From an uncultured Candidatus Saccharibacteria bacterium (lineage in GTDB: Bacteria; Patescibacteriota; Minisyncoccia; Phycocordibacterales; UBA5272): a stretch of DNA of 64,000 nt. Within the stretch, counting starts at the first letter, position 1. Each line of letters opens with the position of its first letter. Location of the stretch: NCBI GenBank assembly GCA_964517625.1, contig CAZFBW010000001.1:40319-104318 (forward strand), written 5' to 3'. Below the pieces are notes generated by a model. That model was not told the DNA's origin, did not search any database, and was given only the letters and a program-made list of their open reading frames with translations. This document shows, piece after piece, positions 1 through 64,000 of this stretch. A program made the translations under genes and the position numbers.

Positions 1-2
1 CT

Positions 3-1460
3 ACCCTTGAAATGGCTAAAGACAGCGGACTTACGATTATTCCGGTCATCACAAAAATTGATAGCCCGCTTGCAAACGTAAAAGAGGTGAAGGAAGAAAT
101 TGTTACGCTTCTTGGTTGTAGAGAAGAAGATATTTTGTCTGCATCAGGAAAGACAGGCGAAGGGGTGGAAGAAATTCTTGAACAAATTGTTGTACGTGTT
201 CCGCCACCAAAAAGTGAATTTGTTGATGAGAAAGGAAATCAGACTCGCGCGCTTATTTTTGATTTTGAATACAGTAACCACCAGGGAGTTATTTTGTATG
301 TTCGTGTTCTTGATGGCTCAATTAAGGCAGGGGACGATTTATTATTTATTCAAGCAGATCACCGATTCGTTGTCCGTGAGGTTGGCACATTTTCTCCAGA
401 GCGTGTAGAGGGAAAATTAATTTCTGCCGGAGAGATTGGTTACATCGTGACTGGTATAAAAGAACCAGGCATTGCACGCGTAGGTGACACCGTTACAACG
501 TTTGCCCGACCACTACACGCTTTTCCTGGGTATGCTGAACCGCTCCCGCTTGTGTTTGCGGCGGTGTATCCTGAATCTCAGGAAGAGTTTGATGATTTGC
601 GTAGTTCGCTTTCCAAACTAAAACTCTCCGATTCATCACTTACCTTTGAAGAAGAATCATCTGGTGCACTTGGTCGTGGGTTTCGTTGTGGGTTTTTGGG
701 AATGCTTCACTTGGAAATTGTGACTGAGCGATTACGACGTGAGTTTGACCAGGAACTTGTAGTGACAACACCCTCAATTACCTATGAAGTGATGATGAAA
801 AATGGGGTGAAGCAAATGGTATATACACCAATTCATTTTCCAGATCATGGACAATATATTTCTGTGCGTGAGCCGTGGGTACTACTTACGGTGATTACAC
901 CGCATGATTATGTGAGTCCTTTAATGCAGATTCTCCACAAACACGAGGGTGATATTTTGGATATGGTTGATTGGGGTCACGATCGCGTGCAGATGAAAGT
1001 GGACATGCCTCTTCGCGAGCTCATGCGTAACTTTTTTGATGAAGTGAAAGGTGGGACAAGTGGCTATGCATCTATTGCATACGAACAAGGGGAAATGAAA
1101 GATGCCCACGTAACGCGACTTGATGTCTATATTGCCGAAGAGCGTGTCGCGGCATTTTCTCGTGTGATTCCTGAATATCGCGCTAACGAAGAATCCGAAG
1201 AGGTTGTTGAAAAGTTAGAAAAGATTTTGCCGAGGGAAATGTTTCGTGTAAAAATCCAAGCTTACGTTAAGGGTCGTATTATTGCGTCGCGCTCTATTGC
1301 ACCGATGAAAAAGGACGTGACTGGATATTTGTATGGAGGAGATATTACACGAAAAATGAAATTGCGTGAAAAGCAAAAGCGCGGTAAAGATAGAATGCAG
1401 AGAGAAGGAAAGGTGCGCATTGAGCACGACACATTCTTAAAGATGATGCGACCAGAATAA
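3..1460 (+). CDS. lepA: Elongation factor 4 (LepA), C-terminal about 480 aa; the 5' end lies upstream of the window
   Basis: ORF 12..1460 is open back to the window edge. The translation shows typical LepA domains II-V and C-terminal domain (…GKTGEGVEEILE…, VPPPK, LHLEIVTERLRREF, …GGDITRKMKLREKQKRGK). Confidence 0.9.
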   Translation, partial: TLEMAKDSGLTIIPVITKIDSPLANVKEVKEEIVTLLGCREEDILSASGKTGEGVEEILEQIVVRVPPPKSEFVDEKGNQTRALIFDFEYSNHQGVILYVRVLDGSIKAGDDLLFIQADHRFVVREVGTFSPERVEGKLISAGEIGYIVTGIKEPGIARVGDTVTTFARPLHAFPGYAEPLPLVFAAVYPESQEEFDDLRSSLSKLKLSDSSLTFEEESSGALGRGFRCGFLGMLHLEIVTERLRREFDQELVVTTPSITYEVMMKNGVKQMVYTPIHFPDHGQYISVREPWVLLTVITPHDYVSPLMQILHKHEGDILDMVDWGHDRVQMKVDMPLRELMRNFFDEVKGGTSGYASIAYEQGEMKDAHVTRLDVYIAEERVAAFSRVIPEYRANEESEEVVEKLEKILPREMFRVKIQAYVKGRIIASRSIAPMKKDVTGYLYGGDITRKMKLREKQKRGKDRMQREGKVRIEHDTFLKMMRPE

Positions 1461-1490
1461 AAACGAGCACAATAAGGTGCTCGTTTTTAT
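1461..1490 (+). terminator. Rho-independent terminator after lepA
   Basis: Hairpin aaacgagcac-aataag-gtgctcgttt followed by a T-run. Confidence 0.7.
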
Positions 1491-1628
1491 TCTGAAGTGT
1501 GATTAAAATAGTGCAATCACTGAGAATCCAACCATGCCAATAATGGCGATAATGGAAACTACGGCCCAGATTCGGTGGATTATTTTTCGGTTACGTGAGC
1601 TAAATAGCATATGTGTGTGTGTTAGAAT

Positions 1629-2039
1629 GTGTTTAATACTACCAAGAATATGCGGGAATATCAACATAAGTACATCATTCGCACGCTTCTTTATTCTCCG
1701 ATAACAATTGTTATCTTGTTTTTAGTGATTATCTTGCTTTTGCGCTCTATTATGGAATTAAATGACAAACGCATTGCTGCTACCAAGCTTCGCAATGAGG
1801 CAATGGCAAAACAAGAAGAAGTGCGCGGACAACTTGCTAAGGCTGATGCACGTTTGGCGGCAATAGAGACCGAAAGAGGGTTTGAGGAATATGTTCGTAC
1901 GACGTACCCAATCGCAAAGCGTGGCGAAGGGGTAATTGTAGTCTACGACGAACCAGGAAGCCCGGTGACACCTGTGCGTGAACATATGACAATTTGGGAA
2001 CGTCTGCTTGTTTTTATTCGCCCAATACTGTTTCGTTAG
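1629..2039 (+). CDS. Septum formation initiator family protein (FtsB/DivIC-like): N-terminal TM helix plus coiled coil
   Basis: TM segment IVILFLVIILLL, then coiled coil ELNDKRIAATKLRNEAMAKQEEVRGQLAKADARLAAIETE, then an ...EEYVRTTYPIAKRGEGVIVV tail typical of the DivIC/FtsB family. Confidence 0.5.
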   Translation: MFNTTKNMREYQHKYIIRTLLYSPITIVILFLVIILLLRSIMELNDKRIAATKLRNEAMAKQEEVRGQLAKADARLAAIETERGFEEYVRTTYPIAKRGEGVIVVYDEPGSPVTPVREHMTIWERLLVFIRPILFR

Positions 2040-2085
2040 GTGCTTCGTTGCGAAAAGAGAAAAGGGCAAGTATACTGGTCCGCAT

Positions 2086-2325
2086 ATGACAACGAAAACA
2101 GTAGAAATTTATAGCACACCAACCTGCCACTTCTGTCACATGGCCAAGGATTGGTTTGCTTCACACAAGGTTTCCTTTATTGATTACAACGTGGCAACTG
2201 ATTTAGAAAAGAGAAAGGAAATGGTTGAAATGACCGGCCAGATGGGGGTACCAGTCATCAAGATTGGCAATGACGTGATTGTCGGATTCAATGAGGCGAA
2301 GATTGCAAGCTTAATTGAAGGGTAG
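2086..2325 (+). CDS. Glutaredoxin/NrdH-like redoxin
   Basis: CHFC active-site motif and thioredoxin-fold pattern (VEIYSTPTCHFCHMAKDWF…GVPVIKIGNDVIVGF). A terminator hairpin follows at 2338..2366. Confidence 0.7.
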   Translation: MTTKTVEIYSTPTCHFCHMAKDWFASHKVSFIDYNVATDLEKRKEMVEMTGQMGVPVIKIGNDVIVGFNEAKIASLIEG

Positions 2326-2435
2326 GGGGAACAATACAAAAACCTCTCACGATGAGAGGTTTTTGTATTTGATACATTGTTTGTTTTATTGTAGGATGCA
2401 AAACAGACAGTTTTTATCTTGAAAGGAATTTTCTC

Positions 2436-3239
2436 ATGAAAACATCTCCTGCTCCTTTTTCTCCCTATATCGGCATTACTGATTTCATGACACACAAACA
2501 ATCAGCGACCATGTTGTCCACTTTTCAGGCGATGACAGAGGAAACCGTTCCTCATAAGCTCATGGTTGGTGTGATGATGAGTTACAAGACCTTGAATCAT
2601 CTTGAAACTAAGTGGAGCACTGTTTTTCCAAAAGCAGAAGAGGTGAAAGATATTTTCATTGCTCACCCACTTGCTTTCAATACGCTTCACTATGCCGACT
2701 ATACCAACACGGATGTCCCCACCTCGCTCGCTAAGGCGATTTTCTATGGAGGGAAGAATCTTAATGCACTTCAGTTGGATATGGTTTGGCCGTCTCCGCA
2801 AGATATAGAAGAGGCATTTAATTTGCTTGCTGATGTTGGGCGAGTACCTGTAATCTTGCAAGTTGGTACAAAGGCAATGGAGCAGGCCGGTGACAAGGTT
2901 GCTCATGTCATAAGCCGTCTTGTAGACTATGCCGACATCATTGATGGTGTGTTGTTCGATAAGAGTATGGGTCAAGGGAAACCAATGAACCCCGAAGTTC
3001 TCATGCCTTACGTTGAAGCGGTCTACAAATACATTCCTGGAATGCGTGTCTCAGTTGCTGGCGGACTTGGTCCAACCACAACTCAGATTGTTGAACCGCT
3101 CATCTCAAAGTTTCCAGACATAAGCATTGATGCGCAGGGGAGGCTTCGTCCAAGTGGTAGCGCACTTGACCCAATCGATTGGTCTATGGCTGAAGAATAC
3201 TTGCAAAAGGCCGTCGGACTGTTCAAAAAATACAATTAG
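2436..3239 (+). CDS. Hypothetical protein (alternating beta/alpha pattern, possibly TIM-barrel-like)
   Basis: 267-aa ORF with normal composition and no motif I can name with confidence. Confidence 0.45.
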   Translation: MKTSPAPFSPYIGITDFMTHKQSATMLSTFQAMTEETVPHKLMVGVMMSYKTLNHLETKWSTVFPKAEEVKDIFIAHPLAFNTLHYADYTNTDVPTSLAKAIFYGGKNLNALQLDMVWPSPQDIEEAFNLLADVGRVPVILQVGTKAMEQAGDKVAHVISRLVDYADIIDGVLFDKSMGQGKPMNPEVLMPYVEAVYKYIPGMRVSVAGGLGPTTTQIVEPLISKFPDISIDAQGRLRPSGSALDPIDWSMAEEYLQKAVGLFKKYN

Positions 3240-3387
3240 AAATTCGGTTCAATGAACCAAAACTTCCACAGAGTCACACCTGAGTGTGAACGTGGAAGTT
3301 TTTTATTTTATGGCGGGAATCGCTTCTCCCTTCGGTCGAAACGCACTATTTTTATAGTCACTTCGTTTCTTAAAAATAGGCGCCCTC

Positions 3388-3410
3388 GGTTCGATTCCCG
3401 CCGGAGGGCA
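3388..3410 (+). repeat. Inverted copy of the tRNA-Arg 3' end (ggttcgattcccgccggagggca) lying just past the tRNA terminator
   Basis: 22/23 identical to the 3' T-loop/acceptor of the minus-strand tRNA at 3435..3506, but on the opposite strand. It is part of the composite element at 3311..3412. Confidence 0.7.
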
Positions 3411-3434
3411 AGGAAAAACACGAAGTGTTTTTAG

Positions 3435-3506
3435 TGCCCCCGGCGGGAATCGAACCTACAATGACTCCTTAGGACGGAGCAGTTATATCCATTTAACTAC
3501 AGGGGC
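3435..3506 (-). tRNA. tRNA-Arg (anticodon CCU)
   Basis: Hand-folded cloverleaf. Acceptor GCCCCUG/CGGGGGC, D-arm GUUA/UAAC, anticodon stem GCUCC/GGAGU with loop GUCCUAA, T-loop TTCGATT. There is one A:C mismatch in the T-stem. Confidence 0.7.
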
Positions 3507-3580
3507 AAATATTGTTGTATATTCGATTCTACCACATCTTGTGCACTGTTAAATCATGAGAAATTAGATATACTTACCAT

Positions 3581-3916
3581 ATGTCAGGAACCGATTTAAC
3601 TAACCAAGAAAAATTAGAAGAAGTATACAGAATTACCGTGGAGAATAATCATATTCTTCACGGCATGCGTAATCGCGAACGAGTAGCAAACGCACTACGT
3701 ATCGTTTACTGGTTGGTTATCATCCTCTCTCTTGCTGGTGCTTACTACTATATTCGCCCTGTTATTGATTTATTTACAACAAATAAGGACAAGGTTGATC
3801 AAACGCTTATGCAGTTTCAAGAACTTCAGCAACAACTTCCACAAATGAAGGTGTTCCAGCAGTTTCTCAATAATTTGAAATCCTCAGAAACGGTTAATCA
3901 AGAACCGGTGCAATAA
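3581..3916 (+). CDS. Hypothetical small membrane protein
   Basis: 111-aa ORF with one TM helix. TATACT lies 6 nt upstream of the ATG, suggesting a leaderless mRNA. Confidence 0.5.
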   Translation: MSGTDLTNQEKLEEVYRITVENNHILHGMRNRERVANALRIVYWLVIILSLAGAYYYIRPVIDLFTTNKDKVDQTLMQFQELQQQLPQMKVFQQFLNNLKSSETVNQEPVQ

Positions 3917-3990
3917 GTTCGGTCTTTTCTCTGGTATTTTTTTGTGCTATTATGGGGAAACCAAATTTGGAAAAAGCAGAATGAAAATAT

Positions 3991-4063
3991 GCTGGGATAG
4001 CTCAGTTGGTAGAGCATTTGCCTGAAGAGCAAAGGGTCCCCAGTTCGAGCCTGGGTCCCAGCA
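3991..4063 (+). tRNA. tRNA-Phe (anticodon GAA)
   Basis: GCTGGGATAGCTCAGTTGGTAGAGC…CTGAAGA…GGTCCCCAGTTCGAGCCTGGGTCCCAGCA. Canonical cloverleaf; CCA is not encoded. Confidence 0.9.
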
Positions 4064-4201
4064 CAAAAATTAAAAAACTGCGTGAAAGCAGTTTTTTAAT
4101 TTTGCTGGAGCCGGGCTTGGGAAGAGGGTCGGAGAAACGGGAGTTTCTCCGTGGCGGAAGAATCGAAACCGCAGGGTTTCGAAACAAAACTCTGTTTTGT
4201 T

Positions 4202-4224
4202 GAGCCTGGGTCCCAGCACAAAAA
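4202..4224 (+). repeat. 23-nt direct repeat of the tRNA-Phe 3' end plus flank (gagcctgggtcccagcacaaaaa)
   Basis: Identical to 4047..4069. About 137 bp separate the two copies, and the second is followed by an 11-bp-stem hairpin at 4226..4254. Confidence 0.8.
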
Positions 4225-4277
4225 ACAAAGTCACTCGCACAGAGTGACTTTGTCGTATAGTATCCTATACTTACTAT

Positions 4278-5237
4278 ATGCAATATATAAAGCCAATAGT
4301 TACACTTGTTGCGGTTGCAACCTTAATGCCAGAACTGGTGACAGGGAGTACAAGTCTTTTTAGTTTTTTTATTCCTATTAATTTCCTTATTAATTTTTTA
4401 GGGTATGGTATCACTGTTCTTCTTATTCGTGAGTTTTATGTGAGGTATAATCTGAACTTCTTCGGTTTGTTTTTACTTGGTATTGTATATGTTGGTATTA
4501 ATGAAGGATTACTTGCAAAAACAATTATTTTAGAAAATGGTATTCCGTGGAATTTGTTTGATAATTATGGTTATATTGTAGGAATTAGTATTCCGTGGGC
4601 ACTCGCAATGTCCGTTTGGCATTCGGTATTTTCAGTTATGTTTCCAATTATTGCGACACACTTCTTGTTTACAGAAGCAAGTAAAGATTCATGGCTTAAC
4701 AAGAAAACAATAGCATTATTCACGGCCCTGATTGCTTTTGTTAGCCTTGCAGCATTTTTTGGTCCGTTTAGGGGGACGGGGACAGGGGGACAACTTTTCG
4801 TTATTCTTGGAGGCATGGCCATACTTACATTGCTATCAGTTTGGTTATGTAGAAAGAAAGAAGAAGGAGAACAACAGCATCCAATTACTACAAAGCCGGT
4901 ATGGCTAGGGGTGAGCACAGTCATTTCTTGGACAGTGCTTCTTTGTATTGTTATGGTTGGACTAAAAGTCCCATTGCTATTATTCTTTGTTGTCTTCGTT
5001 GGAATTATTGCCACCTATGTTCATATCTTTAGAAAAAAAATAGGTATTACCAATGACACACTACTCTTGTTTATTCTCGGTGGTTATTTTCAGACAGCAG
5101 TTACTGGATTATTGATGGCCTTCTTTTTTATGCCAGCAACCTTTGGTGAACGACTACCCGCTGAAATTATTATTCTTATAATTTCTACAATACTATTACG
5201 AAAAGTATTTAAGAGACACAGAGTAGTTACTGCATAA
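4278..5237 (+). CDS. Hypothetical polytopic membrane protein (about 8 TM helices)
   Basis: 319-aa hydrophobic ORF. Leaderless-type promoter TATACT-tactat-ATG. Confidence 0.55.
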   Translation: MQYIKPIVTLVAVATLMPELVTGSTSLFSFFIPINFLINFLGYGITVLLIREFYVRYNLNFFGLFLLGIVYVGINEGLLAKTIILENGIPWNLFDNYGYIVGISIPWALAMSVWHSVFSVMFPIIATHFLFTEASKDSWLNKKTIALFTALIAFVSLAAFFGPFRGTGTGGQLFVILGGMAILTLLSVWLCRKKEEGEQQHPITTKPVWLGVSTVISWTVLLCIVMVGLKVPLLLFFVVFVGIIATYVHIFRKKIGITNDTLLLFILGGYFQTAVTGLLMAFFFMPATFGERLPAEIIILIISTILLRKVFKRHRVVTA

Positions 5238-5238
5238 G

Positions 5239-5276
5239 AAAACTAAAATCCGCCATCATGGCGGATTTTAGTTTTC
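5239..5276. terminator. Bidirectional terminator hairpin
   Basis: aaaactaaaatccgccat/catggcggattttagtttt, sitting between two convergent genes. Confidence 0.7.
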
Positions 5277-5804
5277 TTAAATTGACTTTACTTTCAATTT
5301 TGTCTGTCGCGCTTTGTCTAACTTTGGAAGTCTGATGATGAGTAGCCCGTGCTTCTCAACTGCTTCGGCTTCTTCAATTTCTACTTCATGAGGAAGGAGG
5401 ATGGTTCGTGAGAAACTTCCCCAGTAGAGTTCTTTGTAAAAGTAGTCATCATGAGAAACTTGTGTATTGCCATCACGGCGTCCTTTAATAGTAACCATGT
5501 CGCGCGTAATAGAAAGGTGGAGGTCTTCAGGTTTTACACCAGCAACCATGGCCTCGATGATAATTTCAGTAGGGGTCTGGTAGACATCAACTGAAAGCTC
5601 TCCCTCTTCTGGGTCATCTTCAGAACTTTCTTCAACATGAGCAACAGAACGACGAGATGGAGTTTCAACTTTTCCTCGAGATGAATGCTTAATCTGAAGC
5701 TCTTCCTCATCGTCTTGTTCTACGACACTGATTGGCTCTTCTTCATCGTCAACACTGATTGAACCAGCAAGACGTTCGAAGAAGGATTTTTTTTCTTTAA
5801 GCAT
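5277..5804 (-). CDS. Hsp20/alpha-crystallin family small heat shock protein
   Basis: Alpha-crystallin domain (…VDVYQTPTEIIIEAMVAGVKPEDLHLSITRDMVTIKGRR…) with an acidic linker. The internal Met at 5804 is taken as the start. Confidence 0.7.
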   Translation of the reverse strand: MLKEKKSFFERLAGSISVDDEEEPISVVEQDDEEELQIKHSSRGKVETPSRRSVAHVEESSEDDPEEGELSVDVYQTPTEIIIEAMVAGVKPEDLHLSITRDMVTIKGRRDGNTQVSHDDYFYKELYWGSFSRTILLPHEVEIEEAEAVEKHGLLIIRLPKLDKARQTKLKVKSI

Positions 5805-5954
5805 AATAAAAATGGTGTAAGCCTGTAAGGGTGTATGTATACAGTATACGCGCTCTATGTCAATAAATAACAAATGCTATCCACAGTCCAAGGAGGGACA
5901 GTAAAGTGTTCAAATATACAGAAAAACCGAGAGTTTGAATGATTACGAGGCAGG

Positions 5955-8099
5955 TTAATTCCAAGAAGTAACAATAAGCATTCTATCTTCAGGTGTTTTT
6001 ATGTATTTCCAAATTTCCTCAGTAATAAAAGGCATGAAGGGATGAATCACAACAAGCTGTTCACGGAGTAAGGTAAGGAGGAGTGTCTGTGCACTTTCTT
6101 TGTTGTTGTTTTCGAGAATGCGAACCTTACGAGTTTCGATGAGAACGTCGCAGAAGGTCTTCCAGAAGTAGTCGTAGATTTTTTCAGAGGCGAGGTGCAG
6201 GCGATAGTTTTCAATATCGTCAGTAATGTCCTTTTTGATTGCTTGCCAGGATTGGTATACCTCTTCATCTTCTTTTGTAAGTGGTACAGGTTTTTCAAAG
6301 TCCGCCGTTCTTTCCAAAACGAAACGTGATGCGTTCCAAATTTTGTTTGAGAAGAGCTTGTATGCCTTTACTTTATCTTCGCCAAGTTTCAAATCGTTTC
6401 CTGCTCCGTTTCCTACAATAAGCGCCATGCGAAGGGCATCGGTTCCATATTTACTGGAGAGGTCGCGTGGGTCAAGAGCGTTGTTGAGGGACTTACTCAT
6501 CTTGCGACCCTGTGCATCGCGCACAAGTCCGTGCAAGTACACCGTCTTAAATGGAACAGTGTTGAGTGCATACGTTGAAAACAAAATCATACGCGCAACC
6601 CAGAAGAACAAAATGTCATGACCAGTTTCAAGCACATCGGTTGGATGAAATGTTTTAAAGTCTTCTGTATCATGTGGCCAACCAAGTGTAGAGAATGTCC
6701 ACAGTCCAGACGAGAACCATGTGTCGAGCGTGTCCTCATCTTGTACCCACTCGTTACCAGATGGCGCTTCTAACCCACAAAAAAGTTCATCACCTTTGTA
6801 CCAAACAGGAACACGATGGCCGTACCAAATTTGTCGCGAGATGCACCAGTCTCGCAAATTATCAATCCAGTGGAAATACACTTTTTCAAATCGGTCAGGA
6901 AGAATTTGAGTGTTGTGAGATGCAACTGCGTCGCGCATTAATTGTTTTAGCGTTGTTGTTTTTCCAAAATGTTTGAACTCTTTATTAACCGCAATCCACC
7001 ATTGAAGTTTTGGAAGTGGTTCAACGATACCGCCAGTTCGTTCTGCTGTTGGTACATTTTGTTTTGATTCTTCTTCGCTTATAAGCAAATTGTTTTCACG
7101 AAGCCAATTTACGATGTATTCACGTGCGTCAGTTACCTTCTTTCCGTTAAGCTCTTCGTTTTTGAGACCGTACATTTTAGCGTACTCGTTGATAACTTGT
7201 CTGCTTTCTAGGCGGTGACGCTCTTTCATGTCCCAGTCAATTGCACTGTGCGCAGGGGTCACACCGAGCGCTCCCGTACCAAAATCTTTTTCGACGGCGG
7301 TATCCGCAATGATTTTGACTGAAATGGGGCATCCAGCAAATTGAATATCAAAGATTTTACCTACATATTGTTTGTAGCGTTCATCGTCTGGATGCACCGC
7401 CACCGCAGTGTCTCCCACTTTTGTTTCTGGGCGGGTGGTGGAGATGGCGATAGGAAAATCAGGGGAATATTTGAAGGTATAGAGCTTGGTTGTGCGCTCT
7501 TCCATGACTATTTCATCGTCGGAAATTGTGGTTTGGCCTTTTGGGTCCCAGTTTACTATGCGTTCTCCGCGGTAAATAAGGCCATCATCATACATTTTTT
7601 TAAACATGGTACGCACCGCCAAGTTTCTCTCCTCGTCCATCGTGAAAGCAAGTCTCGACCAATCAAGTGAGGCACCCATGGTGCGGAGTTGGGAAAGAAT
7701 AGTGTTTTGGCTTTCAAGTGCAAAGTCATTAACGCGCCGCAATAGTTCTTCACGACCAATGTCATGTCTGTTTTTACCTTCTTCTTTTTGAATTTTCTTT
7801 TCAACTACCGATTGTGTGGCAATTGCCGCATGGTCAGTTCCAGGAAGCCAGAGTGTTTTGTATCCGCGCATACGTTTGAAGCGAATGAGAATATCTTCAA
7901 TCACAAGCATGAGTGCATGGCCGGTGTGGAGCGTACCGGTAACATTTGGTGGAGGAAGAATAATGGTGTAGGCGCCCTTGTCAGAAGCGGGGAGGTTGTC
8001 TGGATTAAAGTACCCACTTTTCTCCCATGCTTCATAGAGCGGTTTTTCAACCGATTGAGCATCAAATGGTTTGGTTAGTTGTTCTGGCAATTGCTTCAT
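5955..8099 (-). CDS. valS: Valyl-tRNA synthetase (compact 714-aa form)
   Basis: PPPNVTGTLHTGHA (HIGH region) and GRKMSKSLNN (KMSKS); class I editing-type aaRS architecture. Confidence 0.9.
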   Translation of the reverse strand: MKQLPEQLTKPFDAQSVEKPLYEAWEKSGYFNPDNLPASDKGAYTIILPPPNVTGTLHTGHALMLVIEDILIRFKRMRGYKTLWLPGTDHAAIATQSVVEKKIQKEEGKNRHDIGREELLRRVNDFALESQNTILSQLRTMGASLDWSRLAFTMDEERNLAVRTMFKKMYDDGLIYRGERIVNWDPKGQTTISDDEIVMEERTTKLYTFKYSPDFPIAISTTRPETKVGDTAVAVHPDDERYKQYVGKIFDIQFAGCPISVKIIADTAVEKDFGTGALGVTPAHSAIDWDMKERHRLESRQVINEYAKMYGLKNEELNGKKVTDAREYIVNWLRENNLLISEEESKQNVPTAERTGGIVEPLPKLQWWIAVNKEFKHFGKTTTLKQLMRDAVASHNTQILPDRFEKVYFHWIDNLRDWCISRQIWYGHRVPVWYKGDELFCGLEAPSGNEWVQDEDTLDTWFSSGLWTFSTLGWPHDTEDFKTFHPTDVLETGHDILFFWVARMILFSTYALNTVPFKTVYLHGLVRDAQGRKMSKSLNNALDPRDLSSKYGTDALRMALIVGNGAGNDLKLGEDKVKAYKLFSNKIWNASRFVLERTADFEKPVPLTKEDEEVYQSWQAIKKDITDDIENYRLHLASEKIYDYFWKTFCDVLIETRKVRILENNNKESAQTLLLTLLREQLVVIHPFMPFITEEIWKYIKTPEDRMLIVTSWN

Positions 8100-8130
8100 A
8101 CCTATATATATGTGTATACTATCACATCAC

Positions 8131-8661
8131 ATGAAAAAATTAGAGAAGAAAAAACAATCAACTATTTTACGAAAGGGGTCAAAAAAAACACTAGGTGTAA
8201 ATAAAAAAATTTCACCTAACACAAAAAAACTTCCTGACCACCACTTTAAACTTGTAAAAGTAAAACGAGGGCTCGACGGTCTTGGGCTGTTTGCTGGAGA
8301 AGATATTAAAAAAGGGGAACTCATTATTGAATACATCGGCAATATTCTCACCAAAGAGGAAGCTGAAAAGGTGACAACTAATATGTACCTTTTTGAAGTT
8401 TCTCGCAACAGAACAATTGATGGCTCGGTAAGGTGGAATGTTGCTCGCTATGCAAACCATGCGTGTGACCCGGAAGCAAATGCAGAGAGCGATATCAAGA
8501 AAGGGAGGGTATTTGTAAAGGCAATTAAGAATATTAAAGAAGGGGAGGAGATTTTGTACGACTACGGCGAGGAATTCGTGAAAGAATACATTGCCCCAAA
8601 GGGGTGCAGGTGTCGAGCGGTTGCGCATGCGTACGGAGCAAAGGCTCACACGAGCAAATAA
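8131..8661 (+). CDS. SET-domain protein (putative protein-lysine methyltransferase)
   Basis: ARYANHACDPEAN (the NHxCxPN motif), ELxYDYG (EEILYDYGEEF), and a Cys-containing post-SET tail CRCRAV. Confidence 0.7.
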   Translation: MKKLEKKKQSTILRKGSKKTLGVNKKISPNTKKLPDHHFKLVKVKRGLDGLGLFAGEDIKKGELIIEYIGNILTKEEAEKVTTNMYLFEVSRNRTIDGSVRWNVARYANHACDPEANAESDIKKGRVFVKAIKNIKEGEEILYDYGEEFVKEYIAPKGCRCRAVAHAYGAKAHTSK

Positions 8662-8681
8662 TAGGTGCTGTTTACTACATT

Positions 8682-8713
8682 AAAAAATGAGCACACATCA
8701 GTGCTCATTTTTT
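8682..8713 (+). terminator. Terminator after the SET gene
   Basis: aaaaaatgagcac-acatca-gtgctcatttttt. Confidence 0.7.
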
Positions 8714-8750
8714 ACATCTCTATATCACGGTAAAAGTTGGTAACGTTTAT

Positions 8751-8795
8751 TTCATACATTTTTGCAAATGATTCGCATTTGCAAAAATGTATGAA
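8751..8795. repeat. Perfect 20-bp inverted repeat with a 5-nt spacer (ttcatacatttttgcaaatg-attcg-catttgcaaaaatgtatgaa)
   Basis: The arms are exact reverse complements. It is intergenic, upstream of the K-rich micro-ORF. Confidence 0.85.
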
Positions 8796-8970
8796 AGGTG
8801 ACACAGAGAGCATGTTGAAGCATAAAAAAGTTATCCACAACACAAACATGTTTTTTACTTGTGTGCGCGTGTATGAATGTCATACTTATATACAGAGAGT
8901 ACGATCATGGTCGTGATCAACAAAATCATTACGTAATAACTCTCTTTATTTGTATAACATAAACAAAATT

Positions 8971-9042
8971 ATGGCAGCAAAAAAGAAGGCAGCTAAGAAA
9001 AAGGCTGCAAAGAAGGCTCACAAGAAAGCTAAGCGTGCTTAG
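8971..9042 (+). CDS. Candidate 23-aa lysine/alanine-rich peptide (MAAKKKAAKKKAAKKAHKKAKRA)
   Basis: A short ORF followed immediately by a strong terminator at 9070..9101. It is below the ORF-track length cut-off, and its coding status is unproven. Confidence 0.3.
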   Translation: MAAKKKAAKKKAAKKAHKKAKRA

Positions 9043-9069
9043 TTAATTCTTGTGAAGAATTCTTCAAAG

Positions 9070-9101
9070 AAAAATCCGCGCTCCCACGCGGATTTTTCTT
9101 T
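9070..9101 (+). terminator. Terminator hairpin (aaaaatccgcg-ctccca-cgcggattttt)
   Basis: Perfect 11-bp stem plus a T-run. Confidence 0.7.
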
Positions 9102-9161
9102 TCCCTACTCTTTTCTAGGCTGATTGCTTTTTTATTTTTGATAGTGGTATAGTGGAATTAT

Positions 9162-11042
9162 ATGTGTGGCATTATTGGCATTCTCACAAAGGAAAAGAAG
9201 AATATTACAGGAGACTTGATAGGGGCCTTATCTCGACTTGAGTACCGAGGGTACGATAGCGCGGGAATTGCTCTATCGGATGGGCACCAGTTGCATACAC
9301 TTAAGTGTGTTGGGGCGCCAAGTCAGTATTTGTATGAAAGGGATCTTACAAAAAACAAGGCACCGGTTTTATCGTATGTAGGCATTGGTCACAATCGCTG
9401 GGCGACGCACGGTAAGCCGACAGTTGTAAACGCGCATCCACACTTTGATACGAAGAAGCGCATTGCGGTTGTACACAACGGAACGATTCTCAACTATGAA
9501 TCACTTCGCAATGAATTGAAACAGCACGGCGCACTATTTGTTTCAGACACCGACACTGAAGTGATACCCCACTTGATTGCATACTACACGGAGAAAGGAA
9601 TGTCGATGCGTGATGCATTTATAAGTGCAGTGAATCGTCTTGAAGGGGCGTTTGGTATTGTTGCATTAGATGTGCATGATGGAAACACACTGTATGTTGC
9701 AAAAGAGGGTAGTCCAATTGTGATTGGTCTCTCGCACGGCGCACTCTATGTTGCATCAAGCGTGCATGGGTTCTTACCGTTTACGGATGAGTTCGTTACA
9801 CTTCACGACGGAGAAATTGCAGTCCTCTCTTCGGAGAAAGAATTACAAACTGAAATCATCAGATACAAAGATAATAAAAAAATTAATAATCGTACTTCTC
9901 AAACCGCTCTATCCGTACAGCTTCACGATTTATCCAAAGGAGACTTTGAGACGTTCATGTTGAAGGAAATTTTTGAACAACCAGCAACGACACAGGCAAC
10001 GCTCCTTGGTCGTATCAATGACAAACAAGGAACGGCAATGCTCGGTGGACTTGTTGATTCGGAACCATTGCTACAAAAGATAACCAATATTTTATTTACT
10101 GGGTGCGGTACGGCATACCACGCCACCCTTGTAGCACAACATATTATTGAGCATATTACCGATATTACCGTACGAAGCGAAATTGCCTCGGAAGGGAAAT
10201 ATAAGACACTGCACACCAAAGAAGACCAAACCGCCGTGTTTGCAATCAGTCAATCGGGAGAAACAGCGGACACGCTCGAGTATGTGAAAGAATTGAAAAA
10301 TAAAGGGTATGAAATATTTGGCATTGTAAATGTTGTGGGGAGTGCGCTTGCAGAATTGGCTGGAAAAGGAATATACACGAAAGCTGGTTCTGAAATTGGC
10401 GTTGCATCAACGAAAGCATTCACTTCACAACTAGCGTCATTGTATTTGCTCGCACTCCATCTTGCGCGCATGCGTACCTTTAGCGCAAAAGAAGGGATGA
10501 AGTTTGCTTCGGCGCTTGAGCGCATTCCCAACCTCATGAAAGAAACACTCTTACTTAATGGAGAGGTGGAAGGGCTCGCTTCCAAGTATCAAGCGATTAC
10601 AAAAATTCAATTTTTAGGAAGAGGTGTTCATGTGCCGATTGCGCAGGAAGCATCGCTTAAATTTAAAGAAATTACATATCTCGAGACGGGAGCATATCCG
10701 CTTGGTGAGTTAAAGCATGGACCGATTGCTATCGTCGATGAAGAAACACTTTCGGTGGTTATTTTACCAAACGATGAACTCTTTGAACTTGGCGTTAACT
10801 CAATTGAGCAAATTAAATCAAAAGGCGGAAAAGTTCTTCTCATTACCGACACATCAGTTAAGAATCATCCAATTTGTAAAAAAGTCGATGATGTAATTTT
10901 TATTCCGCACATTGAGGACGACATCTTCTACCCGTTTTTGGAAATTATACCGCTTCAGTTATTTGCCTATCATTTTGCAAAATTACTTGGAAGAAATATT
11001 GATAAGCCAAGAAACTTAGCAAAATCGGTGACGGTTCAATAG
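9162..11042 (+). CDS. glmS: Glutamine--fructose-6-phosphate aminotransferase
   Basis: N-terminal MCGIIG nucleophile and two SIS domains. The 5' leader is too short for a glmS ribozyme. Confidence 0.9.
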   Translation: MCGIIGILTKEKKNITGDLIGALSRLEYRGYDSAGIALSDGHQLHTLKCVGAPSQYLYERDLTKNKAPVLSYVGIGHNRWATHGKPTVVNAHPHFDTKKRIAVVHNGTILNYESLRNELKQHGALFVSDTDTEVIPHLIAYYTEKGMSMRDAFISAVNRLEGAFGIVALDVHDGNTLYVAKEGSPIVIGLSHGALYVASSVHGFLPFTDEFVTLHDGEIAVLSSEKELQTEIIRYKDNKKINNRTSQTALSVQLHDLSKGDFETFMLKEIFEQPATTQATLLGRINDKQGTAMLGGLVDSEPLLQKITNILFTGCGTAYHATLVAQHIIEHITDITVRSEIASEGKYKTLHTKEDQTAVFAISQSGETADTLEYVKELKNKGYEIFGIVNVVGSALAELAGKGIYTKAGSEIGVASTKAFTSQLASLYLLALHLARMRTFSAKEGMKFASALERIPNLMKETLLLNGEVEGLASKYQAITKIQFLGRGVHVPIAQEASLKFKEITYLETGAYPLGELKHGPIAIVDEETLSVVILPNDELFELGVNSIEQIKSKGGKVLLITDTSVKNHPICKKVDDVIFIPHIEDDIFYPFLEIIPLQLFAYHFAKLLGRNIDKPRNLAKSVTVQ

Positions 11043-11082
11043 AGGTGCGAAATCGAAGATTTTGTGGTATGATTATCGGACT

Positions 11083-13599
11083 ATGTCGTTTATTTCCAAG
11101 GCAATTGAGTTGGTTTTCCCGCCTGAGTCGGTACGCCTCATTAAGAAACTTGAGCCCCTCGTTGATGAGGTTTTTGGATATGAAGAAGCACTAAAGGCTC
11201 TTTCAAACGACGAATTAAAAGCGCGCAGTTTGGCACTTAAAGAGCAAGTGCAAAAAGAACTTACTGGTCTTTCTGGGGAGGAACGCAAAAAAACAGAAAA
11301 GAAGGTTTTGGATGCAGTGCTTCCAGAGGCGTTTGCACTTGTGCGTGAGTCAGCTCGTCGTACGCTTAAAATGATGCACTATCGCGTGCAGGTGGTTGGA
11401 GGCATGCTTCTTAATATGGGTCATATTGCAGAAATGCGTACCGGTGAAGGAAAGACGCTTGTTGCCACGCTTCCGGCATACTTAAATGCGCTCACTGGCC
11501 GCGGTGTACACATTGTTACGGTAAACGACTATCTCTCTCGTCGCGACGCGGTGTGGATGGGGCAGGTGTATGACATGCTTGGACTCTCGGTTGCCGTCAT
11601 TAACCATCAATCATCCTACCTCTACGACAGTACCCACCTTTCACAAGAAGAGGAAAAAACTGAAGACGAGAAGCGTGATGATGTTGGTTCATATAAAGTC
11701 GTCTACGATTTTCTAAAACCGTGCACGCGCCAAGAAGCATACAAGGCAGACATTACCTATGGAACAAACAACGAGTTTGGTTTTGATTATTTGCGCGACA
11801 ATATTGGCTACGCGGTTGATTCTTTGTCTCAGCGTGAGCACCATTACGCAATTGTGGACGAAATCGACTCAATTTTGATTGACGAGGCACGTACCCCGCT
11901 TATTATTTCCGCACCAGCGCAGGAATCAAGCGATATGTATAAGAATTTTGCACGTATCGCATCCCAACTTGTGGAAGGGGATCACTATACGGTAGATGAA
12001 AAACAGCGCGCAATTGCACTCACCGAAGCAGGTATCTCCTATGCAGAAGAACTGCTCGGCGTTTCAAATATTTATTCGGTATCTGGCATGCAATACGTGC
12101 ACCATTTGGAAACCGCGGTCAAAGCAAAAGCACTTTTTATCAAGGAACGCGAATATGTTGTGCGCGATAACGAGGTAATCATTGTTGATGAATTTACGGG
12201 ACGCATGCAACCAGGACGTCGTTGGTCAGATGGGCTTCATCAAGCAGTTGAAGCAAAAGAAGGGGTAAAAATCGAACAAGAATCTCGCACTCTTGCTTCT
12301 ATTACGTTCCAAAATTATTTCCGCTTCTATGAAAAACTTTCGGGTATGACCGGTACCGCGGAAACATCTAAAGAAGAATTTTATAAAGTATATGGACTTG
12401 TTGTGTCTCCTGTACCAACACACCACCCAATTAAGCGTAAGGATCACAATGATCTCATTTTCCAAACCGAAAAAGGGAAATGGAAAGCACTTGCTCGAAA
12501 AATTAAAGAACTTCACGATAAAGGACAACCGGTACTTGTCGGTACTATTTCTATTGAAAAGAACGAAGTGCTTTCAAAGTATCTTGAACGTGAAGGAATT
12601 CCTCACGCTGTACTTAATGCGAAGAACCACGAACAGGAAGGTGAAATTATTGCAAATGCGGGAGCGCGCGGGGCAGTGACGATTGCAACTAACATGGCAG
12701 GTCGTGGAGTGGACATTAAACTTGGTGGTCCGCAAGCAACGGAAGCTGAGCGTGAAGAAGTACTTCGTCAAGGTGGTTTGTATGTGATTGGTACTGAGCG
12801 TCATGAAGCACGCCGTATCGACAATCAGTTGCGGGGTCGTTCAGGACGACAAGGGGACGTGGGTGAGACGCAGTTCTTTGTGTCGCTTGAAGATGAGCTT
12901 ATGCGTGTGTTCGGGTCAACCAACATCAAGAGTATGATGGGGCGTTTTGGTATTCCAGAAGATGAACCAATTGATTCTAAGCTCGTCTCTCGAGCACTTG
13001 AGGGTGCGCAAGAAAAAATTGAAGGATTTCACTTTGATACACGTAAACACACGCTTCAGTATGACGATGTTTTGAACCACCAGCGAAGAAGTATTTATGA
13101 TAAGCGTCGTAAAATTTTGTTCCACGACAAGGAATATTTTGAGGAATTGATGAATTCGGTTGTTGCATTCAAACCCGAAATAGCAGAGCTTATTGCGACG
13201 AAAAAGAAGGAGTACGGTGAAGAGGTTTTTATGAGTGTTGTTTCTATGATGGCGCTTCAAGTAATCGACATGCTTTGGATGGACCACCTCGACCAAATGG
13301 AGCACATGCGAAATAGTGTGAATCTTCGCTCATACGGACAACGTGATCCACTTGTTGAATACAAAAAAGAAGGGCTTCGTATGTTCAGAGGATTGGAACA
13401 AACAACGCTTCACGACCTCGTTCTCTTCATTGAAAACATTGATGGTGTTATGGCCGCACAGCATAATCGCGAACGTGTCGCGGCAGTTGCAAGCGAAAGA
13501 GATAGAGTAAAAGCTGGACGCAATGACCCATGCCCATGCGGAAGTGGAAAGAAGGTAAAGAAGTGCGATTGTGAGGAGTTTGCTTACTTGAGGAAGTAG
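11083..13599 (+). CDS. secA: Preprotein translocase ATPase SecA
   Basis: DEAD-like motor motifs and the C-terminal zinc finger CPCGSGKKVKKC. Confidence 0.9.
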   Translation: MSFISKAIELVFPPESVRLIKKLEPLVDEVFGYEEALKALSNDELKARSLALKEQVQKELTGLSGEERKKTEKKVLDAVLPEAFALVRESARRTLKMMHYRVQVVGGMLLNMGHIAEMRTGEGKTLVATLPAYLNALTGRGVHIVTVNDYLSRRDAVWMGQVYDMLGLSVAVINHQSSYLYDSTHLSQEEEKTEDEKRDDVGSYKVVYDFLKPCTRQEAYKADITYGTNNEFGFDYLRDNIGYAVDSLSQREHHYAIVDEIDSILIDEARTPLIISAPAQESSDMYKNFARIASQLVEGDHYTVDEKQRAIALTEAGISYAEELLGVSNIYSVSGMQYVHHLETAVKAKALFIKEREYVVRDNEVIIVDEFTGRMQPGRRWSDGLHQAVEAKEGVKIEQESRTLASITFQNYFRFYEKLSGMTGTAETSKEEFYKVYGLVVSPVPTHHPIKRKDHNDLIFQTEKGKWKALARKIKELHDKGQPVLVGTISIEKNEVLSKYLEREGIPHAVLNAKNHEQEGEIIANAGARGAVTIATNMAGRGVDIKLGGPQATEAEREEVLRQGGLYVIGTERHEARRIDNQLRGRSGRQGDVGETQFFVSLEDELMRVFGSTNIKSMMGRFGIPEDEPIDSKLVSRALEGAQEKIEGFHFDTRKHTLQYDDVLNHQRRSIYDKRRKILFHDKEYFEELMNSVVAFKPEIAELIATKKKEYGEEVFMSVVSMMALQVIDMLWMDHLDQMEHMRNSVNLRSYGQRDPLVEYKKEGLRMFRGLEQTTLHDLVLFIENIDGVMAAQHNRERVAAVASERDRVKAGRNDPCPCGSGKKVKKCDCEEFAYLRK

Positions 13600-13622
13600 T
13601 TTTGTGGTATTCTTTGTCTCAT

Positions 13623-14234
13623 ATGGCAAAGAAAAAAACAAAAACGAAATCTGTGAAGAAAACAGTTGCGAAAAAAGCAAAAAAAGTTGTTGCAAAAAAA
13701 TCATCACTTAAGAAAAAGGTTTTGAAAAAGAAGCAAGCAAAAAAGAAGCCGGTTGTGGTTGCTGTGTCTGGTGGATTTGATCCAGTACACATTGGGCATG
13801 TTCGCATGTTTAATGAAGCGAAAGCGCTCGGAGATAAATTAGTTGTCATTTTAAATAACGATCACTGGATTCGTAAAAAGAAGGGGCAGGAATTCATGCC
13901 TGATCATGAACGAAAAGAAATCATTGAATCATTTTCTTCAGTTGATGAAGTGTTTCTCACAGAACACGGTCCAAATACAACTGACATGAGTGTGTGTGAT
14001 GCACTTCGTAAAGTCAGACCACACATTTTTGCAAACGGCGGTGACCGTCATGCAGACAATGTACCAGAGGTTGCTGTGTGCCGCGACATTAATTGTCAGA
14101 TGGTGTACAGCGTCGGCAAGGGTGGTAAGGTTCAATCAAGTTCATGGTTGCTTAAGCGTCATGAAGAACACAAGATGCTCCGAATGGCGATACACGACAC
14201 GTTTAAAAAAGCGGTAAGTAAGAAAAAGAAATAA
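13623..14234 (+). CDS. Cytidylyl/adenylyltransferase-like nucleotidyltransferase (HxGH family) with a lysine-rich N-terminal tail
   Basis: GGFDPVHIGHVRMF (HxGH) as in RfaE domain II / glycerol-3-phosphate cytidylyltransferase. The first about 50 aa are K-rich. Confidence 0.6.
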   Translation: MAKKKTKTKSVKKTVAKKAKKVVAKKSSLKKKVLKKKQAKKKPVVVAVSGGFDPVHIGHVRMFNEAKALGDKLVVILNNDHWIRKKKGQEFMPDHERKEIIESFSSVDEVFLTEHGPNTTDMSVCDALRKVRPHIFANGGDRHADNVPEVAVCRDINCQMVYSVGKGGKVQSSSWLLKRHEEHKMLRMAIHDTFKKAVSKKKK

Positions 14235-14246
14235 GTCTTATACACA

Positions 14247-14280
14247 CAAAGCACGGAACCTTCGGTTCCGTGCTTTGTGT
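14247..14280 (+). terminator. Terminator hairpin
   Basis: caaagcacggaacc-ttcg-gttccgtgctttg. Confidence 0.7.
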
Positions 14281-14323
14281 TAAACTAGTAACTATCAACC
14301 ACTAACCAGTAACTATCCAACCC

Positions 14324-15601
14324 ATGAAAGAACTCGTAAAACCCATCATTGTCTATCTGCTCACCCTTGAAGCAAAACTCGTTCTTAAAAAGAAAAAACC
14401 GTTTATTATCGGTATCACAGGTAACCTTGGGAAGACCTCCACGAAGGATGCGGTGTATGCAGTCATGAAAGATCACTTTAATGTTCGTCGAAGTGAAAAG
14501 AGTATGAATAGTGAGTTCGGTGTTCCGCTTACTATACTTGGTGAAAAATCTGGTTGGAGTAATCCGTTTAGGTGGGCCATGACACTTGCACGCGGACTAT
14601 TTGTTCCCTTTGAAGATGATTATCCAACGCACTTAGTACTTGAAATCGGAGCAGACAGGCCGGGGGACATTAAGTCAATCACTTCGTGGCTTCATCCAGA
14701 CATTACCATTGTCACGCAGTTTGGACAGGTGCCAGTACACATTGAATTTTTTAAAAATAGAGACGCAGTGGTAGAAGAAAAGGGATACCTTGTTGAAGCA
14801 CTTAAACACACCGGTGTTTTTATTTACAATCGCGATGACCATGATGCAGAAAAACTCCTTCCTCGCACCCTCGGTAGAAAGGTGAGTGTTGGTGTTCATG
14901 AAGAAGCAGAGATTAGAGCAGAAAATATTCGCATGTATGGAAATCCGATGCAAGGCACAGAGGCTGAGGTGACTGTGTTAGGTAAAAAGCATCATCTTGT
15001 ACTTCCAGAAGTTGTTGGTAAATCTCCAGTGTATGCTGCGCTTCCCGCAATTGCTGTTGCACGTGAACTTGCAATTCCAACGGAGCTTGCATGTGCCTCA
15101 CTTCGTGACGCTGAGAAACCAAAGGGTCGCATGCGACTGCTTTCAGGTATGCAAGGCTCAGTCTTAATTGATGACACGTACAACGCATCTCCTAAAGCAA
15201 CTGAGCACGGACTAGAAACACTTGCTTCACTTGATGTGCAAAGAAAAATTGCAGTGCTTGGGGATATGCTTGAACTTGGTTCTCATACTAAAGAAGAGCA
15301 TTACAAAATTGGAAAGATTGCCGCAAAATCATGCCATAAACTTTTTACGGTTGGTATTCGTGCGCGAGGAATGGCTGAAGGAGCGCTTGATGGAAAAATG
15401 CTTGATGAAAATATTATGCAGTGTGATTCATCAATTGATGCAGGAAAAGAATTGGTGAAAATATTGCGACCAGGGGACGTGGTGTATTTGAAGGGTTCAC
15501 AAGGTGTGCGTATGGAACGTGCGGTGAAAATGATTTTAGCAGAAACACACAAAGCAGAAGAAACATTGGTTCGCCAGGAACAAGAATGGAATCATAGGTA
15601 A
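14324..15601 (+). CDS. murF: UDP-N-acetylmuramoyl-tripeptide--D-alanyl-D-alanine ligase
   Basis: Mur ligase P-loop GITGNLGKTSTK and the typical domain order. Confidence 0.85.
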   Translation: MKELVKPIIVYLLTLEAKLVLKKKKPFIIGITGNLGKTSTKDAVYAVMKDHFNVRRSEKSMNSEFGVPLTILGEKSGWSNPFRWAMTLARGLFVPFEDDYPTHLVLEIGADRPGDIKSITSWLHPDITIVTQFGQVPVHIEFFKNRDAVVEEKGYLVEALKHTGVFIYNRDDHDAEKLLPRTLGRKVSVGVHEEAEIRAENIRMYGNPMQGTEAEVTVLGKKHHLVLPEVVGKSPVYAALPAIAVARELAIPTELACASLRDAEKPKGRMRLLSGMQGSVLIDDTYNASPKATEHGLETLASLDVQRKIAVLGDMLELGSHTKEEHYKIGKIAAKSCHKLFTVGIRARGMAEGALDGKMLDENIMQCDSSIDAGKELVKILRPGDVVYLKGSQGVRMERAVKMILAETHKAEETLVRQEQEWNHR

Positions 15602-15605
15602 TACC

Positions 15606-16616
15606 ATGCAAGTACAAGAACATGTACCACTAAAAGACCACACAACCTTTCGTTTGGGTGGTGAGGCACGATATTTCATTGATTGTGTTGATGAGCAAGA
15701 GGTTCGTGAGGCGGTGTTATTTGCACAAGAAAAAGAGTTGCCGCTGTTTGTGTTAGGCGGGGGATCAAACACGGTATTTACTGATAAGGGATTCCCAGGC
15801 GTTGTACTTCGTATTTCTATACGAGGGGTACAAGTAATTCAAGGTATTGGCGATGAAGCAATTGTACTTGTGTGCGCTGGTGAGAATTGGGACGAGTTTG
15901 TTTCCCAGGCAACTGAGGAGGGGTGGTACGGACTGGAGAATCTTTCGCTTATTCCAGGAACGGTGGGTGGAGCACCTGTACAAAATATTGGTGCGTATGG
16001 TACGGAGGTGAGTACCTACATTGAAAGTGTTTCTGTATTTGATACGAAAGAAAATAAGAAAAAGAATTTTTCAAACAACGATTGTCATTTTGCCTACCGT
16101 ACAAGTGTATTTAAAGAAGAACAAGGAAGATATATTATTCTTTCGGTTATCTTTCGGTTGAAGAAAATATTCACACCCAACCTTTCATATAAGGATGTTG
16201 CACAAATATTAGAGGGGAAAGAAGTAACACCAGAGATTGTACGCGAAACAATTATTGCTATTCGTACGCGTAAGCTTCCTGATTGGAAAGCGCTTGGAAC
16301 GGCAGGTTCATTTTTTAAGAACCCAGAAGTAACTAAAGAAGAGGTTGACACATTACTTGCAAAATATCCTGAAGTACCTGTGTATCCGTATGGAGATAGA
16401 TTTAAAATTTCAGCGGGGTACTTGATTGAGCATGTGGCACACATGAAAGGGGAGAAACGCGGAGGGGTTGGCGTATACGACAAGCATGCGCTTGTTTTGG
16501 TGAATTATGGAGAGGGGACGTATGAAGAATTGCAAGCACTTGTTGAAGGAATACAAGAAAAAGTAAAAGAAAAAACTGGAATCACACTTACGCCGGAGGT
16601 GAATGTAGTTATATAA
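15606..16616 (+). CDS. murB: UDP-N-acetylenolpyruvoylglucosamine reductase
   Basis: FAD-binding domain (TFRLGGEA…LGGGSN) and a MurB C-terminal domain. Confidence 0.85.
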   Translation: MQVQEHVPLKDHTTFRLGGEARYFIDCVDEQEVREAVLFAQEKELPLFVLGGGSNTVFTDKGFPGVVLRISIRGVQVIQGIGDEAIVLVCAGENWDEFVSQATEEGWYGLENLSLIPGTVGGAPVQNIGAYGTEVSTYIESVSVFDTKENKKKNFSNNDCHFAYRTSVFKEEQGRYIILSVIFRLKKIFTPNLSYKDVAQILEGKEVTPEIVRETIIAIRTRKLPDWKALGTAGSFFKNPEVTKEEVDTLLAKYPEVPVYPYGDRFKISAGYLIEHVAHMKGEKRGGVGVYDKHALVLVNYGEGTYEELQALVEGIQEKVKEKTGITLTPEVNVVI

Positions 16617-16646
16617 AAACCCGCACGGCGTACCGTGCAGGTCTGG

Positions 16647-16865
16647 TTAATGGACAATGATTTTCGGCGGACGAAGCGAGCCATCACATAGTTCTTTTAT
16701 AACTTCGCCCGTGTTTTGGTTTACGACTCTCGTCCTCTTTTTGCCTTCAAGTGGCGCATGTTCGGGGATGAGGTAGAAACCTTCGCCCCGAAGGCCTGGT
16801 TTTTCACTGAATGTGACTGTTACAAGTTCAAAAGCTCGCTCGCAAATGTGGCATATTGTTTTCAT
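16647..16865 (-). CDS. Hypothetical small protein (72 aa; CHIC…C)
   Basis: A convergent ORF between murB and tRNA-Glu. I see no recognisable domain. Confidence 0.3.
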   Translation of the reverse strand: MKTICHICERAFELVTVTFSEKPGLRGEGFYLIPEHAPLEGKKRTRVVNQNTGEVIKELCDGSLRPPKIIVH

Positions 16866-17012
16866 GCTATTTCCTTTTACATATCGCAGTATTGCGCAGT
16901 ATTAAGCGAGCTTGCTTCTTAATCTAGAGTATTGCGGGGTACATGTCAAATGTCGTTAGTTTTATTTTTCTATTCAAAATGCTAAAAAAGTGTTACTATG
17001 TCGGCTACAAAT

Positions 17013-17084
17013 GGCCCTATCGTCTATCGGTTAGGACACATCCTTCTCAAGGATGGAAGCAGAGTTCGACTCTCTGTAGGGTCA
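17013..17084 (+). tRNA. tRNA-Glu (anticodon CUC)
   Basis: Acceptor GGCCCUA/UAGGGUC, anticodon stem CAUCC/GGAUG with loop UUCUCAA, T-arm CAGAG-TTCGACT-CTCTG. An extended -10 (TGtTACTAT) sits upstream. Confidence 0.85.
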
Positions 17085-17264
17085 CAAAAAATAAGGAGCA
17101 AAGCGACTATATTTTTGTGATGTCGGAGTACTTAGACTTTTATGAGTGAAGCGAAATAAAAGGCTTTAGTACTATCGACGCACAAATAAGACATCAAACC
17201 AAAGGATTTCTAAGGAGCGAACCGACTCGTAAGGGTCACGGGTAAAAGTGCTATAATTGAGAAA

Positions 17265-18098
17265 ATGACTATATCATATCCAAGATTAGTTGATTTATAT
17301 CAACCAAAAGAAGGGGAGGAAGTCACAGGTTTTCAGGATGGAAATGGTTTTTCTATTATAAAAAAATATAAAGATGTACATTTGTCCGAATATAGGCAAA
17401 TGATTAAGTTATTTTTAACTGATAAAGGTGAAGTTGCTGGAGGCGTTAATCTTGTAAAATACGAAGACAAAGAACTTATTAAGGGGTATGTGTGGGTTGA
17501 TTCTGGAGATTTTAAAGTAACCAACTTTATTTTTAATAAGGAAGATTTTACTTTTAAAGATAATTTTTTTTACAGCACCTTCGATATTAAAAAGGAGACA
17601 CCATTATCAGTTAACGATGTTATTAAAAATATTGAATATAACCATTTAAGCGTTAAGGTTCGTTTCTATCAAAAAACCGTGAAGTATTTTTACGAAGCTT
17701 TTCTCAAAATAATCTTTTGGTTTGGTGATGGTGAATATTCATATAAAGAGTTGATATCTGCCCGACTAACAACAGATAAATACAGAGAAAATTTATCTGA
17801 AAAAACAATTAAGGAGGATCCTTTATTTAAATATTTTCATATACATAAAAATTTACTATTTTTCTTTACGCTATGTATTTTGATTATAGTATTCACCAGT
17901 TGTGAGTACTATAATATGGACGTTACGCAACTCCCAGTCGTTTTCTCTGGTTTAGTAGCCTTATTTTTATTAGAAAAAATAAGTTCTAAAATAAAGTTTT
18001 TGCTAAGTGAAATCGATTTAGAAAACGGGTTTATACAAAAAATATTCAGAAAATCACAAAATCAGGGTTTTAAATTAATTATCAAACATAAACAATAA
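17265..18098 (+). CDS. Hypothetical protein; very AT-rich gene (about 28% GC) with C-terminal TM helices
   Basis: 277 aa, rich in K/N/F/Y/I. TATAAT lies 7 nt upstream of the ATG. Its stop overlaps the pirin start. Confidence 0.55.
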   Translation: MTISYPRLVDLYQPKEGEEVTGFQDGNGFSIIKKYKDVHLSEYRQMIKLFLTDKGEVAGGVNLVKYEDKELIKGYVWVDSGDFKVTNFIFNKEDFTFKDNFFYSTFDIKKETPLSVNDVIKNIEYNHLSVKVRFYQKTVKYFYEAFLKIIFWFGDGEYSYKELISARLTTDKYRENLSEKTIKEDPLFKYFHIHKNLLFFFTLCILIIVFTSCEYYNMDVTQLPVVFSGLVALFLLEKISSKIKFLLSEIDLENGFIQKIFRKSQNQGFKLIIKHKQ

Positions 18099-18802
18099 TG
18101 CTCCACAAAATCCCTGCAAAAGACATCTACACAAGTAAGCACGATTGGCTTACCTCTAAGTTTCTTTTTTCGTTTGCGGAATACCACGACGCAGACAACA
18201 TCTCGTGGGGGAAACTTCGTGTATGGAACGACGACGTCATCGCACCGGAAAGTGGATTTCCAATGCACTCGCATGCAAACTTTGAAATCGTGACTGTTGT
18301 TTTTGAAGGGGAACTTACTCACAAAGATAGTCTCGGAAATGAAAGCACTTTGCAACGTGGGTACATTCAACATATGTCGGCGGGTTCTGGGATTACCCAC
18401 AGCGAATACAATAATGGAAAAACACCAGTTGAACTGTATCAACTTTGGATTGCACCGAACAAGCGTGACATCAAGCCACATTATCAAGAAAAAGAAATTG
18501 GTTTTGGAACACCCGGCCTCCACATGCTCGTTTCAAAAGATTCACACTTTGAAAGTGAGCCACACTTGGCACTTCCCATTAACGCGAATGCAAAAATCTT
18601 TTACGGGTTTTTGAAAGAAGGTGAGACGGTAAACTATGCACTAGAGTCTCATGACTTTGTGGTTGTGTATATTCGTACCGGACATTTGGCGGTGGGACAC
18701 GTTGATGTTCGGGCAGGGGACGAACTTCGCATCCACAATGAGGCCGTGTTATTTGCACAAGCAAAAGAAGATACGGAATTTGTTGCGGTCGTTACCTGGT
18801 AA
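18098..18802 (+). CDS. Pirin family (cupin) protein
   Basis: N-terminal cupin His motif HSHANFEIVTVVFEGELTHKDSLGN and a C-terminal cupin repeat. Confidence 0.75.
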   Translation: MLHKIPAKDIYTSKHDWLTSKFLFSFAEYHDADNISWGKLRVWNDDVIAPESGFPMHSHANFEIVTVVFEGELTHKDSLGNESTLQRGYIQHMSAGSGITHSEYNNGKTPVELYQLWIAPNKRDIKPHYQEKEIGFGTPGLHMLVSKDSHFESEPHLALPINANAKIFYGFLKEGETVNYALESHDFVVVYIRTGHLAVGHVDVRAGDELRIHNEAVLFAQAKEDTEFVAVVTW

Positions 18803-18842
18803 ATTTACGCAAGAAAAGAACCCCACTAGCGAGTTGACGGGG

Positions 18843-19178
18843 ATGCTTTTGGTGTGTAGAGTTTGCTTAGTTGAACAATTAAAGGAAAGTGCTGTGAGAA
18901 AGACACTTCTTGTTTTGCTTGGGTTTGTATCTGGTTTTCTGCTTGTGAAACTTCTGTACACCACTGATGCCGTGTCGCTATACCTTGCGTATCGTATCAA
19001 TGGCCCAAAAGCAATTCATTTCATAGAAGACCTGTTTGCATATCAGCCAGGTATTGCCGTTTCACTTCTGTGTTTCTCCATTGCTTTCTTATACCTCATC
19101 GTAGAGAATTCACGTCTTGAGAGTGAAACAGAAGAGGAGGAGAAAAAGAGTACCAAAAAGAATCGTTACCCACCCTAA
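18843..19178 (+). CDS. Hypothetical small membrane protein (2 TM helices, acidic C-terminus)
   Basis: The ORF continues past pirin and a terminator hairpin follows at 19183..19210. The exact start is uncertain. Confidence 0.35.
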   Translation: MLLVCRVCLVEQLKESAVRKTLLVLLGFVSGFLLVKLLYTTDAVSLYLAYRINGPKAIHFIEDLFAYQPGIAVSLLCFSIAFLYLIVENSRLESETEEEEKKSTKKNRYPP

Positions 19179-19379
19179 GCAAACCCACACTTTCGGTGGG
19201 TCTTGTTTTTTTGGGAGAAAACGATTAAAAATCAAAAATAATGCTTATTTTATAAGGGTTTTTTGTTCTTAAAAACCCTTGCCCTGCAAGGTATAAATTG
19301 TCCCATAGGAAAAGTGCCTATTTTACAGTGTTTTTTGAGGAAAAATGTTGACAAATAAGGGTTTTTTGTGGTCTGGTAC

Positions 19380-19408
19380 TTGACAGCAGGTTTCTGTTGT
19401 GCTATAAT
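19380..19408 (+). promoter_or_regulatory. Consensus sigma70 promoter TTGACA-17-TATAAT
   Basis: Exact consensus hexamers with 17-nt spacing, about 110 nt upstream of the ATG at 19519. Confidence 0.7.
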
Positions 19409-19518
19409 TGACACATAATAGTGAACGTGTAAATACCCTGATTGAATGCTCGGTATTTTTAATTTTCACTCACTATTTTTCAGACCACGGGTCGTTTAGA
19501 GAGCGTAACTCTAACATC

Positions 19519-20055
19519 ATGACAAAATACATCTACAAGGTTAGTCAGGTTCTCGCGTTTGTGCCATTTATGGCCATCCCGAGCGCATCATTAATCTCAA
19601 ATATTGGTTCACTTGCACTTACATCTACTACTAAGGTTGAAATGAGTGTGGAGGATATCCGTGAGGAAAAGGCCAAAGCTATCGATACTTACTTTAAGGA
19701 GCGTAGCATGCCACTTTACGGTACCGGGATGACGTTTGTCCTCGTTGCTGAAAAGTACGGTCTTGACTGGAGACTTCTTCCTGCAATTGGCGTTCGTGAA
19801 TCTTCAGGCGGTAAAGCTGCTTGTGGTTACAACGCTTTCGGTTGGGGGTCATGCAAGCTTCACAACTTTCATAGTTATGAAGAGGCGATTAACGCTTTAG
19901 GGAAGAACTTAGGTGGCGCGAATGCTTCTACTGCAAAGTATTATGCTGGAAAGTCTACCAAGGATAAACTCTACTTCTATAACGGAACTGTTGTTCCAAC
20001 GTACCCAGACGAAGTGATTGCAATTATGAATAAAATCGAGGCTGATATGGATTAA
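19519..20055 (+). CDS. Secreted hypothetical protein (signal peptide), possibly with a glucosaminidase/muramidase-like domain
   Basis: N-terminal signal peptide (MTKYIYKVSQVLAFVPFMAIPSAS) and a VRESSGG…NAFGWG stretch. A terminator follows at 20093..20129. Confidence 0.5.
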   Translation: MTKYIYKVSQVLAFVPFMAIPSASLISNIGSLALTSTTKVEMSVEDIREEKAKAIDTYFKERSMPLYGTGMTFVLVAEKYGLDWRLLPAIGVRESSGGKAACGYNAFGWGSCKLHNFHSYEEAINALGKNLGGANASTAKYYAGKSTKDKLYFYNGTVVPTYPDEVIAIMNKIEADMD

Positions 20056-20180
20056 CACTCATACCTCCCTCGTTCTCATACCAGAGAAAAACAAAAGGGC
20101 GCGCCGTAAGGTGCGCCCTTTTGTTTTTTCGTGCTAAAGGTGATAGATTTATGCCAGACCAATCAAAGAGGAGTTCTTTA

Positions 20181-20510
20181 ATGTCACACAAAACAATTCT
20201 GATTGTTGGCGTTGGGGCAACCTGTCTTCTCTTTGAGAGTTTACAGGCTATCGCCAAAGAGGCTGGGTTTACGTTGATTGAGGCAAAAGAGGCTCCTGGA
20301 GATCCTGCTCCTGTTCAACCGTCGCCTGAGTACATCTTTGCTCTCGTTGATACCAGGCGTCCTTCGCTTGCGGAACTTGCTCAATTTTTGAAACGAGAGA
20401 ATCTTTCTTCTCGACAGTTAAAGAGAATGCATCGTAACAAGCGAGGCGTACCACGTGACATAAAAACAAAAAGTCGTGTGACCGCAATGAAAAAAAAGAG
20501 TAGGAGGTGA
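20181..20510 (+). CDS. Hypothetical protein with a basic C-terminus (109 aa)
   Basis: A Shine-Dalgarno site (aagaggag) precedes the ATG. It forms an operon with the next ORF, separated by a 3-nt gap. Confidence 0.45.
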   Translation: MSHKTILIVGVGATCLLFESLQAIAKEAGFTLIEAKEAPGDPAPVQPSPEYIFALVDTRRPSLAELAQFLKRENLSSRQLKRMHRNKRGVPRDIKTKSRVTAMKKKSRR

Positions 20511-20513
20511 ACA

Positions 20514-20834
20514 GTGTTTGAGAAATATAGGGAAAGAATTCGCCAGAGATTCTCAACTCCTTTCTGGGTTGGCTTCTTTCGTGGTTTATGCTCAGTTTCC
20601 GAAGTTCTTGGAGACGGGCTACGTCGAACCACAGGAAGCACTTTCCAAAGGACAGCTCGTTATAAACCTCTCAAACCTCTCACGGTCAAGGAAGCCTTCG
20701 AGAAAGACAGAGAGGCAATCAGGGGTGATTTCGAGAAGGTTTGTGGGGATTTGCGTCGTGTGACCAACAGAGCCACAGCAAATTGTGCCAACGTAACCCC
20801 ATTCCCGAAGAAGGAAAAAAATGAAAAGCGGTAG
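20514..20834 (+). CDS. Hypothetical basic protein (106 aa, GTG start)
   Basis: Strong Shine-Dalgarno site AGGAGG 5 nt upstream of GTG. A terminator follows at 20828..20855. Confidence 0.45.
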   Translation: MFEKYRERIRQRFSTPFWVGFFRGLCSVSEVLGDGLRRTTGSTFQRTARYKPLKPLTVKEAFEKDREAIRGDFEKVCGDLRRVTNRATANCANVTPFPKKEKNEKR

Positions 20835-20876
20835 CCTAAAGGCTACCGCTTTTTTCTTTTTCCCGCTCAAGTGCAA

Positions 20877-21176
20877 TTAATCTTTCTTGTCCAATTTATC
20901 TAACCCCAAACTTTTTACACCGAAGTAGACGACACAAGCAATGACGATAAAGTTAATACAAGCGGCGAGCAAACTCCCGTATTTGATGGTTGCTGTTCCA
21001 ATCATAAGTGTTGCTTCCATTAACCCCTCTGCTTTTCCAAGCAAAAGCCCAAGTATTGGATTCACAACATCATCTACAATTGACTTTACAACACTGCTCA
21101 CCGCACCACCTAAAATGAAACCAACCGCGAGTCCCACAACGCCCTGCGTACGAACAAAATCAATAAATCCTTTCAT
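20877..21176 (-). CDS. mscL: Large-conductance mechanosensitive channel
   Basis: MKGFIDFVRTQGVVGLAVGFILGGA… MscL TM1 signature; 99 aa. Confidence 0.85.
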   Translation of the reverse strand: MKGFIDFVRTQGVVGLAVGFILGGAVSSVVKSIVDDVVNPILGLLLGKAEGLMEATLMIGTATIKYGSLLAACINFIVIACVVYFGVKSLGLDKLDKKD

Positions 21177-21204
21177 ATATATTTAGATTATAAAAATAAG
21201 TATA

Positions 21205-21891
21205 TCACTTGTACTTTCGTGCTATGTAGCGTTTCGTGTAGTGGCTGATTGCAAGAAGTGCAATAAAAATAAACAGTGCGCTTAGGAGGTACTCAGTATG
21301 CACGAGTGAATATCCAAGGAAAATATATGATGAGAGGCCAGGGATGACGCCAACCATGGTTGCTAGGATGTAGTCTTTAAAAGGCAATCTAGCAATTCCG
21401 GAGGCATAGTTTACGACATCGAAAGGGAAAATTGGCACTAAGCGTAACATAAAAACAGACATGAAAGCATTTCCGGAAAGGTATTTTCCAACTCGCGTAT
21501 GTGCAATTTTTTCAGCAATGCCAAAATTTTTTCCGAAGTATTTTCCGATAGCAAAGGCAATCACAGCAGAAAACAATTCCCCAATGTAACTAATGACAAG
21601 ACCACCAGTTACACCAAACAAAAAGACGGATGTAAGTGTCATGACTGACGCCGGAAACATCACCAGCGGTCGCACAGCATAGAGAATCATAAACAACAAC
21701 GGAGAGTATATGCCAAAACCCATGAGTCTGCGTTGCAATTCTTCACCAAACATCATGAGTGCCGGTTGGAGCCCCATGTCTTCTATGAAGGCATACTGGT
21801 AGAGTTCATACAGAAAAAAAGATATTGCGAGAAGCCAAACCGTCGCTACGCCATACTTAACATAGATTCGCATCGTGCGCTTAGTATACAC
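21205..21891 (-). CDS. DedA/TVP38/TMEM64 family membrane protein
   Basis: Conserved DedA core (…LRLVPIFPFDVVNYASGIARLPFKDYILATMVG…). Confidence 0.75.
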   Translation of the reverse strand: MYTKRTMRIYVKYGVATVWLLAISFFLYELYQYAFIEDMGLQPALMMFGEELQRRLMGFGIYSPLLFMILYAVRPLVMFPASVMTLTSVFLFGVTGGLVISYIGELFSAVIAFAIGKYFGKNFGIAEKIAHTRVGKYLSGNAFMSVFMLRLVPIFPFDVVNYASGIARLPFKDYILATMVGVIPGLSSYIFLGYSLVHTEYLLSALFIFIALLAISHYTKRYIARKYK

Positions 21892-21902
21892 CGCTTCTTT
21901 CT

Positions 21903-22754
21903 TTATTGTTCTGTGACGTTTACGCTACCGTTTTTCTGGTTAATGGTAATCGTAAGAGACGAAAAATCTGCCGGGATGGTCACAAAACGTTCTTTGATTA
22001 AAGCTTCTACTGATTTTGGGTACGTTTTGAATTTCGCTTTGTATGCAAGTACCGCATTTTCAAGCATCATTGTAAATTCTTCGGTGGCGATTCCTTTTTC
22101 CGCAAGTTTTTTGATGGTTTCACTTTTGGTGGTGTCACGGATGACGCGCATGAGTTCACGAGAGACATTTTTACCAAGAATTTTTTTCGCAGTAATTGAT
22201 GAATAGGTGAGAGGAACAACAGGAGGTGCTCCTTCTACGTTTGCTGCAATTTCAAGGTAGTGAAGGGCTCGCGTTTCGTTTCTGTCAAAATGGTTGTACA
22301 TTGTGCCCATGTAAAAAGGAATTTCCCAGTTGTTTGGCATGGTTGCAATGCCAATATCTGCAATGCTTGCAACTTTAGTAATTGATTCTCTATCTTTCTC
22401 TGTCGGCACAGTAAAAATAGCAAACAGGTATGGATAGGAAAAACGAGGGTCGAGTGCGGAAATGTTTCGGAAATAGTTGAGATAAAATTCTTCTTCATGG
22501 TCCCATCCGGTAAAATCTTGCACGGCAGAAATCCAATAGTAATCCGCAAGAACATTGTTGAAACCAAAACTTAAGTGCTTTACGATTTTTGGTTCGATGA
22601 TGCTTCGATGTTTAACGGTAAAACGAAATGATTCAACCGCAAACGAGCCCGAGGCTTTGTCATGGAATGATTGTAGGGTTGCAACGATAGAAAGAAAAAG
22701 GACAAGTGTAATGCCGGAAAGTAGTGGCGCGTATGTTTTGAGGTGGTTACTCAT
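21903..22754 (-). CDS. Hypothetical membrane-anchored protein (lies downstream of the ABC-2 transporter on the same strand)
   Basis: 283 aa with an N-terminal TM helix. It sits in an apparent operon between the ABC permease and DedA. Confidence 0.45.
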   Translation of the reverse strand: MSNHLKTYAPLLSGITLVLFLSIVATLQSFHDKASGSFAVESFRFTVKHRSIIEPKIVKHLSFGFNNVLADYYWISAVQDFTGWDHEEEFYLNYFRNISALDPRFSYPYLFAIFTVPTEKDRESITKVASIADIGIATMPNNWEIPFYMGTMYNHFDRNETRALHYLEIAANVEGAPPVVPLTYSSITAKKILGKNVSRELMRVIRDTTKSETIKKLAEKGIATEEFTMMLENAVLAYKAKFKTYPKSVEALIKERFVTIPADFSSLTITINQKNGSVNVTEQ

Positions 22755-22765
22755 AGGAAAAAATA

Positions 22766-23536
22766 TTAGAACTCTTTTTTCTTAAAGCTAAGGTTGGCAA
22801 GATAGAAAAGAAGGCCTGAACAAAAGATTGCATACAGGAACGCGACAAAAAGTGTCATCATGCTTGGAATTTCCCCAAAGACAATGTCATTTCTGATGTT
22901 GAATTTTTCAAGATTTGGCAATAGATAGTAGATACCACGCGCTACGACTTCACTTGCTGTTGAGATGGGAAAAGCAATGAGTGGGCGGAGTGAATCTCCA
23001 GAATGTCCTGCTAAGAAAAAGACGACGGTGTAGATAGCGGAAAGAATTGGAGAGGTGAATCCAGAAAAAAGAATTGAAATAAAAATGAGAATCATTGCTT
23101 CAAGCGTACTTAAAAATACCGAGACAAGAATAGGGACGAAAAAGGAAACTCCACCTTTTAAGAAAAGAATAACAAAGAGCGCAAGGGAGGAAAGCAGGGT
23201 AACGGCAAGTGTTGTAAAGGTAAGTCCGAACGCTTTTCCGAGAATGATTTCATATCGGTGGATTGGCTTTGGCAGGATGAGGAAAAATGTTTTCTGTTCA
23301 ATTTCCTTGTACATGAGCATACTTCCAATGAAGATAGCAACAAAGATTTGTAGGATGTAAATTGCTGAAACGCCGAAGTCCACAATCATGCGCAAGTTTT
23401 GTTCAAGTGAAATGCTTCCGATGAAGAGGGTAAACGCGATGATGACAAGGACAACGGCGAGTGCGGCGAGTAAAATGCGGTCGCGCATGGTTTCGCGAAA
23501 GGTGTTGTGGGCGATGGTGAAAATATTACGAAACAT
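22766..23536 (-). CDS. ABC-2 family transporter permease
   Basis: Six-TM ABC-2 permease pattern. The internal Met start overlaps the upstream ATPase stop. Confidence 0.7.
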   Translation of the reverse strand: MFRNIFTIAHNTFRETMRDRILLAALAVVLVIIAFTLFIGSISLEQNLRMIVDFGVSAIYILQIFVAIFIGSMLMYKEIEQKTFFLILPKPIHRYEIILGKAFGLTFTTLAVTLLSSLALFVILFLKGGVSFFVPILVSVFLSTLEAMILIFISILFSGFTSPILSAIYTVVFFLAGHSGDSLRPLIAFPISTASEVVARGIYYLLPNLEKFNIRNDIVFGEIPSMMTLFVAFLYAIFCSGLLFYLANLSFKKKEF

Positions 23537-24260
23537 GGTATTGGCGTGAAGTTTCAATAATGTGCACAAATGCATCTTCCAAGTCACGGTGGCCGATAGA
23601 TAAACTTTGTGGTGTGTCGTGTGCAATGAGTATGCCTTTATCGATAATACCGACCACGTCGCAGATTTCTTCGACGTCTGCCAAAATGTGTGAGTTAAAG
23701 AATATGGTTTTACCTTGTTCTTTAAGGGCAAGAATAATTTTTTTTACTTCAGCGCGACCAAGTGGGTCAAGGCCGTCTAGTGGTTCGTCTAAGAAAAGAA
23801 TATCTGGATTGTTGATGAGCGCTTGGGCAAGACCAAGACGCTGAAGCATGCCTTTTGAGTAGGTGCGAATTTGTTTGTTTTTGGCATGGCTCAAATCAAC
23901 ACTCATTAAGATGTCTTCAATGTGGTGGTTGGGGTGTGCTTGTTTAAAAATTTTTGCAATGAATTCCAAAAATTCTTTGCCCGTTAAATATCCGTAGAAC
24001 GCAGGGGATTCTGGCATGAAGCCGATTTTTGCGCGAACAGAAATGTCATCTGGAGTTCCGCCTAAAAGTGAAATGGACCCTTCCGTTGGTTTAGAAAGTC
24101 CGACGAGCATTTTTATGGTTGAGGTTTTACCAGCGCCGTTTGGTCCAAGGAAACCAAAAACGGTCCCCATGGGTATTTCTAGAGTGAGATTTTTTACAAC
24201 GCTGTGCTCACCGTTCGTGAAGTACGTCTTGGTGACATTTTGAAGGGTTATCCCGTGCAT
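23526..24260 (-). CDS. ABC transporter ATP-binding protein
   Basis: Walker A GPNGAGKTST, the LSGGM signature and Walker B ILFLDEP. Confidence 0.85.
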   Translation of the reverse strand: MHGITLQNVTKTYFTNGEHSVVKNLTLEIPMGTVFGFLGPNGAGKTSTIKMLVGLSKPTEGSISLLGGTPDDISVRAKIGFMPESPAFYGYLTGKEFLEFIAKIFKQAHPNHHIEDILMSVDLSHAKNKQIRTYSKGMLQRLGLAQALINNPDILFLDEPLDGLDPLGRAEVKKIILALKEQGKTIFFNSHILADVEEICDVVGIIDKGILIAHDTPQSLSIGHRDLEDAFVHIIETSRQYHVS

Positions 24261-24328
24261 AGGAAAATAGTACCAGAATAGGGGGAAAGCGCAATGAGGG
24301 GGAGAGAAACATGGTCGTCATTATGTTG

Positions 24329-24415
24329 CGGAGAGAGCGAGATTCGAACTCGCGGACCCAATAAAGGGTCGACAGTTTAGTAAACTGTTGATTTAAACCA
24401 CTCATCCATCTCTCC
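24329..24415 (-). tRNA. Type-II (long variable arm) tRNA, Ser-like, with apparent anticodon ACU (unusual A34)
   Basis: GGAGAGAUGGAUGAGUGGUUUAAAUCA-ACAGU-UUACUAA-ACUGU-variable arm-GCGAG-TTCGAAT-CTCGC-UCUCUCC-G. G73 discriminator. A TATAAT promoter lies about 30 nt upstream. The anticodon is read from a hand fold. Confidence 0.6.
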
Positions 24416-24441
24416 GATTTTTCCACACAGACACCTATTTT

Positions 24442-24465
24442 GCGGCGCAGAATTATAGTCGCTTT
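24442..24465 (-). promoter_or_regulatory. tRNA promoter -10 region (minus strand aaagcgacTATAATtctgcgccgc); 24-nt motif repeated at 26223..26246
   Basis: Exact TATAAT positioned correctly for the tRNA at 24415. The same 24-mer recurs 1.78 kb away. Confidence 0.55.
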
Positions 24466-24595
24466 GCTCCTTAATTCTGCATCCTGCAAAAATATGGTTG
24501 CCCCACTCCTTCTTGTGTTGCTAGACGCAACACGTGCGAAGTGATTTGAAGCTTTTTTGTATGGAACGCTTCGCTTGCAAAAAACTTAAAATCAG

Positions 24596-24682
24596 CGGAG
24601 ACGATGGGATTTGAACCCATGAAGGGCGTAAACCCTTGCCTCGTTAGCAGTGAGGTGCCTTCGACCACTCAGCCACGTCTCC
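24596..24682 (-). tRNA. tRNA-Ser (anticodon GCU)
   Basis: Type-II tRNA. Acceptor GGAGACG/CGUCUCC, G73, anticodon loop CUGCUAA, long variable arm, T-arm ATGGG-TTCAAAT-CCCAT. Confidence 0.8.
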
Positions 24683-24801
24683 GAATCGTCATATTCTAGC
24701 ATGATATTCATATCATTTCTAATGGTTGATTAATACCAATATTTTCACAATACGTTTGCTATACTCAAACCAAGTTGATCTTTTACAGGAAAGGGTAAAT
24801 C

Positions 24802-25707
24802 ATGAAAATGTTTTTTTCATTCATGGACCGCGTGGCGCGAGTGCCATGGTGGTTGTACATCGTAACTGTAGTTGTTCTTGCTGGTGTCGTTAAATATTTT
24901 CATCTCTGGGATGGATTGATTCAAAATCCATTTTGGTCGGTGATTGTTACCACGGTTGTGCTCACCCAAATCACGATTGCGGGGGTGACAATCTATTTGC
25001 ATCGCAACCAAGCTCACAGTTCACTCGTACTTCATCCTATCGTCAGCCATTTTTTCCGTTTTTGGATGTGGCTAACAACCGGCATGAAAACGAAAGAGTG
25101 GGCAGCGATTCATCGCAAACATCACGCTAAAGTTGAAACAAAAGACGACCCGCACAGTCCGAAGACGTACGGTATTTTGCGTATTGTGTTTGCTGGGGTG
25201 TTTCTGTATGTGTGCGAATCGCATAACAAAGAGACACTTAAGCGTTACGGACACGGAACCCCAGATGATGAACTTGAGAGGAAGGTATACACGCCGTATC
25301 ACAAGTATGGCATTGTGCTTATGCTCCTTTTTGATTTTTTCGTGTTTGGTTTTCTGTTTGGACCAATTATCGGTCTTGCAATTTGGCTTGTGCAGATAGC
25401 TTGGATACCTTTCTGGGCCGCTGGTTTTATCAATGGTGTCGGACACTATTTCGGCTACCGAAACTACCCTAGCTTAAACAGGAAAACGGGGGAGCTAGAT
25501 TGGTCGAGGAACATTGTTGCTTGGGCTTTCTGGATTGGTGGGGAAGAGCTTCACAACAACCATCACGCCTATCCTACAAGTGCCAAACTTTCGGCGAAGT
25601 GGTACGAGTTCGATATTGGTTGGATGTATATCCGCATCTTGGAAACACTCGGATTGGCAAGGGTGAAGTTTGCTTACGGCCGTACGAAAGGGCCCTTCGA
25701 CATCTGA
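24802..25707 (+). CDS. Fatty-acid desaturase (membrane acyl-CoA/acyl-lipid delta-9-like)
   Basis: Three His boxes: HRNQAH, HRKHHAKVE and HNNHHAYP. Confidence 0.8.
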   Translation: MKMFFSFMDRVARVPWWLYIVTVVVLAGVVKYFHLWDGLIQNPFWSVIVTTVVLTQITIAGVTIYLHRNQAHSSLVLHPIVSHFFRFWMWLTTGMKTKEWAAIHRKHHAKVETKDDPHSPKTYGILRIVFAGVFLYVCESHNKETLKRYGHGTPDDELERKVYTPYHKYGIVLMLLFDFFVFGFLFGPIIGLAIWLVQIAWIPFWAAGFINGVGHYFGYRNYPSLNRKTGELDWSRNIVAWAFWIGGEELHNNHHAYPTSAKLSAKWYEFDIGWMYIRILETLGLARVKFAYGRTKGPFDI

Positions 25708-25824
25708 TTTCTTTAGACGCGTAAACGAAAGTTCACGCGTTTTTTATTTTGTGATTTGTTGTGGTAGTATCAAAAATAGAATCCGCGCTTGTGCGGGTAT
25801 GTTCTATAGAAGGAGGGTATTATC

Positions 25825-26172
25825 ATGAAAGAGGGCCTGATTCGCCTCGGCACACCCGTCGAGGTAACAGCACCTGGTGGCTTGATTCGTAGAGGGTACG
25901 TATCAGCGTTTGATACGGTTGTCATCCACAAGAAAAGTGATATCAGTGCAGAACGCGTCAGTGTTTTTTACATTGACGACACAATGAAGCCCAAGCACGA
26001 ATCCTTTCTTTTCGAGGGAGAGTACTGGGTTGACTTTGCGGTGTACAATGCGAAAAAACACACATGTCTTCCGGTCTACAAGATTCGTGCTGTGCCGTTC
26101 GCGGGGCTTGCTCCACACGTTGAGCAAGAAGGGGCTGTGCCGAAATCAGGCGAAGTCGACTTCGAGCTCTAA
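25825..26172 (+). CDS. Hypothetical protein (115 aa)
   Basis: Normal composition; terminator hairpin at 26184..26220. Confidence 0.45.
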   Translation: MKEGLIRLGTPVEVTAPGGLIRRGYVSAFDTVVIHKKSDISAERVSVFYIDDTMKPKHESFLFEGEYWVDFAVYNAKKHTCLPVYKIRAVPFAGLAPHVEQEGAVPKSGEVDFEL

Positions 26173-26222
26173 AGTTTTTCTTTAGCCGGTTGTTGTAAGA
26201 ACAGCCGGCTTTCGTTTTTTTG

Positions 26223-26246
26223 GCGGCGCAGAATTATAGTCGCTTT
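26223..26246 (-). repeat. Second copy of the 24-nt tRNA-promoter motif (gcggcgcagaattatagtcgcttt), with no tRNA downstream
   Basis: Identical to 24442..24465 and directly adjacent to the 3'-fragment copy of tRNA-Ser(CGA). Confidence 0.8.
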
Positions 26247-26255
26247 ACGCCTTGT

Positions 26256-26278
26256 TTTTGCGGAAATGGTGGGATTTG
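26256..26278 (-). repeat. Orphan copy of the tRNA-Ser(CGA) 3' end (23 nt), about 180 bp from the intact tRNA
   Basis: ttttgcggaaatggtgggatttg is identical to 26454..26476. Confidence 0.8.
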
Positions 26279-26458
26279 GTCACCAAACATATCTTTTTAT
26301 TTCATGACTACATTCATAAAAAGATTGTTTCGCGACCCCGACTTCACCCTCGCTGTTTTTGATTACAAAATCAGACTTCGTCTCGGGTTCAGTTCAAATC
26401 TACTCATTTCTCGCAAAATACAATTGCACAAAGCTCACGCTTCGTGCTCATTATTTTG

Positions 26459-26545
26459 CGGAAATGGTGGGATTTGAACCCACGAACAGATTACTCCGTT
26501 GCCTGATTTCGAGTCAGGTGCCTTCAACCACTCAGCCACATTTCC
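26459..26545 (-). tRNA. tRNA-Ser (anticodon CGA)
   Basis: Type-II tRNA. Acceptor GGAAAUG/CAUUUCC, G73, anticodon stem CCUGA/UCAGG with loop CUCGAAA, T-loop TTCAAAT. Confidence 0.8.
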
Positions 26546-26603
26546 AAACATAAGTCCTCACATTATTTTTTTGGACTATTTATCGATAGGTAGTATATCA
26601 AAA

Positions 26604-27395
26604 TTATTTCCCGCTCATTTCTTTCTCCCACTGTTCCAATTTCTTTGCAACTGCGTATCTACGTGAAGGAATCCATTCACGAAGCAAAACGTTACGACTT
26701 CCTTTCGTGTGTTGTGGGGTTGCTTCCAAATCTTTTCCTTTCCACAGTTCAAGCGCGATGCGCAAGAGCTCAACCTCAGCACGGTTATTCAAATCTTGGA
26801 AACATTCTTTTGGTGGAATCGTTATGTCCGCATGAAGTGTGGCAAGCATGTCGCCCGTGTCCACTTTTTCGTGCAAATAGTGAATAGTTGCACCAATATT
26901 CTCTCTTTCATCATGAAGCACGGCAAAGTGGTTCGCAACTGCTCCTCGGTAGTGTTCTCCCAAGCCCATGTGCAAATTGATTGCATGTCTTGCCAGTCTA
27001 AAAATACGTGGTTCAATCACAGCTGTTCCCCAGATAACAAGTAGGCGAGGTTTTAGTTTTTTTAACAGTTCGTACACTTCCTCGCTATTTACGGAATCCA
27101 CCTCAAGAACTTTTGGAATGTATTGAAGACCTCGTTCTTTTTTATCGCGAATGCGGAAGTATTGCAGGTAGTGTTTTGCTTTTTTGCTTAAACGAAGGAG
27201 AAGGGCGTACAGCAGTTCGCGTGGAACACATTTCCAACCAACCGTTTTTGCAATATTGGAAAGTGTCTTTGTTAAGGGTACTTGTTTTGGTTTTTGAATG
27301 ATGACGTATGATACCCCATTCTGGGTTTGTTTGTGGAGGAGGTTGCCGAATTCTATTTTTTGGCTTCCAGGAATGGTTATAAAGACGATACTCAT
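26604..27395 (-). CDS. Formyltransferase family protein (Fmt/ArnA N-domain-like)
   Basis: Formyl_trans_N pattern: …AINLHMGLGEHYRGAV…HYLHEKVDTGDMLA (catalytic N/H/D). Confidence 0.6.
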   Translation of the reverse strand: MSIVFITIPGSQKIEFGNLLHKQTQNGVSYVIIQKPKQVPLTKTLSNIAKTVGWKCVPRELLYALLLRLSKKAKHYLQYFRIRDKKERGLQYIPKVLEVDSVNSEEVYELLKKLKPRLLVIWGTAVIEPRIFRLARHAINLHMGLGEHYRGAVANHFAVLHDERENIGATIHYLHEKVDTGDMLATLHADITIPPKECFQDLNNRAEVELLRIALELWKGKDLEATPQHTKGSRNVLLREWIPSRRYAVAKKLEQWEKEMSGK

Positions 27396-27517
27396 AGGGT
27401 TTCGGTTGGGAAGATATAGAATCAGTCCAAAACAAGTCTGTGTTGGCTTGATAGTTTTTAGTATACAGTACGAAGGGAAATCGGGAAGTATTTACTTTTT
27501 CTAAACTGGTCTGTATT

Positions 27518-27826
27518 ATGGCTGTAATGTTGCCTTTTTCTACTGCGCGAGCAGTTTTATTTTTTTTCTTTCTTTGGCACGCTTTTCGGGTGTTTGTATT
27601 TTCTCTTACGACATTCATATTTTGGCTCATATCGTTTTCTTATGTAAAGATGCTCTTTTGGAGACTTCTTGTAGCGGGGATTGTGGCATTGTTCGGATTT
27701 ATCCTTACACCGGTTGCGTGGTGGATTATTTTTGCAATTGCTTTTTTTATTCCGAACCTAGCCTTAGGCATTGCTCTACCTCTTTATTTTCTAGCACTCG
27801 TCATCAACCTCACCCACTTCGGGTAA
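27518..27826 (+). CDS. Hypothetical small membrane protein (3 TM helices)
   Basis: 102-aa hydrophobic ORF. Confidence 0.4.
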   Translation: MAVMLPFSTARAVLFFFFLWHAFRVFVFSLTTFIFWLISFSYVKMLFWRLLVAGIVALFGFILTPVAWWIIFAIAFFIPNLALGIALPLYFLALVINLTHFG

Positions 27827-27837
27827 AGTAAAAATCC

Positions 27838-27866
27838 TTGACAGGAAAGGAAATTTCTGCTATACT
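27838..27866 (+). promoter_or_regulatory. Sigma70 promoter TTGACA-17-TATACT with a 100-nt leader for the DEAD-box helicase gene
   Basis: Consensus hexamers. The long 5' UTR is typical of cold-shock helicase genes. Confidence 0.6.
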
Positions 27867-27972
27867 TGTACTATTATTCTCGTGTTGTTTGTATATCATG
27901 CTATTGCCTGACATCTTGTAGGCGCTTATGTGTGGTAAACAAAACGCCACAAATAAGTAAAAAATAAACATA

Positions 27973-29334
27973 ATGTACACCATTACAACTGGTGGGTCAG
28001 GTACTGACTCACACCAATCATCTCGTTTTCGTTCACGTGCACCAAAAGGAGGCTCTTCAGGGGGTTCTTCACGCCAGGCAACTTCTGGTCGTTCTTTTTC
28101 ATCATCACCACGAAGTGGTGGGTATTCTTCACGCGGTAGATTTAGCCGTGGCGGAGGGGGAGGAGCTCCAAAGCCATTTAATGCTAAGCGTTCATTTAAA
28201 AAAGATTACATCGATGAAAATCTTTTCGTTAATAAGCAAGTAACTGTTGCTGAAGCAATTGACTACAAGCCATCAAATACGTTTTCAGATTTCAATGTTG
28301 CACCACAACTTCTTGCTAATCTCATCGCAAAAGGACTCAATAACCCATCTCCTGTTCAAGACCAAGCAATTCCTGTTGCTCTCGAAGGCAAAGACGTTAT
28401 TGGTATTGCATCAACAGGAACCGGAAAGACGGCGGCATTTCTCATTCCACTCATTAACAAACTTGTTGCGAATAATGACCACAAGATTTTAATTCTTACT
28501 CCAACGCGTGAACTCGCGCTTCAAGTAGAAGCGGAATTCATGGCGTTTACTCGTGGCATGAAACTTTTCTCTGTTGCGTGTGTTGGTGGAGCACCAATTA
28601 TGCGCCAAATTAAAGAACTTGAACTCGGTGTTCATGCTGTCATTGGTACGCCAGGACGCGTGAAGGACTTAGTAGAACGAGGAAAAATAAAACTTGCTTT
28701 CTTTGATAGTGTTGTGCTCGACGAAGCAGACCGTATGCTTGATATGGGATTCATTGACGACATGCGTAGCATTTTGTCTAAAATGCCACAATCAAAGCAA
28801 AGTCTCTTCTTCTCTGCGACATTTTCAAAAGAAATTAAGGCACTTTGTTCTGATTTCATGAACAATCCAGTGACTGTTTCTATCAAAACTCGTGACACAG
28901 CGTCATCTGTTTCTCAAGATGTTGTACGCGCAGGAACTGATGCTGAAAAAATTGAAGCGCTTCACGAAATTCTTCTTCGTCCTGAGGCAAAGAAAGTTCT
29001 TATCTTCCGCGAAATGAAGCGTCACACTGATAAGCTTGCTGAAGAATTAACTGCTCGTGGTTTCAAGGCGCTCGCTCTTCATGGTGACATGCACAACCGC
29101 GAACGTGAACGTGCTGTAAAAGCACTTACCACAGGAAGAGTACAAGTTGTGATTGCAACAGACGTTGCTGCGCGCGGTATTGATATTCCAGATATTTCAC
29201 TCGTGATTAATTACGATATTCCAAATAATTACGAAACGTACATTCACCGCATTGGCCGAACAGGTCGTGGAACCAAGCTTGGTTTTGCGCTCACGTTTGT
29301 ACCAAACAAAGGAGGATACGGAAGAAGGGGATAG
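27973..29334 (+). CDS. DEAD-box ATP-dependent RNA helicase with an N-terminal Ser/Gly/Arg-rich low-complexity region
   Basis: Q-motif, AxTGTGKT, DEAD and SAT motifs; the first about 70 aa are SGR-rich. Confidence 0.85.
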   Translation: MYTITTGGSGTDSHQSSRFRSRAPKGGSSGGSSRQATSGRSFSSSPRSGGYSSRGRFSRGGGGGAPKPFNAKRSFKKDYIDENLFVNKQVTVAEAIDYKPSNTFSDFNVAPQLLANLIAKGLNNPSPVQDQAIPVALEGKDVIGIASTGTGKTAAFLIPLINKLVANNDHKILILTPTRELALQVEAEFMAFTRGMKLFSVACVGGAPIMRQIKELELGVHAVIGTPGRVKDLVERGKIKLAFFDSVVLDEADRMLDMGFIDDMRSILSKMPQSKQSLFFSATFSKEIKALCSDFMNNPVTVSIKTRDTASSVSQDVVRAGTDAEKIEALHEILLRPEAKKVLIFREMKRHTDKLAEELTARGFKALALHGDMHNRERERAVKALTTGRVQVVIATDVAARGIDIPDISLVINYDIPNNYETYIHRIGRTGRGTKLGFALTFVPNKGGYGRRG

Positions 29335-29592
29335 ATACACAGAAAAAAGCAAGAAAAACGGCGCCGAAAGTGCCGTTTTTCTGTTGTTCCTTTGCAAAAA
29401 TAAATGATTGCGGTATAGTAAAAATATTCGAGAGCAAGGCAGTTTTGGTTGTCACAATTTTATGTGTTGTTTGTATGGTGCGATTTGTGTTTATTTTGAT
29501 TTTTTGTGTTCCTGTATTGAAGTGTTTAACTAATTATGAATAACTCCCGCCAGAGGCGGGTCCGCCCCCGGCGGAAATTGTTACCTACCATG

Positions 29593-30129
29593 TCACACCT
29601 TAAAGAAAATGACCGATTACCAGATGTAGTATTTAAGACTCGCGTTCGCGATGAATCAATTAAAGATGAAAATCCATTTCGTTGGCAAGACAGAACAACA
29701 GCCGAACTTTTTGGTGGAAAGAAAGTTGTTGTGTTTTCTCTTCCCGGCGCATTCACACCAACGTGTTCTTCAACACACTTGCCAGGATATGAATCAAAGT
29801 ATGAAGAATTGAAGGCACTTGGTGTTGATTCCGTGATTTGTCTTTCTGTAAATGATGCATTCGTTATGTTCCAGTGGGCAAAGAATTTGGGTGTAAGTAA
29901 GGTATTCATGCTTCCGGATGGAAATGCAGAATTTACAAAAGGCATGGGTATGCTTGTGAAGAAAGAAAATCTTGGCTTCGGCGACCGCTCATGGCGCTAC
30001 TCAATGTATGTTGAAGATGGCGTTATCAAAAAAATGTTTGTTGAACCGGGAATGATGGACAACTGTCCAGATGATCCGTTTGAAGTGTCTGATGTTGATA
30101 CGATGCTTGCGTATCTAAAGAGTAAGTAA
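29593..30129 (+). CDS. Peroxiredoxin (Prx5-like)
   Basis: PGAFTPTCS peroxidatic-cysteine motif on a thioredoxin fold; terminator at 30135..30172. Confidence 0.8.
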
Positions 30130-30194
30130 ATGATTATAAAAAATATGCACCAAAATGGTGCATATTTTTTATGTGCTACACTTAGCCGATTGTT

Positions 30195-30917
30195 ATGCTT
30201 GCTCTTGATATTAAAAATCTTCATAAGAAATACAGGGATGGACCAGTTGCTGTCCATAATGTAACCCTTCAAATTAATAAGGGTGATTTTTTTGCTCTCC
30301 TTGGTCCAAACGGCGCTGGTAAATCTTCACTTATTGGTATGGTGTGCGGTCTTGTGCAAAAAACCTCAGGAACAGTTATTGTGCAAGGGCACAATATCGA
30401 TACTGATGGTGATAATGCGAAACTCACCGTTGGACTGGTTCCGCAAGAATTTAATTTTAGTATTTTTGAAGCAGTTGAAGATATTTTGTTTACACAAGCA
30501 GGGTACTATGGACTTTCACGAAAAGAAGTTGGCGCACATATTGAAATGCTTTTGAAGAAGCTTGGTCTTTATGAAAAAAGAAAAGTAAAAGCCATGACGC
30601 TTTCTGGTGGGATGAAAAGACGCCTCATGATTGCTCGCGCCTTAGTTCACAAACCAACACTTCTTTTTTTGGACGAACCTACTGCGGGGGTGGATGTTGA
30701 ACTTCGTCTTGAGATGTACGAATTTTTACGCGACCTTAATGCAAGTGGTGTGACAATTATTCTCACAACTCATTACTTAGAAGAAGCGGAGAAATTGTGT
30801 AAACGTGTTGCTATTATTCACAAAGGAAATATTGCAAACATCGGAACGCTTGCAGAAATAACCGGAGGGAGGGGACTGGAAGAGGTTTATTTGGAATTAA
30901 CAAATACAAAACAATAA
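30195..30917 (+). CDS. ABC transporter ATP-binding protein
   Basis: Walker A GPNGAGKSS, signature LSGGMKRR and Walker B LLFLDEPT. Confidence 0.85.
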   Translation: MLALDIKNLHKKYRDGPVAVHNVTLQINKGDFFALLGPNGAGKSSLIGMVCGLVQKTSGTVIVQGHNIDTDGDNAKLTVGLVPQEFNFSIFEAVEDILFTQAGYYGLSRKEVGAHIEMLLKKLGLYEKRKVKAMTLSGGMKRRLMIARALVHKPTLLFLDEPTAGVDVELRLEMYEFLRDLNASGVTIILTTHYLEEAEKLCKRVAIIHKGNIANIGTLAEITGGRGLEEVYLELTNTKQ

Positions 30918-30918
30918 T

Positions 30919-31692
30919 ATGAACGGACGACAACTCTTCACCGCATATATGACCATTGTAAGAAAAGAGGTGGTTCGTTTTTTGCGCATTTGGCCACAAA
31001 CATTTCTTCCTTCAGTAATTACAACCGTTCTCTACTTTTTAATTTTTGGAACATTTATCGGTTCTCAAATTGGAGCAATTGGCGGTGTATCGTATATGGC
31101 CTTCATTGTGCCTGGTCTTGTGATGATGGCGATTTTAAACGGAGCGTTTCAAAATATTGCATTCTCATTCTTTCAACTTAAGTTTATGAAAACAATAGAA
31201 GAAATTCTTGTTTCTCCGATGCCTGCATGGACGGTGGTGCTCGGGTATGTAACAGGGGCGCTTCTACGTGGTTTGGTTATAGGGTTACTTGTATTTCTCT
31301 CAGCATTTATCTTTGAAGTAATTCCTGTTGTACATCCATTTCTTGCAATTTTGATTGCTTCCACTACTGCAATTCTGTTTGCGTTAGCTGGGCTCATTAA
31401 CGCAATTTATGCAAAAGGGTTTGATGGTATTAATATTGTTCCGACGTTTGTGATTATGCCACTTACCTATTTGGGGGGTGTGTTTTATTCGCTTTCACTT
31501 CTTCCGCCGGTGTGGCAAGTGATTTCTCATTTTAATCCTGTGCTCTACATGATTAGTGCCTTTAGATACAGTATTTTAGGATTTTCTGATGTTCCATTTG
31601 CAACAGCAATAACTGTATTGTTTGGTTGCGCTGCTTTTCTTTTTGGTTGGGTACTGTATCTTTTTAAAACAGGAAGAGGTTTGAAAAATTAA
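30919..31692 (+). CDS. ABC-2 type transporter permease
   Basis: Six-TM permease immediately downstream of the ATPase. Confidence 0.75.
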   Translation: MNGRQLFTAYMTIVRKEVVRFLRIWPQTFLPSVITTVLYFLIFGTFIGSQIGAIGGVSYMAFIVPGLVMMAILNGAFQNIAFSFFQLKFMKTIEEILVSPMPAWTVVLGYVTGALLRGLVIGLLVFLSAFIFEVIPVVHPFLAILIASTTAILFALAGLINAIYAKGFDGINIVPTFVIMPLTYLGGVFYSLSLLPPVWQVISHFNPVLYMISAFRYSILGFSDVPFATAITVLFGCAAFLFGWVLYLFKTGRGLKN

Positions 31693-31730
31693 GAAATTGT
31701 AAGGTGGCATATTTTGGTATACTCCACCTC

Positions 31731-32324
31731 ATGAACAAGAAAGAGGAGATTAAGAAAATCCGGCATGAAATCATTAATCTGAAAGAGTCTCCTTTATATA
31801 TCTATCGCACAGAAAACAAGTATTTTTCTGTTATCGGTGAGGGGTCGTATGATGCCCACATTATTTTTGTAGGTGAAGCACCAGGAAAGAAAGAAGCAGA
31901 GACTGGGAAACCATTTTGCGGACGTTCGGGTAAATTTTTAGATGAAATGCTTGCTTCTATTTCACTTACCCGAGAAAACGTGTATATAACGAATCTCGTA
32001 CATGATCGCCCGCAAGAGAATCGTGATCCGACGAAGGAAGAAATCGCACTCTATGCACCGTTTTTGGATAGACAGATTGAAATCATTAAACCGCGTGTAA
32101 TTGTCATGCTCGGTCGTCATAGTATGAATTATCTTTTTAAGCGTGCAGGTATTGAAGAAAAATTATTACCGATTAGCAAGATGCATGGACAATTGTTTGA
32201 AGGGGATTTTGGATACGGAAAGGTAAAACTTCTGCCACTGTATCATCCAGCGGTAGCTCTCTATAACGGAGGAATGAAAAAAACACTGCTTGATGACTTT
32301 CAGAAATTAAAAATTTTTAGCTAA
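31731..32324 (+). CDS. Uracil-DNA glycosylase, family 4-like
   Basis: GEAPG…E…GKPFCGRSGKFL motif. Confidence 0.7.
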   Translation: MNKKEEIKKIRHEIINLKESPLYIYRTENKYFSVIGEGSYDAHIIFVGEAPGKKEAETGKPFCGRSGKFLDEMLASISLTRENVYITNLVHDRPQENRDPTKEEIALYAPFLDRQIEIIKPRVIVMLGRHSMNYLFKRAGIEEKLLPISKMHGQLFEGDFGYGKVKLLPLYHPAVALYNGGMKKTLLDDFQKLKIFS

Positions 32325-32353
32325 AAAACCAAGTAAAATCAATGTAAAATACA

Positions 32354-32382
32354 TTGACAAATAAACATTTTTATGATATAAT
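32354..32382 (+). promoter_or_regulatory. Consensus sigma70 promoter TTGACA-17-TATAAT
   Basis: Perfect hexamers. About 110-nt leader with a hairpin (tcctga/tcagga) and a Shine-Dalgarno site (AAGGAGAA) before the ATG at 32502. Confidence 0.7.
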
Positions 32383-32501
32383 ACGCTTGTTTCCAAGTAA
32401 TTGATTAGGGAACACGCAGTTCGTTGTAAGTAAGAGTTGGTTTGATAATCCTGAAATTTCTCAGGACTCTGCCAATCCTTGCACCCAAAAAGGAGAAGTT
32501 T

Positions 32502-33380
32502 ATGAACAAGGACATGCCGAAGCTTAACCACTTCACGGAGCGTCGATCCTTCCTGCTTGCGCAGGTCAACGCAACGGAGACGAGCGGTGATGTCACCATC
32601 GACATCCCGCAAGATGCACTCGTTGCCACCAACAAGGAGGGTCGTAAGTTTTTCGAAGCTGACCCGATGAACAAAGGAATCTATCGCTGGCCAGCTGGTG
32701 GCGTGGGGCTCATCCTGGAACTGAACGACGCCAACATCCTTCTTGCAATTTATCGCGACAAGGATGCGCCGAGTTACGGTGGACACGATACGCTGTCCTC
32801 GGGTCTTGGTTCGAGTGTCCGCGAACTTCTCTACCCCCTGGAAACAGCGTGGAGAGAAGGAGCGGAAGAGCTCTGCATCACGACCCCGGACTCCGTCATC
32901 TGTCCAATTCCCGAAAACGACCACTTCGGTTTTGGAATTGAACTGTCGGAGGTGGTGCGCGGAACGGCAAACCTTTTCCCGGAACTCATCGAGAAGAAGG
33001 TCGTCGATGTTGCCACCACATTCCTTCCGCTTCGCGGGGAACGTGAAATCATCATCAACTACGCCGGCAAGCAACGTCGGTCCCGTGGTCTTGTGGTGTT
33101 TGATGCTGGATGCAATGGCATCGATATCATCAAGGCTGTCGTGGTCCCGGTCAACTGCTCGCTTTCCGAGCTCAAGGTGTACGATGGTGAGCTCGGTTCT
33201 GGAAGCAAGCCTGAGCCACTCAACAGGCGTGTGAATGCATACGCGCTTGACGGCAACTTCCGACCCTTGGGAGGCGGCATCATCGCTTCATGGATTCGCG
33301 GAGAACGGGTTGAAACGGAAACGAAACAAAACCCGATGACCCCGGTCCTCAAGGTTTTCTACGAAGCCCTTAATTGCTAA
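32502..33380 (+). CDS. Hypothetical protein encoded by a GC-rich gene (about 56% GC versus about 40% background)
   Basis: 292 aa with normal amino-acid composition. A Shine-Dalgarno site and a consensus promoter are present. The antisense strand carries long spurious ORFs, as expected for GC-rich DNA. Terminator at 33383..33428. Confidence 0.6.
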   Translation: MNKDMPKLNHFTERRSFLLAQVNATETSGDVTIDIPQDALVATNKEGRKFFEADPMNKGIYRWPAGGVGLILELNDANILLAIYRDKDAPSYGGHDTLSSGLGSSVRELLYPLETAWREGAEELCITTPDSVICPIPENDHFGFGIELSEVVRGTANLFPELIEKKVVDVATTFLPLRGEREIIINYAGKQRRSRGLVVFDAGCNGIDIIKAVVVPVNCSLSELKVYDGELGSGSKPEPLNRRVNAYALDGNFRPLGGGIIASWIRGERVETETKQNPMTPVLKVFYEALNC

Positions 33381-33419
33381 GGGCTTTCATGCACCCAACC
33401 AATTTCGGTTGGGTGTTTT

Positions 33420-33998
33420 TTATTTAGAAGCGCTTTTTTTCACTTTCTTCAAAAATTTTTCAAACATCTTGTCTGCTTTTTCTCCGCGGTATTTATCCAT
33501 CCATCCGCATACTTTAATATCGGTAACGTCAGCACCCGAGAATCCAAATACAGATATTTTCCAAAACGAGGCAAGGGGCATGAAGAACCATTCATTAATC
33601 CATCCTGGTCCGCCTGAAGTTGCAAAAACTTTTGCAGTTTTTCCTTCAAGATATTTTTGCAACTTTCCTTCAGGTGTGTATTTGTAGGTAATGCCTGGCC
33701 AGAAGGTTTGCTCAACCCAATTTTTCATAATAGAAGGAGGGGTTCCCCACCACACAGGATGAACGACAATAATTTCATCTGCCCATGTGATTTGTTCGTG
33801 GAATTTTTTCTGTACTTTATCAATCGGCCTATCTTTAATGAATTCAAAACGCATAAACGATGATTCATATTCTTTGTCGTAGAGATTAACAATTTGGACG
33901 TCGTGTTTTTTAGCGCGTTTTGTTTCCGCGTAGACTTCAGCAATGCGATGCGTGCGCCCCTTCGATGAAGGATGCGCTGTAACAATAAGAATGTTCAT
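33420..33998 (-). CDS. Flavodoxin-like fold NAD(P)H dehydrogenase (quinone)/FMN reductase family protein
   Basis: MNILIVTAHPS… N-terminal flavodoxin_2 signature plus the WW…GTPP motif. Confidence 0.7.
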   Translation of the reverse strand: MNILIVTAHPSSKGRTHRIAEVYAETKRAKKHDVQIVNLYDKEYESSFMRFEFIKDRPIDKVQKKFHEQITWADEIIVVHPVWWGTPPSIMKNWVEQTFWPGITYKYTPEGKLQKYLEGKTAKVFATSGGPGWINEWFFMPLASFWKISVFGFSGADVTDIKVCGWMDKYRGEKADKMFEKFLKKVKKSASK

Positions 33999-34102
33999 AG
34001 GAACAGTATATAGGTGTTAGGGACTAGGGACTAGTGGAAAAACGGTTGTTTTTCAATTAGCAGAAGGCTCGTACACCCCCACTTTACTAAAAAGTAGTCT
34101 TA

Positions 34103-34111
34103 TGGTATAAT
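34103..34111 (+). promoter_or_regulatory. Extended -10 promoter (TGgTATAAT) upstream of rpoB
   Basis: tggtataat with a weak -35 (tttact) 17 nt upstream. Confidence 0.5.
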
Positions 34112-34250
34112 CTCTCCCACATTGACCTCCGATTGAGTTTCGAAAGACAGGACAATAGTTTGGCCACTATTATCAAGGTTTGTAGGTATAACATATAATT
34201 TTTTCCAAAGAGATACGAGAGATCTCTCTGGGGAAGTCTTTCATTTTGAT

Positions 34251-37200
34251 ATGTCAAAAAACGCACGCAGTTTGCCCGTGAAAACGTTTGCAAAGTATCG
34301 GGAGCCGCTTACTAAATTACCAAATCTCGTCGAAAATCAAATTATTTCTTACAAGAACCTCGTTGGAGAGGGTATTGGAGAAATCTTCAAAGAATTTTCA
34401 CCAATCCGTGACTATTCAGAAAAGAAATTTGACCTCGAATTTCTATCATTCGAACTTTCTGCTCCAAAGTTTGATGAAGTGTATGCAAAGGAAAACAAGC
34501 TTACCTATGAAGCACCAATCCGCGCTCGTGTTAAGCTTTCCAACAAAATTTTAGGAACAGTTAAGGAACAGGAAATCTTTATGGCTGATTTTCCAGTCAT
34601 GACGGTTCACGGTACGTTCATCATCAACGGTGTTGAACGTGTGGTTGTTCCACAGCTTGCTCGTTCCTTCGGCGTTTTCTTTGATTCAGAAGAAAACAAA
34701 GGCAAGCGCTACTTCGGCGCGAAAATCATTCCTGCACGTGGTGTTTGGATTGAGCTTGGCAGTGAATCTGACGGTGGTATCTATGTGCGTATCGACAAAA
34801 AGCGTAAATTCTCAGCAATTGCGCTTCTTCGTGTTCTTGGACTCTCATCAGACGACCAAATCAAAAATGCATTCAAAGGCCATGCGACTGCAGAAGCTCT
34901 CATGACGACACTCGTTGATCGTGATGACATCAAGTCGCTTCACGATGCATATGTAGAAATTTATAAGCGTCTTCGTGACGGTGATTTAGCTACGCCTGAA
35001 AACGCAAAGGAATACATTGACTCGATTATTTCACCAGAACGTTACGACCTTTCTCCTGTTGGACGTTTTCGTTTTAACAAACGTTTCGGAAAGACACTCG
35101 AAGGAAAAGAAGCTCAGCGCCGAACACTCTCGAAAGAAGATTTGGTGGACATCATTACGCACATCATTGAATTAAACAACAACCCTAATGCACAGGAAGA
35201 CGATATTGACCACTTAGGTTCTCGTCGTGTGCGTTATGTGGGTGAAATGATGGGTGCTAAAATTCGTACCGGTATGATGCAGATGAAGCGCAACATTCAG
35301 GACAAAATGTCGGTTATCGATACTGATACGACACTCCCAATCTCAATCATTAACCAGCGTCCGCTTCAGGCTCGTATTAAAGAATTCTTTACGACCAACC
35401 AGCTTTCACAGTTTATGAACCAGGAAAACTTGCTTGCGGAAGTTGAACACTTGCGTACGCTTTCAGCTCTTGGTCCCGGAGGCCTTACTCGTGAACGCGC
35501 CGGTTTTGAAGTTCGTGACGTGCACACTTCACACTACGGTCGCGTGTGTCCAATCCACACTCCAGAAGGTCCAAACATTGGTCTTATTTTGCGTCTCTCG
35601 GTATATGCTCGTATCAACAGCTTCGGTATTATTGAAACACCGTACGTAAAAGTTGAGAAAGGAAAAATCACTAAAGAAATCGTGTACATGAACGCACTTG
35701 AAGAAGAGCGTTACATTATTGCGCACTCTGGAAACGATTATGACGAAGCAGGAAAGTTTACAAGCAAGCTCGTTGAAGCGCGCCGTGCAGGACAGCCAGC
35801 TCTTGTTACTCGCGAGGAAGTACAGTTTATTGATGTTGCTTCTAATCAAGCATTCTCTGTTGCAACGTCAATGATTCCATTCCTTGAACACGACGACGCA
35901 TCACGCGCGCTCATGGGTTCAAACATGCAGAAGCAAGCCGTTCCACTTATGCAACCAGAAGCACCTGTTGTAGCAACAGGTATGGAAGCAGAAGCGGCTC
36001 GTCACATTGGACGTCTCGTTATTGCAGAAGAAGCAGGTCTTGTGAAGTATGTAGATGCAAAGAAGATTATTATTAAAGGAGAAAAGAAGGAATATGAATA
36101 TCCTCTCCTTAATTTCATTAAGCCAAACGAATTTTCTGTTTTCCACCAGCGCCCAACCGTTTCAATCGGGGACAAGGTAAAGAAAGGACAGGTACTCGCT
36201 GATGCTGCAACCACAGCAAACGGACAAGTAGCACTTGGTCACAACATTCGCGTAGCGTTCATGGCATGGAATGGTGCGAACTATGAAGACGCCATCATTG
36301 TTTCAGAACGTCTTGTTCGTGAAAGTAAATTCTCATCGATTCACATCGAAGAGTTTGTTTGTAATGTGCGCGACACAAAGCTTGGGCCTGAAGTAACAAC
36401 ACACGACATTCCAAACGTTGGTGAATCAAAGCTTAAGAATCTCGACGAAGACGGTATCATTCGCATCGGTGCGGAAGTTCGTCCAGGTGACATTCTTGTA
36501 GGTAAAATTACACCAAAAGGTGAAACTGAACTTACTCCAGAAGAAAGACTTCTCCGTTCAATCTTCGGTGAAAAGGTTCGTGATGTGAAGGACTCTTCAC
36601 TTCGCCTTGATCACGGAAAGCGTGGTCGTATCATCGGTGTGAAAGTGTTCTCACGTGAACGTGGAGACAAACTCGAATCAGGTATCATCAAGCGCGTACA
36701 TATTGAAGTTGCACAAATCAGAAACATTTCTGTTGGTGACAAGCTTGCTGGTCGTCACGGTAACAAGGGTGTTATTTCAACCATCCTTCCAGTAGAAGAA
36801 ATGCCATACGATGAAAACGGTGAACCAATCGACATCATTCTGACACCACTTGGTGTTCCATCACGTATGAACCTAGGACAAATTCTTGAAATGCACCTAG
36901 GACTTGCGGCACACACGCTTGGCTATCAAGCAGTGGTCCCATCATTCCAGGGAGCATCTGAAACAGAAATTAAAGAAGAACTCGTTAAAGCGGGATTCGA
37001 CGCATCCGGAACCATGCAACTCTTTGATGGTCGTACTGGCGAAGCGTTTAATCAGAAGTCAGCCGTTGGTGTTATGTACATTATGAAACTTCACCACATG
37101 GTTGAAGATAAGATTCACATGCGTTCTATCGGTCCGTACTCACTCATTACGCAACAGCCACTTGGTGGAAAGGCGCAAGGCGGAGGTCAGCGTTTTGGAG

Positions 37201-37454
37201 AAATGGAAGTATGGGCACTCGAAGGATACGGTGCGTCGCATATTTTGCGAGAAATGCTTACGGTAAAGTCCGACGATATCGTTGGTCGTTCCGCTGCGTT
37301 TGATTCAATTATCAAGGGTGAGGACGTGAGTGAACCAAATACACCGGCATCATTTACGGTGATGTTAAACACACTCCGTGGACTCTCGCTTGACGTTATT
37401 CCACGAAAGGTCGAAGGAACAAACGAAGAGATTCTAGGAGAATCATCCATCTAA
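34251..37454 (+). CDS. rpoB: DNA-directed RNA polymerase subunit beta
   Basis: 1067 aa with conserved beta-subunit regions throughout. Confidence 0.95.
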   Translation: MSKNARSLPVKTFAKYREPLTKLPNLVENQIISYKNLVGEGIGEIFKEFSPIRDYSEKKFDLEFLSFELSAPKFDEVYAKENKLTYEAPIRARVKLSNKILGTVKEQEIFMADFPVMTVHGTFIINGVERVVVPQLARSFGVFFDSEENKGKRYFGAKIIPARGVWIELGSESDGGIYVRIDKKRKFSAIALLRVLGLSSDDQIKNAFKGHATAEALMTTLVDRDDIKSLHDAYVEIYKRLRDGDLATPENAKEYIDSIISPERYDLSPVGRFRFNKRFGKTLEGKEAQRRTLSKEDLVDIITHIIELNNNPNAQEDDIDHLGSRRVRYVGEMMGAKIRTGMMQMKRNIQDKMSVIDTDTTLPISIINQRPLQARIKEFFTTNQLSQFMNQENLLAEVEHLRTLSALGPGGLTRERAGFEVRDVHTSHYGRVCPIHTPEGPNIGLILRLSVYARINSFGIIETPYVKVEKGKITKEIVYMNALEEERYIIAHSGNDYDEAGKFTSKLVEARRAGQPALVTREEVQFIDVASNQAFSVATSMIPFLEHDDASRALMGSNMQKQAVPLMQPEAPVVATGMEAEAARHIGRLVIAEEAGLVKYVDAKKIIIKGEKKEYEYPLLNFIKPNEFSVFHQRPTVSIGDKVKKGQVLADAATTANGQVALGHNIRVAFMAWNGANYEDAIIVSERLVRESKFSSIHIEEFVCNVRDTKLGPEVTTHDIPNVGESKLKNLDEDGIIRIGAEVRPGDILVGKITPKGETELTPEERLLRSIFGEKVRDVKDSSLRLDHGKRGRIIGVKVFSRERGDKLESGIIKRVHIEVAQIRNISVGDKLAGRHGNKGVISTILPVEEMPYDENGEPIDIILTPLGVPSRMNLGQILEMHLGLAAHTLGYQAVVPSFQGASETEIKEELVKAGFDASGTMQLFDGRTGEAFNQKSAVGVMYIMKLHHMVEDKIHMRSIGPYSLITQQPLGGKAQGGGQRFGEMEVWALEGYGASHILREMLTVKSDDIVGRSAAFDSIIKGEDVSEPNTPASFTVMLNTLRGLSLDVIPRKVEGTNEEILGESSI

Positions 37455-37484
37455 TCCATTAGCGCAACACCTAAAACAACTACT

Positions 37485-40400
37485 ATGAAAACAATTGATA
37501 CAAATAACTTTGACGGACTCACGATTAAAGTCGCATCACCTGAAGCGATTCGTGCGTGGTCATTTGGTGAAGTAACAAAACCAGAAACGATTAACTATCG
37601 TACTGGACGCAGTGAACGCTATGGTTTGTTTGATGAACGAATCTTCGGTCCAGAAAAAGATTACGAATGTTACTGTGGAAAGTACAAGCGTATTCGTTAC
37701 AAGGGGATTGTGTGTGAAAAATGTGGCGTAGAAGTCACTAAGTCTATCGTTCGTCGTGAACGCATGGGTCACATTGAGCTTGCATCTCCTGTTGCGCACA
37801 TCTGGTTCCTTCGTACTGTTCCTTCTCGTATTTCTACCATTCTCGCTCAACCGGTTTCTGATGTTGAAAAAGTTGTGTACTTTGCCGGATACGTTGTTAA
37901 ATCAGTAAACGAAGACACAAAGAAAGAAATTCTTGCAAACATTGACAGTGAATTTAAGGCAAAGGTAAAGTCAGCAAACGATGAAAAGACACAAGACAAA
38001 CTCAAGGAACTTCTCACTGCTGCGAAAAAAGAAATTGAAGAAATTAAGCCATGGAAAATTTTCGATGAGCTTACCTACCACCGCTACTCAATGAAGTACG
38101 GAACATGTTTTGAAGCAGGGATTGGTGCTGATGCATTGTACGAAATCTTCAAGACTATCGATTTGCGAGAGTTGGAAGCAAAGATTGTAAAGCAACTTGA
38201 AAAAGCAGGTGCACTTGAACGTGAAAAAGCTGAGAAGCGTCTTTCACTTGTTCGTTCGTTTATTAACGCCGGTATTCGTCCAGAATGGATGTTTATGACC
38301 GTAATTCCAGTGATTCCAGCAGGCATTCGTCCAATGGTTGCACTCGAAGGTGGTCGTTATGCAGCATCTGATGTGAACGATTTGTATCGTCGCGTGATTA
38401 ACCGAAACAATCGTTTGAAGAAACTTATGGAAATTGGTGCGCCAGATGTAATCTTGCGAAACGAAAAGCGTATTTTGCAAGAAGCATGTGATGCGCTCAT
38501 TGATAACTCAGCTCGCCACGGACAAGACGCGGTAATGAGTCAGTCACAGAAGCGCCAGCTTAAGTCACTTTCTGACAACCTTAAAGGAAAGCAAGGCCTT
38601 CTTCGTGGAAACCTTCTCGGTAAGCGTGTGGACTACTCAGCTCGTTCGGTAATTGTGGTTGGTCCGTCACTTGCTCTTAATGAGTGTGGTCTTCCAAAGC
38701 ACATGGCACTTGAATTGTTCAAGCCATTTGTTATTTCAAAACTTCTTGAACGTGAACACGCGTTTAACATTCGCGGTGCGAACAAGTTGATTGAAGATGG
38801 AATCCCAGAAGTATGGGCAATTCTTGAAGAGTGTATTGAAGGAAAGTATGTGCTCTTAAACCGTGCACCAACACTTCACCGCCTTGGTATTCAAGCGTTT
38901 AATCCTAAACTTATCGAAGGTAATGCTATTTCACTTCACCCACTCGTTTGTCAGGCCTTCAACGCGGACTTCGACGGTGACCAAATGGCTGTTCACTTAC
39001 CACTCTCCGTTGCTGCACAAGAAGAAGCGCGCACGCTCATGGCTGCAAACAGAAACTTGCTTAAGCCGGGTTCTGGAGATTCAATTGTAAACCCACGCAT
39101 GGACATGGTCCTTGGTGCGTATTGGATGACAAAAGAAATTGACGGAGAAAAGGGCGAAGGAAAGTATTTTGCTTCACCAAACGAAGCGATTACTGCGTAC
39201 GATTTTGGTATCGTATCATTCCGCGCGAAGATTTTGGCTATGCCATCTGACAAGGAGAAGTATTCAAAGTTTGAAGGACGTCCATTTGAAACAACGGTCG
39301 GACGCCTTCTCTTTAACTCAGTGTTCCCAAGTGACTTCCCATACATTAATGATGAAGTTACTGGTAAGAAGATGAACACGATTGTTGATGAAGTGATTGC
39401 AAAATATGGACTTGAACGCGCTCCAACAATTATCGACAAGATTAAATCATTCGGATACAAGTATGCGACGGTGTCTGGTACAACCTGGAGTATTGATGCA
39501 ATCAAGGTGCCAAAAGAAAAGAAGGCAATGATTGCTGAAGGATGGACCAGTATCTCTGCAATCGACGCTGACTTCGAAGAAGGTCTTCTCTCTGCAGAAG
39601 AGCGATACGAAAAGAAGATTCAAACATGGAAAAATATTCGTATTCGTCTCGAGAAGCTTATGCCAGAAGCGTTCGAAAAGCACGGTTCTGTGTATGACTT
39701 GATTACATCCGGTGCCCGCGGTTCTATCGCCCAAGTGATTCAGATGGCGGGTATGAAGGGTATTATTGTGAACAACTCAGGTCGTGAAATTGACTTCCCT
39801 GCGATTTCTTCATACAAGGAAGGACTTTCTCCACTTGAATACTTCATTACCACTTATGGTGCTCGTAAGGGTAACTCAGACACCGCGCTTAAAACTGCGC
39901 AAGCTGGATACCTTACACGCCGTCTCGTGGATGTGGCACAGGATGCTATCATCACCGAACTTGATTGTGGTACTAAAGAAAGCAAGGTAGTTCGTACAGA
40001 TAATATTCTTGGTATTACTGTTCCAATTTCAAAATCAATTCGTGGACGCGTTCTTGCAGAAGATATTGTAGTTGACGGAGCGGTGGTGTTTAAGAAGAAT
40101 CATCTCATCACAAAAGATGACGCGATGACTATCGAAAAAGCGGGAGCAACAGAAGTGCGAGTATTTTCTCCACTCATGTGTGAATCGCTTCATGGTATTT
40201 GTCAGAAGTGTTACGGACTCGATATGGGTCGGAACAAGAAGGTGGACTTGGGAGAAGCGGTTGGTATTGTTGCTGCACAAGCCATCGGTGAACCAGGAAC
40301 ACAGCTAACTATGCGTACGTTCCACGCCGGAGGTGTAGCAGGTACTGACATTACTCAAGGTCTTCCTCGTGTTGAAGAAATCTTTGAACGTCGCGCACCA

Positions 40401-41081
40401 AAGAATCCTGCGATTATTGCTCACGATGCAGGAGATGTTGTTGCAATCAGGGATGAAGGTAAGGAAAAGATTCTTGTACTTGCTGTTGATGATGATGCAA
40501 AGGGTAACAAAGCAGGCAAGCGCGTTGAGTACACGATTCCATTCCGTCGCCAACCAATTGTAAAAGTCGGAGAACATGTGAAGCGTGGCCAATTCTTGAC
40601 TGATGGTTCAGCAGATATTGAAGAACTCTTTACCTATGCTGGTAAGGAAATTGCTGAAGAATATATTGTTTCAGAAATTAACAAGGTATACGAACTTCAA
40701 GGTGCTGCAATTTCACGTAAGCACGTGGAAATCATCATCAAGCAAATGTTTGGACGTATCAAGATTACTGCTCCAGGAGATTCACGCTTCACGCAGTCAG
40801 ATGTTGTTGAAGTCGCGACATTCCGTGGAGAAAATATGAAGGTTAAAGCAAACGGGGGGACAGAAGCAAAAGGTAGATACCTTATCTTAGGTATTACCGA
40901 AGTTGCTCTCTCAACGGATTCATGGCTCTCATCTGCGTCATTCCAAAATACAACTCGCGTTCTTATCACTGCTGCAACTCGCGGACAGACTGATGAACTA
41001 CGAGGGCTTAAGGAAAACGTAATCATCGGACGCTTGATTCCAGCAGGAACAGGACTCCGAGAAAAAGAAGAAGATAAATAG
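37485..41081 (+). CDS. rpoC: DNA-directed RNA polymerase subunit beta'
   Basis: Zinc-binding CYCGKY…C, the NADFDGD catalytic motif; 1198 aa. Confidence 0.95.
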
Positions 41082-41105
41082 CAATTTACAAAGAGGGGAT
41101 ACAAA

Positions 41106-41135
41106 AGAGCGACGCCTACGGCGTCGCTCTTTTGA
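41106..41135 (+). terminator. Terminator after rpoC
   Basis: agagcgacgcc-tac-ggcgtcgctct plus a T-run. Confidence 0.75.
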
Positions 41136-41166
41136 TTTTAGTCTTGCAAAACAAAGAGTTTTTATA

Positions 41167-41194
41167 TTGACAAAATATGTAAAAATGATATAAT
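41167..41194 (+). promoter_or_regulatory. Sigma70 promoter TTGACA-16-TATAAT
   Basis: Consensus hexamers upstream of the small tandem ORFs. Confidence 0.6.
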
Positions 41195-41237
41195 AAAAAT
41201 TGGTAACTTCGTTCAACTCTCAAATGAAAGGAAGGTT

Positions 41238-41309
41238 ATGCATACGCTTATCCTGGTTTTTTCAAAAACCAGTGGTAGTAACACTGGTGGCGTCGCAGTT
41301 CACAGTTAG
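41238..41309 (+). pseudogene. Truncated or frameshifted paralog of the downstream small secreted protein (MHTLILVFS… stopping after 23 codons)
   Basis: Its N-terminus MHTLILVFS matches MYTLILVFS of the next gene, and a Shine-Dalgarno site (GGAAGG) is present. A different frame (ORF 41200..41415) continues through the rest. Confidence 0.3.
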
Positions 41310-41426
41310 CAAGTGTCAGGCTTCAGTAGTAAGGAAGAAGCAGATGCGGCGGGTCAAGAGGCGATGCATGGGATGCAAGGAGGCACCAGCCTCAGTGTTT
41401 CCTTCGTTTCCGTAGAGGTGAAGTAA

Positions 41427-41633
41427 ATGTATACGCTCATTTTGGTTTTCTCTCTTTCGCTCAGTGCCCAACATGGTGCGCTTGCGAGCGAGAAAGTGGA
41501 GGGGTTCCAGTCGTTCGACACGTGCGAAATCGCCGGCAGGAAGGCGGAAAGGGATCTGGTCCATTCGCCGAATCCTCGGTGGGCCAAAGAAACCCCCATC
41601 ATCGTCAAGTATTCGTGTGTGAAGGTGAAGTAA
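41427..41633 (+). CDS. Small secreted protein (68 aa, signal peptide, 2 Cys)
   Basis: Shine-Dalgarno site GAGGTG, signal peptide MYTLILVFSLSLSAQHGALA, terminator at 41640..41670. Confidence 0.45.
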   Translation: MYTLILVFSLSLSAQHGALASEKVEGFQSFDTCEIAGRKAERDLVHSPNPRWAKETPIIVKYSCVKVK

Positions 41634-41766
41634 CCCTACCTAGCACACAAAAAGGCCAACTCTCGAGTTGGTCTTTTTTCTTACAAAATTTGATTTTTCA
41701 AAAGTTGATTTGCTTCGTCATTACTATGTGTGATAGGATAAATTTGTTTTGTCCTTTGGGGGATTT

Positions 41767-42024
41767 ATGAATAGTCTCGGAAATGTAACACTCAGGAATA
41801 ACACTGACGAAAAGCAACATGTAGTCGCTGTTTATCCGAGAGAGGTAAAGCCCGGTGAGGTCCCACGCCTTCATCCCGAGTGGCCGGAAGAATTTTTTGC
41901 AATCGCTGGTGTTGAAGAAAAAGGATTAATTACTGCACATCTTTTCAAGTTTGGGCAACAAGCGGGGGTTGGGGTTGCTGTTCTTAAAAAGAACGAAAAA
42001 GGAGAACTGGAACCCGCTTGCTAA
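41767..42024 (+). CDS. Hypothetical small protein (85 aa)
   Basis: ORF with a terminator at 42035..42066. Confidence 0.4.
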   Translation: MNSLGNVTLRNNTDEKQHVVAVYPREVKPGEVPRLHPEWPEEFFAIAGVEEKGLITAHLFKFGQQAGVGVAVLKKNEKGELEPAC

Positions 42025-42106
42025 AAATCGTTGTTTTAAAAGACCCCACGAAAGGGGTCTTTTTTCTTACAAAAATTGCTTTTTCAAAAATGGTATAATG
42101 ATGGTC

Positions 42107-43720
42107 ATGAACCCCAAAGACCAGGTCAAGGAAGCGCTTTCGATTGTTGATGTGGTCTCCACCTACATTCGTTTGGAAAAGTCAGGCAATCAATTTCGCG
42201 CACGGTGCCCATTCCATAATGAGAAGACACCGTCCTTTTATGTGTCGCTTGAACGAAGAAGTTTTCACTGTTTTGGGTGTCAGGAGCACGGCGACATTTT
42301 TACCTTCGTTGAAAAAATTGAAAACATTCCTTTTTATGATGCGCTTAAAATTTTAGCAGACCGTGCTGGTGTTTCCCTTAAAGATTCACAAAGAAATAAA
42401 GAAGACTCGCGACTGGTTGCACTCTTGAAAGACGCAACAGAACATTTGGAGAAAAATCTAAGTAGTAGCGCTGAAGCAAAAGAATATTTAATGTCGCGCG
42501 GGTTATCTCAAGAAACACTCAAAACATTTCATGTTGGCTACGCAAAAAACGAATGGCGTGACATGTTTGTCTACTTGGCGAGCAAGGGATACACCCCAGA
42601 AGAAATGGAACAAGCAGGACTTGTCATTAAAACTGAGAAAGGATTCTATGACCGTTTTCGCGGACGCATTATGTTTCCAATACGAAATGTTTCCGGTGCA
42701 ACAGTCGGGTACTCGGGGAGAATCTTGCCATCTTTGGTTGATCCAACTGTTGCGCAAGGAAAATATGTAAACACACCAGAGACACCGCTGTATCACAAAT
42801 CAAAAATTCTCTTTGGTTATGACACCGCGAAAAAGACGATGAATGAAACTAAAGAAGTAGTTGTGGTTGAGGGTCAGATGGATTTGTGTATGAGCTATCA
42901 AGCGGGCGTGCACAACACCGTTGCAGTGTCTGGCACTGCATTTACCGATGAGCACATTCATTTGATTAAACGTTTTTGTGACAAAGTGATTTTGTCATTC
43001 GACACTGACCAAGCGGGGCAAAACGCGCTTAAAAAAACCGCACTCCTTTGTTTGCTTGGGGGTTTGGATGTATACGTCGTTTCGGCAATTGGCACCAAAG
43101 ACCCAGCAGATTTAATTATGGAGAATCCTACGCTTTGGCTTACAGCAATTAAAGAGAAGAAGCACATCATTGAAACCACGGTGGATGCAATTCTTGCACA
43201 AAAACTCGATGAACGAGAACAGGGTAGACGTATTGTGCTTGAAGTGCTTCCACTTATTCGCGCGCTTCAATCATCCGTTGACCGTGTGCACTTCATCAAA
43301 CGCGTTGCTAAAAAATCAGGGCTCACCGAAGAATCGCTCCAGGAAGAATTAGTGCGAGGGTTGATTACGCATCCAGATGACGCAGAAACAGAGCCACGCG
43401 CTTCTGTCTCAGTACTTGAGAAACTTTCTCGTGAACTGTTGGCTTTTGCTCGACTGTATAAAAAAGAAAAAGAAATCAAATCGCTCGGCATTGATGTACA
43501 TATGTTTCCAGACGCAATCATTGAAGAAACAATGTTTACGTTAGAAGAACAGTTGCTTGGTGATAAGGAAACATACTTTACAGATATTGTTGCGCGCTTC
43601 AAAGATGAAACTCGTAAGCAGTCGCTTAAGGAGTTGCACGCAAAACTAAAAGATCCAAGTGCCGACCACGATAGTATTATGAAAGAAATGCACTCAATTG
43701 CAAAAGGGACTGAAAAGTAA
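42107..43720 (+). CDS. dnaG: DNA primase
   Basis: CHC2 zinc finger CPFHNEKTPSF…HCFGC and the Toprim EGQMD motif. TGgTATAAT ends 7 nt before the ATG, so the mRNA is probably leaderless. Confidence 0.85.
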   Translation: MNPKDQVKEALSIVDVVSTYIRLEKSGNQFRARCPFHNEKTPSFYVSLERRSFHCFGCQEHGDIFTFVEKIENIPFYDALKILADRAGVSLKDSQRNKEDSRLVALLKDATEHLEKNLSSSAEAKEYLMSRGLSQETLKTFHVGYAKNEWRDMFVYLASKGYTPEEMEQAGLVIKTEKGFYDRFRGRIMFPIRNVSGATVGYSGRILPSLVDPTVAQGKYVNTPETPLYHKSKILFGYDTAKKTMNETKEVVVVEGQMDLCMSYQAGVHNTVAVSGTAFTDEHIHLIKRFCDKVILSFDTDQAGQNALKKTALLCLLGGLDVYVVSAIGTKDPADLIMENPTLWLTAIKEKKHIIETTVDAILAQKLDEREQGRRIVLEVLPLIRALQSSVDRVHFIKRVAKKSGLTEESLQEELVRGLITHPDDAETEPRASVSVLEKLSRELLAFARLYKKEKEIKSLGIDVHMFPDAIIEETMFTLEEQLLGDKETYFTDIVARFKDETRKQSLKELHAKLKDPSADHDSIMKEMHSIAKGTEK

Positions 43721-43807
43721 AGGCTTTGCTTATCCACTTTGTCCCCAGATAACGCTTGACTAGACCAAAAGTGCTTTTTGTGTTAGAATTGCGCTTACCA
43801 TTTACAT

Positions 43808-45172
43808 ATGGCCAAATCAAAAGGATCTTCACAAAAAAAGAGTGCACAGAAAAAATCTGCGACCAAAAACGCAGCAAAAAAAGTAAAAAACAAAAAGGTT
43901 GCCACACATAAAAAGAAGGCACCTCTCAAAAAGAAATCTGCGAAGAAAACCGTAAAGAAAGTCATACCAAAACCTAAGAAGCAAGCGCACAGTGTAAGTA
44001 AGAAAGCGCAAGGGAAGTCAAAAGTAAAACTTCCAGAGAAACCAAAGTACAAGCCAAAGGCATTCACCATTAAAACTGGTCCGAACAAGCCAAAGGCAGA
44101 AGTTAAAACAAAAAAAGTTCTCACGCGAGAACAAAACGAAGAAGAGTTGCTTTCCAAAGGAAAGGAACGCGGTTTCATTACGTATGATGAAATCATTAAG
44201 TATTTCCCAACGATTGAAACTGACATTTTATATCTTGAGGAACTCTATGAAAAAATAAGTGCAGCGGGCATTGATATTTTGGAAGGGGGAAACATCTTGG
44301 ACATGGATGATGACCTTGCTAAATTGGGAAGCGATAGTACGCACGACAGTATTCAAATGTATCTTCGTGAAATTGGACAATACCCACTTATTTCCGGTGA
44401 AAACGAACGAGAACTTGCAAAGCGCATTGAAAAAGGAGACAAGGAAGCGGCGGCTTTGCTTGCTAAAGCAAACTTGCGTCTCGTGGTTTCGATCGCTAAG
44501 AAATATGTCGGTCGCTCATCTGATTTGACACTCCTTGATCTTATTCAGGAAGGGAATCTTGGTTTGTTTAAGGCAGTTGAGAAATTCGATTACTCGAAAG
44601 GATTTAAGTTTTCAACCTATGCAACCTGGTGGATTCGTCAGGCAATCACGAGAGCACTTGCTGATCAGTCTCGCACCATTCGTATTCCTGTGCACATGGT
44701 AGAAACCATTGCGAAGTATAAGCAAGTTGTTCGTCGTTTGTCACAAGACCTAGGTCGTGACCCACTCGCTGAAGAAGTGGCAGTTGAAATGGGGCTTGAT
44801 GTTGAAAAAATCCACGTGATTGAAAACATTAACCAAGACACCGTGTCACTTGAAAAACCAATTGGTGATGATGATGATAAATCAACGCTTGGTGAATTTA
44901 TTGCGGACGATAAAATTCTATCACCAGATGCTGAAAGCTCACACAGAATTTTGGCTGACCAAATTAACGAAATTCTTGATGACCTTTCTCCAAAGGAACG
45001 CAAGATTGTTGAGATGCGAAATGGATTAGGTGAGTACGACGGTGTGATGCATACGCTTGAAGAAGTGGGGGCAGAGTTTGGGGTGACGCGTGAGCGTATT
45101 CGTCAAATTGAAGCAAAAGTGCATGAAAAGATTAGAAGTCACGAGAAGGCAGAACGTTTAAGAAACTACTAA
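43808..45172 (+). CDS. rpoD: RNA polymerase sigma-70 factor RpoD with a lysine-rich (histone H1-like) N-terminal extension
   Basis: Sigma70 regions 1.2-4 (…YLREIG…, [10 protein letters not shown]…). The first about 100 aa are K/A/P-rich. A terminator follows at 45175..45204. Confidence 0.9.
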
Positions 45173-45212
45173 ACAAAAAACCGCCGAATGGCGGTTTTTT
45201 TTGTTTTCCTAT

Positions 45213-45725
45213 TTAGTAGCACATGTAGTATCCACTGACATAGATGCAACTATTGCGTGGGTTGTATTGATAGTTGAAATAATGATGTCTGCCGTAATAG
45301 CTGTAATTTACGGATGGATAGTAACTGTTGTAGTAGCTTCCGTAATAGGATGGGTATGAGTACGTATTGTAGTAGTTGTACGGGTAGGTGTAGTTACTAT
45401 ACGAGTAGTTGTACGGGTAGGTGTAGTTGCTGTAGGTATAGTCGTAGGTGTATGGGTATGTATACGAGTATGAGTTGTTATATGGATAACTGTAATTGTA
45501 ATAATTGCTGTACGTATTGTTGTAGTACGGATAGTATCCGTAGTTGTAGCCGTACTGGTTATAGCAATCGTAATTGTAGCCTACGGCATAGGCGCAATTA
45601 TTATAATTTGCATAGCCATATCCAGTTGTTGGATATCCGTAATTGTATGTTTGTGCAGAAGTAAAAAGCACGCTACTTATAAAAAGTGAAGAGGACACAA
45701 TGGCAAGTGAAAGTATCTTTTTCAT
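45213..45725 (-). CDS. Secreted tyrosine/asparagine-rich low-complexity repeat protein (170 aa, about 35% Tyr, 4 Cys)
   Basis: Signal peptide MKKILSLAIVSSSLFISSVLFTSA, followed by YNY/YTYPY/SNYTYPYNYSY repeats. Promoter TTGACG-17-TAGGAT on the minus strand. Confidence 0.6.
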   Translation of the reverse strand: MKKILSLAIVSSSLFISSVLFTSAQTYNYGYPTTGYGYANYNNCAYAVGYNYDCYNQYGYNYGYYPYYNNTYSNYYNYSYPYNNSYSYTYPYTYDYTYSNYTYPYNYSYSNYTYPYNYYNTYSYPSYYGSYYNSYYPSVNYSYYGRHHYFNYQYNPRNSCIYVSGYYMCY

Positions 45726-45808
45726 ACCCGTATCCTATTCCAAAAAAATGGGGTCGTCAAGAAAGGGTGAATAGACAAAATCGCTTTTTTGTGGTAGAAT
45801 TGCTACTT

Positions 45809-46780
45809 ATGTTAATCGACCACATTACACTCTCAATTAAGGCTGGAAAAGGCGGTGACGGCGTTGTTCGTTGGCGTCGCGAGAAAGGTATTCCTTATGG
45901 TGGACCAGCAGGAGGGGATGGTGGAAAGGGTGGTGATGTGTATTTCCGTGTTGTGCGCGACATTCAAGCGCTTTCAACGTATAAGCATAAAACTGAATGG
46001 GAAGCAGAAGGTGGTGAATCTGGTAAAAAGCGAAGTATGCACGGCAGAGGTGCCGAGGATTTGTATATGAATGTTCCTGTTGGAGCTGTGATTCATAATC
46101 GCGAATACGATATTGATTACGAGTGCATAGAAGATGGGCAAGAAATTTTAGTGCTTCGTGGTGGAAAAGGAGGACTTGGAAATGAAAATTTTAAGACATC
46201 AACGAATCGCGCACCAATGGAATTTACAAAAGGTGAGAAGGGTGAATTTGCGACATTTGATATTGAACTTCGTTTGATTGCTGATGTTGGATTAATTGGT
46301 CTTCCAAATGCAGGCAAGTCATCTCTCCTTAATGCGCTCACTCGAGCGGGTGCAAAGGTTGGTGCGTATGCGTTCACGACGCTTGAACCTAACTTGGGCG
46401 CATATTTCGGATACGTCCTTGCGGATGTTCCAGGTCTTATTGAAGGAGCAAGTGAAGGCAAGGGGTTGGGACACAAGTTTTTGCGCCACATCAAGCGCAC
46501 CTCCATGCTTGTGCACCTTGTTTCTGCGGAAAACGAAGACGTTGCACTTGCATATACCACAATTCGAAAAGAACTTGGCAAATATGATGATGAACTTTTA
46601 ACAAAACGTGAAATCGTTGTGCTTTCAAAAACCGACACGGTTCCTGATGATGTGCTTCTAAAAAAGCAGAAGGCGCTACAAAAAGCATGTGGGAAGGACG
46701 TTGTACTCCTTTCTCTTTTTCAAGATGAAACAGTTAAAGCATTTGGTGATATTTTAGTGAAAGAATTGAAAGCGAAATAA
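45809..46780 (+). CDS. obg: GTPase Obg
   Basis: Glycine-rich Obg fold (GGDGGKGGDV) and a GLPNAGKSS G-domain. Extended -10 TGgTAGAAT lies 8 nt before the ATG. Confidence 0.85.
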   Translation: MLIDHITLSIKAGKGGDGVVRWRREKGIPYGGPAGGDGGKGGDVYFRVVRDIQALSTYKHKTEWEAEGGESGKKRSMHGRGAEDLYMNVPVGAVIHNREYDIDYECIEDGQEILVLRGGKGGLGNENFKTSTNRAPMEFTKGEKGEFATFDIELRLIADVGLIGLPNAGKSSLLNALTRAGAKVGAYAFTTLEPNLGAYFGYVLADVPGLIEGASEGKGLGHKFLRHIKRTSMLVHLVSAENEDVALAYTTIRKELGKYDDELLTKREIVVLSKTDTVPDDVLLKKQKALQKACGKDVVLLSLFQDETVKAFGDILVKELKAK

Positions 46781-46782
46781 GA

Positions 46783-47376
46783 TTACTCTCCATTCAAAAT
46801 ATCTTTCTTTGCTCCTGGTGTAAAAATACCGAGATGGCGCGTGTTTAACCCCATGCAACGAATAAGAGTGTACGCAACAGAGTTGGAATTGATTGTTTCT
46901 CCGGTCACCTTTACGCCAAGTGGTGGGTAGAGGAGTTTTTTTTCATTGATTTTTTCTTTACAGGTGCGCGCTTTTTCCCAAAGCATAAGCATGTCCTCCT
47001 TACTTCCTGTGGTGAGAACAAAACCAGGGTCATTGTTCGAGGAAAAATAGTTTCGTGAACCGTTAAATTCCCACACGACAAGCTTATCGGTGTCGCTTGC
47101 CCCGACATATTTCCATATTCCCGTTAGGGCGTCCGTTGCAAGTCCGTGCAGTTCGTAAACAACGTTGTTTTTTTCGTCACGCAAAACAAGATAGTTGTGG
47201 CCAGCAAGCCCTAAGAGAAGTGGGTACTGAATTTTTTGAATACTCCATTTGCCAAATGCAGGGGTTGGTGTCGGGTGGGTGATTTCGTTGTTAGTGAGAA
47301 TGTATAAAAATAGAACAAAGAAAACACTGAGGAGTGCATCGCGAATGTGTTTATGAGAAGAGAAATAGGCAAACAT
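46783..47376 (-). CDS. Hypothetical protein with an N-terminal TM anchor
   Basis: 197-aa ORF. Confidence 0.4.
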   Translation of the reverse strand: MFAYFSSHKHIRDALLSVFFVLFLYILTNNEITHPTPTPAFGKWSIQKIQYPLLLGLAGHNYLVLRDEKNNVVYELHGLATDALTGIWKYVGASDTDKLVVWEFNGSRNYFSSNNDPGFVLTTGSKEDMLMLWEKARTCKEKINEKKLLYPPLGVKVTGETINSNSVAYTLIRCMGLNTRHLGIFTPGAKKDILNGE

Positions 47377-47416
47377 ACTTCACCAAGAAGTATAGCAAGA
47401 AAAAATATAGGAAATA

Positions 47417-48844
47417 TTATTTGAGAGCCTCTTTTAAGAGTTCTTGGAAGAGTTGCGGGTTGCCTGCACCTTTGGACTTTTTCATACACTGCCCAACGAA
47501 GTACATAAACATTGATTCTTTTCCGCTCTTGTAATCGGCAACCTGTTTTGCGCTTTCTGCGAGGACTTCTGCAACAATTGCTTTGAGTGCCTCGGGATCA
47601 TTCTTTTGGATGAGACCTTTTTCTTCGGCGAGCGTTTTCGGGTCAGCATTTTTATCCGCAAGAATTAGTGGAAGCAAATCCTTTGCACCACGCGAAGAAA
47701 GTTCATTTGCGGAAATCATAACAAGAAGCGTGGAGAATGATTTGTGTGAAGGGAAGTTTTCTGGGGTGAGGGTTTTACCTTCTTTTTTAAGGAGTCCAAA
47801 GATGTCCACAACAAGGTAGTTAGCAACCAAATTTGCATATGCGCTATCTTTTCCAGATACAAGCGTATCAAAATATTCCGCAGTGCCTCTATCATTTACA
47901 ATAATTTCAACAATATCTGATTTAAGTGCATAATCTGCAACAAGACGCTTTGCACGTTCAAATGCAAGTTCGGGAATCTCTTTTTTCATTGCTTCCAAGT
48001 CAAACACTTCATGAAGATACATCTTTGGAAGGTCGGGGTCAGGGAAGTAGCGATAGTCGTGCGCATTTTCTTTTTTACGCTGACTAAATGTTTCTTGTTT
48101 AACTTCATCCCACCCGCGGGTTTCTTGTACAACCTTTCCACCTTCTTCAATGAGTGCAATGTGGCGCTCCACCTCAAAACGAATTGCATCCTCAACTGAC
48201 TTGAATGAGTTTAAGTTTTTTACTTCACACTTAGTGCCAAACGTTTTGTCTTTTGAAACAGAGATGTTTGCTTCTACGCGCATTTGTCCCATTTCCATGT
48301 TTGCTTCACTCGCGCCAACATAGCGCAAGATTCGTTGGAGTTCGCGTGCAAACGCACCCGCTTCTTCAGCTGAGTGAATCACTGGTTCCGTCACAAGTTC
48401 CATAAGTGGAACACCCGCACGATTGTAGTTAACAAGCGTATAGCCTTCGTTATCATGAGACGAACTTGCCGTATCCTCTTCCAAGTGTACGCGTGTGATT
48501 TCAACACCGTTAATTGCTCCACCTGAAACAATAGGGTAGAGGTACTGAGAGATTTGATAGCCTTTTGGAATGTCGGGGTAGAAATAATTTTTTCGGTCAA
48601 ATTCAGTAAAATCAGCAATGTTTGAGCCGAGTGCAAGACCCACTTGGATTACTTTTCGTACCGCCTCTTTGTTTGGGACAGGAAGCGTTCCAGGGTGAGC
48701 CATACACACTTCGCAGACGTTTGCATTTGGTTTTTCCTCGTAGGGGTCGTTTTTGCAACCGCACCACATTTTCGATTTGGTGTTTAATTCGGCGTGAATT
48801 TCAAGGCCGATTGTTGTTGAGTATCCGGAAGACATGTAGAGCAT
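47417..48844 (-). CDS. gatB: Asp/Glu-tRNA amidotransferase subunit B
   Basis: GLEIHAELNTKSKMWCGC… GatB N-terminal signature and a C-terminal GatB/YqeY domain. Confidence 0.9.
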   Translation of the reverse strand: MLYMSSGYSTTIGLEIHAELNTKSKMWCGCKNDPYEEKPNANVCEVCMAHPGTLPVPNKEAVRKVIQVGLALGSNIADFTEFDRKNYFYPDIPKGYQISQYLYPIVSGGAINGVEITRVHLEEDTASSSHDNEGYTLVNYNRAGVPLMELVTEPVIHSAEEAGAFARELQRILRYVGASEANMEMGQMRVEANISVSKDKTFGTKCEVKNLNSFKSVEDAIRFEVERHIALIEEGGKVVQETRGWDEVKQETFSQRKKENAHDYRYFPDPDLPKMYLHEVFDLEAMKKEIPELAFERAKRLVADYALKSDIVEIIVNDRGTAEYFDTLVSGKDSAYANLVANYLVVDIFGLLKKEGKTLTPENFPSHKSFSTLLVMISANELSSRGAKDLLPLILADKNADPKTLAEEKGLIQKNDPEALKAIVAEVLAESAKQVADYKSGKESMFMYFVGQCMKKSKGAGNPQLFQELLKEALK

Positions 48845-48960
48845 TATAGCAAAAAAAGAGGATTATTAAAGAAAAATGAATAGAATAGAATCATTGACCC
48901 TTGTATTATTTTGTGGTATAATTTTTTTGAAAGTTTTTTCAATTCTTATGTGGAGGAATA

Positions 48961-49671
48961 ATGAACCACAGCGTACATGAAGGAAAACCGGCTCTACAGG
49001 CCAAACATTGGCGGGGGGAATATTTTGGCTCGAATGGCGCCATTGAAGATTCGTTGCGTGCATACAATCGCGCAAACATGGACTACATCAGGTGTTACGA
49101 TGATGAGCACAAGAAGGAATATCTAAAGGCTCTCATGGGATACTTGAGCACACTCTATTCTGCACTCCATCATTCCATTTGTCAGGTTATGAAATTTAAG
49201 CTGACCTATGTGCAATATGTTTTTGAAATTATCGATGAACTTAACGATAATCTAATGTTTGCGCTGGAACATCGTGAAGCACTGGATGCGGGACAAAAAG
49301 AAGTTCTCATGGCTGTGCTCTTGTCTATGAGATTCGTACCTCCTTTCCCTGAAGGATATCGTAAACTTGCTATTGAACTCGGTAAGGAAATTGTCACTGG
49401 GTATGTGTCTGGTCGGATGTCTGGTCGTGGCGAGGTTTTTATAAGTACATATTTGCTCGCGTGTGCTCGACTGTCTCGAGTCCTCAAAGGTCATGAAGCC
49501 CGGGCATATCGCGACAATGTTCTTACCTATATCAATATAAGGAATATTCAACGCAAGCTTGGTTGGAAAACTATCAACCGTTTGGCGCGCATGGTTGGTG
49601 ACAAGAAACTTGTTCACGAGTCGGCCATCCTTGATGGCTCGCCCGACATTAAACTGAAATCGGGGATGTAA
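48961..49671 (+). CDS. Hypothetical protein (236 aa)
   Basis: ORF with a terminator at 49690..49735. Confidence 0.4.
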   Translation: MNHSVHEGKPALQAKHWRGEYFGSNGAIEDSLRAYNRANMDYIRCYDDEHKKEYLKALMGYLSTLYSALHHSICQVMKFKLTYVQYVFEIIDELNDNLMFALEHREALDAGQKEVLMAVLLSMRFVPPFPEGYRKLAIELGKEIVTGYVSGRMSGRGEVFISTYLLACARLSRVLKGHEARAYRDNVLTYINIRNIQRKLGWKTINRLARMVGDKKLVHESAILDGSPDIKLKSGM

Positions 49672-49722
49672 GTGTCCCCAAAGAAAGATAAACGGCATTC
49701 GCGCTTCGCGCGAATGCCGTTT

Positions 49723-50583
49723 TTAGTTTTTTATTTCCACAATTTCTGCTTCTGGAAAATATTTTTTATTCCATGTCTTTTGTCGTTTTGCATAATGATA
49801 AATTTTATATATAAGACTTTGCTTTGCTTCATCTAAACTGCAGTCATCACGGAAATATTTTCCAAATTCCACATACTCAATACCACAACGCGCAAGTTCT
49901 AACGTTGAGAGGTTCATTGCAAGTACTTTTCCAACCTCCTCAAGCATTCCGTCACCCAATCTTTTTTCTACACGCTTGATGATGCGCTCTTTAATAATTT
50001 CATTGCTAGGGTTTAAATTGTAGATATGAAAAGAAAAACGTGGAATAGGGGTCTCTAGTTTTGGTACCTCGCTTAATTCGGAGAGAATTTCAAGGGCGCG
50101 AATGAGACGAACTTTATTGTATTTGTCAATTGATTGCGCGCGAGCGGGGTCTTTTATTTCGAGCATTGTAAAAAGCTCACTTGTTGATTTTTGTTCTAAG
50201 TTGTTGCGCAGATTTTCATTTGCAAGTACTTTTGGAAACGATTGTTTGTATAAAACAGCATAGACGTATTGCCCAGTACCACCACAGAGAATCGGTGTTT
50301 TGCCACGCGCAATAATATCTGAAATGATGGGGAGTACCATTTCCACATATTCCACAACCGAAAACGGTTCTCCAGGGTTTTTAATATTGAGCATGTGGTG
50401 GGGGACACCCTTCATTTCTTCGTGGGTTATTTTTCCAGTACCGATATCAAGCCCACGATAAATTTGTCGCGAGTCCGCAGAAAGGATTTCGCCGTTTTCG
50501 CGTAACGCAAGTTCCACCGCAAAATCACTTTTTCCAGATGCTGTGGGACCGACGACGGCGATAAGGTGAGGGAGTTGTTCCAT
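49723..50583 (-). CDS. miaA: tRNA dimethylallyltransferase
   Basis: P-loop GPTASGKS and DSRQIYRGLDIGTGK. Confidence 0.85.
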   Translation of the reverse strand: MEQLPHLIAVVGPTASGKSDFAVELALRENGEILSADSRQIYRGLDIGTGKITHEEMKGVPHHMLNIKNPGEPFSVVEYVEMVLPIISDIIARGKTPILCGGTGQYVYAVLYKQSFPKVLANENLRNNLEQKSTSELFTMLEIKDPARAQSIDKYNKVRLIRALEILSELSEVPKLETPIPRFSFHIYNLNPSNEIIKERIIKRVEKRLGDGMLEEVGKVLAMNLSTLELARCGIEYVEFGKYFRDDCSLDEAKQSLIYKIYHYAKRQKTWNKKYFPEAEIVEIKN

Positions 50584-50612
50584 ATTTGTTATACTACTAT
50601 ATACTATTTTTT

Positions 50613-50843
50613 ATGCTAATTCTTTATACAAAAGATAATTGTTCATACTGTGAGAAGGTAAAACGAGCCTTTGCTGAACACCACATTACATACGAAGAGA
50701 GAAATATTGGTGATGCAAAACATTTGGAAGAGGCAAGAGAAAAAGGCGCCCGCACCATGCCTTTTTTGGTAGATACTTCAGCCAACGTTGCAATGGGGGA
50801 GTCTGATGAAATTATCGCGTATGCGCTTGAGGGGAGTTTCTAA
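50613..50843 (+). CDS. Glutaredoxin/NrdH-like redoxin (CSYC)
   Basis: …LYTKDNCSYCEKVKRAF…MPFLV…. Confidence 0.6.
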   Translation: MLILYTKDNCSYCEKVKRAFAEHHITYEERNIGDAKHLEEAREKGARTMPFLVDTSANVAMGESDEIIAYALEGSF

Positions 50844-50919
50844 ATTTATTTTTAAAAAACGCAAATGAAAAAGCGCCTCCCTTTGTAGGGGTTGGCGCTT
50901 CGCACGGGGCGTGCGTTGG

Positions 50920-51312
50920 TTAGGTTGTTTGCTTCACGTTTGGTGAAGTTGTTGGTTTGAAGAGTTCGGGACGACTTACAAGCAGATACGAGAGGAGTCT
51001 CTCTCCCTCTTCTGTGATGAAGAGTAGTCTCTTGCTTACTCCGCGCATGACGTATTTGGAACGGACGAGGTTTTCGATGGCTTCGTCGAACTTACCGCTT
51101 AAGCGAGGACGAAGTCCGGAATAGCTTTTGCCGAAACGTTTCGCAATGTGAGCGATGAGGTCATCCAGTCGGACAAGTGCTCGATCTCCTTTCTCATCAT
51201 GAAGATCTTTAAGGCCGGAGAGGATGCGTGCTTCTCGATGACACATGACATCGACAGGGGCACGCACGACCAGTTTCGGGGTGAGTACTTCACATGTTAC
51301 GGTTTGGGCCAT
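50920..51312 (-). CDS. Hypothetical protein in a moderately GC-enriched segment
   Basis: A Shine-Dalgarno site (gaaagg) precedes the internal ATG at 51312; the longer ORF would start at a TTG. Confidence 0.4.
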   Translation of the reverse strand: MAQTVTCEVLTPKLVVRAPVDVMCHREARILSGLKDLHDEKGDRALVRLDDLIAHIAKRFGKSYSGLRPRLSGKFDEAIENLVRSKYVMRGVSKRLLFITEEGERLLSYLLVSRPELFKPTTSPNVKQTT

Positions 51313-51709
51313 CAGATTACCTTTCACGGTTGCTGTGTTAGACCAAAATTTCTTGACCGTTTTCAAGGATAAATGGAATCATTGGAAAATCGGCGCATGT
51401 GCGAGGTGGTTTTTCTTCTGGTGTTTCTTCGGGTGGAGGAGACGGTAGATTTTCTCTGGTGTCCATGGTCAAATCCCTTTTAGTTGAAAGAGCAACACAA
51501 TACACCTTACCACGTGAAAAGTTACTCGTAAAGATGGTGTTTTTATGATAGTATTGTTATTTATAAGCAATGCCGGAGTGGCTCAAGTAGCTTGGCTACG
51601 CAGACGTCTGTAGCTAGCAAGCGAAAGACGCTGAATGGTTTCCATTCCGAGCATGTGTAATGTGTTTATTATATTTTTTGTAGAAAGATATAAACAATAA
51701 GAGAATTAT

Positions 51710-51790
51710 GCCGGAGTGGCGGAATGGTAGACGCGCGCGACTCAAAATCGCGTATCGCAAGGTGTGGAGGTTCAAGTCCTCTCTCCGGCA
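51710..51790 (+). tRNA. tRNA-Leu (anticodon CAA)
   Basis: Type-II tRNA. Acceptor GCCGGAG/CUCCGGC, anticodon stem CGCGA/UCGCG with loop CUCAAAA, T-arm GGAGG-TTCAAGT-CCTCT. Terminator at 51801..51835. Confidence 0.85.
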
Positions 51791-51851
51791 CTATAAATAT
51801 AAAATGACCACATACACGAAGTGTGGTTATTTTATATTTACTGTACCTGGT

Positions 51852-51955
51852 GGAGAGAGGACTTGAACCGAAGGCGACATATTTTCTTAGACTGTAATCA
51901 GTCTGTTGAAAATACAAGTCTCGACTGAAAGGAGAAACAAGTCCTCTCTCCGGCA
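51852..51955 (+). repeat. Composite tRNA-associated element (Leu copy): inverted 18-nt copy of the tRNA-Leu 3' end, a conserved about 55-bp core with a hairpin, then a direct 18-nt copy of the tRNA 3' end
   Basis: 51852..51869 is the reverse complement of GGTTCAAGTCCTCTCTCC. The core gaaccgaaggcgacatattttcttagactgtaatcagtctgttgaaaatacaagtctcga is shared with 63107..63166. 51938..51955 (caagtcctctctccggca) is identical to the tRNA 3' end. Confidence 0.8.
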
Positions 51956-51981
51956 TAGCAATTGCGCTATACTTACTCCAT

Positions 51982-52584
51982 ATGACCTTCATTTCAAAAT
52001 ATCTTCCCCACCTTTTACTTGCTGTCTATGCAATCGAGTTTGGGATATTAAGTATCAATCCATACGCGCGCGATGTGTGGTTTGTAGAGAATCTCACGGT
52101 TCTTGTGATTGTTGTTTTACTTGTGATTTTGTATGCAAAAGGAATTCGTTTTTCAAATACAGCGTATGTGCTCATGTTTATTTTGCCATTTCTACACACC
52201 ATAGGGGGACACTATACGTTTGAGAAAGTTCCATTTGATTGGTTCAATGATATGTTTGGATTTGAAAGAAATATGTATGATCGAGTTGCACACGCAACCG
52301 TGGGGCTCTATGCTTTCCCACTTGCTGAATACTTGCTTTCTAAGAAAAAAGTAGCGAGCGCTTTTTGGGCAACATTTACCTCACTTTGTTTTATTGTAAC
52401 CGTTGCGGCGGTGTATGAATTATTTGAATGGCAATATGCGGTGAACGCTGACCCAACTGCTGGTATTGCCGTGCTTGGTGCACAAGGGGACATTTGGGAT
52501 GCACAGAAAGACATGCTCATGGATACACTGGGTGCTGTAACCGCACTTGTCATATTTAATGTGCGGAGACTTTTTTCGAAGTAG
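51982..52584 (+). CDS. Membrane protein (YjdF/DUF2238-like, 5-6 TM helices)
   Basis: 200 aa with GGHYTFEKVPFDW… pattern. Confidence 0.5.
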   Translation: MTFISKYLPHLLLAVYAIEFGILSINPYARDVWFVENLTVLVIVVLLVILYAKGIRFSNTAYVLMFILPFLHTIGGHYTFEKVPFDWFNDMFGFERNMYDRVAHATVGLYAFPLAEYLLSKKKVASAFWATFTSLCFIVTVAAVYELFEWQYAVNADPTAGIAVLGAQGDIWDAQKDMLMDTLGAVTALVIFNVRRLFSK

Positions 52585-52708
52585 ATTTTATATTTAGTAA
52601 AAGAAAAACGGCTTAGCGCTTTGAAAGCCGCTAAGCCGTTGTTGTTTCGGGTCGCGTTGCACGACTCGAATGTTGTTTGGGTTTGCGTTGCGCAAACCCG
52701 TAGAGCCC

Positions 52709-54376
52709 TTAGAACGCCTCGAGCTCCTTCGTGCGGAGGACCTCTTCGATCCTGTCGGCGAACACTTGGTTGATGACCGTGTTGCCGTCCGTTTCGTCGA
52801 GGTAGGCGACATACGCGCCACCGTTCATGCCTTGCGCACGCAGGGTCACGACCGCCTGACGGTCGGGAACCAGCGCGATTTCCTGGACGCCGTGCACGTC
52901 GTTGACGTACACCATCTTCTTGGCCAGGACCTTGGCCTTGCCCTCGAACGTGGGGCGTTCGAAGGTGACCTTCTCGCCGTCGACGAGGTACTTGTGACCG
53001 CTGGCCGAACGGCGCACCACCTTGTGGGCGGGGCTACCACCCTTGTTCCGGATCACCACGTGGATGCCCGGATTGAACAGCTTGGCCACGTGGTCGTTGT
53101 CGACCTCCAGCACCTCGAGACCTTCCCCGCGCTCGTTGTAGACGACCACCGGGTTTTCTTCGATGCTGGCCATCAGCTTGGCCTGGCGTTCGCCCGCCTC
53201 ACGCGCCTTGCGTTCGGCTTCATCAGCCTTGCGCTTGGCGCTCATCTTGCTCTGGGCCGCGTTCAGCTTGGCCCTGATCACGTCCTCCTCCGCGGTGAAG
53301 CGGGGGTTGGCGCTGAGCAACTTGGCGACCTTCTGCTTGAAGATCACCGCCTGCACGGCGTTCATGCCACCGTGCAGGATGAGGATGTCGTCGTTGCCGA
53401 CGACCTCCACTTTCTCCGTCTCGCTCTTGAGCGAGACGGTGGTGAACAGCATCTGGTCCTTCCCGGACCTGCCCTTCGTGCCGATGACGATGAAACCGTC
53501 GTCGGCCGTCTGGATCAGGTTGTAGAAGAACTCGAGCGACTTGTCCTGCTGGTGGATGTCCCAGAGGCAGCGGTTGCCGCCGTCGGGCATGTGCAGGTAG
53601 GCGTTCGTGGGCACGTAGCCCCAGTCCTTCCCGCCGTACTTGGCGGAGCGGAACAGGGTAATGACCACCTTGCCAGCCTTGACCTCGAAGGAGATCTGGC
53701 CGGTCTTGCCCTTGTCGGTCGTCGCCTCGTTCTCGAGGACGAATTCCGTGACCACGCTCGCCGACTTGGCGGGCGCGGTGTTGGAGTTCGTCTTGGCGCT
53801 GACGCGCTCGTCCTTCTCGATGTCGATCAGGGTGTTCTGCACCACGACTTCACCGCCGAAGTACTCGCGCAGGTAGCCGATGATGGCGTCCTGGGCTTTC
53901 TTCACCTGCGGGTTGGGGGCGGTCGACTGGAAGCCGGGCTTCGAGAGCCAGGCAGCCTTCACGAACGTCTCCTTCCGGAGACCCATCAGGGGGTGGTCCT
54001 CGAAGGTGTACCCTTCGTGGGTGTACCCTTCGTGGGCGTGCAGGTAGACCACCGTGAGCTCGCGCTTCGTGCCGTCCTTGTTGGGACGGTACTCCAGGTC
54101 GAGGTGCACGGAGGGCTTGTCGCCGCCCGGGAACGTGTACGGTCCGGGCAGGCCAGCGATGAAGGACTCCTTGTCGGAGCTCTTCCCCGCGTTCTGCTCG
54201 ATGTACCAGGCCGGACCGGCCGCACTGCGAGCCTTGTCCTTCTGGGCCTTGACGGCCCTCTTGTTGTCCGCGACGGCCTTGGCGGCGGTTTGCCGCTCCG
54301 CGATCGTCTTGGGCGAACCCTTGCCGTTGCCACCCTTGTTGCTGTTGCCTTTGTTGCCGGATTTGGCCTGGGCCAT
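52709..54376 (-). CDS. Hypothetical 556-aa protein on a GC-rich island (about 64% GC), with a Gly/Lys-rich N-terminus and a HEGYTHEGYT repeat
   Basis: Normal amino-acid composition on the minus strand only; the plus-strand 575-aa ORF is the usual L/V/G/R-rich antisense artefact. A Shine-Dalgarno site (AAGGAGAA) lies 7 nt before the ATG at 54376. A TTGACA -35 is at 54518..54523 on the minus strand. Confidence 0.65.
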   Translation of the reverse strand: MAQAKSGNKGNSNKGGNGKGSPKTIAERQTAAKAVADNKRAVKAQKDKARSAAGPAWYIEQNAGKSSDKESFIAGLPGPYTFPGGDKPSVHLDLEYRPNKDGTKRELTVVYLHAHEGYTHEGYTFEDHPLMGLRKETFVKAAWLSKPGFQSTAPNPQVKKAQDAIIGYLREYFGGEVVVQNTLIDIEKDERVSAKTNSNTAPAKSASVVTEFVLENEATTDKGKTGQISFEVKAGKVVITLFRSAKYGGKDWGYVPTNAYLHMPDGGNRCLWDIHQQDKSLEFFYNLIQTADDGFIVIGTKGRSGKDQMLFTTVSLKSETEKVEVVGNDDILILHGGMNAVQAVIFKQKVAKLLSANPRFTAEEDVIRAKLNAAQSKMSAKRKADEAERKAREAGERQAKLMASIEENPVVVYNERGEGLEVLEVDNDHVAKLFNPGIHVVIRNKGGSPAHKVVRRSASGHKYLVDGEKVTFERPTFEGKAKVLAKKMVYVNDVHGVQEIALVPDRQAVVTLRAQGMNGGAYVAYLDETDGNTVINQVFADRIEEVLRTKELEAF

Positions 54377-54566
54377 GTGATTCTCCTTGTGTCGTAAGTA
54401 GCGGGGGCCGAAATTGGCCTCCCGCATGGTGCTATGGGTTGCTTGCGGTGTTCAAAGTACTGCTACTACAAGGGCCTGGCAAGAACCGTAGTTCTCCCAA
54501 GCCTCGTACTTCTACCCTATATTATTGCATATTTTAACACTTTTGTCAATACCACACACACACTCC

Positions 54567-54932
54567 TTATTTTAAGCCTTTTTCTTGCTTTTTTGATTCA
54601 CGAAGGAGGGAATCTATATGTTGACGGTTCTTTTCTCCGTAATCAATTTCAACCTCAAGAAAAGGAATCACTTTTACAGGAAGTCTTTTCATGATGGTGT
54701 GGCGAAGATCGGTTCGCATGCGTTTTGCAAAATCAAGCGCGGCATCTTCTTTGTCTTCTGGAAGTATGGTTATGAAAATAGTTCCTTGGCGCATATCAGG
54801 AGAAACTTCAGCACGCGTGACGGTGATAAGTGAAGCGCCGGAAGATTCACGTTGAAAAAAATCTTGAGCAATGGAGCGAATCTCAAGTCCGATTTGTATT
54901 TGTCGTTGTGATTGTGGTTTGTTGGCGTCCAT
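54567..54932 (-). CDS. rbfA: Ribosome-binding factor A
   Basis: RbfA KH-like fold (…ITVTRAEVSPDMRQGTIFI…), located downstream of infB. Confidence 0.75.
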   Translation of the reverse strand: MDANKPQSQRQIQIGLEIRSIAQDFFQRESSGASLITVTRAEVSPDMRQGTIFITILPEDKEDAALDFAKRMRTDLRHTIMKRLPVKVIPFLEVEIDYGEKNRQHIDSLLRESKKQEKGLK

Positions 54933-54984
54933 GGTTGGGGAGGTTATTAGTAATTCGTAATTAGTTATTAGTTAAATACAAATA

Positions 54985-56496
54985 CTAGATGCGGAGTTTT
55001 TCAACAACAACTGCTTCGAGGATGTCGCTTGGAATCATTTCAATCTTTGTTTCAACCATGAGACCACACTCGTTGCCTTCCATGACAGTCTGCGTTTTAA
55101 TTTTTTGTGATTGAAGTTCTACAATGCGTCCACGACCAAGTTCTGTTCCACGACGAACAATTTTTACCACACTTTGCAATTCAATTTTTCCAGTTTCAAC
55201 GCGACCACCGATAACATGCTTGTCTTTTTGTGAAGAAAAAATCTTGAGCACCTTAAGTGTACCGGTAATAGTTTCTTTTTCTTCGTACGGAAGGCGAGAC
55301 TCGACAAGGGTATCGAACCACTCAGAGAGTTTATAGATAATATCAAACAGTTGTGGTTCAATTCTGAAGCGCTCCATTTGTTCACGAGCTTTGCCTTCAA
55401 GTTTTACACCAAAGCCAAGCACGATTGCTTTTTCATCAGACCCCGCAAGCATGATGTCGCCTTCACCGATTGCGCCAACACCTTCACCGATAATTTTTAC
55501 CTTAATGTCGTCAGTCTCTTTCTTTTTAAGTTCACGTTTCACTGCATCAAGCGTCCCAAGTGAGTCGGCTTTAACAATAATTGGAATGACAACTTTTGCG
55601 TTGCGATAAACACGAGGGTCAACTGCTGTGCTTATTGCGCCAGCCTTGGCTTCTTCTTGAAGTTTTTCAATCATCTTTTTATCAGATGATGAAACAAAGG
55701 TACTTCCAGTTTCTGGTACGCCATCAAATCCGGTTACTTTGACTGGTTGTCCTGCACGAGGGTTCTTTATTGGCTTTCCAACGAAGTCTTCAATGATGCG
55801 AATTGGAGAGTATGCAGTGCCGGCCAAAATTGCACCCGATGAAGGGAGTGTTCCGTCTTTCAAGATAAGTGTTGCGGAGATACCGCGTTTTGCGTCAACA
55901 AAACTTTCAAGAATGTATCCCGTTGCATCGGTTGCTAAGTTTGTTTTAAGGTCGGCCATATCAGAGACAAGTAAGATCGTCTCAAGGAGAGAGTCAACAC
56001 CGGTACCTTTCTTTGCAGAAATTTCTACACAAGGGATGTCGCCACCGTAGCCTTCAATGTAGATTCCATTTTCAACGAGTGAATTTTTTGTTTTTTGAAT
56101 ATCAGCTCCCGGTTTGTCGATTTTGTTGATGGCAACGACGTAGGGGAGTTTGCGCGCATCGATCGTCTTCCATGCTTCAAGGGTTTGCGCTTTCACGCCG
56201 TCTTCTGCAGAGACAACGAGAATGGCAACATCGGCAATTTCAACACCGCGTTCGCGCATTGATTGAAATGCTTCGTGGCCGGGTGTGTCTAAAAAGGTGA
56301 TGGCCTTAACCTCACCGCTTGCAAGCTTGTGTTTAACTTCATATGCAGAGATACGCTGGGTAATACCACCAGCTTCACCTTCAACAACGTTTGATTTGCG
56401 GATGAAATCAAGCAGAGATGATTTGCCGTGGTCAACATGCCCCAAAACGGCGATGATCGGTTGGCGCGTAGAAAGAGATTGAGATTGTTGCTTAGG
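54985..56496 (-). CDS. infB: Translation initiation factor IF-2 (short form, no N-terminal extension)
   Basis: G-domain GHVDHGKSSLLD, DTPGHEAF, NKID; C-terminal beta-barrels. Confidence 0.9.
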   Translation of the reverse strand, partial: PKQQSQSLSTRQPIIAVLGHVDHGKSSLLDFIRKSNVVEGEAGGITQRISAYEVKHKLASGEVKAITFLDTPGHEAFQSMRERGVEIADVAILVVSAEDGVKAQTLEAWKTIDARKLPYVVAINKIDKPGADIQKTKNSLVENGIYIEGYGGDIPCVEISAKKGTGVDSLLETILLVSDMADLKTNLATDATGYILESFVDAKRGISATLILKDGTLPSSGAILAGTAYSPIRIIEDFVGKPIKNPRAGQPVKVTGFDGVPETGSTFVSSSDKKMIEKLQEEAKAGAISTAVDPRVYRNAKVVIPIIVKADSLGTLDAVKRELKKKETDDIKVKIIGEGVGAIGEGDIMLAGSDEKAIVLGFGVKLEGKAREQMERFRIEPQLFDIIYKLSEWFDTLVESRLPYEEKETITGTLKVLKIFSSQKDKHVIGGRVETGKIELQSVVKIVRRGTELGRGRIVELQSQKIKTQTVMEGNECGLMVETKIEMIPSDILEAVVVEKLRI

Positions 56497-56559
56497 CATA
56501 AAAATACCAATCAATAATACCACAAAAACAAGAACATCGCTAGGGTCTTATTTTTAAAA

Positions 56560-57060
56560 TTACTTTCCTCTGTGTGCTTTTTCTGATTCGGCGAGTACTT
56601 GTTTTTCTTCTTCAGATAAATCGTATTCGCTTTTGTAATGTGCGATTGGCTTAGCGTAGGTGACAACACGGTCGCGATGGTGAAGGGAAGAGATGATTGC
56701 ACCGTTACCTTGTTCATTAACAAGTGCGATTGAAAAGCTTTGATTGGATGTTCCGCTATCGAATGCTTTGAAACGAAGAAGAGAAACATTACGCACAGCA
56801 TGTGTTAATCGTTCATCTAACTTAACTGCATGGTCACCGAGTAGTTCATCATGTTTTTCTAGTTCTTCTATTTTGTTGATGCATTCGCGGATGAGTGGTT
56901 CAAGCGATTCTGCTTTTGAACCTTTAAATAGTTTGCGAAGTTTTATGATAAGGAAAATGTTAGCGATAAGAAGGAAAACCGTTGTCAGTAAAAGGCTAAG
57001 CGGGAGATACGGTGAGGAAATATAAGGGAGAATCACTTGCATGAAAAGAGTGTACCACAA
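56560..57060 (-). CDS. Hypothetical membrane-anchored coiled-coil protein sitting upstream of infB where nusA usually lies
   Basis: 166 aa, with an N-terminal TM helix. Confidence 0.45.
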   Translation of the reverse strand: MWYTLFMQVILPYISSPYLPLSLLLTTVFLLIANIFLIIKLRKLFKGSKAESLEPLIRECINKIEELEKHDELLGDHAVKLDERLTHAVRNVSLLRFKAFDSGTSNQSFSIALVNEQGNGAIISSLHHRDRVVTYAKPIAHYKSEYDLSEEEKQVLAESEKAHRGK

Positions 57061-57103
57061 AAAAATGCTGTTATCCCCAGTAATTAAAGGGTATATAGGG
57101 GTA

Positions 57104-57131
57104 TTGACAAAAGTTTCATATGTGCTATACT
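57104..57131 (+). promoter_or_regulatory. Sigma70 promoter TTGACA-16-TATACT driving the GC-rich micro-ORF island
   Basis: Consensus hexamers; the transcript would start at about 57138. Confidence 0.6.
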
Positions 57132-57180
57132 GGTCTTTGTATCACCCGTGTCCAACTACCAAACAAGGAGGTAAACACCA

Positions 57181-57264
57181 GTGAATCCCCGTTCGTTCAA
57201 CCGGGCCACGATGCCCAAATACATGTCGAATACCTCGTCGCCGGCCGCCGGCTTCGCCGCCTAG
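57181..57264 (+). CDS. Candidate micro-ORF A (27 aa, GTG start: MNPRSFNRATMPKYMSNTSSPAAGFAA)
   Basis: Strong Shine-Dalgarno site AGGAGGT 8 nt upstream, inside an island of about 65% GC. Confidence 0.25.
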   Translation: MNPRSFNRATMPKYMSNTSSPAAGFAA

Positions 57265-57301
57265 GTCCAGGACCGCGGCGTCGCCAACAAAGGAGGTGCA
57301 C

Positions 57302-57388
57302 ATGCACCGCAACCCGCCCATCCGGAGCAACCGCGCCGTTACGGTCGGCGTATGGGGCTCCGGAAGCCAACCGACCAAGTGGGGCTAA
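57302..57388 (+). CDS. Candidate micro-ORF B (28 aa: MHRNPPIRSNRAVTVGVWGSGSQPTKWG)
   Basis: Strong Shine-Dalgarno site AGGAGGT 4 nt upstream of the ATG. It is followed by about 170 nt of GC-rich hairpins and a terminator (gcgctatt-aaaaa-atagcgc) at about 57540..57565. Confidence 0.25.
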   Translation: MHRNPPIRSNRAVTVGVWGSGSQPTKWG

Positions 57389-57838
57389 GGACGCCCTAAG
57401 TTCGCCCTCAACGCCCCGGCTCGCCAGAGCCCGCGTCCCGCGTCAACGGCAGCCGCGCACAGTTGCGCGACCGCCACGCCAGGCAAGGTGCGAGCACGAC
57501 GCTCGCCCTTCGGGATTGCCGGCCAATCGCCGGGCTTCATCGCGCTATTAAAAAATAGCGCAAAAGAAAGGAGTCGAAAAGAACGACTGACAACCTACCC
57601 TCTAACCTTCTAGGTACTGAGGAAGGCTGGTGGGGCGAAAGCCCTTTACGCGAAACGCTTGCAGCGTACTGCACCCGCCTGAGGGTGAACAGGTACTTAG
57701 AAATGACGACGACATGTCTCAAACACCGCCCCCGGTTCCGCAAGGACCCGGGGGCTAAATATTTCTATACCAAGTATTTATATTTTCTAAAGTCTGAAAT
57801 CTAATGTCTAACTTTTATTTTCATGCTAGAGTTTAGGT

Positions 57839-59092
57839 ATGATTTCTTTTCTTAAAGACTTTCTCAAAAAAGAAAAACGCGTCTACCTTGATTACGCAGG
57901 AGCAACACCGATAAGTGAGAATGTATCGCGTGCGCTTGCTTCATCGCTTTTATTGTATGGTAATCCGTCCGCCATTCACCACGAAGGTGATGTTGCCTCG
58001 CGGGTTTTAGGTAAGGCGCGCGCCATGTGTGCCGGCACGCTTAATGCGCACGCGTATGAGATATATTTTGTTGGAAGCGGAACTGAGAGTTGTAATCTCG
58101 CTGTTTTGGGTACCTATGCAGGGTATGAAGGAAAAATTATTCCACACATTATAACAACAGTGATTGAACATCCGGCCGTTCTTGAACCAATTCGCAAACT
58201 TGAGAAAGAGGGGAAGATTCGTGTGACATATTTACCGGTGTATGAAGACGGGATTGTAAAACTGCATGACCTACGTGATGCGCTGTGCGAAGAAACAATT
58301 CTCGTAAGTGTGATGTATGCAAATAACGAAATCGGAACCATTCAACCAGTGAAAGAAATTGGGCGCGCACTTGATGAATGGAAAGACAACTGCGGGCGTG
58401 CTCACACCGAGTATCCGTATTTTCATATTGACGCATGCCAAGCAGTAAATTACTGTAACCTTGACGTTGTGCGACTTCGTGCGCACATGATGACGGTAAA
58501 TAGTAGTAAATGTTATGGTCCAAAAGGAATTGCGCTGTTGTATAAAAAAGAAGGATGTCGCATTGGGCCAGTGTCGTTTGGTGGAGGACAGGAACGTGGC
58601 CTTCGAAGTGGAACTGAATCTGTAGCGCTTGCGTATGCATTTGCGGTTGCACTTACCGAAGCATTTGAAATAAAAGAAAAAGAAGCTACTCGTTTACGCG
58701 AGATTCGCGACTATTGTCGTGATGAACTTGTGAAAGAAATTCCCGAAGTGACAATCTACGGAGCGTGGGACACGTACAAGCAACAAGCAAATAGCAACAA
58801 GCAAATAAAGGAAGAGAAGAGGTTGCCAAACAATATCAATTGTCGTGTACCAGGGATTCCAAGCGATGAAATGATTTTACGATTGGATGCTAAAGGATTT
58901 GCGGTGTCGCATAAGTCCGCATGCGCATCATCAGAAACCGATGGAAGCTATGTGATTGAATCACTCGGTGCTAGTAAACAAGAAGCATTAGAGAATGTGC
59001 GTATCACGCTTGGGCGAGAAACAACAAAGTCGGATATACTGGGTCTTATCTCTGCAATGAAAGATATTAAAGAACGATTTGCAACAAAATAA
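57839..59092 (+). CDS. Cysteine desulfurase (class V aminotransferase, NifS/IscS-like)
   Basis: PLP-dependent fold with the catalytic lysine region (…MTVNSSKCYGPKG…). Confidence 0.8.
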   Translation: MISFLKDFLKKEKRVYLDYAGATPISENVSRALASSLLLYGNPSAIHHEGDVASRVLGKARAMCAGTLNAHAYEIYFVGSGTESCNLAVLGTYAGYEGKIIPHIITTVIEHPAVLEPIRKLEKEGKIRVTYLPVYEDGIVKLHDLRDALCEETILVSVMYANNEIGTIQPVKEIGRALDEWKDNCGRAHTEYPYFHIDACQAVNYCNLDVVRLRAHMMTVNSSKCYGPKGIALLYKKEGCRIGPVSFGGGQERGLRSGTESVALAYAFAVALTEAFEIKEKEATRLREIRDYCRDELVKEIPEVTIYGAWDTYKQQANSNKQIKEEKRLPNNINCRVPGIPSDEMILRLDAKGFAVSHKSACASSETDGSYVIESLGASKQEALENVRITLGRETTKSDILGLISAMKDIKERFATK

Positions 59093-59124
59093 TCAACAAT
59101 TACTAAATCAAAAACCAACTATAT

Positions 59125-59712
59125 ATGTACGAACCAAATTACAAAGCACAGGATTTTAGCCGATTGCTAGGCACGGAAGGGATGAGCGATACGCTTTTAA
59201 ATAATCACTTTACCCTCTATCAAGGATACGTGGCCCAAACTAACAAATTGATTTCTGAGATGAAGACAAAAGAGGTAGGCACACCAGAGTTCAATGAACT
59301 TCATCGTCGGTTTGGTTGGGAGTGGAACGGCATGCGACTTCATGAGCTCTATTTTGAAAATATAACAAAAGGAGGACATGCACTGTCAGATGGTGAAATG
59401 AAAAAGATTTTAGACGCAGTGTGGGGAAGCGTTGAAAACTGGCAGAAAGATTTTGTAGGAATTGGTGCGATGCGCGGAATTGGTTGGGCAGTGCTCGCAC
59501 TTGATATGAAATCGCATATGGTGTTTAACACGTGGATTAATGAACATGATGCGGGGCACTTGGCGGGTGCTGTTCCGCTTTTGGTGATGGATGTATTTGA
59601 ACATGCATACATTACGGATTACGGCATCAAGCGCGCAGACTACATTGCAAGCTTCATGAAAGCTCTTGATTGGTCTGTTGTCGAAAAAAGACTCGCAGAC
59701 GCGATGAAATAG
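59125..59712 (+). CDS. sod: Fe/Mn-family superoxide dismutase
   Basis: C-terminal DVFEHAYITDY motif (metal ligands D/H) and an N-terminal alpha-hairpin domain. Confidence 0.7.
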   Translation: MYEPNYKAQDFSRLLGTEGMSDTLLNNHFTLYQGYVAQTNKLISEMKTKEVGTPEFNELHRRFGWEWNGMRLHELYFENITKGGHALSDGEMKKILDAVWGSVENWQKDFVGIGAMRGIGWAVLALDMKSHMVFNTWINEHDAGHLAGAVPLLVMDVFEHAYITDYGIKRADYIASFMKALDWSVVEKRLADAMK

Positions 59713-59754
59713 GGGGGAGATTGCTCCATGAGATGGTTCACCTATCTCATGGGG

Positions 59755-59782
59755 TTGACAAAATCTGTGGAACTGCTATACT
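59755..59782 (+). promoter_or_regulatory. Sigma70 promoter TTGACA-16-TATACT for a non-coding RNA
   Basis: Consensus hexamers with no ORF downstream. Confidence 0.6.
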
Positions 59783-59788
59783 GAACTT

Positions 59789-60023
59789 CCTCCCTGAACA
59801 TTTGTTCTTAAAGTTTTAGTTCAGGCGCGGGAAGGGTTGCTAGCAGAATATCGCTAGTTAACGCGAGTAGCATCAACCCTTCGGGGAGTCCTCCTTTGAA
59901 ACAGGTTGGAGGTCTCACCCTTTGAGAGAGTAATCACAAAGCGGCCGGGGTCATCAGCAGAAACACGCTGCGCCAGACCCCAACAGCAACACCCCCTCGA
60001 CCTTCACCGGCCGAGGGGTTTTT
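59789..60023 (+). ncRNA. Structured non-coding RNA of about 235 nt (unclassified; SRP RNA is one candidate)
   Basis: It has its own promoter and an intrinsic terminator (cccctcg…cgagggg plus T-run at about 59993..60023). It is GC-rich with multiple hairpins, including a UUCG tetraloop (cccttcgggg), a ctagc/gctag stem, and a GGAAGG…AGCAG motif reminiscent of SRP RNA helix 8. Confidence 0.45.
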
Positions 60024-60189
60024 CATTTGACAAGGTGCGCTATTTTATATAGAACTTATATATACCGTAGCGATTGATTATCCACCACGATTGAACGACC
60101 GAATTCCTGCTACACTGTTAATGTATTTGAACATATTTTGGTTTCGTATTTACTAGTCCCTAGTTACTAATTCCTATCAACCTATCTAC

Positions 60190-62889
60190 ATGCCTCCAGC
60201 ATTTAATAATTTCACCACCAAAGCCAAAGAAGTAATCCGTCGCGCACACGAACTCGCAATTGAACGCGGACAAAATCAGGTAAGCCCGCTTCATCTTTTG
60301 GGCGCGCTTTTGACGCAAGAAGATTCAATCGTTTTAGCACTTTTGGAAAAACTTGATATTGATATCACACACCTTACTGACACAGTTGCGGATGCAATTG
60401 AAATTCCTGGTGCGACTTCCACCATGGCACCGTCATATCAGATGTATTTGACGCCAGAGCTTGCACAAGTTTTGGAACATTCACTTGTTGTTGCAAAACA
60501 GTTGAATGAAGAATTTGTTTCAACAGAGCACCTCTTTTTGTCACTCATTGAAACCTCTGGTCCTGCACGCGAAGTGCTCGCGCGATTTAGAATTGACAAA
60601 GGTGAAGCAATTCACGTCTTGGAAGAATTGCGTGCAAATAATATTACAGAGTCGCAGGGTCCAAAGAAAAACAAAGCGCTCGTTAAATATACACGCAACT
60701 TTACTGACCTTGCTCGGGCTGATAAGTTAGATCCAGTAATTGGTCGCGACACAGAAATCATGCGCCTCATGCAAATTCTTTCTCGTCGCACAAAAAACAA
60801 TCCGATTTTAATTGGAGAAGCAGGAACCGGTAAAACAGCAGTAGTAGAAGGACTCGCAATTCGTATGGCAAAGGGAGATGTGCCAGAGAGTTTGAAAGGA
60901 AAGGAACTCGTGTCGCTTGATCTTGGCATGCTCATTGCCGGAACGAAATTCCGTGGAGAATTTGAAGAGAGACTTAAAGCAATCATGAAGGAAATTGAAC
61001 GTTCCGAAGGCGGTATCATTCTTTTCATTGATGAAATTCACACCATTGTTGGTGCAGGACAAGCAGAAGGCTCAGCTGATGCGGCAAATCTACTCAAGCC
61101 TGCACTTTCACGCGGAGAACTTCGCGCAATCGGCGCAACAACCATTAAGGAATATCAGAAACACATTGAAAAAGACCCAGCACTTGCTCGTCGTTTCCAA
61201 CCAGTACTCATTGAAGAGCCATCTGAAGAAGACGCGCTTGCAATTATGCGTGGACTTAAGGAAAAATACGAACTCTTCCACGGTGTGCGCATCACCGATG
61301 ATGCACTCGTTGCGTCCGTGCACCTCTCAACACGTTACATTACGTCACGTTACTTGCCGGATAAGGCAATTGACTTGATGGATGAAGCGGCGTCGTCACT
61401 TCGCATCTCACTTGAAAACAAGCCACCGGTCTTGGATGAAGCGCATCGTAAGATTATGCGTCTTGAAATTGAGAAAGAAGCAGTCAGTAAAGATTTGATT
61501 GCAAATGAAGATACAGGAGAAGTTGCGTCTGCGAAAAAGCGTATTAAAGCAATTGAAGAAGAGATTGCAAACGTGAAAGAACGTACGCATGAACTTGAAC
61601 TCAAGTGGGAAAATGAAAAGAAAATCTTAAGTGACATCGGTGAAATTAAAAAGTCGCTCGAATCACTTCGTACCGAAGCAGACAATGCTGAACTTCGCGC
61701 TGATTTGACCAAAGTTGCAGAAATTCGTTATGGTCAAATTCCAGAACTCACCAAGCAGTTAAATGAACGCCTTGAAAAGTTGCGTAAGATTCAAAAATCT
61801 CGTCGCATTTTACGTGAAGAAATTACCGAAGAAGATATCGCTTCCGTGGTTTCTCGCTGGACCGGTATTCCTGTAATGAGAATGCTTGAAGAAGAACAGG
61901 ACAAATTAACGCGTATGGAAGAAGAACTCGGTAAACGCGTGATTGGTCAGCGACAAGCAATTGAGAAAGTCTCCGATGCTGTTCGTCGTTCTCGTGCTGG
62001 TATTAATGATCCAAGTCGACCGATTGGTTCTTTTATGTTTCTTGGTCCAACAGGTGTTGGTAAGACAGAACTCACTAAAGCACTTGCCGAGTTTATGTTT
62101 AATGACGATAAGGCGCTCATTAAAGTTGATATGAGTGAATACATGGAGAAGCATAGTATCTCTAAACTTATTGGTTCACCCCCAGGATATGTTGGCTATG
62201 ATGAATCCGGGCAGTTGTCAGAAGCGGTACGTCATCGACCGTATGCGGTGATTTTGTTCGACGAGGTTGAAAAAGCGCATCCCGAAGTATTTAACTTGCT
62301 TCTCCAGGTGCTTGATGAAGGACGTTTAACTGACAGTAAGGGGCGCGTTGTTAACTTCAAGAATACGATTATCATTATGACGTCAAACATTGGTAGTCAG
62401 TACATTCAGAAGATGGAACAAATCGGTTTTGGTAATAATGAAACTGATAGTGAGTACATGCAAGTGAAAGAACGTGTCATGGAAGCGCTCAAAGATTTCT
62501 TTAAGCCAGAATTTTTGAATCGTTTGGACGATACGATTATCTTCGACGTGCTCTCAAAGAGTGAAATCAAACACATCGTTTCACTTCAAATTGAAATTCT
62601 TGCAAAGCGTCTTTTGGAAAAAGAAATCACGCTTAAGGTGACTGATGATGTGCTCGCACTTGTTGCAGACAAGTCATTTGATCCACACTATGGCGCTCGT
62701 CCAATTAAGCGCTATGTACAAACAACAATCTTAAACAAAATTGCAACGCTTATGCTTGCAAAGAAGTTCGTAAAAGGTGGTATTGCAGAAGTTTCGGTGA
62801 ACAAGAAAGGGGAGATTGAAGTGGTTGCAAAGCGCCCAGAAAAAATCCCAAGCCTGCTCACTAAACGGGAAGTTGTAGCGAAGAAATAA
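60190..62889 (+). CDS. clpB: Chaperone ClpB (Hsp100)
   Basis: Two AAA+ modules ([18 protein letters not shown]) and the middle coiled-coil domain; 899 aa. Terminator at 62907..62936. Confidence 0.9.
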
Positions 62890-62975
62890 TGAAAAAGAAT
62901 TAGAACAAAAGTGGTGCCTACGGCGCCACTTTTGTATTCACAAACAAGTAATTTTATGGTAAGATACCGTAATTC

Positions 62976-63059
62976 GCGTCGGTGGTGGAGTGGTCAATCA
63001 CAACAGACTGTAAATCTGTCGCCCTTAGGGCTTCGAAGGTTCAAATCCTTCCCGGCGCA
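62976..63059 (+). tRNA. tRNA-Tyr (anticodon GUA), type II, with an encoded CCA
   Basis: Acceptor GCGUCGG/CCGGCGC, A73 then CCA, anticodon stem ACAGA/UCUGU with loop CUGUAAA, long variable arm, T-arm GAAGG-TTCAAAT-CCTTC. Terminator at 63063..63090. Confidence 0.85.
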
Positions 63060-63092
63060 CCAAGAAAAATACCCATCAGGGTATTTTTTAAT

Positions 63093-63198
63093 GCCGGGAA
63101 GGATTTGAACCGAAGGCGACATATTTTCTTAACCTGTAATCAGGTTGTAGAAAATACAAGTCTCGAGCGTAGCAACGCGAGAGGCAAATCTTTCCCCC
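63093..63198 (+). repeat. Composite tRNA-associated element (Tyr copy): inverted 19-nt copy of the tRNA-Tyr 3' end, the conserved core with a covarying hairpin, then a degenerate direct copy of the tRNA 3' end
   Basis: 63093..63111 is the reverse complement of GGTTCAAATCCTTCCCGGC. The core is 52/57 identical to the Leu copy. The hairpin taacctg-taat-caggttg covaries with Leu's tagactg-taat-cagtctg. 63185..63198 (caaatctttccccc) resembles CAAATCCTTCCCGG. Confidence 0.8.
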
Positions 63199-63249
63199 AC
63201 AAACTTTTCTCTTTTTTGGTATACTAAATTTACTTGTAAAGCACAGGTT

Positions 63250-64000
63250 ATGGCCCACGTAGAAACTTCTATTTATTGGATTGAGACTGACAAAATTGTT
63301 CCGAATCCGTTTCAACCACGGCGCGAATTTGACGAGCAACGACTTCGCGAATTAGCCGAGAGTATTCGCCAGTACGGCGTGCTTCAACCACTCGTCGTTT
63401 CTCGTGTTGAAAAAGAACTTCCCGATGGTGGTATTAGGGTTGAATATGAATTGATTGCGGGTGAGCGCAGACTCCGTGCGTCAAAACTTGCAGGCGTTCT
63501 TTCTGTGCCGGTTGTTGTGCGTACAGGGGACGATAGTCGCACTAAACTTGAACTGGCTATTATTGAAAACCTCCAACGAGAAAACTTAAACCCAGTTGAA
63601 CGTGCACGTTCATTTCAGCGCTTGGCGGATGAATTTAAATTAAGTTGGGCAGAAGTGGGAAGAAAAATGGGAAAGTCGCGCGAATATGTTTCTAATACCG
63701 TTCGCATCCTTATGCTTCCGCAGGATATTTTGGACGCTCTTTCTCGTGGAGAAATAAGCGAAGGCCACACACGCCCGCTTCTTATGCTCATTGATAAGCC
63801 TGCTGAGCAAATGACACTGTTTAAGGAAATGATGGTGCGCAAGATGACAGTGCGCGAAGCAGAACAAATTGCGCGCAGAATCGCGTTTGAAAAAGTTCGT
63901 AAAAAGGATCATTTTATGACACCGGAAGTGGTGGAAATGGAAGAAAAAATTGCAGAAACACTCGGTACGCGTGTGCAGATTGAACCACGCGAACGAGGGG
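63250..64000 (+). CDS. parB: Chromosome partitioning protein ParB (Spo0J), N-terminal 250 aa; continues beyond the window
   Basis: ParB box GERRLRAS and HTH region; the ORF is open to the window end. Not in the ORF track because no stop falls inside the window. Confidence 0.85.
   Translation, partial: MAHVETSIYWIETDKIVPNPFQPRREFDEQRLRELAESIRQYGVLQPLVVSRVEKELPDGGIRVEYELIAGERRLRASKLAGVLSVPVVVRTGDDSRTKLELAIIENLQRENLNPVERARSFQRLADEFKLSWAEVGRKMGKSREYVSNTVRILMLPQDILDALSRGEISEGHTRPLLMLIDKPAEQMTLFKEMMVRKMTVREAEQIARRIAFEKVRKKDHFMTPEVVEMEEKIAETLGTRVQIEPRERG

Follow-up and report, generated by a model that had tools for sequence, protein, structure and literature searches.

Short non-coding cassettes at the 3' ends of Patescibacteria tRNA genes, bounded by copies of the local tRNA

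The element that follows the tRNA-Leu gene in the 64-kb stretch of DNA analysed here (hereafter "the window") is best read as a type A member of a family of roughly 100-190-bp non-coding cassettes located at the 3' ends of tRNA genes in Patescibacteria. We put at about 0.5 the probability that these are functional structured-RNA cassettes which recombination, with the universal T-loop as its anchor, has attached to the 3' ends of tRNAs. Across 13 Patescibacteria loci the parts come in a fixed order: the tRNA 3' end (X), an intrinsic terminator, X', a multi-hairpin core and a second X. X' is the complement of X from about G52, and the second X runs from T-loop residue C56 to 0-4 nt past the discriminator. 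The arms of each cassette are local tRNA sequence and the core is common to different tRNAs and genomes; at least four unrelated core types share the one framing.

The tRNA-Leu element is 110 nt long and lies outside the mature tRNA; its parts are listed in Table 1. A preliminary description had reported exact 18-nt inverted and direct copies of the tRNA 3' end on either side of a core, and both copies were borne out. It placed the start at 51846, whereas the element begins at the terminator. At this locus X' is the reverse complement of gene positions 60-77 (G52..C69), from the T-stem and T-loop into the acceptor 3' strand, and the first 5 nt of the box GAACCGAAGGCG are the complement of the T-loop sequence GGTTC. 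The inverted and direct copies exceed chance: local alignment to the flank scores 18 for each, and 20 shuffles of that flank never scored above 8.0. The 146 bp between the direct repeats hold no ORF of note, and the P3 hairpin includes a Shine-Dalgarno-like (ribosome-binding-site-like) GGAG. A simple terminator scan missed the hairpin between the tRNA and the cassette because its T run is interrupted. The Leu, Arg and Phe elements are 100% identical in four independent assemblies from different sequencing runs, and therefore the cassette is not an assembly artefact; none of these four assemblies has an empty cassette site. A mirror-image element occupies the 5' side of the same gene, in the order direct copy of the tRNA 5' end (GCCGGAGTGGC, 51572-51582), structured spacer, and CCATTCCG, a degenerate inverted copy of the D-loop region. 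It is kept, with changes, in the related locus L074.

Table 1. Positions of the tRNA-Leu cassette, its neighbours and the other cassettes of the window
Feature	Position	Strand	Description
tRNA-Leu(CAA)	51710-51791	+	ARAGORN; Rfam tRNA 58.6 bits
Proximal X	51773-51790	+	tRNA-Leu 3' part from C56
Terminator-like hairpin, tRNA-Leu to cassette	about 51794-51840	+	AT-rich arms TAAATATAAAAT / ATTTTATATTTA around stem ACCACA / TGTGGT; read from the sequence
Leu X', GGAGAGAGGACTTGAACC	51852-51869	+	Exact 18-nt inverted copy of tRNA-Leu 3' part; 5' strand of closing helix P1
Leu box, GAACCGAAGGCG (match to GAACCGARGGCG)	51865-51876	+	Unpaired junction J1/2 in the consensus fold
Leu P2	51879-51914	+	AT-rich stem ATATTTTC / GAAAATA; apical hairpin TAGACTG-TAAT-CAGTCTG at 51888-51905 as cap
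Leu P3	51918-51938	+	Hairpin GTCTC-GA-CT-GAA-AG-GA-GAAAC with internal tandem G.A/A.G; RNAalifold
Leu distal X, CAAGTCCTCTCTCCGGCA	51938-51955	+	Exact 18-nt direct copy, T-loop C56 to discriminator A73; 3' strand of P1
Mirror-image element, 5' of tRNA-Leu	51572-51653	+	Precedes the tRNA promoter region
Type A cassette, tRNA-Tyr (62976-63062)	63093-63196	+	Covariance model 76.9 bits
Tyr X'	63093-63111	+	19 nt, exact
Tyr box (match to GAACCGARGGCG)	63107-63118	+	
Tyr apex	63130-63147	+	
Tyr P3	63160-63185	+	
Tyr X	63185-63196	+	Degenerate
Type A cassette, tRNA-Arg(CCT) (3434-3506, minus strand)	3312-3404	-	Covariance model 104.7 bits
Arg X'	3388-3404	-	17 nt, exact
Arg box (match to GAACCGARGGCG)	3381-3392	-	
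Arg P2 plus apex	3344-3380	-	
Arg P3	3322-3342	-	
Arg X	3312-3322	-	11 nt
Type B cassette, tRNA-Phe (3991-4064)	4104-4219	+	
Phe X'	4104-4117	+	Degenerate
Phe core	4118-4201	+	Two hairpins
Phe X	4202-4219	+	18 nt, exact
Type C-like cassette, tRNA-Ser(CGA) (26458-26545, minus strand)	26260-26414	-	
Ser X'	26385-26414	-	Degenerate
Ser core	26278-26339	-	GGGGTCGCGAAAC...GTTTGGTGACC
Ser X	26260-26278	-	19 nt, exact

Cassettes of about 100-190 bp each stand behind five or six of the window's eight tRNA genes. The type A covariance model finds exactly three copies there (Leu, Tyr and Arg), and at up to one mismatch the box GAACCGARGGCG, present beside each of these three, has 4 matches against 0.4 expected. 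The same architecture had been proposed for tRNA-Tyr and tRNA-Arg. The type A core is indeed found at both, with direct copies that are only partial: 12 nt with one mismatch at Tyr and 11 nt at Arg. Likewise, of the two flanking boxes thought to recur at all three tRNAs, GAACCGARGGCG does so and TCGACYGAARGGAGAA is confined to Leu and Arg, its place at Tyr being taken by TCGAGCGTAGCAACGCGAGAGG. The Leu and Tyr cores are identical except in the apex, where two base pairs differ, both compensated. The Leu, Tyr and Arg arms match each local tRNA, which upholds the suggestion that the terminal repeats are copied from the neighbouring gene and are not fixed transposon ends. The Arg cassette has an orthologous copy in L088. 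At tRNA-Phe the original terminator (4220-4253) comes after the type B cassette, and tRNA-Glu probably also carries cassette-type framing, around a different core.

The layout was recognized in 18 of the 45 tRNAs of the 13 loci by a direct copy scoring at least 13.5 or an inverted copy scoring at least 13, the maximum among shuffled sequences (20 per tRNA) being 13.0. The inverted copy always lies at +23 to +90 and the direct copy at +100 to +300. In seven cases the direct copy begins exactly at C56; starts otherwise fall within 1-2 nt of it, and ends lie 0-4 nt past the discriminator or later, as in L062, where identity runs about 10 nt further. A Leu-like direct repeat of the tRNA 3' part was found in 14 tRNAs of related loci. 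That the core would occur beside other tRNAs and in other genomes was confirmed by sequence search and by covariance model: type A lies behind tRNA-Lys, tRNA-Asn and tRNA-Arg in Nomurabacteria and metagenome contigs, and the model, which scores known copies at 62-105 bits, found new ones behind tRNA-His in L081 and in L082. In L014, cassette-type framing is also present after the stop codon of rplL. Where the local T-loop of L029 and L063 reads CAATTCC, the distal copies have CGATTCC, which is typical of the family, followed by sequence specific to the local tRNA. An inverted copy in L029 that resembles the tRNA-Lys of another genome was dropped as evidence of relocation, as it is just two substitutions from the local expectation. 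The family as a whole is a modular mosaic in which types A, B, C and D, the hairpin H0 and the tandem-G.A hairpin occur in differing combinations; this view comes from a sample of about 25 cassettes and two large DNA scans based on a single type A pattern.

On the tRNA-sense strand, type A is predicted to fold into a three-way junction composed of a closing helix of 11-18 bp (P1, X' paired with X), the unpaired box GAACCGAAGGCG, P2, and P3 with its tandem G.A pairs. T-loop residues of the cassette are paired in P1, and the box is near-invariant in an alignment of nine type A copies. For the sense strand at Leu the predicted folding energy is -48.2 kcal/mol (z = -6.8). P3 corresponds to RNAalifold pairs 69-95 and shows covariation at 71:93, seen as C-G, U-A and U.G, and at 77:87. 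An early model that paired CGARGGCG with GTYTCG was rejected for its A.C mismatches, and the P3 hairpin was preferred on the covariation at 71:93. All helices together contain 37 G.U cells against 10 A.C cells. In type C, hairpin H0 is Watson-Crick in 45 of 45 cells, with covariation in seven of nine pairs and no G.U at all, and for two G.U pairs of the type C helix the sole alternatives seen are A-U and G-C. An excess of G.U and compensatory changes would be equally expected of a folded single strand of DNA.

Individual sites differ among relatives in whether they hold a cassette and in which type they hold. At tRNA-Lys(CTT), L076 and L083 have an empty site, L079 has a type C cassette and L082 a type A one. 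Behind tRNA-Leu(CAA), type A in the window is replaced in L074 by type B plus a type A remnant, and behind tRNA-Phe the site is empty in L088 and occupied by type B in the window and, as an orthologous copy, in L089. In L089 a type C cassette has been inserted ahead of the old Arg type A, and L083 and L079 contain tandem units, each consisting of X, terminator, X' and core. L082 holds two copies of one terminator with identical stems and a reverse-complemented loop.

Cassettes that stay in place are conserved. Between the window and L088 the Arg cassette shows 93% identity; around it the neighbouring ORF is 71% identical, the spacers 59-72% and the terminator between tRNA and X' 65%. The cassette has few differences, and one of them, in P2, is a compensated replacement of T:A by C:G. 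For core B the identity is 89%, and for the ORF it is 67%. Judged from these alignments, resident cores are under strong purifying selection, while part of the core identity between species could stem from recent lateral replacement instead. In the older copies (Tyr, Arg, and Val and Arg of L081) the paired T-part of X is retained and the acceptor part has decayed; therefore mimicry of tRNA is not what selection maintains. The generic framing, the three-way junction on the tRNA-sense strand, the T-loop boundaries of the copies and the apparent purifying selection on cores all go beyond the preliminary description.

If the cassettes are functional structured-RNA elements, each would have been copied or inserted by recombination with junctions in the T-loop, the one sequence common to all tRNAs, through either a site-specific reaction or a replication template switch. 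Recombination at such junctions would explain the arms rebuilt from the local tRNA, the start at C56 and the distal copies that are hybrids of donor and local sequence. We infer that the cassette would be read from the same strand as the tRNA, either together with it or immediately after it, to give a stable structured trailer RNA or an RNA-protein particle. We count as evidence for co-transcription the cassette in L062, which is separated from its tRNA by just 22 nt and no terminator; no convincing promoter of the cassette's own was found. Read-through into the cassette may be rare, given that in most copies a terminator stands between it and the tRNA. P1 would just close the fold and hide the orphan tRNA fragment, and selection would act on the core, that is, on the junction box and the tandem-G.A hairpins, which probably form a protein-binding platform, if we may guess at a role. 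Behind a tRNA gene with its high level of transcription, the cassette could in addition supply or strengthen termination and insulation.

The strongest competitor, which we consider unlikely, is a mobile cassette that acts at the DNA level. The fold would then be a recombination substrate and not an RNA: X' and X of one folded DNA strand would rebuild a duplex copy of the tRNA gene from the T-loop to the 3' end, and a recombinase supplied in trans, either a tyrosine recombinase like Xer or the integron integrase or an HUH enzyme as in IS200/IS605, would exchange it with the tRNA gene. The product, X-cargo-X'-core-X, has the topology of integron cassettes with their attC sites and of CTXphi integration at dif (and of IMEX), in which a target copy, cargo, an inverted copy, a spacer and a target copy follow one another. 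Those systems also share with the cassettes a fold specific to one strand, stems that vary in sequence with pairing kept, and tandem arrays. The perfect, wobble-free H0 stems, the gain, loss and replacement of cassettes, and the occurrence of the framing at a protein gene end (L014) and, as a mirror image, at a tRNA 5' end fit this proposal too. However, Pfam searches of the 38 largest ORFs of the window revealed no recombinase, transposase or reverse transcriptase, and precomputed Pfam tables for the relatives list no candidate insertion enzyme beside the cassettes. The integron R/L boxes (RYYYAAC ... GTTRRRY) at the ends of the cassette arms, IntI and an Xer/dif site were likewise not found, and unlike integron cassettes each stem here copies a different tRNA per site, with a terminator and not a gene as cargo. 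Since the stems vary among copies, a sequence-specific recombinase would read the T-loop only. Conserved G.U pairs with A-U and G-C as their sole replacements are a pattern more usual in RNA, conservation of 89-93% in place is unexpected of a sequence selected only on moving, and 2.9 million viral contigs contain neither the type A nor the type C pattern, on which ground a phage origin was rejected too.

Small structured intergenic repeats, among them REP/BIME and REPINs (PMC3116915), BOX, RUP, Correia elements and other MITEs, and palindromic elements derived from IS200/IS605, resemble the cassettes in being short, hairpin-rich, non-coding and modular and in lying behind genes near terminators. 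The repeats and MITEs differ in having constant termini that are read by a transposase, and the cassettes lack constant terminal inverted repeats, their termini being copied from the adjacent gene. The cassettes are, moreover, found strictly at tRNA 3' ends and on the tRNA strand. Their hairpins are strand-specific, and no TnpA or RAYT partner appears in the 64-kb window or in precomputed Pfam tables for roughly 200 kb of related loci.

It is quite improbable that the repeats are ordinary attL/attR scars, that is, attachment-site duplications left by integrase islands or prophages directed at the tRNA T-loop, with the core as the remnant of an island arm after deletion. A direct repeat from the T-loop to the tRNA 3' end, at Leu an exact 18-nt match from C56 to A73, is what classical tRNA-targeting integrative elements and their derivatives produce (T-loop-site islands, CIMEs and the tycheposon arrays of Prochlorococcus; bioRxiv 10.1101/2020.12.28.424599). 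Such elements likewise leave the working tRNA intact, build up in tandem behind it and vary in presence among relatives. The cassettes differ from them in measuring 100-190 bp and not kilobases, in having no integrase in or near them (at Leu no recombinase gene lies between the repeats, and the 64-kb window has none despite five to six cassettes), and in possessing an inverted target copy, a conserved folded non-coding core and one framing for several unrelated cores. A family of large serine recombinases is integrated at tRNA-Leu in five of the five loci examined, its stop codon overlapping the tRNA 3' end by about 22 nt, and in L079 type C cassettes sit at the far end of a 4.2-kb island of this kind. 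Yet the island in L081 shares the far-end sequence of L079 and lacks a cassette there, and no distal tRNA copy occurs within 10 kb in L081-L084, so this enzyme was rejected as the cassette integrase. Nor would random deletion yield identical boundaries, four recurrent cores, compensatory changes and 89-93% conservation. Among the three explanations offered in the preliminary description, miniature integrative elements at tRNA 3' ends come closest: the repeat from T-loop to discriminator and the empty, replaced and stacked sites of relatives speak for them. The reading that we prefer is neither an ordinary integrase scar nor an attenuator.

The second of those explanations, an attenuator or riboswitch in which X' pairs with either the tRNA 3' half or the distal X and so controls tRNA maturation or a downstream gene, has little to recommend it. 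X' is complementary to both copies of X, in type C the complement of the acceptor strand abuts the terminator stem to make one long alternative hairpin, and the conserved junction looks like an aptamer; but the cassette lies downstream of the terminator, and an essential tRNA would be lost if X' paired with the proximal X. The downstream genes are mutually unrelated. At Arg a convergent gene comes next and there is a terminator on either side, and at Tyr and Leu a -10-like box of the next gene comes after the cassette. Rfam gives no T-box match at Leu. The third explanation, a plain RNA-processing signal, leaves the several unrelated cores and their turnover unaccounted for.

We attach similarly low weight to the idea that the cassettes are functionless by-products of replication errors, in which forks stall at tRNA genes or terminator palindromes and template switching makes the copies and pastes in hairpin modules. 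The loop inversion in the otherwise identical terminator palindrome of L082, the seamless extension of the terminator palindrome by the type C X'a, and junctions that fall in T-loop microhomology, with some copies hybrid, are all consistent with template switching, which may indeed spread cassettes and yet leaves their maintenance unexplained. Against a neutral origin, cores are far better conserved than neighbouring genes and spacers, the unpaired 12-nt box is invariant across distant lineages, and compensatory substitutions are present.

Least probable of all is a small-RNA gene on the opposite strand, convergent with the tRNA and mimicking its 3' end (the Leu strand ends ...CTCTCCACCA): the antisense strand at Leu folds too (-41.5 kcal/mol, z = -5.2), the palindromic terminator could work both ways and ACCA follows the antisense helix at Leu, but wobble counts favour the sense strand, conserved G.U pairs would turn into C.A mismatches, the ACCA tail is missing at Tyr and Arg, and ARAGORN and the Rfam tRNA model call no tRNA or tRNA-like gene over 51846-51955 on either strand. 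A related antisense reading as a tRNA-like or tmRNA-like RNA, suggested by the terminal ACCA and by the resemblance of ATAGTCGC to the tmRNA resume context, was rejected on three grounds: the lack of conservation of ACCA, the absence of a reading frame that ends in a stop, and a wobble bias towards the sense strand. A retroviral-type primer-binding site was rejected as well, X' having no CCA complement at Tyr and Arg and reaching past A58.

The family is apparently undescribed, as the preliminary description had supposed. Rfam 15 identified only tRNAs at threshold in the window, and permissive searches (E<=10 over 51500-52050; E<=5 over 3200-4300) returned nothing beyond noise, chiefly matches of 14-28 bits to miRNA and snoRNA models. 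Five related loci gave only tRNAs plus one LOOT RNA elsewhere, and full-text literature searches found no description of tRNA-tail cassettes. A group I intron of the kind described from a Patescibacteria tRNA gene (PMC13011429) would measure 200 nt or more and lie in the anticodon loop; the Intron_gpI model has no match at the Leu element. RNAs with features taken from tRNAs (sRNAs of the 3' external transcribed spacer, tRNA-like structures, and minihelices that serve as substrates for RNase P, RNase Z or the CCA-adding enzyme) are similar in lying in the tRNA trailer on the tRNA strand and in a closing helix that carries the 3' strand of acceptor and T-stem up to the discriminator. In the cassettes, unlike these RNAs, the T-loop is paired, there is no elbow, and the helix of 11-18 bp leads into a three-way junction.

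At minimum, the cassettes add several new RNA motifs to covariance-model libraries. A further caution, for those who search for genome islands, is that a tRNA 3' end can be duplicated where there is no integrase-borne island. More speculatively, and in our estimate rather unlikely, they may constitute a novel kind of RNA-coding cassette that propagates itself and finds its tRNA targets via the T-loop, with X' as a built-in guide or closing strand that refits one core to any tRNA; they may also yield a hitherto unknown structured RNA or RNA-protein particle needed behind the tRNA genes of ultra-small CPR bacteria. If the inverted copy is a guide, this would be a natural case of target-matched insertion that has no dedicated enzyme nearby. 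The T-loop junctions would represent a route by which non-coding modules spread, using the shared T-loop and rebuilding their own ends from the local gene. The genomes of Patescibacteria are tiny and streamlined. The load of cassettes in this 64-kb window, with cores that exceed neighbouring proteins in conservation, suggests that a functional RNA, or RNA-protein particle, tied to tRNA genes has gone unrecognised.

We define a "tRNA-tail cassette" as a tRNA gene whose 3' part from T-loop position C56 (X) is followed by a terminator, an inverted copy of that part (X'), a core and a direct copy (distal X); types A to D have different cores. For tRNA-Leu(CAA), X' is the exact reverse complement of the T-loop, the 3' strand of the T-stem and the start of the 3' acceptor strand, and distal X is an exact direct copy from C56 to the discriminator; that both 18-nt copies are exact agrees with a preliminary description. 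Each scored 18 in local alignments, compared with at most 8.0 in shuffled flanks. Four independent assemblies, each built from a different sequencing run, have an identical sequence here, indicating that the element is not an artefact. A tRNA or tmRNA was ruled out with ARAGORN and Rfam, a group I intron (compared with the tRNA-gene introns of PMC13011429) was rejected for want of an Rfam match, and no other Rfam family matched the cassette.

Components of the tRNA-Leu(CAA) cassette, in window positions
Feature	Position	Length	Strand	Remark
tRNA-Leu(CAA)	51710-51791		+	Rfam-confirmed
Long hairpin, AT-rich arms	about 51794-51840			directly 3' of tRNA-Leu
Inverted copy X', GGAGAGAGGACTTGAACC	51852-51869	18 nt		3' of the hairpin with AT-rich arms
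Core		~68 nt		between GGAGAGAGGACTTGAACC and CAAGTCCTCTCTCCGGCA
Direct copy, distal X, CAAGTCCTCTCTCCGGCA	51938-51955	18 nt

A mirror-image element (51572-51653) lies upstream of this gene, ahead of the tRNA promoter region. In it, GCCGGAGTGGC repeats the tRNA 5' end directly and, across a structured spacer, CCATTCCG repeats the D-loop region as a degenerate inverted copy; the element is conserved with changes in the related locus L074 (9508-9590), where the spacer has a type A-like CGAAGGCGAC box.

The framing is carried by five, probably six, of the eight tRNA genes in the window, all Rfam-confirmed, because tRNA-Phe, tRNA-Ser(CGA) and probably tRNA-Glu add to Leu, Tyr and Arg. The recurrence previously reported at tRNA-Tyr and tRNA-Arg held for the type A box GAACCGARGGCG (63107-63118 on the Tyr side and 3381-3392, minus strand, on the Arg side; also at Leu) and for exact inverted copies (19 nt at Tyr, 17 nt at Arg), but the direct copy is degenerate at Tyr and 11 nt long at Arg; a second reported box, TCGACYGAARGGAGAA, occurs at Leu and Arg but is missing at Tyr. 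With at most one mismatch, GAACCGARGGCG has four matches in the window compared with 0.4 expected. One such match comes from a GC-rich structured intergenic stretch with the hairpin CCGCCCCCGGTTCCGCAAGGACCCGGGGGC (57600-57760), which gives the one-mismatch box match and is not a cassette. Exact direct copies follow tRNA-Phe (18 nt) and tRNA-Ser(CGA) (19 nt), each with a degenerate inverted copy and a core other than type A; at tRNA-Glu the probable direct copy is gapped. A further predicted tRNA-Ser (24328-24415, minus strand; 56.3 bits to Rfam tRNA), with the unusual anticodon ACT (A34), adjoins a normal tRNA-Ser(GCT).

The survey covered 45 tRNAs on 13 Patescibacteria loci (the window, scan matches and contigs fetched via neighboring proteins), using ARAGORN and local alignment with cut-offs of at least 13.5 for direct and 13 for inverted copies; the top shuffle score was 13.0. 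Copies of the tRNA's own 3' end, direct or inverted, were found behind 18 of the 45. Their order is constant, the inverted copy at +23 to +90 preceding the direct copy at +100 to +300. Direct copies start exactly at C56 in seven cases and within a few nucleotides of it in the remainder, and end 0-4 nt past the discriminator. Cassette load varies among genomes, as some contigs, such as L084, have no cassette-type copies at the surveyed tRNAs.

The type A consensus is GAACCGARGGCG ... GTYTCGA ... GGAGAR. Type B, two hairpins (GGGTCGGRGAAAC...GTTTCYCCG and TCGAAACC...GGTTTCGA), occurs at tRNA-Phe in the window and in L089 and at tRNA-Leu in L074; type D occurs at tRNA-Cys in L079 and L082. The type C core, GGGGTCGCGAAAC-hairpin-GTTTYGTGACC, is preceded by H0, a 9-bp hairpin with the loop CTGC, and its inverted copy is split: the acceptor-strand complement adjoins the terminator stem, forming one long palindrome with the tRNA end, and the T-part complement lies 3' of H0. 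Modules combine (B with A in L002 and L014); L083 and L079 contain tandem arrays of the unit X-terminator-X'-core. A stand-alone hairpin, AAGGAGC-AAA-GCGACTATAA, flanked by A/T-rich sequence and containing tandem G.A/A.G pairs, reproduces the type A apex of the Arg/Lys subfamily; it lies directly 3' of tRNA-Glu, between two tRNA-Ser genes and beyond the Ser(CGA) cassette (17086-17116, plus strand; 24447-24480 and 26228-26246, minus strand), and may either act as a special terminator or bind protein. A second conserved module, TTTTTTGCAAGC...CAAAAAAGCTTCAAATCACTTCGCA...AAGAAGGAG, is found downstream of tRNA-Ser(GCT) (24496-24594, minus strand) and twice within the type A element of L015, in its expanded apex (L015 700-900).

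The genes of the window are bacterial housekeeping genes (gatB, miaA, IF-2, rbfA, secA, murB/C, dnaG, rpoD, clpB and others), and the nearest homologues carry the labels Patescibacteria, Nomurabacteria or Parcubacteria. A single degenerate type A pattern was run against collections of genome, metagenome and viral sequences. Most matches were chance occurrences within coding sequence, and viral contigs gave none. The core does stand beside tRNAs in related genomes, a check proposed in the preliminary description: true members follow tRNA-Lys (L002, L017, L063), tRNA-Asn (L020) and tRNA-Arg (L029, L062), always on the strand of the tRNA. Variants lacking a tRNA occur in L005, L014/L035/L038/L073 and L015/L065, and a shortened copy at the contig end of L012. 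In L014 (1745-1990; also L035, L038 and L073) a composite of type B and type A-like modules lies 3' of the rplL stop codon. It is closed by two copies of the final ~25 nt of rplL: one inverted and degenerate, pairing on the sense strand through three G.U pairs, and one direct. The framing thus lacks strict specificity for tRNAs.

The supported type A fold (9 sequences) is a three-way junction in which X' pairs with X (P1) and a near-invariant GAACCGAAGGCG is unpaired at the junction. The apex of P2, an AT-rich stem, covaries: AGACTG/CAGTCT at Leu becomes AACCTG/CAGGTT at Tyr in otherwise identical cores, and the Arg/Lys subfamily hairpin AGGAGC-NNN-GCGACT, with tandem G.A, becomes AGGAAT/ATGACT in L002. 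P3 (GTYTC-GA-CY-RAA-RG-GA-GARRC) has tandem G.A and covaries at 71:93 (C-G, U-A, U.G). For type C, RNAalifold on only five sequences gave 37 pairs, 12 with compensatory changes; H0 is Watson-Crick in 45 of 45 cells with covariation in 7 of 9 pairs, and in the helix GGTCGCGAAAC/GTTTTGTGACC two G.U pairs are kept, changing to A-U or G-C only. The sense RNA of the tRNA-Leu cassette folds at -48.2 kcal/mol (z = -6.8), more stably than the antisense. Summed over helices, G.U cells exceed A.C cells 37 to 10, which places the fold on the tRNA-sense strand and argues against an antisense gene.

Cassettes turn over at orthologous sites. Beside the DUF2238 gene, tRNA-Leu(CAA) has type A in the window; in L074 (neighbor protein 91% identical) it has type B, next an old 3'-end copy in the form found in the window (TCCTCTCTCCGGCAC), and finally a type A remnant with a second copy. 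Immediately after the DUF2238 gene lies a GC-rich island (52600-54430; 55.6% compared with about 42% elsewhere) holding a 572-codon minus-strand ORF with no Pfam match; L074 has a 552-codon ORF, also without Pfam matches, in the same place. tRNA-Lys(CTT) is bare in L076 and L083; L079 has type C there and L082 type A. The bare tRNA-Phe of L088 is followed directly by a ACAAAAAACAAA-type terminator and the next gene, and in the window this terminator stands 3' of the distal copy; L089 tRNA-Phe has an additional type-A-like piece besides type B. At tRNA-Arg(CCT), the window and L088 both retain type A. In L089 the old type A has lost its junction box and P3 and is separated from the tRNA by an inserted type C cassette.

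Between the window and L088 the Arg cassettes are 93% identical and the tRNAs 100%; the adjacent 111-codon ORF is 71%, intergenic spacers 59-72% and the terminator separating tRNA from X' 65% identical. Among the few cassette differences are one compensated P2 pair (T:A to C:G) and two others, in the junction box and P3 loop. Core B is 89% identical between window and L089 (ORF 67%). In older copies (Tyr, Arg, and Val and Arg of L081) the P1-paired T-part of the distal copy persists while the acceptor part decays, indicating that selection keeps the fold and core, not tRNA mimicry.

The T-loop is the sole sequence common to all tRNAs. Both core junctions lie in it, since the inverted copy always reaches the GGTTC complement and the direct copy begins at C56. 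The local T-loop of L029 and L063 reads TTCAATT, yet the distal copy begins with the family-typical CGATTCC before local-specific bases; such hybrids are expected if copying or crossover occurs within or just past the T-loop. Subtypes track T-arm similarity (one shared by Leu and Tyr, another by Arg, Lys and Asn), which suggests homology-dependent spread. L082 carries two copies of one terminator palindrome (13430-13473, minus; 14211-14253, plus) with identical stems and reverse-complemented loops (CAAAA and TTTTG), a signature of strand switching within palindromes; both lie within a duplication that spans the tRNA-Lys 3' end, the terminator and a type A cassette, and one of the two duplicates is joined to a type C core behind tRNA-Leu(TAA). 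These observations point to insertion by recombination anchored in the T-loop, which could either be site-specific or proceed by template switching during replication.

Scans of the 38 largest window ORFs revealed no recombinase, transposase or reverse transcriptase. Large serine recombinases of one family found throughout Patescibacteria (>1300 homologues at E<=1e-30) are integrated at tRNA-Leu(TAG/GAG) in five of five loci (L079 16210-17911; L081-L084 about 10001-11710), with the recombinase stop codon overlapping the convergent tRNA 3' end by ~22 nt. The L083 island contains a LOOT RNA (RF03000, 65.3 bits; 9184-9298, minus strand), ~700 bp upstream of the recombinase gene. In L079, type C cassettes are situated past the 4.2-kb island, but no cassette accompanies the homologous island end in L081, and L081-L084 have no distal tRNA copy within 10 kb. 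We treat the islands as a separate phenomenon, and the same facts count against integrase scars.

The cassettes are real and reproducible, apparently undescribed, and settled in architecture, family, folding strand, turnover and conservation. Tycheposons and other tRNA-targeting integrative elements and arrays share their direct-repeat logic, integron cassettes and CTXphi their topology, and BIMEs and REPINs their hairpin-module mosaic, but none surrounds a conserved, selected, non-coding core with arms copied from the local sequence; a classical MITE is rejected because the termini vary from copy to copy. A cassette acting at the DNA level as a folded strand seems rather improbable. Integrase scars, a regulatory switch, an antisense gene and a neutral by-product share the remaining probability. 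An attenuator, one of the readings proposed earlier, is rejected because the cassette lies past the terminator, the genes downstream are either unrelated or convergent, and the next genes have their -10-like boxes on the far side of the cassette. We give a probability of roughly 0.5 to the reading that cassettes insert at the T-loop, are transcribed together with the tRNA, and would act as structured trailer RNAs or as platforms for protein binding, which may also insulate the tRNA gene.

Follow-up and report, generated by a model that had tools for sequence, protein, structure and literature searches.

An island of about 625 nt, flanked by a DUF4446 gene on the minus strand and a cysteine-desulfurase gene on the plus strand, is, in our judgement, probably the template of a micro-protein mRNA peculiar to its lineage, and possibly of a dual-function RNA, and lies in a hypervariable GC-rich slot. 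The island was analysed within a stretch of 64,000 nt, hereafter called the window, and its features point to an autonomous, strongly expressed transcription unit that would be vertically inherited in a narrow lineage of Paceibacterota. The 5' third would be a micro-operon, in which a Shine-Dalgarno-led reading frame (ORF1) encodes a hydrophilic peptide of only 21-38 residues, constrained only at its N-terminus (M-N/K-x-R-T/S-F) and at a C-proximal S-(P)-A-A-G. A second frame (ORF2), which traverses a conserved hairpin, would be translated from its own Shine-Dalgarno site in the window and in the homologue L028, or by re-initiation 9-15 nt past the ORF1 stop in the other homologues, while the remaining ~370 nt would be a non-coding structured RNA ending in a strong hairpin. 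Since a micro-operon would here be joined to a structured tail, the unit would be akin either to a dual-function RNA or to the mRNA of a small protein followed by a long structured tail.

The Patescibacteria (Candidate Phyla Radiation) have hardly been explored for small proteins and non-coding RNAs; ORFs as short as these are missed by gene callers, and the organisms are uncultured. The locus offers a concrete candidate for a micro-protein gene with comparative support, joined to conserved RNA structure.

The island has a GC content of 62-65%, against a mean of 43.2% for the window, in which it is one of three GC islands (57151-57651). GC content is 0.65 at 57200-57599 and 61.7% at 57160-57760, and the plus strand is poor in T (14%) and rich in C (34%). 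The edges are sharp, with values of 0.30 at 57080-57119, 0.82 at 57240-57279, and 0.20 at 57760-57799. As these edges match the inferred transcript ends, the island was taken as an independent unit. Recomputed composition and coordinates thereby confirm an earlier note on this DNA, which had described an island of ~600 bp and ~65% GC with a promoter, Shine-Dalgarno-led micro-ORFs, and hairpins. The neighbouring genes encode DUF4446, IF-2, the cysteine desulfurase, and superoxide dismutase (SOD). Elsewhere in the window, another GC-rich island lies 3 kb from the one described here, and copies of a tRNA-Leu 3' end are found at 51.8-51.95 kb.

Table 1. Features of the island and of the adjoining desulfurase promoter, in window coordinates.
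Feature	Position	Strand	Remark
Consensus sigma-70-type promoter: TTGACA (57104-57109), 16 nt, TG-extended TATACT (57126-57131)	57104..57131	+	11/12 match
5' UTR: conserved block GTCTTTGTATCACCCGTGTCCAAC and Shine-Dalgarno site 1, AGGAGGT (57166-57172)	57139..57180	+	
ORF1, GTG start, 27 aa, MNPRSFNRATMPKYMSNTSSPAAGFAA	57181-57264	+	Read as a conserved micro-protein gene
Shine-Dalgarno site 2, AGGAGGT (57291-57297), and ORF2, ATG start, 28 aa (57302-57388)	57291..57388	+	
Hairpin H2 inside ORF2: outer stem, invariant ACCGCG / CGUAUGG with bulged UA, inner stem, variable loop	57321..57364	+	
GC-rich middle domain (~70% GC), local hairpins including 57454-57469 and 57490-57506	57390..57545	+	Reading-frame signal not consistent
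Purine-rich Shine-Dalgarno-like element AAAAGAAAGGAG, no start codon downstream	57562..57573	+	Kept in six of six homologues
3' domain, lower GC	57582..57726	+	
Terminal GC-rich hairpin GCCCCCGG ... CCGGGGGC and A/T-rich tail	57727..57769	+	Hairpin conserved in all homologues
Promoter of the cysteine-desulfurase gene: TGCTAGAGT, 6 nt, ATG	57824..57841	+	

Homologous islands were found in the same slot of five further assemblies of related Paceibacterota (L001, L028, L029/L030, L031, and L033, drawn from NCBI, JGI, and Logan assemblies). The sources of L028, L029, L030, and L031 are JGI 3300043411, ERR15459717, ERR10802336, and SRR25158408, respectively. Nucleotide identity to L001 is ~67%, in line with the divergence of the flanks. 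Two relatives, L004 and L015, have the slot without the island, and in more distant relatives it is occupied by unrelated GC-rich small genes, often secreted, with ORFs of 47-199 aa. Elsewhere in the clade, the slot cargo is likewise GC-rich and T-poor and stands behind the same consensus-type promoter. Profiles of four island blocks (nhmmer) detected no extra copies in the compared loci or elsewhere in the window. No metagenome contig matched in an exact 20-mer scan, a protein-anchored metagenome scan found relatives at 69% identity or less and none with the island, and exact look-ups of the window proteins found none on record.

The promoter claimed by the earlier note (TTGACA-16-TATACT) is indeed there and carries in addition a TG before the -10 hexamer; transcription would start near 57139. 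It is kept in L001, L028, L029, and L031, and a promoter of the same type precedes unrelated cargo in L006, L007, L009, L010, and L012. On the minus strand, no promoter-like site was found inside the island, the three such sites (57047, 57810, 57867) all lying outside. In the 5' UTR, the element UCUUUGU is predicted to pair with ACAAGGA, overlapping Shine-Dalgarno site 1. The view that strong Shine-Dalgarno sites are rare in this DNA holds in part: they are uncommon, but AGGAGGT is not specific to the island, as it occurs 8 times in the window against ~4 expected. The leaderless look that had been ascribed to many genes was examined solely for the downstream desulfurase gene. The island is probably among the strongest transcription units of the genome; high expression, translation of ORF2, and any role of the RNA tail as message stabiliser or regulator are inferred from the sequence.

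Both micro-ORFs described previously (27 and 28 aa) are present where they had been placed, and comparative and codon-position evidence backs ORF1 strongly and ORF2 moderately. Open frames are by themselves uninformative here, because 99% of dinucleotide shuffles of the island contain an ORF of at least 27 codons. Two combinations of GGAGG, a start codon, and an ORF of at least 20 aa, however, occur in just 0.07% of the shuffles. ORF1 stands in frame with its Shine-Dalgarno site in five homologues, with lengths of 21-38 aa. Its two end motifs are conserved while the rest of the frame carries in-frame indels, and the frame between the conserved N- and C-terminal blocks survives these, including a 3-nt CCG indel. 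The middle of the peptide is almost free of constraint, and its net charge varies among homologues. Pooled GC at the first, second, and third codon positions is 0.47/0.57/0.90 (chi-square p = 2e-14), a value that, like the covariation described below, comes from six related sequences of one narrow clade with few independent events. The third-position GC content (GC3) is 0.86-0.95 in each homologue, and three-base periodicity is maximal at ORF1 in every homologue, in the Shine-Dalgarno-led frame. A comparable pattern is displayed by the neighbouring GC-rich gene of 556 aa (0.61/0.38/0.91), whereas typical genes have a GC3 of ~0.37. More distant peptides retain A-A-G via synonymous changes (GCC GCG GGC in L013, GCC TCG GCC GGC in L036), and a search for the ORF1 motif over ~350 kb gave matches in the island only. 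Since the Shine-Dalgarno site, start, frame, and end motifs are kept and coincide with a GC3 peak, the comparative evidence indicates that ORF1 is a real coding micro-protein gene.

Other frames were considered and dropped. An ORF of 143 aa (57120-57551) has a GC3 of only 0.59 and no periodicity, and an ORF of 175 aa that a gene caller reports in L031 was likewise rejected as a true gene. Judged from the ORF coordinates, no minus-strand ORF has third codon positions that line up with the GC peak. The ORF1 N-terminus resembles that of ribosomal protein bL34 (MKRTFQP); this identity was abandoned, as the L34 core motif is absent and Pfam gave no match. Nor could ORF1 and ORF2 together be related to the slot proteins of 80-97 aa in L002, L003, L005, and L019, for which an alignment looked suggestive but the profile comparison returned an hhalign probability of 0.2% (E = 0.3).

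The ATG of ORF2 is kept in six of six homologues, and its Shine-Dalgarno site is found in the window and L028 only. In the other homologues, the ATG follows the ORF1 stop by 9-15 nt in the same frame, and the spacers from that stop (9, 15, and 42 nt) are each a multiple of three. Codon-position GC is 0.53/0.65/0.77, and the periodicity extends into the 5' half of the frame. Relative to the conserved hairpin, however, the frame is shifted in L028 and L033, so that a frameshift sets apart the peptides of two subgroups of homologues, and the invariant nucleotides within ORF2 are part of hairpin H2, which shows compensatory changes. ORF2 is therefore best described as probably translated without conservation of its peptide, and the hairpin could by itself account for the residues that are conserved.

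Comparison also backs a conserved RNA structure. The hairpins listed in the earlier note are present (57454-57469, 57490-57506, 57727-57754), and covariation is seen in five helices. Helix 1 of H2 has 15 pairs, 6 of them changed on both sides, with 94% of the cells paired. In the middle domain, where the three-base periodicity fades, 90.9% of the cells are paired as against 33-41% with the partners slid, and 13 pairs are changed on both sides as against at most 4 in the controls, a level matched by none of 500 shuffles in a test whose structure came from the same alignment. The island folds with a z-score of -5.85, and the minus strand folds equally well (-5.83). The alignment thus describes the middle of the island as a set of conserved hairpins and the 3' third as fast-evolving. 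In the latter, a 50-nt block (57582-57631) is near-identical in L001 and not in remoter homologues, and a CCUG(A/G)-loop-CAGG hairpin at ~57679-57695 is kept. For a conserved pyrimidine block (57594-57611), a search of the 64-kb window that allowed up to 3 mismatches found no complementary site.

The intrinsic terminator that had been proposed at the 3' end stands in part. The hairpin is present and conserved, but in the window it is followed by TAAATATTTC, which has no canonical U-run, and a strict terminator scan did not call it; better T-runs follow it in L001, L028, and L031. The hairpin is likely to mark the transcript end. Upstream of the 3' domain, the purine-rich element may stabilise the RNA by binding the 30S subunit, or may offer an internal site for base pairing. 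In Bacillus cryIIIA, a Shine-Dalgarno-like sequence (STAB-SD) stabilises the mRNA at its 5' end. The element of the island is similar in being a conserved GGAG-containing purine tract without a start codon after it, but it is internal, ~430 nt from the 5' end, and a stabilising role would be hypothetical.

Dual-function (coding) RNAs include RNAIII/hld of Staphylococcus, SR1/SR1P of Bacillus, and SgrS/SgrT of Escherichia coli. The island shares with these the format of an independent unit of a few hundred nucleotides, with a micro-ORF of ~26-43 codons in a highly structured RNA and its own terminator; it has a putative promoter and terminal hairpin at the sequence level, and comparison points to a translated small ORF. 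It differs in its two tandem 5' ORFs, its extreme GC content and GC3, its narrow lineage, and the lack of sequence or Rfam similarity. The likeness concerns a possible mode of working and not membership, and a base-pairing target or regulatory domain is only hypothetical here. A riboregulator, as the earlier note had suggested, may still apply.

No relation to a known RNA or peptide family was detected. At the gathering threshold, Rfam matched only tRNAs across the window, and a permissive scan of 56900-57950 gave four matches, all far under threshold (E of at least 1.6). The homologues L028 and L031 had differing weak matches, mostly on the terminator, and gathering-threshold scans of L001-L018 found nothing in the islands. 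ARAGORN detected no tmRNA. The earlier note had seen no hallmarks of RNase P, tmRNA, or SRP and had proposed an Rfam scan as a check; that scan and ARAGORN bear it out, and no other Rfam family was found. Resemblances to RNase P conserved regions, to a hammerhead core (CUGANGA...GAAA), and to tmRNA tags failed on inspection. Moreover, relatives can lack or replace what the slot contains, which excludes an essential universal RNA. A CsrA sponge was discarded as GGA motifs, counted by eye from the sequence, are not enriched. Pfam gave no match for the slot peptides. The suggestion of a toxin or bacteriocin-like pair did not survive, since the peptides are hydrophilic, have neither a signal nor a double-glycine leader, and lack a Pfam match, and transporter and immunity genes are absent nearby. 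A type I toxin-antitoxin system was also rejected, as the peptides have no transmembrane-like segment and the island no minus-strand promoter-like site.

Among the other explanations, a purely non-coding structured RNA, whether small or large, appears unlikely; in this reading the ORFs and Shine-Dalgarno-like purine tracts would have arisen incidentally or would be RNA-level elements, for instance binding sites for ribosomes or proteins. A non-coding RNA would account for open frames that composition alone predicts, for the third Shine-Dalgarno-like tract with no ORF downstream, for the location of the most invariant ORF2 nucleotides in a hairpin, and for the folding of both strands far below shuffles. 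Structured non-coding RNAs have been found as GC-rich intergenic regions of AT-rich genomes, a known signature that underlies the GC-IGR approach (PMC6429828), and the island is similar in that it is intergenic, long, and richer in GC than its genome, with conserved hairpins that show compensatory changes. It differs in being partly coding, confined to one narrow clade, poorly conserved in its 3' third, and matched by none of 4227 Rfam models. Against a purely non-coding RNA stands the codon periodicity of ORF1 in all five homologues, in precisely the Shine-Dalgarno-led frame, together with the conservation of frame, start codon, and Shine-Dalgarno site and the synonymous retention of A-A-G in remoter peptides. 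We also consider it distinctly unlikely that the locus is the decaying remnant of a larger GC-rich small-protein gene, broken by an in-frame stop and with a tail of former coding sequence, even though ORF1 and ORF2 share a frame in four of five homologues with one stop between them, the slot of relatives has GC-rich ORFs of greater length, and periodicity declines gradually and not abruptly. The TAG stop is common to L001, L028, and L031, which span the clade, and must hence be old. Despite this, the GC3 signature, Shine-Dalgarno site, start codon, and hairpins have been maintained, the window has acquired a new Shine-Dalgarno site for ORF2, and the comparison with the 80-97-aa slot proteins was unsupportive.

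The orientation of the island, which ends 85 nt upstream of the desulfurase gene on the same strand, and the succession of micro-ORFs, hairpins, and a terminator-like stem whose weak U-tail would permit partial read-through, would suit a cis-acting leader, in which micro-ORF translation controls read-through into the cysteine-desulfurase and superoxide-dismutase genes. This possibility, raised in the earlier note as a leader-peptide attenuator, is very unlikely. The desulfurase gene has a conserved -10 element of its own that lies 6 nt before the ATG, and an ATG(N)TAGAGT element precedes the gene in nearly all loci, with or without the island, so that the island is a separate unit. Furthermore, ~340 nt lie between the ORF2 stop and the terminal hairpin, L004 and L015 are island-free, and at many loci unrelated protein genes fill the slot. 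Although Shine-Dalgarno-led micro-ORF, hairpins, terminator-like stem, and downstream gene recall the trp, his, and thr leaders, the island has no tandem regulatory codons (its sole conserved stretch being S-(P)-A-A-G) and no alternative hairpin overlapping the ORF end. Rfam leader and riboswitch models gave no consistent match; His_leader matched weakly on the terminator of one homologue only (23 bits against a threshold of 49). That the island was captured from a mobile element or a donor of high GC, or arose in assembly, is highly improbable. It does exceed the genome average by ~20 GC points, and the second GC-rich island and the tRNA-Leu copies mentioned above could be taken in the same sense. 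However, six independent assemblies have the island in synteny, its divergence tracks that of the flanks, its promoter is of a native type common to other host genes, and no match was found in phage and plasmid collections (blastn) or, in exact scans with two conserved blocks, in viral contigs. In addition, a search of 5.8 billion proteins yielded a single homologue of the neighbouring GC-rich protein, a syntenic orthologue and not a protein of a high-GC organism. The idea of a foreign or contaminating fragment was therefore given up, and a native micro-protein mRNA with a structured tail remains the reading that we favour.

A wider pattern may be suggested tentatively, although we regard it as doubtful: clade-wide, fixed "expression slots" between core genes might hold fast-turnover cargo that is always in a second compositional regime. 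Two such slots can be named, DUF4446/cysteine-desulfurase and a second one between DUF2238 and rbfA. As the GC edges coincide with transcript ends, selection would act on the RNA itself, for example for ribonuclease-resistant, long-lived messages or for a separate translation class; import from a donor or a regional bias in mutation would be a poorer fit. Searches of the literature on Patescibacteria turned up nothing relevant on GC-rich islands, non-coding RNAs, or codon regimes. Two sharply distinct codon regimes within one small genome, with a GC3 of 0.9 in slot cargo and ~0.37 elsewhere, persist across speciation and, if due to selection on transcript stability or to a Shine-Dalgarno-dependent translation class, would give a view of the expression priorities of reduced symbionts. 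The fast-evolving cargo could include candidate host-interaction factors. It comprises micro-proteins, small secreted proteins, orphan proteins, and structured RNA, with a GC3 of up to ~0.9 in the lineage of the window and of 0.43-0.96 over the cargo ORFs measured, and its other traits are a U-poor sense strand, a consensus -35/extended -10 promoter (at many loci), a long 5' UTR, and a strong Shine-Dalgarno site.

The GC-rich island occupies a gap of 780 nt (the slot) between a DUF4446 gene, the last in the run rbfA, IF-2, DUF4446, and a cysteine-desulfurase gene; searches with the flanking genes assign the window to Patescibacteria (Paceibacterota/Nomurabacteria-like MAGs). The plus strand of the island is poor in T (14%). 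Its GC content is 0.65 over 57200-57599 and 0.62 over 57160-57760, the window mean being 43%, and steps abruptly at the inferred transcript ends, to 0.30 directly upstream and 0.20 directly downstream. The promoter, the micro-ORFs with their ribosome-binding sites, the stem-loops and the terminator described in the earlier note were all found in place. The terminal hairpin is strong, yet its tail has no canonical U-run in the window, and it was not called in a terminator scan of the window. Since 99% of sequences made by dinucleotide shuffling of the island held an open frame of at least 27 codons, bare open frames are not informative there; two combinations of GGAGG, a start codon and an ORF of at least 20 aa arose in just 0.07%.

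Coordinates of the island, its slot and other features of the window and of relatives' loci (L numbers)
Feature	Position	Strand	Remarks
Island promoter	57104-57131	plus	TTGACA-16-TATACT with TG extension
ORF1	57181-57264	plus	GTG start, 27 aa
ORF2	57302-57388	plus	ATG start, 28 aa
Terminal hairpin	from 57727	plus	
DUF4446 gene	56560-57060	minus	left flank
Class-V aminotransferase/cysteine-desulfurase gene	57839-59092	plus	right flank; Fe/Mn superoxide-dismutase gene next
556-aa orphan gene	52709-54379	minus	cargo of second slot, DUF2238 to rbfA
Its consensus promoter	54549-54521	minus	
Third, milder GC-rich gene	32442-33380	plus	GC 0.54, GC3 0.63
Its upstream promoter	32354-32382	plus	perfect TTGACA-17-TG-TATAAT
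Consensus promoter	59755-59782	plus	TTGACA-16-TATACT with TG
ClpB-like gene	60190-62889	plus	
tRNA-Leu	51710-51791		3' end 51766-51790
Direct copy of 3' end	51931-51955		165 nt downstream; 25 nt, 88% identity
Inverted copy of 3' end	51852-51869		perfect, 18 nt
tRNA-Ser(ACT)	24328-24415	minus	ARAGORN
tRNA-Ser(GCT)	24595-24682		
AT-rich outlier gene	17265-18098	plus	GC 0.28, GC3 0.24
Slot micro-ORF	L009:4992-5066		MHDPPKMGPAEFKL...; Shine-Dalgarno-led
Slot micro-ORF	L012:3915-3974		MTHGPPGKFFQEFKL...; Shine-Dalgarno-led
Slot micro-genes	L013:4724-5752		three in tandem, GC-rich, 57-61 aa
Slot tandem repeat	L021:359-516		49-nt unit
Slot micro-ORFs	L016, L026, L036		further cases

Syntenic loci were gathered from GTDB genomes, JGI metagenomes, ENA and Logan assemblies with the desulfurase protein as anchor. 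Clear island homologues were found, in the same slot and orientation, in L001, L028, L029/L030, L031 and, as a partial copy, L033, where the desulfurase is 81, 79, 78, 77 and 78% identical, respectively. Recognisable pieces remain in L035 (73%), and none were seen in loci at 71% or below. The island is about 67% identical in nucleotides to that of L001, the value predicted from flank divergence, which together with the shared slot and orientation excludes both an assembly artefact and a recent capture.

Judged by its conservation and codon composition, ORF1 is a real gene. All five complete homologues carry an AAGGAG-type Shine-Dalgarno site 7-10 nt upstream of a GTG or ATG start and encode 21-38 codons. 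The peptide begins M-N/K-(x)-R/S-T/S-F and terminates soon after S-(P)-A-A-G; these end blocks are always kept in frame around a centre variable in sequence and length, and one of the length differences amounts to the clean gain or loss of a CCG codon. Over 141 pooled codons, GC at the three codon positions runs 0.47/0.57/0.90 (chi-square p=2e-14). Individual homologues have a GC3 of 0.86-0.95, and three-base periodicity in sliding windows is maximal over ORF1, in its frame, in every homologue. Ordinary genes have a GC3 near 0.37, and the neighbouring 556-aa gene (0.61/0.38/0.91) shares the ORF1 signature. Judged from their coordinates, both minus-strand ORFs of the region have third positions that are out of register with the periodicity peak. 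A regular-expression search of Shine-Dalgarno-led ORFs in all sequence gathered matched the ORF1 motif only in islands and in related peptides of L013 and L035; no family library recognised the slot peptides.

ORF2 is probably translated, but what is conserved in it is not the peptide. Its ATG is invariant in six of six sequences and the periodicity extends into its first half; an AGGAGG site is present in the window and L028 only. In L001, L031, L029 and L028 the ORF1 stop lies 15, 15, 9 and 42 nt upstream of the ORF2 ATG and the two ORFs share one frame, a spacing and frame that fit termination and re-initiation after ORF1; read-through from ORF1 could also be compatible. Relative to L001 the window carries an insertion of about 16 nt, which is the source of its ORF2 Shine-Dalgarno site and also shifts ORF2 away from the ORF1 frame. 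A seemingly conserved peptide block, RAVTVGVW, lies in another frame in L028 and L033 (WATAR...YGA). Truly invariant are the nucleotides ACCGCG...CGUAUGG, which flank an inner stem that shows compensatory substitutions; the loop is variable, and the outer stem co-varies.

Compared with shuffled sequences, both island strands give much more stable folds (z-scores -5.85 and -5.83). Five helices, from 57321 to about 57545, were tested in six sequences. With the structure predicted from the very alignment used for the test, standard pairs filled 90.9% of cells versus 33-41% when the 3' partners were slid, both-side changes numbered 13 versus at most 4 in slid controls, and 0 of 500 column shuffles reached the observed values. 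Beyond these helices lies a GGAG tract rich in purines (57562-57573), conserved in all homologues and with no start codon after it in any. The 3' domain evolves fast, a 50-nt block (57582-57631) being nearly identical in L001 only; the terminal hairpin is kept throughout. Rfam returned only tRNAs at gathering thresholds and no consistent match in permissive scans of the window and two homologues, and ARAGORN found no tmRNA.

Taken together, the best-supported reading is that the island yields an mRNA, driven by a strong promoter and passed on vertically, that encodes a micro-protein and ends in a conserved structured tail; the accessory slot that holds it is hypervariable. It adds a new, lineage-restricted case to the class of structured RNAs that contain a small ORF, and the RNA may be dual-function. 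The interpretation in the earlier note stood in part: the peptide ORFs were upheld, the attenuator-like leader and the captured fragment were not. The island is almost certainly not foreign DNA, being syntenic and co-diverging with its flanks, and it showed no similarity to phage records, plasmid records or viral contigs. A role as cis-leader is very unlikely, because the downstream desulfurase gene has its own promoter; we rejected it since this gene bears its own TGCTAGAGT, 6 nt and ATG, an arrangement kept in nearly every locus, and since L004 and L015 lack any island.

That the island is the remnant of a larger gene would agree with the common frame of ORF1 and ORF2, but is quite unlikely given that the ORF1 stop is ancient, that constraint is still ongoing and that a profile comparison failed. 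A pure non-coding RNA is unlikely in view of the codon periodicity of ORF1.

Although the synteny around the slot (rbfA, IF-2, DUF4446 on one side, desulfurase and superoxide dismutase on the other) holds in almost all loci, the slot content varies. In L003, L006, L009, L011, L014, L018 and L025 it comprises ORFs of 53-199 aa with signal-peptide-like N-termini. Many cargo ORFs are preceded by a promoter of the island's type, TTGACAAA-N13-TGCTATA(C/A)T. The GC content of the cargo ORFs is usually 10-25 points above that of their own genome, and GC3, in ORFs long enough to judge, is raised to 0.70-0.96, save in L002 (0.43). The distant relatives L009 and L012 have in common a micro-ORF unlike those of the island, with a consensus promoter ahead and structured RNA after it; 3' RNA blocks such as GCAACGGGCTGGT are common to L009 and L010. 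Among the L013 micro-genes are two paralogues whose products share the C-terminus GNPGDSPG(N/S)A, and one of the three contains DTSIAAGN, similar to the ORF1 motif. Each repeat copy in L021 has a GGA-rich site and an ORF reading MSNVAMFDIDRSVEGKDVKRSNV.

The 556-aa orphan gene forms a second GC-rich island (63% GC); its start is preceded by an AAGGAG site, and its 5' UTR is about 130 nt long. A search of 5.8 billion proteins yielded a single homologue, the syntenic orthologue in L028 (68% identity), and the orphan has no Pfam domain or phage match. That the high GC of the first island coincides so sharply with the predicted transcript speaks, we infer, for a property under selection in the RNA or in the way genes of this class are translated. 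Regional mutational bias or donor import fits less well, because orthologous GC-rich genes held a GC3 of about 0.9 across speciation. This unusual compositional context may be more interesting than the micro-gene itself.

A 575-aa "shadow" ORF lies opposite the orphan gene. The copies of the tRNA-Leu 3' end, a short way upstream of both the orphan and the DUF2238 gene, look like the scar of integration or excision at a tRNA gene. The promoter about 400 nt ahead of the ClpB-like gene implies a long leader, and its block also matches ahead of ClpB in L028 (8026-8055) and L032 (3649-3689). Adjoining tRNA-Ser(GCT) is a tRNA-Ser with the unusual unmodified-A34 anticodon ACT, and the AT-rich outlier gene stands at the other end of the compositional range from the GC-rich islands.

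Follow-up and report, generated by a model that had tools for sequence, protein, structure and literature searches.

The 108 bases at positions 63091–63198 of the window (the whole 64,000-nucleotide stretch of DNA that we analyzed) form a structured module bracketed by copies of the 3′ end of the neighboring tRNA-Tyr gene, and it is one member of a family of such modules. Each module is located just after the terminator of a gene, mostly a tRNA gene, and follows the same plan: the host gene's 3′ end appears first as its reverse complement and again, beyond a hairpin-rich core, as a direct copy. The literature that we searched contained no description of such an element, and the family of structured modules bracketed by copies of the target gene's end is apparently undescribed. 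We favor, with moderate confidence, the reading that these are non-coding, ~100-nt, non-autonomous mobile or duplicative hairpin elements of Patescibacteria that are acted on in trans. This reading builds on what was directly observed, namely, the architecture, the family, the presence and absence of modules in close relatives, their stacking, the maintenance of the hairpin, and the strand that folds.

The Element Behind tRNA-Tyr and Its Sister Copy

The Tyr copy is positioned behind the intrinsic terminator of tRNA-Tyr, and parB starts downstream of it at 63250 (Table 1). The 19-nt inverted copy of the tRNA-Tyr 3′ end (GGTTCAAATCCTTCCCGGC) that the initial annotation had assigned to 63093–63111 proved exact, and the degenerate direct copy that it had placed at 63185–63198 was also recovered: the 3′ arm, CAAATCTTTCCC (63185–63196), matches the T-loop/T-stem of tRNA-Tyr at 11 of 12 positions and then diverges. 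The two arms pair over 12 bp, one of which is a G.U pair that works only on the + strand. As the arms pair with each other, the gene-sense single strand would fold into a closed stem carrying the core hairpins. In the predicted fold, this closing stem is a continuous 12–16-bp helix, not an acceptor plus T-arm, and it bears a long central hairpin and a variable second hairpin, the latter being much shorter in the Leu copy and longer in the related locus L082 than in the Tyr copy.

Table 1. Positions of the modules, their parts, and the host tRNA genes in the window.
Feature	Position	Strand	Remarks
Module behind tRNA-Arg	3310–3412	−	Different core, same architecture
Module behind tRNA-Phe	4103–4219	+	"Phe-type" core, GGGTCGG..CCGTGGCGGAAGAATCGAAACC
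Module behind tRNA-Ser (CGA)	26260–26416	−	Three-way-junction "type-2" core; CM R1, 52 bits
Mirror-image module, 5′ side of tRNA-Leu	51570–51655		
tRNA-Leu (CAA)	51710–51791	+	Host of the sister copy
Leu copy	51852–51955	+	5′ arm, core, 3′ arm
Leu 5′ arm	51852–51869		18/18 reverse complement of the tRNA-Leu 3′ end
Leu core	51868–51924		
Leu 3′ arm	51938–51955		18/18 direct copy of the tRNA-Leu 3′ end
tRNA-Tyr (GTA)	62976–63062	+	Host gene copied at its 3′ end; ARAGORN; Rfam tRNA, 59.9 bits
Terminator hairpin of tRNA-Tyr	63065–63089	+	AAAAATACCC atca GGGTATTTTT and a T run; read from the sequence and by comparison with L082
Tyr 5′ arm	63093–63111	+	GCCGGGAAGGATTTGAACC, exact 19-nt reverse complement of the tRNA-Tyr 3′ end
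Tyr core	63110–63166	+	57 nt, common to the Leu copy (52/57)
Central long hairpin	63122–63156	+	Outer stem TATTTTC/GAAAATA, inner stem TAACCTG/CAGGTTG, loop TAAT
Second, variable hairpin	63160–63184	+	TCTCG..GCGT agca ACGC..CGAGA
Tyr 3′ arm	63185–63198	+	Degenerate direct copy of the tRNA-Tyr 3′ end

The Leu and Tyr copies agree at 91% of the 67 nt of their common repeat (51858–51924 versus 63100–63166), and alignment of the cores (51868–51924 versus 63110–63166) returned the 52 of 57 identities claimed for them at the outset. From Leu to Tyr, the differences are GA>AC at 63132–63133, TC>GT at 63144–63145, and T>A at 63149. Four of these five had been described as pair-preserving, and they are indeed two double changes (G:C>A:U and A:U>C:G) in one stem of the central hairpin of the Tyr copy (63122–63156); the fifth lies in an internal loop and gives an extra pair in the Tyr fold. 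When five random substitutions were simulated 2,000,000 times, the probability of at least two double-compensated pairs was P = 2.2e-4, and that of no broken pair was P = 0.077. We regard these two copies as recent sisters that have one core type and acquired arms specific to their targets.

Three homologues of this core were available (Leu, Tyr, and L082), in addition to a truncated match in L001. The third homologue, from L082, shows further double changes in the same hairpin. A covariation test of the hairpin was run on these three, and the pairing was kept: 5 of the 14 pairs of the hairpin were changed on both sides and 97.6% of the cells were paired, whereas none of 500 shuffles was as good and all slid controls were at zero. 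Furthermore, RNA folding was asymmetric between the strands, the MFE being −44.8 kcal/mol for the sense versus −41.5 kcal/mol for the antisense strand of the Leu copy (z −6.9 versus −5.5), −41.6 versus −34.6 kcal/mol for the Tyr copy (z −5.7 versus −3.1), and −38.0 versus −32.7 kcal/mol for the tRNA-Arg module. Several G.U pairs exist on the sense strand only, including one that was made by a C>T change in the Tyr 3′ arm. The folding predictions thus place the folded form on the gene-sense (+, tRNA-sense) strand and not on the minus strand. Compensatory changes beyond chance, together with strand asymmetry, are what was found here for a structured single-stranded element, be it RNA or ssDNA.

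Could the conserved DNA instead encode small proteins on the minus strand? The look-alike peptides RDLYFQQTDYSLRKYVAFGS (51864–51923) and RDLYFLQPDYRLRKYVAFGS (63106–63165), to which the initial annotation had drawn attention, were readily reproduced, and such look-alike stretches of 20 residues would be the argument for coding. However, the ORFs that contain them (51669–51992 and 63088–63339, minus strand) have only these 20 core-encoded residues in common and no similarity beyond the core. The former runs antisense across the entire tRNA-Leu gene, and the latter begins antisense inside parB. In the frames of these ORFs, all of the differences between Leu and Tyr are non-synonymous, yet the pairing is intact, just as had been noted. 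Homology beyond the repeat, a gene context, and a synonymous bias were all absent from the two minus-strand ORFs. Judged by these comparisons, the ORFs appear to be spurious and protein coding is not credible; we give this reading next to no probability.

A more serious alternative is that the module is a structured RNA with a cellular, tRNA-related role, which we consider somewhat unlikely. It might act as a mimic or decoy for RNase P, RNase Z, or the CCA-adding enzyme, or as a cis-acting trailer or 3′-UTR element; in the trailer variant, the arm would have two alternative partners, the tRNA 3′ end and the copy downstream. As the closing stem reproduces the acceptor/T-stem of the neighboring tRNA, a tRNA mimic or decoy is possible, and the compensatory changes, the G.U pairs on the sense strand, and the better folding of that strand all speak for an RNA. 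On the other hand, strong terminator hairpins lie upstream of the modules, and no sigma-70-like promoter site was found between the terminator and the element. A scan of the window and eight related loci at Rfam gathering scores returned only tRNAs, and permissive Rfam scans of the element and of one type-2 copy gave only chance-level matches (E > 0.3), so that no Rfam relative was found. ARAGORN and RF00005 called no tRNA or tRNA-like gene at 63091–63198 or 51850–51955 on either strand. Self-cleaving ribozymes (hammerhead, twister, pistol, hatchet, and HDV-like) had no match in Rfam, and the three-way junction of the type-2 core does not contain CUGANGA.

In DNA palindromes, moreover, templated quasi-palindrome correction can yield paired changes without any selection on RNA. 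The structured RNA and the RNA-level selection proposed in the initial annotation were therefore borne out in part. The pairing is maintained (5 of 14 pairs, 0 of 500 shuffles) and coding is not credible, and the inference of selection for pairing and against coding was right. However, the upstream terminator, the absence of a promoter-like site and of an Rfam match, and the possibility that quasi-palindrome correction gave the paired changes mean that the term "structured RNA" is not yet justified.

A Family of Modules With Several Core Types

Of the eight tRNAs that the window contains, at least five (Arg, Phe, Ser-CGA, Leu, and Tyr) are followed by modules of the same plan, with differing cores, and tRNA-Glu has a degenerate one. 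The mirror-image module at the 5′ side of tRNA-Leu consists of a copy of the first 10–11 nt of that tRNA, a core, and then the complement. We compared these modules with related metagenome loci, 80 of which came from a scan with the ParB N-terminus and 8 from a ClpB search, and found the same architecture behind tRNA-Tyr, Cys, Trp, Leu, and Lys in the relatives. For 22 of the 109 tRNAs (~20%) in these loci, an exact 10–11-mer from the 3′ end recurred, inverted or direct, in the 300 nt downstream, compared with ~0 expected by chance. By the names of its homologues, the organism is a member of the Patescibacteria (Paceibacteria/Parcubacteria-like), and the exact ClpB of the window matched no record.

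The cores recur at unrelated targets. The Phe-type core was found at tRNA-Phe (window), tRNA-Leu (L082), and tRNA-Tyr (L084); the type-2 core at Trp, Leu, Tyr, Ser, and Lys tRNAs and at topA; and the Leu/Tyr core at two tRNAs. The type-2 core has the consensus ..GA A NNN GGAG [hairpin] GAG N'N'N' GGGGTCG [hairpin] CGTGAC C.., for which RNAalifold gave 27 pairs, 18 of them with compensatory changes, and one G.U pair was invariant in 13 of 13 copies. CM R1, which represents this core, found 17 copies in 0.82 Mb and more in newer loci, and all of its matches with an identified upstream gene (16 of 16) were oriented like that gene. The possibility that the Leu/Tyr core is a diverged three-way-junction core was rejected, as R1 gave it no score with the filters off. 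The Arg and Phe modules also remained unscored under these conditions. Since R1 scores none of the Leu/Tyr, Arg, and Phe modules, the family has several distinct core types.

Many copies carry an extra 5′ hairpin, "X", in which the stem is variable and the CTGC loop is conserved, and a hairpin with a TGTAA loop recurs in the cores on at least six different stems. Related cores also keep certain loops and unpaired nucleotides unchanged (GGAG/GAG, GGGGTCG, TGTAA, and CTGC), and these count in favor of a cellular RNA; together with the conserved G.U pair, they would fit a functional RNA equally well as the mobile element that we favor.

Not all of the targets are tRNA genes. In 4 of ~40 loci (L006, L014, L028, and L068), a three-way-junction module is present at the 3′ end of topA, and the gene is duplicated over its last 70–85 nt, stop codon included. 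The copy that ends the gene is followed in order by the X hairpin (in L028 and L068 only), the 5′ arm, the core, and the other copy, which has the native terminator; the 5′ arm is complementary to the start of the duplicated segment. The duplicate copies are 95–97% alike within L006 and within L014, at a place where the genomes are ~20% different; those in L028 have diverged. In L006, the stop codon precedes the module and the terminator follows it, so that the module would be co-transcribed, which is another point for the RNA alternative. In L011, the core at 3308–3391 lies between inverted 27-nt duplicates of the ribosome-binding site and start codon of a gene.

A core-pattern DNA scan of viral contigs gave 0 matches, and that of one-genome-per-species contigs gave a single partial match, in a Saccharibacteria MAG (L001). 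The type-2 viral scan produced 81 pattern matches, mostly by chance, and one clear CM match, which lies in a CPR-like contig without a link to an integrase. BLAST of the element against phage and plasmid records found no match.

Presence, Absence, and Stacking in Close Relatives

In L082, whose ClpB is 97% identical, the same tRNA-Tyr and terminator are followed by AATGCCGGG and no element. After AATGCCGGG come 11 unrelated nt and then the shared parB promoter region; the window has a 96-nt element there. The first 6 nt of the Tyr 5′ arm (GCCGGG) are already in this empty site, and the insertion proper runs from 63099/63100. L083 (ClpB 96%) also has no element at tRNA-Tyr, and L084 (ClpB 92%) has a different, Phe-type core behind it. 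Close relatives do without the module. In general, a mobile element is marked by sites that are filled in one close relative and empty in another and by one sequence that occupies several loci, and both were found here.

Stacking was also observed. At tRNA-Leu of L082, a Phe-type module is adjacent to the gene. Beyond it stands a homologue of the Leu/Tyr core that has diverged and whose 3′ arm has decayed, as would be expected if newer insertions displaced older ones outward. L011 contains an identical tandem copy of a module, and L006, L013, L014, and L022 contain stacked modules with several decaying 3′-end copies. These results weigh against a cellular RNA. The closest relatives lack the element at the same tRNA or have an unrelated core instead, the Tyr 3′ arm is decaying (11/12, then divergent), and the modules are stacked in the manner of insertions.

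No transposase, integrase, or reverse transcriptase was detected among the 30 window proteins (housekeeping only by Pfam) or beside any copy. Since no such enzyme is encoded near the copies, we favor a non-autonomous element that is acted on in trans. Among the copies, we saw no fixed target-site duplication and no free, circular, or cargo-bearing form. That neither a mobilizing enzyme nor a free form was found counts against mobility.

Alternatively, the modules might be scars or miniatures of a tyrosine-integrase element (phage, ICE, or CIME-like), with the direct copy as attR and the core as the attP arm region. Consistent with this, the direct repeat ends exactly at the tRNA end (up to 19/19), the topA 3′ end is replaced and displaced, as for elements that enter the 3′ ends of protein genes, and the modules accrete in tandem. 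However, no integrase or cargo was seen at any of the more than 30 copies, and the viral contigs gave no link to an integrase. Every tRNA-end repeat is 94–180 nt away and none is long-range; no tRNA 3′-end repeats were found at more than 200 nt, nor was any large island flanked by such repeats. The stems covary, unlike protein-binding arm sites. At tRNA-Tyr, the insertion follows the unchanged native terminator, of which there is no second copy, whereas Campbell integration within the tRNA would predict one. At tRNA-Leu of L082 and at topA, a new 3′ end seems to have taken the place of the gene's old one, which is displaced. On balance, we regard an integrase origin as improbable.

Origin of the Arms and the Core

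Where do the arms come from? In many copies, among them those of L007, L008, and L006 and the Phe module of the window, a single long palindrome spans the tRNA 3′ end, the terminator, and the 5′ arm. Element-free sites (L082 and L016) already have a 6–7-nt complement of the acceptor strand (GCCGGG or GTGCGCC) after the terminator, and the Tyr 5′ arm of the window runs on seamlessly from the pre-existing GCCGGG into the complement of the T-arm. The arms extend into the genomic flank and not into CCA, which indicates that they were copied from DNA and not from mature tRNA.

The core also bears traces of a tRNA. The Leu/Tyr core opens with 12 nt, CCGAAGGCGACA, whose reverse complement is the variable-arm region of the tRNA-Tyr of relatives and not of this genome, and the Leu copy holds CAGTCTGTTG, the reverse complement of the anticodon stem of tRNA-Tyr. 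Given these two complements, the Leu/Tyr core type probably originated at a tRNA-Tyr before it was retargeted to tRNA-Leu. The switch from Tyr to Leu would lie at the T-loop sequence TTGAACC, which is common to both tRNAs.

Three related origins were considered and set aside. A primer-binding site, in which the arm would pair with the mature tRNA with its CCA, does not agree with arms that continue into the genomic flank and terminator. The Leu copy does contain TGGTG, a chance exception to the absence of a CCA complement. A DGR-like template and variable repeat for the topA end was rejected, as the differences are not adenine-specific and topA is not a DGR-type gene. A retro-element origin is weakened by the reported lack of group II introns in Patescibacteria (PMC13011429), and no reverse transcriptase was found in the window.

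It is conceivable that the modules are a passive by-product of palindrome dynamics, that is, of snap-back or template-switch replication at terminator and tRNA hairpins, without function or mobility. The "compensatory" changes would then be templated quasi-palindrome correction. The single long palindrome of tRNA 3′ end, terminator, and 5′ arm agrees with such an origin, as do the short complement (GCCGGG/GTGCGCC) that pre-exists in element-free sites, the core start and CAGTCTGTTG as complements of the tRNA-Tyr variable arm and anticodon stem, the mirror module 5′ of tRNA-Leu, and the 27-nt inverted duplication of a gene start in L011 (3308–3391). However, local rearrangement cannot produce cores that recur, conserved unpaired nucleotides included, at targets that are unrelated and in genomes that are distant. 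In addition, the loops are constant while the stems vary, and the G.U pairs are conserved and strand-specific. We therefore consider this explanation unlikely.

In the mobile-element reading that we prefer, a trans-acting factor encoded elsewhere would recognize the folded single strand, which might be ssDNA exposed during replication or DNA uptake, or a read-through RNA. The compensatory changes would reflect the need for the stem to stay paired in this strand. The arms would arise by copying of the target. In one route, the terminator palindrome would snap back and be extended into the 3′ end of the tRNA, after which the template would be switched at the conserved T-loop; in the other, the 3′ end of the gene would be duplicated by recombination. 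The cores, of which there are several types, would be exchanged between targets. As the junction evidence is mixed between the two routes, the arm-building step is one that we infer, and one mechanism may not cover the junctions at tRNA-Tyr, at tRNA-Leu of L082, and at topA.

A bolder version of the proposal is that the modules are a new self-propagating class, which copies the target's 3′ end into both arms, mimics the target by its fold (for tRNAs, the acceptor/T-stem helix), and spreads in a hairpin-templated or nucleic-acid-guided manner without a protein of its own. We find this doubtful. If true, selfish elements, or RNAs that mimic tRNAs, would have a new means of choosing and marking gene ends in the reduced genomes of Patescibacteria.

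Discussion

Patescibacteria have tiny genomes with very little non-coding DNA. In this setting, structured modules of 100–200 nt turn over between strains that are 92–97% identical in ClpB. If the modules are mobile, they would be a new kind of small element, with ends that are made from the target itself, and the mechanism would be of interest in general, be it template switching, folded-strand recombination, or guidance by complementarity. Should they be RNAs, they would be tRNA-linked structured RNAs that were not known before. In either case, the modules are a hazard for annotation, as they give rise to ORFs that look alike, to partial copies of tRNAs, and to duplicate gene ends.

How do the modules compare with known systems? 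They resemble tRNA-like structures and retroviral primer-binding sites in having 18–19 nt complementary to a tRNA 3′ end and a closing stem that reproduces the acceptor/T-stem. However, the complementarity extends into the genomic flank and not the CCA tail, and no reverse transcriptase was found, unlike what is expected of primer-binding sites; and unlike tRNA-like structures, the modules have no T-loop or anticodon-arm geometry and no tRNA call from ARAGORN or Rfam.

Tandem inversion duplications (TIDs) and quasi-palindrome template switching have reportedly been described by Kugelberg/Roth, Ripley, and Lovett. The direct–inverted–direct layout of the modules, their junctions at hairpins, and the concerted changes on both palindrome arms are similar to these. 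TIDs, however, are large, unstable, and locus-specific, whereas the modules have a conserved core that recurs at many targets in many genomes.

Short palindromic or MITE-like repeats with fixed terminal sequences, such as REP/REPIN, BIME, Correia, and RPE, are well known in bacteria, and REPINs rely on RAYT. Like these, the modules are short, non-coding, and hairpin-forming and stand just after genes or terminators; they are present in multiple copies per genome, vary between strains, and would depend on an enzyme encoded elsewhere. They differ from REP/REPIN-type repeats in their termini, which are an inverted and a direct copy of the neighboring gene's 3′ end and therefore differ from site to site while the core is shared. 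With site-specific termini, no fixed target-site duplication, and no RAYT-like or other transposase among the 30 window proteins, the modules do not fall among the MITEs or REPINs.

The integron attC and the CTX-phage attP(+) are imperfect hairpins formed from one strand, in which the structure is conserved over the sequence. In attP(+), the stem mimics the chromosomal target, and the integrated order is target copy, rest, inverted arm, loop, and target copy. The modules share the strand-specific imperfect hairpin and the CTX-like order of target copies, the latter being an analogy of architecture alone. Unlike in CTX, the "rest" is at most a terminator, and strand exchange at the modules is purely hypothetical. 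The known sites are recombined as folded strands by IntI or XerCD and have conserved R/L boxes or a dif-like stem; no integron integrase or Xer context came to light at the modules.

Finally, integrative elements at the 3′ ends of tRNAs and other genes, and the integrase-less CIMEs, duplicate the 3′ end of their target and accrete at att sites. The modules are unlike them in that the whole unit is only 100–200 nt and gene-free, with an extra inverted copy of the target and covarying hairpins, and in that the insertion at tRNA-Tyr lies after the gene and its terminator, not within the gene. On the other hand, they share with these elements the duplication of the target 3′ end, the replacement of the topA end, the older copies that are pushed outward, and the preference for tRNA genes.

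Modules at Protein-Coding Genes and at Gene Starts

We found a three-way-junction module at the 3′ end of topA in four related loci (L006, L014, L028 and L068), where it is bracketed by a duplication of the final 70–85 nt of the gene, stop codon included. In two of these loci (L006 and L014), the two copies of the topA end are nearly identical within each genome. The insertion was absent from topA in about 35 other loci compared.

A core hairpin in the related locus L011 lies between two perfectly matching, mutually inverted copies of a 27-nt sequence (GGAAAACAGGAAAAC ATGAGTTTAGAG), the source of which is the ribosome-binding site and first four codons of a gene. Because the core is bracketed by an inverted duplication of a gene start, modules can occupy gene starts too. 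The window also has a mirror-image module about 55 nt upstream of tRNA-Leu, in which a copy of the first 10–11 nt of the tRNA, GCCGGAGTGG, is followed by a structured core and then by the complement, CCATTCCGAGC. Its predicted fold has an energy of −35.4 kcal/mol (z −3.0), and its counterpart in L082, the locus with a 97% identical ClpB, contains GAAGGCGAC.

Features of the window and of the related loci
Feature	Sequence	Positions	Strand	Source or detail
topA-end module	L006	12667-12852	-	
topA-end module	L014	4993-5171	-	
topA-end module	L028	12948-13145	-	
topA-end module	L068	12887-13090	-	
Core hairpin and flanks	L011	3308-3391	-	
Mirror-image module	window	51570-51655	+	5′ side of tRNA-Leu
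Type-2 core, duplicated tRNA-Tyr end	L013	2253-2370 and upstream	-	
Type-2 module	L047	2090-2340	+	
Two type-2 modules in tandem	L092	2843-3191	-	IMG/VR UViG 3300033463_005745
Second-family hairpin	window	17086-17118	+	
Second-family hairpin	window	24446-24478	-	
Second-family hairpin	window	26227-26261	-	
Second-family hairpin	window	3345-3378	-	within Arg module
Second-family hairpin	L028	about 12925-12965	-	
tRNA-Ser, anticodon ACT	window	24328-24415	-	loop TTACTAA; ARAGORN; Rfam tRNA 56 bits
Gene with Pfam 23S_rRNA_IVP/bAvd matches	L085/L086	7385-7741	+	

Modules and Hairpins near tRNA Ends

Downstream of tRNA-Tyr in two related loci (L016 and L082), the terminator stem reaches into the tRNA even where there is no module. 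The terminator is followed by a 6–7-nt complement of the 3′ strand of the tRNA-Tyr acceptor, so that its hairpin can sequester the 3′ end of the tRNA.

About 1 kb from tRNA-Tyr, L013 carries a second copy of the final 7 nt of the tRNA together with its terminator, the extra 5′ (X) hairpin, the arm and a type-2 (three-way-junction) core, with no tRNA preceding it. In L047, the arms of a type-2 module match the 3′ end of a tRNA-Trp; neither ARAGORN nor Rfam called a tRNA-Trp upstream of the module, and all that lies there is a short piece resembling a tRNA 3′ end, GTTCGAGCCCGAGACGGCCCGCA, which has a terminator of its own. The tandem modules of L092 carry copies of tRNA ends on a contig that is filed as viral, in a stretch too short to distinguish a phage from a Patescibacteria fragment.

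A second hairpin family, present in the window and in L028, has a conserved, Shine-Dalgarno-like loop of 16–18 nt (AAGGAGCAAAGCGACTAT in the tRNA sense) on stems that differ in each copy. These hairpins lie immediately 3′ of tRNA-Glu, tRNA-Ser-GCT and the Ser-CGA module, and the L028 hairpin and the displaced topA end overlap at the stop codon of the latter. Immediately downstream of tRNA-Ser(GCT) in the window is the tRNA-Ser with anticodon ACT called by ARAGORN; A34 is unusual for a bacterial serine tRNA.

The syntenic region of the window lacks a gene that the relative with 84% ClpB identity (L085/L086) carries between its aminotransferase and superoxide dismutase genes. The product matches 23S_rRNA_IVP/bAvd, a family of DGR accessory proteins.
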